DNA of 63,880 nucleotides, the filler included, from Collodictyon triciliatum (lineage: Eukaryota): the NCBI GenBank assembly GCA_043381765.1. It is 7 parts of 7 records of this genome, joined end to end, with 100 filler letters (N's around TTAATTAATTAA, not from the genome) between each part and the next. Parts side by side here need not be neighbours in the genome. Positions count along the whole stretch, not along the records: positions 18,532 to 28,744 come from JBHJMP010002754.1; 6 more parts are not named here. One strand, given 5' to 3'. Positions 1-63,880 of this stretch are shown piece after piece (within the stretch, counting starts at the first letter, position 1; every line of letters starts with the position of its first letter). The notes under the pieces were generated by a model. It was not told the DNA's origin. It worked only from the letters and a program-made list of their open reading frames with translations, and ran no database searches. The translations under genes were made by a program, and so were the position numbers.

Positions 1-10400: not shown

Positions 10401-13400
10401 TTTGATTATTTTTAATAAAATCTTGCCACTGTGACGAGCATCTCTGGTATATCTGTATCTCCATGTCACTGATCTGGTTATGAGCCCCTGTGACACCCGC
10501 ATAGTGTAAGAATCCAACCTTTGTGCTATGACCAATCTGAGCAGAAAACGGGTCCTTTCCAACACCAGATTGACCATGCATATCATAATCAACCAAAGTG
10601 TTACGATTGCTAGTATAAATAAAATCACCATCGCCATTGTAATAACCGTCTTCATCTTCATCCTCATCTTCATCTTGCATATCATCATTATCAATGAATG
10701 ACTTGTAGTATGACTGAAACGTCTTTATTCCAATCTTTACACTGATGTATTTCGAAAAATGGCGAAACTGTTGAAAAGTCAATGGAATATTGGAGAAGGT
10801 TTGAAAAAGATTTGCAAAGTTATCTCGAATATCTCTTTCGTTCATGACTCTACCATCAAGTACAAACAGATACACAGAGTATGCATTGTCTATATTTCTT
10901 GACAGATAAGTCGATATGATTTGAATGAACGGTCTTATAATAAAGAAATCAAGCAGCATTACATGTGAAGTCTCCTTGTCCAGAAAGCGCACTACATCTT
11001 TGCATGATTCGGTCATGGAGTTTGTTTTTGAATAAGGGGCATAGAACCAAACCCTGTCATTAGAACAGTACATGTTTCTTTGAGACGAGACGCTGTTTGA
11101 TCTTTTGTAAGTGGAGATTTCGGTTGCTCGGCCAGGCATTCCGCTGACATAGTGAACCAAAAAGCACAAATGTCTGACAAACTCGTCATAGATCTTTAGG
11201 TATTGCTGGATAGTGGATATGTTCCATACGACCTTATGATTTTGTATGTCATAGACATACTTGCTTTTCAATTGATTTGTGGACAGAATGCTTCTTATAA
11301 TGAAACCATTGTAGATATTTTGTAGTCTGTTATCCTTCACATGCATAGAGTATCCCATTGATCTCTGACTGAGGTCATCCACAACATCCTGTATTTTGAT
11401 ATCTGGCGGTCTTTGTGCCAAGAGCAGAGCATCCATTAAGCCTTGCAGAGCAGACATCATGTTACGATAACACAGAGGAAAGCTATCGAAATCCACCTGA
11501 ATGCCTTTTAGCGATATCTGCTTGTTTGGGATTGTTTCGATGATGATAGGGAGCCTCTTCAATCTCGACGCATAGTTGAGAGCATCCGAAGTGATTACAA
11601 AGATGGACGTAGAAAACCTCAAAGTCTCTCCCTGGATCATTGGAAGCATTTCTTCAAACTTCTCGAGCCCGACAGACGGCTCCATCTCACAGTAGAGATA
11701 AAAGACCATTTTCATCAAATAAATCAGCTTGGATGCTATTCTGGAGACGTTCTCTGGCGGCATCAAAGAATAGTCTTTCTGGATACAGCTTAGTCTCAGA
11801 TATAGAGTGAGAAAGCAGATTCCTCTGGTCGATGTGGTGACCTTCTCTGTGACCAAAAGAAACAACAGACGGACCAGATTCAGGTTGGAGTAATCATATA
11901 TCAAAGCTCTGGCAGCGTTCAGAAACTCAGAGTTTGGGAAAAAGTAATAGTGGATAGGCTGCAGGCAAAAGTTTACGGAAAAAAAAACCACTTTGGCAAA
12001 GACGCATGCGTAGTCTCTCTTTGCGTTTCTTGAATACAAGAAGGTAAAGTTTCTTCTTTTCTTGAGAGTGTATCCCAATCTCTGTTTAAACAAAGGATCC
12101 CAGTGCTTTACATCTTCTATCGACTTATTGAAAAAATCAAGTATGTCCTTAGCTCTAGACTCCAATTCCTGAGGACATTTGAAGTAAGTGTAGTACTTGA
12201 AGACTTGAAAGTTTTTGATCTCATCAGGGTCCACAAACCAGCCTGACTTTGAATAGAACATGTTTCTTGTTCTAAAATCTTCGTTTGGCATCGTGCTTGA
12301 ATTCAATACTTGCATGGATGCATCAACTATCAACTCGAGATTGTGATCGTCAGGCTGTATGAGGCTCTCTTGTTGGGATTGTTCTTGTTGATGTTGATGC
12401 TGATTCCCTTCATGTTGATGTTGATGTTGATGTAGATGTAGATGTTGATTTGGATGTTGATTGGATATCAAAGATTGTATTCTAAAGTAAGACTTTGATT
12501 TGCCAATGTCCCCTGACTGTATCAAACAGACTTGATATGACTCTGTGTCATGGATATTTTTTGAATGTTTCTGCATCCTTGACAGCGTTTTACAGCACCA
12601 ATAGCATAGTTCGCATTGGTATCCATTGTGTATATCGAGATACTTTAGAGGCTGATGTGAAATATTCAAATCCTTATGAAAAGGTAGTATTTCAAGATTC
12701 AAAGATATGATTTTCCAATCAGATAAGGGCATGTATGTGTTATGAACTCTTTTTTGGTGGCGAGGAAAGTTTTGAGAAACAATACCTTTGCATTGAGAGC
12801 AATAGATCCACTTGTTTTCCATATCATATCCCATGTGATACTTATGCAATGTTTGTAAAACAATATCCATAGAAATATTACCGATATCCAAAGGATTATT
12901 GTCTGTCTCATGGATTGTCTGTGAATTGTGATCATTTGGGGCCTGGGCAACAGGATTTGCACTCACAAGGTTTGCAACCATAGGCTGAGCACCCATAGGC
13001 TGAGCACCCATAGGCTGAGCTTCTATATGCTCGGCTTCCATAGTATTTATTATAGAGGGATTGCTCTGTGTTTGGTTGTCGTGTTCTAAGAAACAAACCT
13101 TGTGTTTGAAAACAAATCTTGGTGTTCTCCCATCCATATTGTGTACTGGGCATCTGAACTTGCCACCTTCATTCCTTTCTATGTATAAGAAAGAGCCGTC
13201 TGCTGTTCTAAGCCTCACTTTTTGCTGGTGCGTTACTCTTAAGTGGTACTTATAGTCCAGTGCTGAGTCGAACGTGAGGCTGCATTCAAGGCACTCCATA
13301 GCTTATAAAATAAAATAAAAAATAAAAAAAGTTAAAACAGTGTCTACTATAAACATGAACGAGTCAAATATAATAACTTTACAGGTATCAAAATAACATG

Positions 13401-13560
13401 CTCGGAAAAGTTCCTGTGAGGCTCAGGTTTATGTTTTCTGTTTGATTTTCACGCATAAAAAAAAAGATCGCATGTAGCATGACTTATGACATGATGGTTG
13501 TGTTTGTTTTTTGATTATGATTAAATATAACGATTTCAATTATATTATCATTATTTTGTG
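7450..13560 (-). mobile_element. Candidate YR-RecQ mobile element (boundaries uncertain; could extend to about 6648-14125)
   Basis: 5.7-kb intronless ORF in a genome where the recognisable host genes are spliced; recombinase plus helicase content; flanked by AT-rich sequence with exon-like pieces. Confidence 0.55.
7567..13299 (-). CDS. Intronless 1910-aa protein: C2H2 finger + DUF3505/OrsD-like Zn region + tyrosine-recombinase-like domain + RecQ-family DEAH helicase with RecQ Zn-binding domain + C-terminal Cys/His knuckles (telomere-linked helicase Tlh/TLH-like)
   Basis: N-terminal CLEC..HLRVTH; WIYCSQC..H..H and GYQCELC..MQKHSKNIH. YR motifs GMPGRATE (R724), YSKT (K758), QQFRH (R846), IGHS (H924), LHYAG (Y933). 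Helicase motifs LPTGCGKS (K1104), IFIDEAH (D1188), LTATAP, ATSGFGLGVD, QQCGRAGRDG; RecQ Zn motif CCRR..SC..PCDNC; C-terminal CPVC..H..C, CIKC..H..C, CYKC..H..C. Confidence 0.9.
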   Translation of the reverse strand: MECLECSLTFDSALDYKYHLRVTHQQKVRLRTADGSFLYIERNEGGKFRCPVHNMDGRTPRFVFKHKVCFLEHDNQTQSNPSIINTMEAEHIEAQPMGAQPMGAQPMVANLVSANPVAQAPNDHNSQTIHETDNNPLDIGNISMDIVLQTLHKYHMGYDMENKWIYCSQCKGIVSQNFPRHQKRVHNTYMPLSDWKIISLNLEILPFHKDLNISHQPLKYLDIHNGYQCELCYWCCKTLSRMQKHSKNIHDTESYQVCLIQSGDIGKSKSYFRIQSLISNQHPNQHLHLHQHQHQHEGNQHQHQQEQSQQESLIQPDDHNLELIVDASMQVLNSSTMPNEDFRTRNMFYSKSGWFVDPDEIKNFQVFKYYTYFKCPQELESRAKDILDFFNKSIEDVKHWDPLFKQRLGYTLKKRRNFTFLYSRNAKRDYACVFAKVVFFSVNFCLQPIHYYFFPNSEFLNAARALIYDYSNLNLVRLLFLLVTEKVTTSTRGICFLTLYLRLSCIQKDYSLMPPENVSRIASKLIYLMKMVFYLYCEMEPSVGLEKFEEMLPMIQGETLRFSTSIFVITSDALNYASRLKRLPIIIETIPNKQISLKGIQVDFDSFPLCYRNMMSALQGLMDALLLAQRPPDIKIQDVVDDLSQRSMGYSMHVKDNRLQNIYNGFIIRSILSTNQLKSKYVYDIQNHKVVWNISTIQQYLKIYDEFVRHLCFLVHYVSGMPGRATEISTYKRSNSVSSQRNMYCSNDRVWFYAPYSKTNSMTESCKDVVRFLDKETSHVMLLDFFIIRPFIQIISTYLSRNIDNAYSVYLFVLDGRVMNERDIRDNFANLFQTFSNIPLTFQQFRHFSKYISVKIGIKTFQSYYKSFIDNDDMQDEDEDEDEDGYYNGDGDFIYTSNRNTLVDYDMHGQSGVGKDPFSAQIGHSTKVGFLHYAGVTGAHNQISDMEIQIYQRCSSQWQDFIKNNQTTFIFQKIPHNQFKGNIPSKQNESTHVTSLEQSNRQIIQDLSHQQHQQELNQEHHSVPVTNYLVHRNEPAMRSQSLVTDQDFFAYPTIENSKQSLVLLRQLYKSNTISFRNKSQHMAADTILFTRNDVLVILPTGCGKSTLIWLNCLYNPTKTSLVIVPTVSLKQDIISKAMGLNLSVCQAKPQYRNQNLIVVTTDMSSTQSFLFFIQGLAHQKQLSRIFIDEAHTFVTDSSYRDCMKSLTMFNSSLCPVALLTATAPLWIQNSLLEAFFPYQRPQIIRDSTNRHNLVYQCVSDIDYNQIKQMVLISHHQLGPLERIICYFQTISALEEWLYLFSDIPCTVYHSKLDQLQRQANTDTWKSGQVKLLLATSGFGLGVDYPHVKAVFIIDLPYSFEDYIQQCGRAGRDGHEALTCLFYSKTKEMTRFKTQIEKDGQAKASMFLATLNYAESSCCRRQYISNYMDTNTTSCFYDPLNRPCDNCCDKSSISIPLNHKRSNQQQAHQVHQVHQNHQSHQNHQNDQNHQNHQNHQNHQSHQSYQNHQIHQINYQQNIHHLSPIHRLGRHLINSHENRIESLDSESSFGHSLQRTHILQQSRADIEIHNPKNSQSVSLSNRVDLSADESIMHDESDMDFWESFFNSDIEHRQHQVHQEVQDHDISHNLTNKCSQSKKKPQPKVFTSPLPVSSDNHRIALHESPSDSPSKRVSVKGIFYSNLQQSDDSNSTISHTNKDALLETTRSEIEVSSILSAQSLKRKQTSSESDVSAAFKKPNPQLSTTSTPTASTKSVNSKYINSQEKYFRLNKYKASCPVCLAKWGEKVNHKVTRCPAMKGSCIKCQGNAQPPYHSVFKDCPLIPIKWKVKDACYKCYFPSSIGGYDYHSISPMDDMEGSGCPSDFIMEYAIALFKYRKSSLPIDNMSFVQYYKWLGEKSDGLYNVVHVFLNNTK

Positions 13561-14043
13561 AATAGATCCTATAAGGGTACCATTTCACATATGTTTGGAA
13601 AAAACTATATATTCCACAAAACTATATGAAATGAACTATTCACCAGTAAAAGAAGTGTTTAAAGTAGAGACATTAAAGCAAAATAGGAGCAATTATTATT
13701 CAATTATATGCAGAATATTGGAAAGAGTATATTTTCCACTTCTAAAAGCTTCATCAATATATCATATACATATTCGGCATAATTGATGATGATCATATCC
13801 CTTACATTAATATTGGATATATTATCTGATTATGTATAGTGTTTTATATAGAGATAAAAATAGCACAGCTTGCATCAAAATGGATTTGATATGAATCATG
13901 GATCAATTTTGATCATAACATCCAAGTATGGTTAGGATTGGAAACACATATTATATGACTATAATGAAACATATACATATAATAATCATGATTGTCTATC
14001 TATTTCTGTTATTATGGAAATATATATATCTATTGTATGCATA

Positions 14044-14078
14044 TATTATACAACCTTCGAGGTAAAGGTTGTATTATA
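14044..14078. other. 14-bp inverted repeat with 7-bp spacer (recombinase-site-like geometry)
   Basis: TATTATACAACCTT-CGAGGTA-AAGGTTGTATTATA, arms 13/14 complementary, about 745 bp upstream of the YR-RecQ start codon. Confidence 0.35.
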
Positions 14079-14247
14079 CAAGTTTTATTATAATAAATGA
14101 TATCTTCCGCATTTGGATGGGATGACAGGTGCAATTATTTTTTGATCAACTTGACAACAGAAAAAACAAAACACAGTCAGAAACAAAACAAAACAAAACA
14201 CAGCAAGTAAAACGAAACAAAAAAACAAAACAAAACAAAACAAAACA

Positions 14248-14347
14248 NNNNNNNNNNNNNNNNNNNNNNNNNNNNNNNNNNNNNNNNNNNNTTAATTAAT
14301 TAANNNNNNNNNNNNNNNNNNNNNNNNNNNNNNNNNNNNNNNNNNNN
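14248..14347. other. Artificial contig spacer N44-TTAATTAATTAA-N44 (also at 18432-18531, 28745-28844, 39049-39148, 51463-51562, 61765-61864)
   Basis: Same 100-bp format six times; the 12-mer gives stops in all six frames; genes abutting the spacers do not continue across them. Confidence 0.95.
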
Positions 14348-14508
14348 TTTTTCTTTTTCTTTTTCTTTTTCTTTTTCTTTATCATTATCGTTTTTTCTCA
14401 TTTTCTTTTTTTTTTTTTCACTTTAAAATTTTTTTTTTTTTTTTTTAGAATTAAATATGAAGAAAAGGATACTGATGAAAAAGCCATAACGCCTGTAATT
14501 TCAACAAC

Positions 14509-17939
<3,431 letters not shown>

Positions 17940-19050
17940 TTCGCTCTCTGCCTATTTCAAGCAACTGGTCAATAAAGCACATGAAGCGGTAGACTTGGAC
18001 CGTTTCCACTGGCCCCGGTCGTCAAACAGGATGACGACTGCTTCGAAGATGAGCTTTGGAGTAGTCTCGAGTATTTCTGATGCTTCTCTGTTGAAGATCA
18101 AAGGCTGTGCTTCTGTTGTGGTATTTTGATCGCAGGATCATGAAGATGGATTTTCGGGGGTGAATTAGACATGATGCTTTGCAATCGTCATACGTAAAAA
18201 ATAATATATAATTGTACTTTACAATGAATACAAAAAGTACGCAACTATATTGCATTTTACTGTGTTTATGCTATTTTCCATATGTGAATATTCTCATTGA
18301 ATGTTTTGATTCCTTTCAATATATATTTTTTTCTTTCGCCTGTTGCAAACTCAAACCACACCGAAACACGTCAAAAAACACATCACCCGTTCGCGCCTGT
18401 ACCCTGCGAGAAAAAAGAAAAAAAAAAAAGANNNNNNNNNNNNNNNNNNNNNNNNNNNNNNNNNNNNNNNNNNNNTTAATTAATTAANNNNNNNNNNNNN
18501 NNNNNNNNNNNNNNNNNNNNNNNNNNNNNNNGAGGGAGAGGGAGAGGGAGAGGGAGAGGGAGAGGGAGAGAGAGAGTGAGAGAGAGAGAGTAGGGAAGAA
18601 AGAGAGAGAAGGCGATCGCCCCGAACGGCCTGTTAAGTCGCCAAGGGAGCAACAGCACCAGTGGCCTCCTGCACACGGCGTTTCTGCTTTGTGAGGCCCT
18701 GTTTATTCAGCACCGTACTATTGCCAATAATCAAATCAAGTCTATCGTTCATAATCAAAGCAGCCAGGCGTTATGGCCCGCAGCGAGGCAGCAACCAAGT
18801 GGTAAAGCAAAGGCAGACAGGCAGGCGGGCAGGCATGTGATCAAGGAAGGAAGGAAGGAAGGAAGGAAGGAAGGAAGGAAGGAAGGAAGGAAGGAAGGAA
18901 GTGGAACATAAAGAGGAATATGTATATGTATGTGTGCGGCACTGCACAAACAAACAAATGGACAGACCAAATGGCCTCAACGAGCAGCGAAAAAGAAAAA
19001 AAGAAAAAAAAAAGAGAGAGAGGGAGAGAGAGAGGGAGGAAGCGCGCTGC

Positions 19051-21450
19051 TCAGGCTTTTGGTGCGACCATCTGCAGAGACGGCCTCGTCAGAGTGGTTA
19101 TCAGGAGCGGAGACACGTGGGCCAGTGCCTGAATCAGACGAAGCCCGCGCCGCCGCTGCTCCTCCTCGCTCGCCACCCGCGTGCACGACCGCAGCTCCGT
19201 CTCTGTGATCCCCACAATCTGCACGAACCGGCGAGCCTTGCCTGCGGGCGTTGCGGGGCTCCCTGTTTTGATTTGACCGCCTATTTAAAATAAAAAAAAC
19301 AATCAGAGGAATATAAGGAAACGAAAAGAGATGAGACCTGGATGGATGCCCCAAATCAAACTCAGAGATGAATCCATATATATATTTACGGCACACCGCA
19401 GGACAATTAAGGACTGTGCATCCATACCTGGCAGCAGCGGGTCGTCCGCAAAGACAATCGCAGAGACCAGAGACGGCGGCGCAGCAGGTTCCGTGCAGAG
19501 GGGCCCGTCGGCGTCGACGCACAGCCCGGTATATACCAAACCACAGGCCGGATTGTGGCTGTGGCTGTGGCTGTGGCTGTGGCTGTGGCTGTGGCTGCGA
19601 TGGTGCGCTGTGTAGATGCAGCGGGCGATGTTCTGCATCATCTGGACGGGCCATGCAGGGGGGCCTATTGGCTGCGATTGTGTTTGCGATTGCGATTGCG
19701 GCTGCGGTTGCGGTTGCGGTTGCTGCTGCGGTTGTGGCTGCGGTTGTGGCTGTGCACGTGGAGACGGCAGGGGCGTCTGGTCAGTGGCACTGAATGCGTC
19801 ACTGGCTGTGGCTGTGGCTGTGGCTGCGGCTGTGGCAGGCGGGAGGGCGCTGTTGAAGACAATGGCTGGGTTGCCGTGCTTCATGACGCCACGCTTCCAC
19901 CGCACGCCGCACTTGTTGCACAGGGTCCCGCGACCCATCGGCCCCTGTCGCCACAGCACCGTCTCCTCCGCCCTGCAGTGGCTGCACACCTTTTGCTGTC
20001 CGCCCTCCCTCCTATCCTCCGCCTCTGCTGCCGCCACGCCTGCCATTGGCGCGACGGTTGGTGTTGCCTCGCTCTTTGGTGCGTCGATGTCCCCGGCTGG
20101 GTGCTCCATCCCGAGGCGGAATGTCAGCTCGAAGCCCAGTCCAGCTGGTGTTATTGTGTGTTTGCATGGGTGCGTGGGTGCATTTCGGAGACGGATGGAT
20201 AGATGGATGTATATGGTATCTTCACGTTGGCTTTTTGTGTGTTTCTATTTGGTGGTGCAGTTGCGTACCGTCTGCGTCGTCGCTGTGCAGGCGGCTCAGT
20301 CCGTACGAGATGTAGGCCCAGTGTGGCTGCGGATCCGGCTGGTAGTAGACAGAGACGCCGTCCAGTGGGTCGGAGCCTCCACTGGCGTATTTGACCAATG
20401 TTGTGCAGTGCTGATCGGGAGCTCGTCCATAGACCCCTGGGATGGGACGAAAGCCCACAGTGGTTAGTACAAAAAAAAAAATGTATGAATGAAAAAAGAA
20501 AGCTAGACAAGAGGGAAAAGGATTTGACTCAATCTTGGAACTTTTAGTAGTTTGATTGCTGTTGTGCGATATGCCTTGTATAGTTTTGTTATGTGGTGAA
20601 TGGCAAGTACGTAGTTTGATGGGTGTCGGCTGGTATTGAATTTTGATTGTGTAGCATATAAATTATACTCTTTATTCTCAAATGGTTTTTATACTCTTTA
20701 TTCTCAATCGAATAAGAAAGGATCCAGCTAAATTAATTACATAAGGAAAATGTTTTATTTTTGTAATATATATATATATAGAAGCTAACGAGTAAGCATA
20801 TTAGTAACTATTAAATACATTATTTTTTCCTCTTCCGTTTTTTTCTTTATTTCGTTGATTTTGTATATTTGTTCTCTCTTCATGTCTATCGAAAATAAAC
20901 TACCTTGCAAAATCTTTAGGATTGCACGGCCGCCCGGCGAAGTGAGCTCAGTAGCAGCCTTGCAAATCTCCTCCTCTTCGGACTCATCCACTCCGCGCGA
21001 AGAGTCGTCTCCCTGCGTCTCTTTGCCTGGCTCAGACTCGTCAATCGCATCGTGACATTCTCCCTTCACAAGGTGATGCGCCTTCCCCCAGTCTCTCTCC
21101 TTCTCTATGAAATCAAGCTTCCTCTTTGGCGCGCCTTTCCGAAGCGCCGGGCTTACCCCGTCCATCGATTTGCCCACACCAAGGGGATGCGAATTTCTTT
21201 GATCCGAGGGCACGTGATTCAGGAGAGAATTGGCCGATTCGTAGAAGGAATCTGTAGCCCCTTTGTTTTCCTCCTCTAGGTTGTGGAGTTCCGACGTCGA
21301 ATCATGGTCGATGTGCGGCTGGGCATCTTTCGGACTCTCCATCCCTGCCTCGCCCGGGTGGCTTTGGTCGTAGAGGAAGTCCAGCACATATCGGAGAGCA
21401 GTCTCGTTGATGTCTTCGGCGGTGGAGCTCCATCCGCTGCTGCCTTCCAT
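19051..21450 (-). CDS. SUFU (Suppressor-of-fused)-domain protein with an internal GATA zinc finger; 4 exons 21450-20904, 20436-20269, 20144-19428, 19280-19051 (553 aa)
   Basis: All three introns are GT-AG, phase 1, and keep the frame. SUFU motifs in order: SPGGRAI, VKYASGGSDPLDGVSVY, HWAYISYGLSRL, GLGFELTFRL, PPAWPVQMMQNIAR, DDPLL, TPAGKARRFVQIVGITETEL, PLLITTLTRPSL. GATA finger CSHC-X18-CNKCGVRWKR at 19909-19986. Confidence 0.85.
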
Positions 21451-23069
21451 CAGGAATGCGGGGAGAATGCGGGGAGAATGCGATTCTGCATGCGGTGGAG
21501 AAAGACATCGTGGCTGAGCAAGGGAGAAAACAAAGACAAGAGGGAACGAACGTGGAGCGCTCCGTTGTTTAAATACACAGAGAAAGGCAGACAAGAGAAT
21601 GGGTGAGAGAGAAAGGCGTAGGAAAAATCGCTGATGGAGGGGACTTTTCTCGCGTTGCGAATGTGGGTAATGAGAGAAGCTAAGCTCTCATATCCGCCGA
21701 AAATAAGCCGAAAAGACAAAGAGAGAGAGAAGAGTAGGAAAAGACACACATCTTTATGTGGAGTTTTTGTTAAAAAGAAAAATGGGAATGAAAGAAAAGC
21801 GGGGTGGCGTAAGGTCGTGGCTCGTCCCTTCGGGTGTAAGGAGGTTAGTGAGAGGACAAAAAGAAGAAAAGAGTACCGTATCGATGGATTGTGTGTATTG
21901 ATGTGTGATTCTTTCTCGTGGTGTGAATCTCTTTGTAGTTGAGAGGATAATTTTTATTAAAAAAAAAAAAAAAAAAAAGGCTGACTGTGCATTATGTTTG
22001 TTCGGTATGTAAGCCTGTCCTTCAGCTCATGTTTCATTCAAATTGACAAAATAGACATTGAACGAAAGAGCTGCAGGATTCTTGCACCCGAGAGAAGCGC
22101 AAAGGAAAGCCACGTAAGACGTGTTCGTGACGCATTTGTGTTAGATTGTCGCACAAGTTATAATGGCAATGCGTCGCGATTCTGTCAAACACCCCACCTA
22201 TCTTTTATGCAGCAGGCTCTTTTATCTTCCCAGCTATCAAATACTTATGTTTCGTGAAACACAGCCGACGGAAGAACCCCGAGTACTCAATCAGACCCTC
22301 AACGCGAGTTTTTTATCTACCGAGTCTATAAGTACGTGCCTCTGCTTCATATTGGAAACAAAAAGTAAATCAAAAGGTCCGAGTTTCCGTGGCAATATAT
22401 CTAGTTGGAAAGGAAACGAAAATGTTTGCAGAAAGGCCAATGCGCTATGTGGTTTGTGCTTGTGATTGCGATGTGATTGGCAGGGAAACTCCGAAGCTCC
22501 TTGTCTGTTTGCGTCCAGATGGAAAAAAAAAAGCAAAAATGGAAATGAAACGCACCGAAGAAAATCAATTTATTGGCGCTGAAAAAAAAGTGTGAATTTA
22601 AAGCGAATTTTTAGTATTGGGAATTATGAATTTCACAAACCAATTAGCTTTACGTTTATCTAATGAAACAAAACACGTTTATTTCGGCAAAGACGATTGT
22701 GCGGAAGTTCATACCTTTCTGGAATTTCATTTACATTTTTGTTTTTATTATTTGAATTTTATGGGAATATACCTAATAAAGACGTCCTTATACGGCAACT
22801 TGAATGGATTTATATGGTCATTGGTGATTCCTCTCTGGGACATAGTAACGTCTTTTCCTCCATAAAGTAACCCTTTTTACCGCATTCGACCAAAATCGCA
22901 AGGAGATTGAATTGGGGTTACGGTCAATCCGCTGCAGCATTGTGTTTCCTATTATATACATAAGTATATTATATATAATAATTATATATAATGTATGAAT
23001 AATAATCTTTATAATGACTTATAATACTATTATATTATATTTTCCAAATAATATAATTACCGTATTATA

Positions 23070-23504
23070 TCAACCGTATATCCCCAGACAAATGTGGGGC
23101 TTTGCTTACCATTTCATCGAAGCAATCTTGGTATTATTTCAAGACGAACTCGATATCTCCAACAGAGAACTATGGATAGGTGCGCGCGTAGTCCATGCAT
23201 CAACGACATCTCCAAAATGCACCATATACCATAGCTGGGATGACTCTATCGAACACACATATGTGAAGTGCTCTCTGACTCAAAAAGTGACAGAGTCTAC
23301 CCACAAGATGCTCTCTGAGCTTGATTATGCTCCCAACCAACTCGGCGCGTCTGACATACTGTTTGGCCCACAATACCAAATGACCCACGACTCTAGAATA
23401 CTTTGGAAACTCACAAGGATACATATGGTGTGGTCCTTATGGAGTTAGGGTGCATTCTCTCGCTCTAACACATCGACCGAACGAGTGAAAAAAAAAAAAA
23501 AAAA
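23070..23504 (+). mobile_element. Non-LTR retrotransposon 3' fragment (zf-RVT-like C-terminal Zn domain), degenerate, followed by an A-tract
   Basis: ELWIGARV..KCTIYHSWDDSIEHTYVKC (decayed CX2C..HX4C); 23149-23466 is highly similar to 57385-57703; A-run at about 23488-23504. Confidence 0.65.
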
Positions 23505-23936
23505 GAATTACATTGGTGTTATGAAAAGTTCACATTAAAAAAATGTCAAACAGGAGATATTAATTCTTTTTTTTTTTTCCCAACAGGAGATATTAATTAT
23601 TTTTGTGGGCATTGTCAGCAATTTCTGTGTCAGCCGAAGGTAGTTCCAAACAGTAGGGTGTATGCAAACGAAGCTCACGAATTAAAGGCAGAATAATCTA
23701 AACGGGCACTTCATACAAAATAAAGGAAATAGAAAGGATTCTGGCCGCACTCTTTGCATTACAAATGGGTCGAACCAAGTAACTCGGCTTTGGTTTAACC
23801 CCTTCCTTCTCTTGAATCGAGTAAAGGGAAAAAAAAAGTTCGGCTTTGTTTTATACAGGGCACACAGTTTCTAGTATACCTTCCTATTTTTCCATGGTTA
23901 ACAGAAAGTAAAAGAATTATGAAAAGGCAAATACAA

Positions 23937-38084: not shown

Positions 38085-38693
38085 TCAAATTGTTAAATTT
38101 TTTTTTTTGTGACTTTGTCCTTTTATTGGTATGTTTATGCTCATGTATTGTGTCAGAAAAAGTGTACTTACCAGGACTTCATACAACTGCAGTTTTTGGA
38201 GGGCGTCAGCAAAGCTCAGTGTCATTCCTTGGTATTCATCACAATTCGTGTTGTTCCACACAGAAAGTGTTGAGATACCGTATGGCGCCCTCTTTATGTT
38301 AATTATCCCTCCTCTCTCGATGTGAAGCTCCTTCAAACTCGTAAGTGCTCTGATTTGTGGTGGAAGCTCCTCGATCTGCATGCACCGTTTTCAGCGACTT
38401 TCTAATTTCAAGATAAAAAAAACAAACGGGATAAAAACATACCGGGTTGTCAAATACACTAAGTACATTGAGATCAGTCAAACACGATATTTGTTGTGGT
38501 AGTGATGACATCTGATTGCAACTAACACCGAGCTCTGTCAAACCAGTCAAGCTCGAAATTTCTGCTGGTAGTGATGACAGCTGATTGTAATAAACACTAA
38601 GCAATATGATACCAGTCAAACAAGATATTTGTGGAGGAAGCGATGACAACTGATTTCTATCAAGTTCCAATCTTTTCAGACTAGACAACAAGT
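32648..38693 (-). CDS. Roco protein: LRR-ROC GTPase-COR-TKL kinase, two putative SAM-like domains, C-terminal CaaX (CLLI); 5' end disrupted
   Basis: LRR exons 38690-36550. ROC: LLGEGNAGKTTL, ATDGI, IWDFGGQEEFQVTHPFFL, IAGTHQD. COR: ALKFLHDLGSVVWY..IIFLDPLFL. Kinase: AKGAYGRVY, VVK, HEDLKADN, DFG, GTANWQAPE. In-phase splices join COR to kinase (about 34590/34491) and kinase to the last exon 32854-32648. Confidence 0.88.
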
Positions 38694-39048
38694 AAAAGCC
38701 CCGCAAAAGAATACACCCGCCAAGCAGACAAGCAGCAACGGGGTCAAGGAAGCCAAGGCCAGGCAACAACGGAGTCCGCAAGACTCACAACAGATACGCG
38801 CATACAGTGACAGCGACGATGACATGGAAGGAAATCTCGGTTCCTCTTCAGAATCCTCGCACTCGAGCCCTCCACCGCCAACACCGGACAAGCCGCACAT
38901 CGCAAGACCCAAGAGCAGCGCATTTCCAAACCCCGAAAGAAATCACCCCTTAAACTACCCATTCAGACTGACGTGAATATGGTTAACATAGGAGGCCTCA
39001 AGGCAGTCTTCGTTACTTATCCGAAAGGATACTCCAAAGCGAAGGCAA
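38694..39048 (+). mobile_element. Foreign segment (possible retroelement ORF fragment) abutting the first visible Roco LRR exon
   Basis: LRR phase (LLSSLKRLEL) stops abruptly at about 38693; the adjacent DNA is C/A-rich and largely open on the opposite strand; no diagnostic motif. Confidence 0.3.
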
Positions 39049-39288
39049 NNNNNNNNNNNNNNNNNNNNNNNNNNNNNNNNNNNNNNNNNNNNTTAATTAA
39101 TTAANNNNNNNNNNNNNNNNNNNNNNNNNNNNNNNNNNNNNNNNNNNNTTCTCTTTCTCTTTCTCTTTCTCTTTCTCTTTCTCTTTCTCTTTCTCTTTCT
39201 CTTTCTCTTTCTCTTTCTCTTTCTCTTTCTCTTTCTCTTTCTCTTTCCAAGAGCACCGAGACCTTTGCCACATCTGCACATGCTGTAG

Positions 39289-39978
39289 ATCGTCATCAAC
39301 AACAACCCGCAGTGGGTCAAAGTGATCGACAAGGAAGGCCATGTGACCCACGTAGACTGGACGAATCACTACGAACTCATGAGAAAAGCCACAGGAACGT
39401 CATATCCGGGGTAACAACAACCGTCTCAGATTACCGGCATCAAAAAGAACAGAACATTCTCTCACGCCAAACAAAGAGAAGAGATGGAGAGGGAGAAAAG
39501 AAGAAAGAACTCAACTCGTAGCTTCAACCCCACCCAAAATATCATACAAACAAAGATTGCATACATTATTTTTTTCTATTTTTTTTATTTTTTTTACATT
39601 TCGGATGTTCTTGTTTACCTGTGCATACTCTGCGCCTTGTTCTGAGTGGGTATTGTCTGATTGCGCAGATATCTCATCCACGAGTCGGCGTATTGGCATC
39701 CGCACAACTCCAAGTGGTACTTCCTCCCCAGACGAGCAAGGTGAGACCCCCTCGCAGATTGATCAATAGCCGCAATCAGGTGATCACGCATCCGTGTGTG
39801 CTTCGTGTCATCTTCTCTCTCCCTCCCTCTCGTCCATACAGCTCAGAGCCGTACGACGACAAGCTGGATGAGAAGCGGGGGACAAACATCATGCTTGCCA
39901 TCAATGAGAACTTCCAGTTTGTGAAAGTATCGCGCATCGGGGTGAGTCTGCAGCCGAATTAGGAGACAGAAAACATCG

Positions 39979-40009
<31 letters not shown>

Positions 40010-40552
40010 AATGAAAAATGATGGCGACATCTCTCAACTCTTGCAGGAAGTCATCCCCACACACGGATTCTCAACATTCAAGTTTGTCCCCGGCCACGAC
40101 GAAGAAATCATCGCTTTGAAGTCCGAGGAAGACGGCGACAACATTCGAACATGTATTCTTTACAACTCATCGTGCTTGATTTGTTTTATTTGGTTGCACC
40201 ACTCAAAATGAAGACACCGCCATTCAAATAACAGTAATAATGCATAAGCACGCGTCACCATTGATATCATCTCTGGCATACTTTTCTTTTTCTTCTGCTT
40301 CTGCATTCTTCATGATGATGATGATGATGATGACAATGATGGTTACACGTGTCCGTGTATCACAACTAATCACCCGTACGTCCCTTCAGTCATCGCTGTG
40401 TTCAACGTGAAAGGAGAGACGCTTATGCCCGAAACCCTCATCGCAAACGTCAAGTAAGCCGCGCACCCATACCCATTCAGCACAAAAGACGCCATCCCGG
40501 CACAAACTCACTCCCCACACAAAACAGGTATGAAGGACTGGAATTCCTATAA
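39289..40552 (+). CDS. CANT1: Calcium-activated nucleotidase / apyrase (CANT1 family), 5'-partial, 6 visible exons
   Basis: NNNPQWVKVIDKEGHVTHVDWTNHY, GYLIHESAYW..WYFLPRRAS, YDDKLDEKRGTN, PTHGFSTFKFVPGHDEEIIALKSEED, PETLIANVKYEGLEFL*. Confidence 0.92.
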
Positions 40553-40913
40553 TGCGCCGAGCGCACTCCGAAATTTGCAACACCATTTGGGCCGCCCTTT
40601 CTCTGCTTTCCTTTCTTTCTTTTCCATCGCTGCTGCAGCATTCCTTTTTGAAACTCTCATCAAAATAAAAAAAAAAAAGGATAAACATATTATTTTTTTG
40701 CGTTAAAAGAGAATGAAGGATGAAGAGAAGAAGCAGAATCAGACACCTTTCACACCACGAGTACACTCGCATCTACCAACATGCACACAGAAAATGAATG
40801 AATGAATGAATAGCAGAAGAAAAGAGCAAGCGAAAAAGACGACATCTGATTTAATGACTTGCAGGAGAGAACAGCATCACAGGCCCGCCCTTGGGCAAAG
40901 AAGCTGGCCAAAG

Positions 40914-48970
<8,057 letters not shown>

Positions 48971-49295
48971 CAGAGACAACTTCAGAGTTCGTCTTTGCCC
49001 CTCTGTTCTTTTCTTTTATGTCTTTATTTTAGTCATTACTTCTTGCAGCATCCAGATCACAAGACAAACCGAAGCCAACCAAGCAAAGCAGAAAGGGATA
49101 ACAGCTAAAAACATCGTTCTGGTGGCTCACTCGAAAGTTCAATGCGTCTTCAAATAAAACCAAAATAAAAGTTGCTTGAGAAATAGGTCGGCATTTGTTG
49201 GCGAGATGACTTCCTCTAAGAAACAACCTCCGCCATGGGACGGACAGATCATCCCGCCTTATCTGTTGAGGCGCGAAGCCTGCTACAGCTTTTTT

Positions 49296-49349
<54 letters not shown>

Positions 49350-49351
49350 TN

Positions 49352-49399
<48 letters not shown>

Positions 49400-49692
49400 C
49401 GCAGCTTTAGCGACTTAAAATGGCCTGTGTGTCGGCGAAAAATCTGCTAACGAAGAAAAGTCGCCATCCAACACCAGATCCAAACAGGCAAGCTGATTCT
49501 GTCGTTCTTTTTTGAATATTTAAATCTTCAAGTGCGCGCATTTAAAAAAGCACGAAAGTATATTTTGTAACTACAACATAGATGAATAGATACAAATTAT
49601 ATTTTTACCTTGGATCCAATAAATTTACTTTGAAAGATTAGCGGCTTGAGCAGTAAATTCCACAAATAATTCATGGTGGCGGCAAAATAAAT

Positions 49693-49765
49693 CGCCCACC
49701 GTGGGGCTCGAACCCACGACCGTGAGGTTAAGAGCCTCACGCTCTACCGACTGAGCTAGACGGGC
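49693..49765 (-). tRNA. tRNA-Lys (anticodon CTT)
   Basis: GCCCGTCTAGCTCAGTCGGTAGAGCGTGAGGCTCTTAACCTCACGGTCGTGGGTTCGAGCCCCACGGTGGGCG; 73 nt, complete cloverleaf, A and B boxes. Confidence 0.97.
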
Positions 49766-49801
49766 TACCTTGTTAACTTGAAGAAAACATAGTAAAATAT
49801 T

Positions 49802-50130
49802 CACATAATTAATCCACATAATTAATCCACATAATTAATCCACGTAATTAATCCACATAATTAATCCACGTAATTAATCCACATAACTAATCCACATAAT
49901 TAATCCACATAATTAATCCACATAATTAATCTACATAATTAATCCACATAATTAATCCACATAATTAATCCACGTAATTAATCCACATAATTAATCCACA
50001 TAATTAATCCACATAGTAATTAATGTACATAATTAATACACATAATTAATTAATCTACATAGTAATTAATGTACATAATTAATACACACAATCAATACAC
50101 ATAATTAATACACATAATTAATCTACATAA
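49802..50130. repeat. 13-bp minisatellite (CACATAATTAATC)n just upstream of the tRNA
   Basis: Tandem copies seen directly, degenerating toward 50130. Confidence 0.95.
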
Positions 50131-50275
50131 TTCAATTCGTTTCCTTTTTTTTTCCTCGCCTGGTTCTCGTTTAATGCTTCCTCTGCCACCGCTCCGTTCT
50201 TTTGATTTTTTTATAAGATTATTATTCTTTCATCAGGAATAATTTCAATAGCTGCACCGTGCACGATATCTTGTC

Positions 50276-51200
50276 TCAATGCACATGGTCCACATTCTGC
50301 TTGAGCTGTGGATGTGTTTCGATGACCAAGTCGCAGCGAACACACAAGTCTTCATTGGCTGTCTTTGCGACCACTTCCGCCGGCTCATAATGCTTCCAGC
50401 ACCGGGCACATTTCGACCCACCGGCTGGCCCAACTGCGATATAGACTGAGGTTGTGCTACCTATTGTGCAAATGATTTTAATTTAATTATGTTTTATGTT
50501 TTATGTTTTATGTTTTTGCTATGAAATCAAGGATGAATTTTTAATATATGCCGGAAGTCAGTGTATTTGCATGAGGTAAGCAGAATCCGTATTCGCACCG
50601 TCTGATGTTTGTACGGGAATTCGGTCGTCTTTTTTGCCGTCGATGTTCGAAGAAGCATTGTCAGGGTCGCCGAAGACAACATCAACACCTGTTTGCGAAC
50701 AAGTTAGATTTAATTAAAAAAACCTGGAAAAAATGTGTAAAAAAATTTAAAGAAAAAACCAAATGTGCAAAATTGAAATAATTCATGATTATTTTGAACT
50801 GTGTTGACAATATGTTTGGTGTGTGTTTGTGGGTAAGTTGTGCTCTTAAAACGCGGTTATTCATCTTAAAAAGATAAGATTGTATTTGGAAAAGGGAGAG
50901 TATTGTGCGAAATTGAATTAATAGGATTTGCGGCGGTCTAATGCGATGGATAGTGCTCACTTGATGCATTAAAGGACTCCTGAACTGAATCGTAATCGAT
51001 TCGCGAAAGGGATTTCTGAATCTCAGAATTTGTAGGGATACAAATAAACACTTTTGCTTCAATTGAACCTCCTATTGTCCTACAAATCCAGAATAAGTCA
51101 ATGAACGAAAAAATAAATTTGATTACATAGCGGTAATATATATTATGTCCCTATAGACCCAAGAATGGACGAAGGCTAATCTTTCCTTTTACTCTGATAA
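50276..51200 (-). CDS. IARS2: C-terminal exons of a bacterial/mitochondrial-type isoleucyl-tRNA synthetase (5' part lost at the spacer)
   Basis: Last exon 50445-50276 encodes AVGPAGGSKCARCWKH..EDLCVRCDLVI, the type-1 IleRS C-terminal zinc finger; the preceding exon begins VLMLSSATL; further exons approximate. Confidence 0.7.
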
Positions 51201-51562
51201 ATCATTATTTAAAAACAGATTGAAAGGATGAATAAGAAACCCTTTTTTTTAAAAAAAAAAATGCTTGTTACAGGATAAAGAGTTTTAAGGGTCTATGAGA
51301 TTAACGATAAATATCTCTGTTTTTGTTTTTGTTTTTGTTTCTGTTTCTGTTTCTGTTTTGGTTTCTATTTCTATTTCTATTTCTATTTCTATTTCTATTT
51401 CTATTTCTATTTCTATTTCTATTTCTATTTCTATTTCTATTTCTATTTCTATTTCTATTTCTNNNNNNNNNNNNNNNNNNNNNNNNNNNNNNNNNNNNNN
51501 NNNNNNTTAATTAATTAANNNNNNNNNNNNNNNNNNNNNNNNNNNNNNNNNNNNNNNNNNNN

Positions 51563-52770
51563 CGAGATGGCTTCTGGTAGTGATGTGAGCTTCATTCCTT
51601 GCAGGCTCAAAGACAAAAATCTGACTTGTACCTCGCTTGGCCTCCATCTTTCCATCGTCACAGAATTAATCTGTTTGTATTGTTTAAATATTGAATTCTA
51701 GAGACATTTTCTACACTGGTTACCGTGTCATATAGCTCTATTGCAAGTATAGGCTTGTGGGGCATGTAATCTGCTTTCTTCCAGAGAGGGAGATTAGTGA
51801 TTCCCCGTGGCGCCCTTTGGATGTTTGTGTATATCTCATTTCCCATCAGAATCACATTTAAATTACTAAGAGCTGTGATGTGTGGTGGAAGCTCCTCTAT
51901 CTGCGTTGTTTGATATATTTCAATAATGTGCAATATTTTTAAAATAAAAAAGAAAAAAGCTTACATTTTTAAATTATATAATTCCAAACCATGTTGTGTC
52001 GTAAACATATGCGATGCAGATTTGTCAGACATGATACTTCCAGTGATATGTATGATAGCTGATTATCTAATAAATCGAACTCGCAGAGACCAGTCAAACA
52101 GGATATTTGAGGAGAAAGGTATGATAACCGATTGGCTATCATACCAAGCTTACATTGGGCAGTTAAGCACGATATTTCTGCTGGAGGAGATGAGAACCAA
52201 TATCTCGAAACACCTTATTCAGTTAGTGCACTGAAGCAGGATAACACTGGTGGGAAGAACGGTATTTTATTGGTGGAAACTTTTAAAACTAAGAGTGCAT
52301 TTAAGGAGGACGTATCTGGCGGTAGGAATGCAACTTTGTTGTCTTCTATATTGATGTGAGTGTTGCCAAGTATGATATCTGTGGTGGTAGAGTCGACATA
52401 TCATTAAAATTTACATCCAATTTTTTGAGAAGTGTCAAATACGATATTTCAGAGGGTATTGATCTAATCTCATAACGACTTTTGTTTAATTAAGTAAGGT
52501 TCGTTAGGCGTGATATCTGTGGATGTATGAACGATACTTGATTGAATTCGAGACAAAAAAATTTTCACGCCAGTAAATAAATAGTCTCCGAGAAGAATGG
52601 AAGTCAATTTTTTTTACTTCATATTCATTTTCGAGTATGTTCGGAGCGCATTGAGAACCGTATGTCTTGTAAAAGTTTCCGTAACTCTTCGAGATAGACC
52701 GGGTCGTCGGACATGGCGATGGTCGAAGACAGCGCACGTTTTGTGAATTATTCTGGGAAAGCGCCACTAA
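51563..52770 (-). pseudogene. LRR pseudogene fragment paralogous to the N-terminal LRR region of the Roco gene
   Basis: IEELPPHITALSNL..NIQRAPRGI mirrors the Roco exon IEELPPQIRALTSL..NIKRAPYGI; upstream LRRs (IPSEISYLTLL, LPPQISYL, PPAEISCLT, SPQISCLTGL) carry frameshifts and stops. Confidence 0.75.
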
Positions 52771-54470
52771 GTATAGGCCTCTGGATAATTGTTTCTTAAA
52801 TGCTTTTTTTCTTATTTTTATTGTTCTTGTGTTTTTGTTTTTCGTTTTTCCGAGATAGAAAAAGGTGACGTTTTTTCAAGCCCAAGCCGAAATATCGGTT
52901 GGTGTAACTCCGAAAAAAAAAACGGGATATTGCCGCGAAGGAGATGAAAATAGTGCGATGGCAAAATGTGTAAATCAGTACAAATCTTGGTTTATCTCAA
53001 GCAAGTGTTTCTGCCTTTATTTATATCTTTCACTTCATCAGCATTTCAAGAGTCAATAGAGGCAGAACTAACTCAGCCAGATAGTCACTCGCGCGATTAG
53101 AAAAACCATTATCCTTCTGATTTCTCTAAAGCGGAGGAGCATTTGACCAGCTTCGTTTAAAGCCCCCCAAAAACAAACAATTAGAACTTTACTGAGTTAT
53201 CCGCAGGGTGGTTGCACAACTTTACCATCCAAAATGATGAAAAAATAAACGTATACAAGGAAATCTCACAAAATATATGCAGGTGTACTAATGTTCTATG
53301 AAAAGGAGGCCTCAAGGAAACTACTTCCCCTTTACTTTACATTTGATTATCTTACAAAAATAGGGTTGATAAAAGATAAAAGAGTTCATAGCCAACCCAG
53401 CTTTATATCTGGTTTGAAGGCCCACGAAATATTCATAACTTAATCAGGAGATGAGTTAATACAGCAGCGTGAATATATTTTAAAAAAAGTAGATGTCTCA
53501 TTCGGAACTTTACTTTTAAATCAATGAATTATGGCTTGATAAATCTTCTTAAATATACGAAGATTATTTTAAACACAAAATTTCAAGATTTAGGAATAAT
53601 CCACAAGAAGGAGAGAATAGAAATGAATTCAATTTAATTATTTATGTTTCTTCAAAAGAGTATAAAAAGATTCATCATATATAATTGAGCAAACGATTAA
53701 ATTATTGATTTTGAGTAACGTTTATTTGGTGATATTATTTCGGTGAGAATATTCAAATCAATCGCGCACATACGCAAATTTATTTGATGTATGATTTATC
53801 AGTAATGCAGGCCTTATCTTTTAATAACTCATAAAGAAAAAATAATCAAACAAAAGCATGTATAAATGATGGACTCTGATGGGTTGATGTACCCACACTA
53901 ACTACATAGTTGCCCTTTTCCTGAAAATATAACACATACATAAAATTATCATTAATGGGCAAACAAGAATGTTTAATTCTCTATCTTTTTTAAAAATATA
54001 AGTATGCACTGGGCAGTCAGCAGAAAACTTTTTTTGCGAGATAGAAAGTCACTATTGGCTCGGCATCCAAGTGCACCGTTTTTTTATTTCTTTTTTCAAA
54101 CTGTGTTTTGAACAATGTTTGAATCAAAGCGAGCTATCTGTTTCACTTTAAAAAATTTTTTGCTATAGAGGATACCAGCAGATGTATATTCTTTCAGGTC
54201 GGTATATCTGAAAACCATTCCGGCTCAACCACTGCACAAAGTTTTTTTTAAAAAAAAACAAATAAATTAGTGTTGCTGGTGAAACACATCCACTCGATTC
54301 TGCCATGCAATCCAGAATAAAATACGCTAATTCAAATACTTTGGATGTAATAAAGGGAAAACGATCCCACGGATTCAAATGAAACGGAAAGATGTATGTT
54401 TGCTTGTGGCATGACGTCAAACGGACTTCCCACCCTCTTGACAGCAAAGAGAAGCGCGGCAGAGACAGAC

Positions 54471-54541
<71 letters not shown>

Positions 54542-55497
54542 CATGTGCTGCGGTACAAAATCCATGGTACTTTTGTAAGTTCGTGTGTTCCCAATTTTTG
54601 CCTGTTGCAGAAAACGGACGCACCACAAAAGCCGGATTCAGATTTTTCTCTCTTCTCGGCACAAAGAATCCTCTGGTAAGCGGATGCAGATTCAAACCAG
54701 ACAGACGGTGACTTTCTGTTCGTTTGTTGCTGTTCGGCTGCCTCAAAGGCAAAAAGAACAGAAGCCGAGCCGCAACGACCGCCAAGCAGCAAAACAAAGA
54801 ATACTAGCTAACTATACATGAAAAGGAAAACAGATGAAATAATACTATGTAATATTGGGGGATTTTTTTTGTTGTGACGGTGCTGTTTATTCGCTAACTC
54901 TTTCTCTGCGTCTGCTTCTTCAATCACTTGCTATGATCTGCTTATATGGGGCACGTGATCGCTGGGCCGATCCGTCTTGTCCAGCCTAAGAAAAAAAACA
55001 TATGCTTTTTCTCGATGCTGATCAGAGCGATCAGAGCTTCATTCTTCTCATTCCGTTTATTTTTTGAACCTTGTTTGTGTCTGTTTGATCGCGTTGCCTT
55101 CCGATTTCTTTTTTCCAACAAAGCTGTTTCAGACTCGAATCAACCACCTGCCTCAAGGGCGTCCTCTCTCTCTCTCTATATATATATATATATGTTTGGT
55201 TTCAAGTGAAGTAGAGGACATCAGCTAGCGAAATCTTATCATGCCCAACCCTCGTCATCCCGCAGGATAAGGAAAACGATTAGGAAACAGAACTCTGCGG
55301 TAGGAGCTTGAGCATCAAAAGAGAAGTTTCGCATCGAAAAGGAAAAAGCCTGTCAGATCACTTTCCTATAGCTTCTTGTGAGAACCCTTATATTAATAAT
55401 ACTACATTCAATCATGACGTAAAACAAAATAATACTAAACAAACTCTAAAAAAAAAAATAGTAGTTGTCCATAACTATACCCTCTTTGACCAGCAGA

Positions 55498-57188
55498 ATG
55501 TCGACTTTTGGGCTGCGCCGGAATGACAAACGTCGCGGAAGCGCACCGATCGCCTCTGCAACACCCGAGCAATTGCAGTCTTTCGCCAGTAAACTGAAAG
55601 CGCCTCAGGACGACTCTGCGAGCTCATCTTCTCGAAAGTGTTTGTCTTCCTCGCCCGATCTATCCTCCAGCACAGCTGCTGCTTTTGCTACTGATGACGA
55701 TCTGGAATATGCAAAGAGCATCACCCATAGAAAAGTATGTATCACATTATTATTTTTGTGAACTGTTTAGTTCCTGCATGTATTGTATTTGTATTTGTAT
55801 TTGTATTTGTATTTGTATTTGTATTTGTATTGTATTTGTATTTNNNNNNNNNNNNNNNNNNNNNNNNNNNNNNNNNNNNNNNNNNNNNNNNNNNNNNNTA
55901 TTGTATTGTATTGTATTGTATTGTATTGTATTGTATTGTATTGTATTGTATTGTATTTTCAGTAGTTACCTAAAATATGCTTCAATTAGAATATGACGCA
56001 AGCTTCGAAATCTATAAAGACTACACTTGAGAATTCTGGTTCCTCTCGTATGAATCCCCTTGAAAAAGGCTCAGCAACCGTAAGTTGACGACTTACACAC
56101 TTACCTTTACCCACTCACACAACATATTTTTTGAATAAATCTCAAAGATACTGTTGGTAATTTAAGTGTTGTATATTAAGAAAAGCCTGAAACAAACGAA
56201 TTTCTGTAAATTGGTAGAAGGTGAATGCTGCGTCCAGTTTTTCAACCATTGAAGAAAGAATTGCGAAGCTGGAGGACTGTATCGGCACGGCTACTCTTGT
56301 GCGTAACGTTTTTTTTTTTTTTTTGTGTGTAGATGTGATGTATCCATCGCTCATGGCCTTGTAAATTTAGCCTGAAGGTGTGTCCAACTATCACGACTTG
56401 GCATCTGGGCTCCACGAAAAACTCACCCTGATAGCAGACCCGAGTCGGTTGGATACTCTGAAACAAAGGTTGACTCCACTGATAGCACAGCTGGAAACTC
56501 TAGCAAAAACCCGAGCTGTCAGCCATAAATCTCCACAGGACATTGACGCCCGAGTACAATTTACTTATATTTGATCTTATCGACGCGAGACATATCGATG
56601 ACTATGGTCTTTTCTTCTCTTTATTCGATTCAACGTTATGAACCATTATGCTTATTAGTTTTACATTTCTCAATCCGTGATTTCCCTATCTCTCTCTCTC
56701 TTTTATGTCTGCATGTTTGATAAAATTGGTTCATTATCCCTCCATGATACGCTAATCTAGCACACACACTGTTTGCTTCATAGGTTATTCAAGCATTTGA
56801 AATTCTAGAGGCGTGGGAAAAGTACACCGATTCCCTCCCTATCCTCGTGCAGCGCCTGACTACCTTGCAAGACATCCATTCAAACGCAGCAAAAGTTGTT
56901 ACGCAAGTTGCAGAGATGGACCGCAAACACCAACAGTTGCACCAACTTCTCCAAGACAACCGCGCAGCTTTGAGTCAGGTTATCTTCCTTGTCCTATACG
57001 CAATCTCCTGACTGGCTCTCTACACCACCCACAAACTGTCGCAAGGCCATCTGAACAATACACTTTCGATATAGCTGTCTGTGTCCTTTCAAGAAAACGC
57101 CAGGCTGATGCAAGCAAACAGCGAGATTCTTGAGTCGCGGATGGAGAAAGTTCTTGTGCGCCTTGAGAAAGGCGCTTCCAATCAATAG
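55498..57188 (+). CDS. DCTN2: Dynamitin (dynactin subunit 2)-like protein, about 6 exons; conserved C-terminal half
   Basis: IEERIAKLEDCIG, LHEKLTLIADPSRLDTLKQRL, WEKYTDSLPILVQRLTTLQDIHSNA, FQENARLMQANSEILESRMEKV resemble dynamitin; GT-AG junctions; start codon uncertain. Confidence 0.72.
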
Positions 57189-57309
57189 AACACGGCTCTG
57201 CCTCTCCTTTCTTTCCCTCTCTGCCCTGCCCTTCTCTGATTGCAAGACCCTTGCGGCTGAGTCTCCCGGGATATATATTAAAGGAGCGTTCCTTGCGAGC
57301 AATCGTGCA

Positions 57310-57900
57310 AATCGCAGCTGTGTTGAGGTTAAGACTTTTTGCGAAGACTTTAAAGTGCTTGAATAAGATTGTATAACAGAGTTTCTCAATATCTCCAACA
57401 GAGAGCTGTGGATAGGTGCGCGTGTAGTCCATGCAGCAACGACCTCTCCAGAATGCACCATGTGCCATAATGGAGATGACTCTATCGAACACACATTTGT
57501 GAAGTGCACTCTTGCTCAAAAAAATGACAGAATCTACCCACAAGATGCTCTCTGAGCTTGATTATGCTCCCAACCGACTCAACGTGTCTGACATCCTGTT
57601 TGGCCCGCAATACCAAATGACCCACGACTCTAGAATACTCTGGACAGTCACAAGGGGACATATGCTGTGGTCCTAATGAAGTGTGCGTGCATTCTCTCGC
57701 TCTGATGATTCACCCGAATGAGAAATCAATGTATCCAGGCTTGAAAGCCTCGTGCAATACAGCCTCCTGAACAGCTTGCTGAAACACGCCCGCATTCTTT
57801 GCTACTCTGACCGCAAGCGAAGAGAGATGTGGGAATGTGTCGTGCGATATCTCCCACAGCATATCCAACCACTTTACCTACGCAACCAATAAACCATTTG
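57310..57900 (+). mobile_element. Non-LTR retrotransposon 3' fragment (zf-RVT-like), second copy, with frameshift and stops
   Basis: ECTMCHNGDDSIEHTFVKC (CX2C..HX4C); 57385-57703 homologous to 23149-23466. Confidence 0.7.
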
Positions 57901-58919
57901 GGCCGCTCACCTGACCAACTTGCTTACACTGATTTCTTTCCGGTGCTAGTCTCTTCGCAGTAGCGTTTTCCCTTACTCGCGTTTGCTCTCTCCCACACGC
58001 ACCCATCTTGCCCCTTTGTATGGCGTAACCTCGCTGCTTTTTGAATTGAATAACATGTGATCAAATCTGGATAGTAAAATTGATAGTAATTTTAGTTATC
58101 ATTAGATACATTTTGATTAATATAATACAAAAATTAATAATAATAATATAGAAATGTATGTATGAAAATTGGGACATTGTATAGAAATTCTGCAGAGGGT
58201 ATGAGACAAACACAAGAAAAATGTGAGGAAGGTACAAAGCGAGAAATCTAGGGGAATTCCGTTGTTTCCTTGTGATTTCGTGATTCAGAAAACTTGCGAA
58301 GCGGATAGCAAGCCATTTGTGGAAACAGTTCCGACGAATTTCCAGGATAAACGGATATCAAGCTGAACGCACACACGGAACCTGGTGACCAGTCCAGAAG
58401 CGGAAATTGCCAGGAGCTGAAGGGAGGAAGGTGTTCACGGAAGCGGCAAGACGCCTTAGCCCCTTCTGAGAAATTTCCGGAGCGAATCACACACCAACGC
58501 ACAAGCACAAACACCTAACGCATTTCCCACAACGCGTTCATTCAGTAGCTTGTCGATATCAGGCATCCACTAAACGGAACCGCCTCTAGATCAGACTACC
58601 GAAAGCCAACCAGAGGCAACTCATAAACCGAGGGGCAAAGCCACCCCAGGCAGCCCAGCACAAGAAGCAAGGCGAATTCCTGCCGCAGAAGGCGAAGCCC
58701 AGCAGACGAGCAGCCAAGGACTGACCCCACACCCACAGACGCGACCACCGCACACAGCCAGGGAGGCAACCCCCTCAACAGCACCCACACAGAGAGACCC
58801 GCGCCCGCATCGATGGACTCCGGACTGGATCGCCTGCCGACGATCCGCGTGAATCTGCCGAGCATCGGTGGGCAACGAAGCCAACGAACCACAGACGTTT
58901 AGACGTACCACAGACTAAC

Positions 58920-60924
58920 ATGCTCACGCAACCAGCCACAGAAGCGCCAACGCCAGCACGACGCGTGGAAGTGGAAGTGGAAGCGGAAGCGGTGGCGTCT
59001 GCCCTGGGGAGACTGGGAGTGGCAGAGGCGGGGACGGGAGGGGCGACGCCGGGGGACGGCTGCGCAGAGGCGGGGGACGTGGATGCGCGCGATCGCAGCG
59101 GGGCGACACTGCTGATGCTGGCGGCGCGGAGCGGGAGCGTGTCGGAGGCGGCGGGGCTGCTGGAGCGGGGGGCGGATGCTGCGGCACGGGACAGCAGCGC
59201 GCGCACGGCGTTCCACGAGGCGGCGGGGGGCGGGCACGCGGGGGTGCTGCAGCTGCTCCTGCCGCGCGCCCCGCAGGCCGTGTGGGATGCGCCCGATGCG
59301 GATGGCGACACGCCCCTGGTCGATGCCGTCGTCGCCGAGGCCTGGGATGCCGCCGCCCTCCTCCTGCGCCACGGCGCCCGCCTGACCCCGCCTGCCCGCG
59401 GCGCCGCCGCCCCCTGGGACACCCTGCCGCCCGCCTGGAGGGCCCGCGTCCATGCCGAGTAAGGCGCCTGCCCACACTCCACACTCCACACTCTGCACTC
59501 TGCACCTGCCCACCAGCGCTAACCGCACCCCCCATCCGCAGATTCGGCGGCGTGCGCACCGATCTCCCGCCGCTGCCCGAGCCCTCTGCGGACCGCGTGC
59601 CTGCCGTGCACCTGCCGCCGCCCGAGGCTGCCGCGCCGTCTGCCGCGCCCGACGCGCTGTGGCGCCCGCCGCCGAGCCCGCTGCACACGCGCCTGTCCGC
59701 GGCCGGCCCGCTGCGCATCGTGGGGACGCAGCACGACGTGGCGCCGCCGTTTGTGGTGGAGTGCGAGGGCCCGCACCCCCTGCCGCCGGCCGCGCTCGTG
59801 GTGGTCGGGACGCTGCTGGACGCCTCGCTGCGGCCGCTGCCCGCCTCCGAGCCCCCTGCGGCTGCGCCCGTCCTGCTCTCCGGCAACGTGGAGCGCGTCG
59901 GCCACCACCGCGCCGTCTTCCGCCGCATGCGCTTCACCCCCGCCGCAGACACGCGCGGCCACGTCCACTACCTGCAGTTCTTCTGCTACGAGCACTACGG
60001 CACCCCCGACCAGCGCCTCGTCGGCTTCTCCAACCGCCTCCCCATCGTCGTCGTCCACACCCTCGACGCCGCCCGCACCCCCCACGCCGACCCCCTCGTC
60101 GCACGCCTCCTCATGGCAAAGGACCTCCCCGTGCGCCTTCCTTCCCTCCATCTACGCGCATTCATGCCTTATTCGTCCAGCCACTCATCGCCACCCCCGC
60201 CACATCCAGGACCTCCCCTGGCAGCACAGGTTTCCCTGGAAGGTCCTCGCCGCTCCGCTGCCCGCCCACTTCGCCCAGCGCGCCGGGGCTGCCCGCACGC
60301 TGCTCCCCCGTGATCTCCTCTACCTTCGAGGCCGCGTGGCGCATTTGATCGGTGGGTGCTGCCTTCTCCACATTAGGCACCGTATCCCCTTCTCTCTTTC
60401 TCTTTTTCTCTCTCGGCACAAAAGAAGCAACCAGTCACCCGGCCTGACCACCCCACCCCCCTGCAGACTCGGACGGTCGGCTCACGCTGCTTGCGTTCCA
60501 GGAGCACTGCCTTGGGTGGCTGCATGGGGCCGCTGAGCTCCTTCAGCACGACCCGGTGATCCGTGGGATGTGGGACACCGGCCTGATTCATGGCTTCATC
60601 GCGCGCACACAGGCGGAGGAGCTCCTGCGCACAGTTGAGCGGCACACCATGTGCATCCGCTTCTCAGACTCTGACAACGGTGTCCTCACCGTGGGCTTTG
60701 TGCCCCCGTCTTCCTCTTCATCCTCCCAATCAACTCACGCGAGTGCGGCTCCGCCCGTTGCCTGGGCAAAGATTTCTCCGGAATCTCTTCGTGCCGAGCG
60801 CCTCGTCGACATTCTCTTGAAGAGCAAAATCCCTCGAATCGTCGATGCAGTCGGTCAGACTCTTGTCTCTGCTGTTGTCCTCCGCGAGGCTGAGGCTGCA
60901 CCCTATGCATCCGTCCTCCACTGA
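58920..60924 (+). CDS. Ankyrin-repeat + STAT-like (DNA-binding/linker/SH2) protein; exons 58920-59458, 59542-60130, 60210-60351, 60467-60924 (575 aa)
   Basis: Three ANK repeats (DRSGATLLMLAA, DSSARTAFHEAA, DADGDTPLVDAV); beta-rich central domain; STAT linker FPWKVLA..HFAQR..RTLLPRDLLYL; SH2 MWDTGLIHGFIARTQAEELL..TMCIRFSDSDNGVLTVGFV; C-terminal PY; all junctions GT-AG and in frame. Confidence 0.85.
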
Positions 60925-61550
60925 TTCCTTGGCCTGCTGTCAAGTTCCCTGTGTCCCCCTCCATACCAAATCATTTCCCCAGTATACATACCCTTACGCG
61001 TTAAGTTTTTGCATTTCTTTCTTGCATCCAGCCACTCCCACACCTGCTCCTCTCCCTGACTCCTGCTCTTATTATAGTTCTCTCCATCTATCTCCATATC
61101 TTCGTCTCTCCTTCTGACTCTCCCAAACTCTCTGGTCTATTTCCATACTCTCGAGTGTGAGCCATCCGACACGTTCCCTTCTTCCATTAATTGAGCAAAG
61201 CAACCGCTGTCTTTGCAAACCGATAAACGCAAGCGAAACAAGCCGGAACCAGATGTCATCACGTTTGAACCCATGATGCCTACACTGCGTCGAGAACGCA
61301 TCCACTCCACCCCCAGTTCCTAACCCGATTAAAGCGGAGTATCGATCGGCGAATCAAATCTCTGTTGCGATGGGCTTTCTATGCCATGATGCCCAAGCCC
61401 CAGCCTAACTTGCGTCTACGTCCACGGCGGGCTGGGCGTTAGAACAGGAGAATAGAAACTAGTCGATGCAAAGAGTCTGGTTTACAAGTGAACTATCTTT
61501 ACTTTGTTTTGTAATATTTGTATACTTTTTTTTCCCTTTCGTCTAGGAGG

Positions 61551-61601
61551 ATGAGACGTGGGCCGGGAATCAGCGGACTGCAGAAGCAGCAACAAGTTCA
61601 G
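61551..61601 (+). CDS. SNF8: First exon of ESCRT-II subunit VPS22/SNF8 (rest lost at the spacer)
   Basis: MRRGPGISGLQKQQQVQ followed by a GTAATT donor; resembles the VPS22 N-terminus (MRRRPGIGGLQK-type); short match only. Confidence 0.55.
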
Positions 61602-61668
61602 GTAATTCTTACAATTGCGTCTCTCTTAACTCTAGGAACAATATCTTTTCACTTCCCTTTGTTTTCAC

Positions 61669-61764
<96 letters not shown>

Positions 61765-62652
61765 NNNNNNNNNNNNNNNNNNNNNNNNNNNNNNNNNNNN
61801 NNNNNNNNTTAATTAATTAANNNNNNNNNNNNNNNNNNNNNNNNNNNNNNNNNNNNNNNNNNNNGAAAAGTAAAGATAACACGTAAGTGGCCATAGGAAA
61901 GTTATGTTTCACCGACTGCGAGTCTTCAGTGGTTGAGTCCTTATCAGGCGAAGATTGATAAAGAGAAGAGACAACAAAGGACAGCCTCACCAATGTTCGA
62001 CATGTTATTTCCTGTGATGATCCGTTGGCTTCCTTATTGCTTTTCTTGATGCTCAGTCACGTCTCTGTTATATTTCTGTCTGAAACCGTTTGGTGCCGCA
62101 ATACAAACCTACGTGATACATTGCCACAGATACGCTCTTAATCAACCATAAAAAAAAAAAGCTACACAGACTCTCGTTTATGTTCGGTAGTAAAGATTAT
62201 TTGGTGGCAAAAGATGGTAAACTCGGGTGCGATCGCTTCATCATCTTTGTGGACATGTTTATCTGATTGCATAATGCTCTTCAATCACCCCATTTTCTTT
62301 CGAACTGATCCTCGACAAGCTGCATGCGTTTAGGAGAGTTCCTGGGTCGACGATCGCTCGTGTTCATATTTGTGCGTCTTTGTGGTTGAGTTTGTCTTGC
62401 GTCAAGTGCATTACGTTCTCAGATCCAAAGGCGTTTCGTTGCGTTCGTCTTTTGCGTTGTGGGGTGCTCGGAAAATTTTGAATTTTTGAATTTTTTAATA
62501 TTTTAAATTATATTTGGATTGCTTAGAATGGTATGTAAACTCGTGCTTTTACTGTGCGGACATAGCCAGCCCGCTTCACATAATCTCTAATTCGATACTT
62601 TATGGGTATATATCGATATCATAAGTCATTTATAAGTCAGCTATAAGTTATT

Positions 62653-63600
62653 TTATTCGTCTTTATTTCCGGAGCTATTGCTGATTTCTTCGAAAATCTG
62701 AGTGATTTTTTCTCTGGCAATCAGCAAAGCCTCGTCTCTCAAGGAAGGGATGTATGTGGGATATGTTGTGTGACTGACAATCGCGGATGCAGCTAGACCG
62801 AGTGGGATGAATGCGCGGAACCAGCCTATCAAAGGTATGAGAATAAAAAGATAAAGAAATAGGGATATCAAGCGTACTTTGGCGAACAACAATTTTAAAG
62901 AAGTCTTGACGATTTGTGAATTATTCTTATTTATATCTAGATGGTTATGATTGTGATGGGTGTTATGAAATTGTGCTACAGTTGTGCTTGTAATACCATG
63001 AGAAAGAGCCGATTACTTGCAAGGCATTATTTAAGCAGAAAGAATGAAGAAAAATAATATAATCTATAGCTTGAAAATAAAAAAATATACCTCTTTTGAG
63101 GGAAAGCAAAGAAACTGCAGAGCCAGAGCCCACAACCAAGTACCGTGGGTCATCCCGGATTACAGAATGGGTTTCTAGATTATTTCGAGCGAGATTGATA
63201 AGACACATAACAATCGATATCGAAAGCTTATATCTATCAAATAACTCTTAGTTTTTAATAAATAGAAAATATAAACAATTATGTGTAAGCTGTGATTGGC
63301 GATGTTTAAAAGAATGGAGCAAGCGTTAGAGAGGGATTTGTCATGTCTAAGGTAGGGACAAAATACTAATAAATGTGGTACAATTGGGGCATGAAAACAG
63401 TCAAAAAAATAAAATAAAATAAAAAGGACGGCATCAACAATTGTCCATCCAACGATATTCGAGTGCGATATATGAGGATTTACCCGAAGTTGTTTTAGAG
63501 ACAAATGCTTGTAACTGGCTGTATTTCTCTTCTGCTGTGGATAGTGCTCCCTAGAATAATACGATGCAGTATATAAGCGTTCTAGTCTATTGCTTAGCAT
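62653..63600 (-). CDS. Spliced small membrane protein, possibly MICOS MIC26/MIC27 (ApoO family), 5' end unresolved
   Basis: In-phase splice 63091/62825 gives DPRYLVVGSGSAVSLLSLKR-GWFRAFIPLGLAASAIVSHTTYP: two hydrophobic segments separated by a basic hinge and ending in YP, as in ApoO-family proteins. Confidence 0.4.
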
Positions 63601-63880
63601 AGATTAATGTTGATGAGAAAGTTTTTCTATGATATGTACTCTAACTTTTATTTCATTTTATTTTCTTCATAAAAATACTTTTTATTTCTCTGTTTCTTTC
63701 TGTATTGTTTCTTTCTGTATTGTTTCTTTCTGTATTGTTTCTTTCTTTTTGTTTCTTTCATTTTTGTTTCTTTCATTTTTGTTTCTTTCTGTGTTGTTCC
63801 TTTTTTGTTTCTTTTTTTGTTTCTTTTTTTGTTTCTTTTTTTGTTTCTTTTTTTGTTTCTTTTTTTGTTTCTTTTTTTGT

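Follow-up and report, generated by a model that had tools for sequence, protein, structure and literature searches.

[quoted passage not shown]

Work on SUFU has centred almost exclusively on two functions, tumour suppression and, in the Hedgehog signalling of animals, the restraint of Gli. In the portions of the published reports available to us, human SUFU is described as carrying a long disordered loop and as binding the histidine of the Gli SYGHL motif through Tyr147 and Asp159 (PMC3852661), and animal Sufu is reported to act at the promoters of Gli targets in the nucleus, recruiting p66beta (GATAD2B) and HDAC1 (PMC4233246). The available text on the wider SuFu superfamily depicts a versatile protein-binding scaffold that is best known outside animals for immunity proteins that counter toxins, nucleases among them (PMC3113570, PMC3482391), and the superfamily motifs are tabulated as GxS, E, E and DxxR in the part of PMC3482391 that we could consult. 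We found no published description of a protein uniting SUFU and a GATA finger; such a fusion might be mentioned among the SuFu architectures in the supplements of PMC3113570 and PMC3482391.

The DNA analysed here, referred to as the window, is a stretch of 63,880 nucleotides (filler included) from Collodictyon triciliatum (GCA_043381765.1), in which several contigs are joined by filler linkers and positions 18532..28744 come from the contig JBHJMP010002754.1. One real gene is present on this contig at 19051..21450, on the minus strand. A preliminary description of this DNA had proposed four exons spliced in phase, and that model held: the spliced exons gave 1662 nt, equal to 553 codons and a stop, with no internal stops, all three introns were of the GT..AG type and all three exon junctions were in phase 1. 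The features of the gene are as follows.

20904..21450, minus strand: exon 1, 547 nt (182 codons plus 1 nt), with the ATG at 21450-21448
20437..20903, minus strand: intron 1, 467 nt, GTAGTT...CCCAG, 30% G+C
20269..20436, minus strand: exon 2, 168 nt, matching positions 1-33 of the Pfam SUFU profile (26.3 bits)
20145..20268, minus strand: intron 2, 124 nt, GTACGC...ACCAG, 46% G+C
19428..20144, minus strand: exon 3, 717 nt, a single open exon with the SUFU strand GFELTFRL, the insert and the next SUFU segment
19281..19427, minus strand: intron 3, 147 nt, GTATGG...AATAG, 37% G+C
19051..19280, minus strand: exon 4, 230 nt, matching positions 124-149 of the Pfam SUFU profile, with the stop codon TGA at 19053-19051
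18432..18531, no strand: N44-TTAATTAATTAA-N44 linker, marking the end of the gene-bearing contig (18532..28744)

The exons had a G+C content of 56-65% and the introns one of 30-46%, and the span of the gene coincided with a G+C-rich island at 18600-21600. The lengths of introns 1 and 2 were not divisible by three, and retention of intron 3 introduced an in-frame stop. An exon upstream of exon 2 is required because the open frame of exon 2 has no upstream methionine; the ATG of exon 1 is the first in-frame ATG of its open frame. Exon 1 encodes the N-terminal region, which is acidic and of low complexity, has a basic patch containing KRK and was assigned to no family by a Pfam scan. The 3' end of the gene model is provisional, because the contig stops (at 18532) approximately 520 nt beyond the stop codon.

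Pfam analyses of the exons, each scored separately, identified pieces of PF05076 in exons 2, 3 and 4 that were collinear with the profile, positions 1-33, 61-84 and 124-149 of 172 being matched in order. Exon 2 alone scored 26.3 bits against a gathering cut-off of 25, which places it within the family, residues 156-181 of exon 3 matched profile positions 61-84 with an E-value of 0.013, and the match of exon 4 was weak (E 0.054). These pieces support the SUFU N-terminal-type domain that had been proposed, within the limits of the N-terminal domain. The remaining stretches of PF05076 could be aligned only by way of a protein from Rigifila ramosa, described below, whose own match covers profile positions 56-172. 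Comparison of exon 2 to solved structures (E<=10) produced 15 matches, nine of which were animal SUFU chains, from Drosophila and human, with E-values of 7.7e-10 to 7.5e-6, and the other six had E-values of 1.2 or above. The best solved-structure match for the 83-residue piece that follows the insert was human SUFU 1m1l (E 0.0088); exon 4 alone did not find a SUFU chain, and bacterial Sufu-like chains were not among the solved-structure matches. As judged from these comparisons of sequence, the SUFU part is closer to animal SUFU than to a bacterial immunity protein, and a SUFU fold is likewise supported by sequence only. The SUFU segment of exon 3 that lies after the insert reads PPAWP...NIAR...GPLC...SAIVF. 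At their putative positions the superfamily motifs are present as GLS, the E of FELTF and an E of TETEL, and DxxR would read TLTR, with Asp replaced by Thr.

Within exon 3, the SUFU sequence is interrupted by the following features.

19663..20112, minus strand: the insert, exon-3 residues 11-160, composed of linker 1, the GATA finger and linker 2
19885..19986, minus strand: GATA-type zinc finger, CX2C-X18-CX2C plus 8 residues (...WKRGV), Pfam GATA E 2.3e-11
19554..19597, minus strand: His-Ser run in the SUFU domain, an in-frame hexanucleotide repeat of 7.3 copies

The gap from FELTFRL to PPAWP spans 150 residues, compared to 8 in human SUFU, in agreement with the insert of about 140 residues noted in the preliminary description. 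The intact finger and the A/PQ linkers that had also been noted were both recovered. The finger cysteines are C53-x2-C56-x18-C75-x2-C78 in the exon-3 protein (window 19986-19909), and PF00320 matched exon 3 with 43.6 bits, well over its cut-off of 26.8, which places the finger within the GATA family. Its best solved-structure match was the Arabidopsis GATA18 chain 8j48 (E 5.4e-7), and it could be aligned without gaps, through both the T-x-LWR and the LCNxCG stretch, to the DNA-binding fingers of chicken GATA-1 and Arabidopsis GATA18. Linker 1 is Ala/Pro-rich and linker 2 consists of Ala-Thr and Pro-Gln hexanucleotide repeats; in all, exon 3 has three in-frame hexanucleotide repeat tracts, of which the His-Ser tract sits within the SUFU domain. 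The tail after the finger (...WKRGVMKHGNPAIVF) had been called basic, and it is, if only mildly so. The locus offers a clean case of one complete domain lodged inside a loop of a second, with linkers coded by microsatellites, and genes of this nested kind are prone to be fragmented when annotated exon by exon.

One of the 150 matches listed by HMMER, the Rigifila ramosa (clade CRuMs) protein EP00004_P023969 of EukProt (hereafter P0033), has this finger in the matching loop of its SUFU domain. P0033 is the ORF of a Trinity transcript, and thus the finger is present in the mature mRNA of that organism. Its order is ...LELSFRL, linker, GATA finger, linker, PPLWP..., and its Pfam SUFU match (53.3 bits, E 4e-14) comes after a GATA finger with an E-value of 2.6e-13. 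The two proteins are collinear, exon 4 included, which corresponds to P0033 residues 245-296. The finger is the best-conserved segment, being 74% identical (25/34), and identity drops to 30-51% for the SUFU parts, of which some 150 positions align, and to 20-35% for the linkers; this ranking indicates that selection has been strongest on the finger. P0033 has no His-Ser run at the corresponding place and retains DxxR, as DMNR. P0033 extends some 150 residues beyond its N-terminal domain, and the first 30 or so of these could be aligned to human SUFU; it has no counterpart of the N-terminal region of the Collodictyon protein; P0033 is probably missing its true 5' end. An AlphaFold2 model of P0033 from a two-row alignment (mean pLDDT 38, pTM 0.21) was unusable for a fold search, the finger alone reaching 60-73. 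On sequence comparison, the nesting of a GATA finger in SUFU is conserved in Rigifila ramosa.

HMMER searches of 1.84 billion representatives gave 1774 matches at E<=0.001, and among the 150 listed exactly one, P0033, also matched the SUFU pieces. A SUFU domain was found in none of the 30 other Pfam-scanned proteins from these listed matches. The X18 loop was present in 237 of the 277 fingers that the 150 listed matches contain, and the closest relatives of the Collodictyon finger among those 277 were ordinary GATA-factor fingers. A metagenome scan matched 220 stretches, yielding 80 loci that encode a related finger; SUFU parts were encoded by none of these, and four tblastn matches to them (E 0.39-0.81 over 12-30 residues) were considered noise. 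Two other candidates were set aside. Diphylleia rotans P0071, the protein whose finger is most similar, was tried as a third SUFU-GATA protein, and BLASTP, profile comparison and Pfam all showed the finger alone to be common to it and the Collodictyon protein. The protein P0153, which matched the post-insert piece with an E-value of 0.0071, had only GATA in the Pfam scan, and its match was taken to be one of low complexity. Word-index homology searches of longer proteins with exon 3 (whole, or residues 1-100) and with exon 2 returned no matches, a result of little weight given the low-complexity words that crowd the index, and the ESM Atlas returned for exon 3 and P0033 GATA clusters only (best score 0.86) or no usable match. 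The Collodictyon protein itself was not found in the protein collections searched. Nine long neighbouring ORFs were assigned by Pfam to helicase, ROCO-kinase, LRR or ankyrin families or to no family, and none to a toxin family; neighbours across contig linkers mean little.

Alignment to human SUFU was also informative with respect to the Gli-binding pocket. At the position of Tyr147 the Collodictyon protein has Cys, by direct alignment, and at that of Asp159 it has Leu, when aligned by way of P0033, which itself has His and Thr at these positions. [quoted passage not shown] In that remaining stretch we saw neither a G+C-rich island below 18600 nor a tblastn match that would mark a further 3' exon. 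We regard the absence of the C-terminal domain from this protein as provisional. Based on the C-terminal domain not being found and both Gli-histidine residues being replaced, it appears unlikely that this protein clamps a Gli-type SYGHL motif.

Our preferred explanation has two components. We hold with good confidence that the gene encodes a eukaryote-type SUFU N-terminal domain with a nested GATA finger. As to what such a protein does, we propose by analogy, and tentatively, that it may serve as a DNA-tethered adaptor or co-repressor, a role that we consider plausible yet somewhat short of probable. The loop at the surface that leads from the strand GFELTFRL to the PPAWP helix has been expanded, by this account, into two disordered linkers bearing an intact finger of the plant/protist type. 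Once in the nucleus, the protein would be directed by its finger to GATA-like sites in DNA, where the SUFU module would act, as elsewhere, as a protein-binding adaptor, holding or recruiting a transcription factor or a co-repressor. One chain would thereby unite roles that animals split between SUFU and its DNA-binding partner Gli. Taken as a whole, architecture and role together, we view this explanation as evenly poised. Several observations speak against it: exon 4 matched the Pfam SUFU profile weakly and, on its own, no SUFU chain among solved structures, the tail after the finger is only mildly basic, TLTR, the Cys/Leu pocket and the C-terminal domain not being found mean that the SUFU module could be a degenerate scaffold, and the architecture is rare (one of the 150 listed HMMER matches, none of the 80 metagenome loci).

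The finger might also have a role other than DNA binding. Some GATA-type fingers bind protein or regulate rather than read DNA, and this one could be a protein-binding or regulatory module, a partner dock or gate beside the SUFU binding surface. Such a module would suit a finger that hangs on long flexible linkers within the SUFU domain instead of occupying a terminus and that is followed by a tail of mild basicity, as well as the binding of animal Sufu to p66beta/GATAD2B, named for its GATA-type finger (as given in the available part of PMC4233246). However, the Pfam score well over the cut-off, the gapless alignment to the DNA-binding fingers of GATA18 and GATA-1, and the ordinary GATA factors that supply its closest relatives among the 277 fingers in the matches listed are all as expected of a finger that reads DNA, and we consider a role confined to protein binding or regulation unlikely. 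A further reading takes the protein for a relic that is neutral or in decay: the truncated SUFU would no longer have any SUFU-type function, only the finger would matter, and the protein would be one more GATA factor. The three in-frame hexanucleotide tracts of exon 3, with the His-Ser run in the SUFU domain itself, the loss of Tyr147, Asp159 and the Asp of DxxR, and the C-terminal domain not found in the window are compatible with decay, but the SUFU parts are still recognized as SUFU by Pfam and retain 30-51% identity to P0033 over about 150 positions, and the frame is intact through four exons. We think a relic rather improbable.

It is also conceivable that the gene model is an artefact and that the finger is spliced out, belongs to another transcript or marks one of two genes at the locus. 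There are 40 in-frame GT..AG pairs spanning the finger within exon 3, and the protein was not found in the collections searched. The candidate internal donors (GTCGCG, GTGGCG, GTGTGC, GTGCAG), though, are G+C-rich and unlike GTAGTT, GTACGC and GTATGG, and exon 3 is one open frame of 717 nt with a uniform 65% G+C and a third-position G+C of 0.63-0.77 across the covering windows. The same nesting in an assembled mRNA of Rigifila ramosa, with the finger its best-conserved part, also opposes an artefact, and we judge one very improbable. Finally, the protein could belong to a conflict system, as a SuFu-type immunity or decoy protein fused to a finger, in keeping with the immunity function for which the superfamily beyond animals is best known in the accessible text of PMC3113570 and PMC3482391. 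Against this stand the spliceosomal introns of the gene, a SUFU part that matched animal chains and no bacterial Sufu-like chain among solved structures, the alignment of P0033 to human SUFU past the N-terminal domain, and the lack of a toxin family in the nine neighbouring long ORFs, the last carrying little weight where neighbours lie over contig linkers. A conflict-system protein strikes us as highly improbable.

If the preferred explanation of a SUFU domain with a nested DNA-binding finger is correct, it has several implications. Through the architecture and its conservation in Rigifila ramosa, SUFU is established as linked to a finger of the transcription-factor type outside Hedgehog signalling, as the preliminary description had put forward, and outside animals. 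The retention of SUFU-GATA in two protists would point to a transcription-linked role for SUFU before and outside Hedgehog signalling, and it hints that SUFU is able to act directly on DNA there. We also raise, as a decidedly long shot, that a common ancestor of CRuMs and the animal lineage already had in SUFU a regulator that sat on chromatin and bound DNA sequence-specifically. If this speculation is correct, the fingerless SUFU of animals, which reaches DNA only via Gli, would reflect a later division of labour, and the protist SUFU-GATA proteins would be living examples of the job of SUFU before Hedgehog. In either case, SUFU-GATA would provide a simple system of one protein and one finger for probing a SUFU module on chromatin.

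Among known systems, bacterial Imm-SuFu proteins, which serve immunity in polymorphic toxin systems (Zhang et al. 2011, 2012), belong to the same superfamily and, in the available portions of PMC3113570 and PMC3482391, often have only the N-terminal-type domain and are often fused to other domains; the Collodictyon gene differs in being eukaryotic with introns, nearer to animal SUFU and without a toxin context. Diphylleia rotans P0071, also of the clade CRuMs, has a finger of near-identical subtype (TVLWRQGP...GVRWKRG, 25/34 identical to the Collodictyon finger) and, unlike the Collodictyon protein, is without SUFU parts. Plant and protist-type GATA factors, e.g., Arabidopsis GATA18 (8j48), share the finger spacing and conserved residues, but their fingers, one or several, are free-standing, whereas that of Collodictyon is nested in SUFU. 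The animal SUFU proteins (human 1m1l/4km8; Drosophila 6lph/4kma) are homologous in their N-terminal domain and have in common with the Collodictyon protein the strand FELTFRL and the helix PPxWP...AR. The Collodictyon protein departs from them in its extra 182-residue N-terminal region without a Pfam family, in its unconserved pocket for the Gli SYGHL histidine and in the C-terminal domain not found in the window, and, where animal SUFU has a loop of 8 residues, it has approximately 150 residues with a GATA finger.

The SUFU-GATA gene comprised four minus-strand exons, the translations of which were each scanned separately against Pfam.

Exons of the SUFU-GATA gene and their Pfam matches
21450-20904, minus strand: exon 1, no family
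20436-20269, minus strand: exon 2, SUFU, profile positions 1-33 (26.3 bits against a cut-off of 25)
20144-19428, minus strand: exon 3, GATA at residues 53-84 (43.6 bits, E 2.3e-11) and SUFU, profile positions 61-84, at residues 156-181 (E 0.013)
19280-19051, minus strand: exon 4, SUFU, profile positions 124-149 (E 0.054)

The preliminary description had proposed four exons with in-phase junctions, and this was borne out by the spliced gene model, in which all junctions were phase 1 and the 1662 nt read through 553 codons to a TGA without meeting a stop. The introns (467, 124 and 147 nt) were all GT..AG; the lengths of the first two were not divisible by three, and read-through of the third led to a stop. 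Exon 1 was required for the translation start because the upstream frame of exon 2 had no Met. The exons were 56-65% G+C (0.69 at the third codon position) and the introns 30-46%. The locus lay in a G+C-rich island (18600-21600, 46-66% G+C) within A+T-rich surroundings, and the gene was wholly within the contig at 18532..28744, its stop codon ~520 nt from the contig end. An out-of-frame ATG at 21508 opened a 68-codon upstream ORF (21302-21508, minus strand) that overlapped the SUFU-GATA start codon; this ORF may have a regulatory role, or transcription may truly begin downstream of it.

The window had six joins, each of 44 N, 12 bases and 44 N (14248-14347, 18432-18531, 28745-28844, 39049-39148, 51463-51562 and 61765-61864). 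In the two that were read, the 12 bases were TTAATTAATTAA, with a stop in all six frames. Based on these joins, the window is a chain of contigs, adjacency across the N-runs may be unreal and gene neighbors there carry little meaning. Contig ends had simple repeats (poly-A, GA). Other features of the window were as follows.

Other features of the window
7567-13302, minus strand: unbroken 1911-codon frame in A+T-rich DNA, with DEAD (E 4e-12) and Helicase_C (E 4.5e-19) matches, Gln-His repeats and termini rich in Cys and His; it resembles a large helicase gene lacking introns, which may come from a mobile element
32894-38784, minus strand: successive open frames carrying parts of a ROCO-type gene (LRR, Roc GTPase and COR-A, protein kinase)
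49693-49765, minus strand: tRNA gene (Rfam RF00005, 65.5 bits), the sole Rfam match in the window at the gathering threshold
58000-60600: ~63% G+C, unlike the rest of the window, with long overlapping frames on both strands, one of which had ankyrin repeats (E 4e-12)

That a GATA finger lies inside a SUFU domain, as had been claimed for 19051..21450, was supported by the Pfam GATA match in exon 3 and the collinear SUFU pieces around it, which followed profile order through exons 2, 3 and 4. Against solved structures, exon 2 matched nine animal SUFU sequences (E 7.7e-10 to 7.5e-6), the remaining six matches having E>=1.2, and the top match of the 83 residues past the insert was human SUFU (1m1l, E 0.0088); exon 4 alone matched no SUFU chain. 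The finger best matched Arabidopsis GATA18 (E 5.4e-7), followed by the DNA-binding fingers of chicken and human GATA-1/3.

In alignments, human SUFU had eight residues between the strand equivalent to GFELTFRL and PPTWP, the start of a helix that includes Met141 (PMC3852661). In the window protein, 150 residues separated FELTFRL from PPAWP: first a linker of 42 residues rich in Ala and Pro, then the finger (34 residues) and a second linker of 74 residues, most of it encoded by in-frame hexanucleotide repeats for Ala-Thr and Pro-Gln. A third such repeat, a His-Ser run, lay beyond the insert, within the SUFU domain. The lengths of these microsatellites probably differ among strains.

In-frame hexanucleotide microsatellites of exon 3
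19803-19836, minus strand: Ala-Thr
19673-19752, minus strand: Pro-Gln
19554-19597, minus strand: His-Ser

A HMMER search with exon 3 against 1.84 billion representative proteins gave 1774 matches at E<=0.001, 150 of which were listed. Those listed were mostly multi-finger GATA proteins, and no SUFU domain was present in the first 20 scanned with Pfam. The SUFU-GATA design was found in one of the 150 matches listed, P0033 (EukProt EP00004_P023969) of Rigifila ramosa, a member of the clade CRuMs, which was also the sole match among them when the window protein's SUFU pieces served as queries (post-insert piece, E 3e-6; exon 2, E 0.02). Pfam placed GATA at its residues 100-131 (E 2.6e-13) and SUFU at 172-288 (profile positions 56-172, 53.3 bits, E 4e-14). 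Its layout was LELSFRL, 57 residues, the finger, 45 residues and PPLWP, and alignment showed it to be collinear with the spliced window protein. By the identities below, the strongest constraint of all the segments falls on the finger.

Identity between the window protein and P0033
Finger: 74% (25/34)
Pre-insert SUFU part: 51%
Post-insert helix: 38%
Remaining SUFU domain: 30%
Linkers: 20-35%

Among 277 fingers from the 150 matches listed, those of P0033 and P0071 were nearest to the window finger, each with 25/34 residues identical. P0071, a 654-residue GATA protein of Diphylleia rotans (EukProt; CRuMs), had its finger at 510-543, shared the unusual TVLWRQGP...WKRG signature and had no other recognizable domain; no SUFU parts were found in it. 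This resemblance suggests an affinity of the window's organism with CRuMs and a derivation of the window finger from a lineage-specific GATA subfamily, and the P0071 family may have been the donor of the insert. Related fingers were present at 80 metagenome loci, none of which had SUFU parts, and word-index homology searches and Atlas look-ups gave no further SUFU-GATA protein. No description of such a protein was found in the literature searched on SUFU, GATA fingers and Rigifila. Passages of the surveys of SuFu fusions name other immunity domains as partners (PMC3113570, PMC3482391).

We consider it most likely that the finger would take the window protein to GATA-like DNA sites, where the SUFU module would bind or recruit a partner. 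Indirect support comes from the finger being the most conserved segment and retaining, in the solved-structure alignment, stretches common to DNA-binding GATA fingers. The proposal also draws, by analogy, on the SuFu superfamily being described as a versatile scaffold for protein binding (PMC3113570, PMC3482391) and on the action of animal Sufu, together with p66beta (GATAD2B) and HDAC1, at Gli targets in the nucleus (PMC4233246). That the finger instead serves protein binding or gating of the SUFU surface is unlikely, and a decaying relic in which the finger alone matters is less likely again.

The nesting being a gene-model artefact is very improbable. P0033 is the ORF of a Trinity transcript (a singleton in its cluster), and since it derives from assembled mRNA the finger is within the mature Rigifila message; the identical nesting in two independent sequences argues against chimeric assembly. 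A conflict-system protein has the slimmest probability of all. No bacterial Sufu-like chain was among the solved-structure matches of exon 2, the finger, the post-insert piece or exon 4.

P0033 could be aligned to human SUFU (E 1.2e-9) over chain positions 145-291, starting at the loop and extending ~30 residues beyond the N-terminal domain, and is therefore animal-like and probably a two-domain SUFU; a further ~120 residues matched no family. The window protein ended just past ...TRPS, the end of the N-terminal domain. The C-terminal part of P0033 had no tblastn match in the window, and no G+C-rich exon-like island was found 3' of the gene within the contig. The missing C-terminal domain is provisional because the contig end is close by. 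In human SUFU, the histidine of Gli SYGHL sits in a pocket made by Tyr147 and Asp159, and mutation of either residue abolishes binding (PMC3852661). The human chain numbering in the P0033 alignment was native +20, consistent with Tyr147, Asp159 and His164. At the Tyr147 and Asp159 positions, the window protein has Cys and Leu, and Rigifila His and Thr. Of the superfamily motifs tabulated as GxS, E, E and DxxR (PMC3482391), the first three appear to be kept in the window protein, with TLTR in the apparent DxxR position, the placement being our own assignment. Judged by these sequence features, the window protein belongs to the SUFU domain family but is unlikely to clamp Gli as animal SUFU does.
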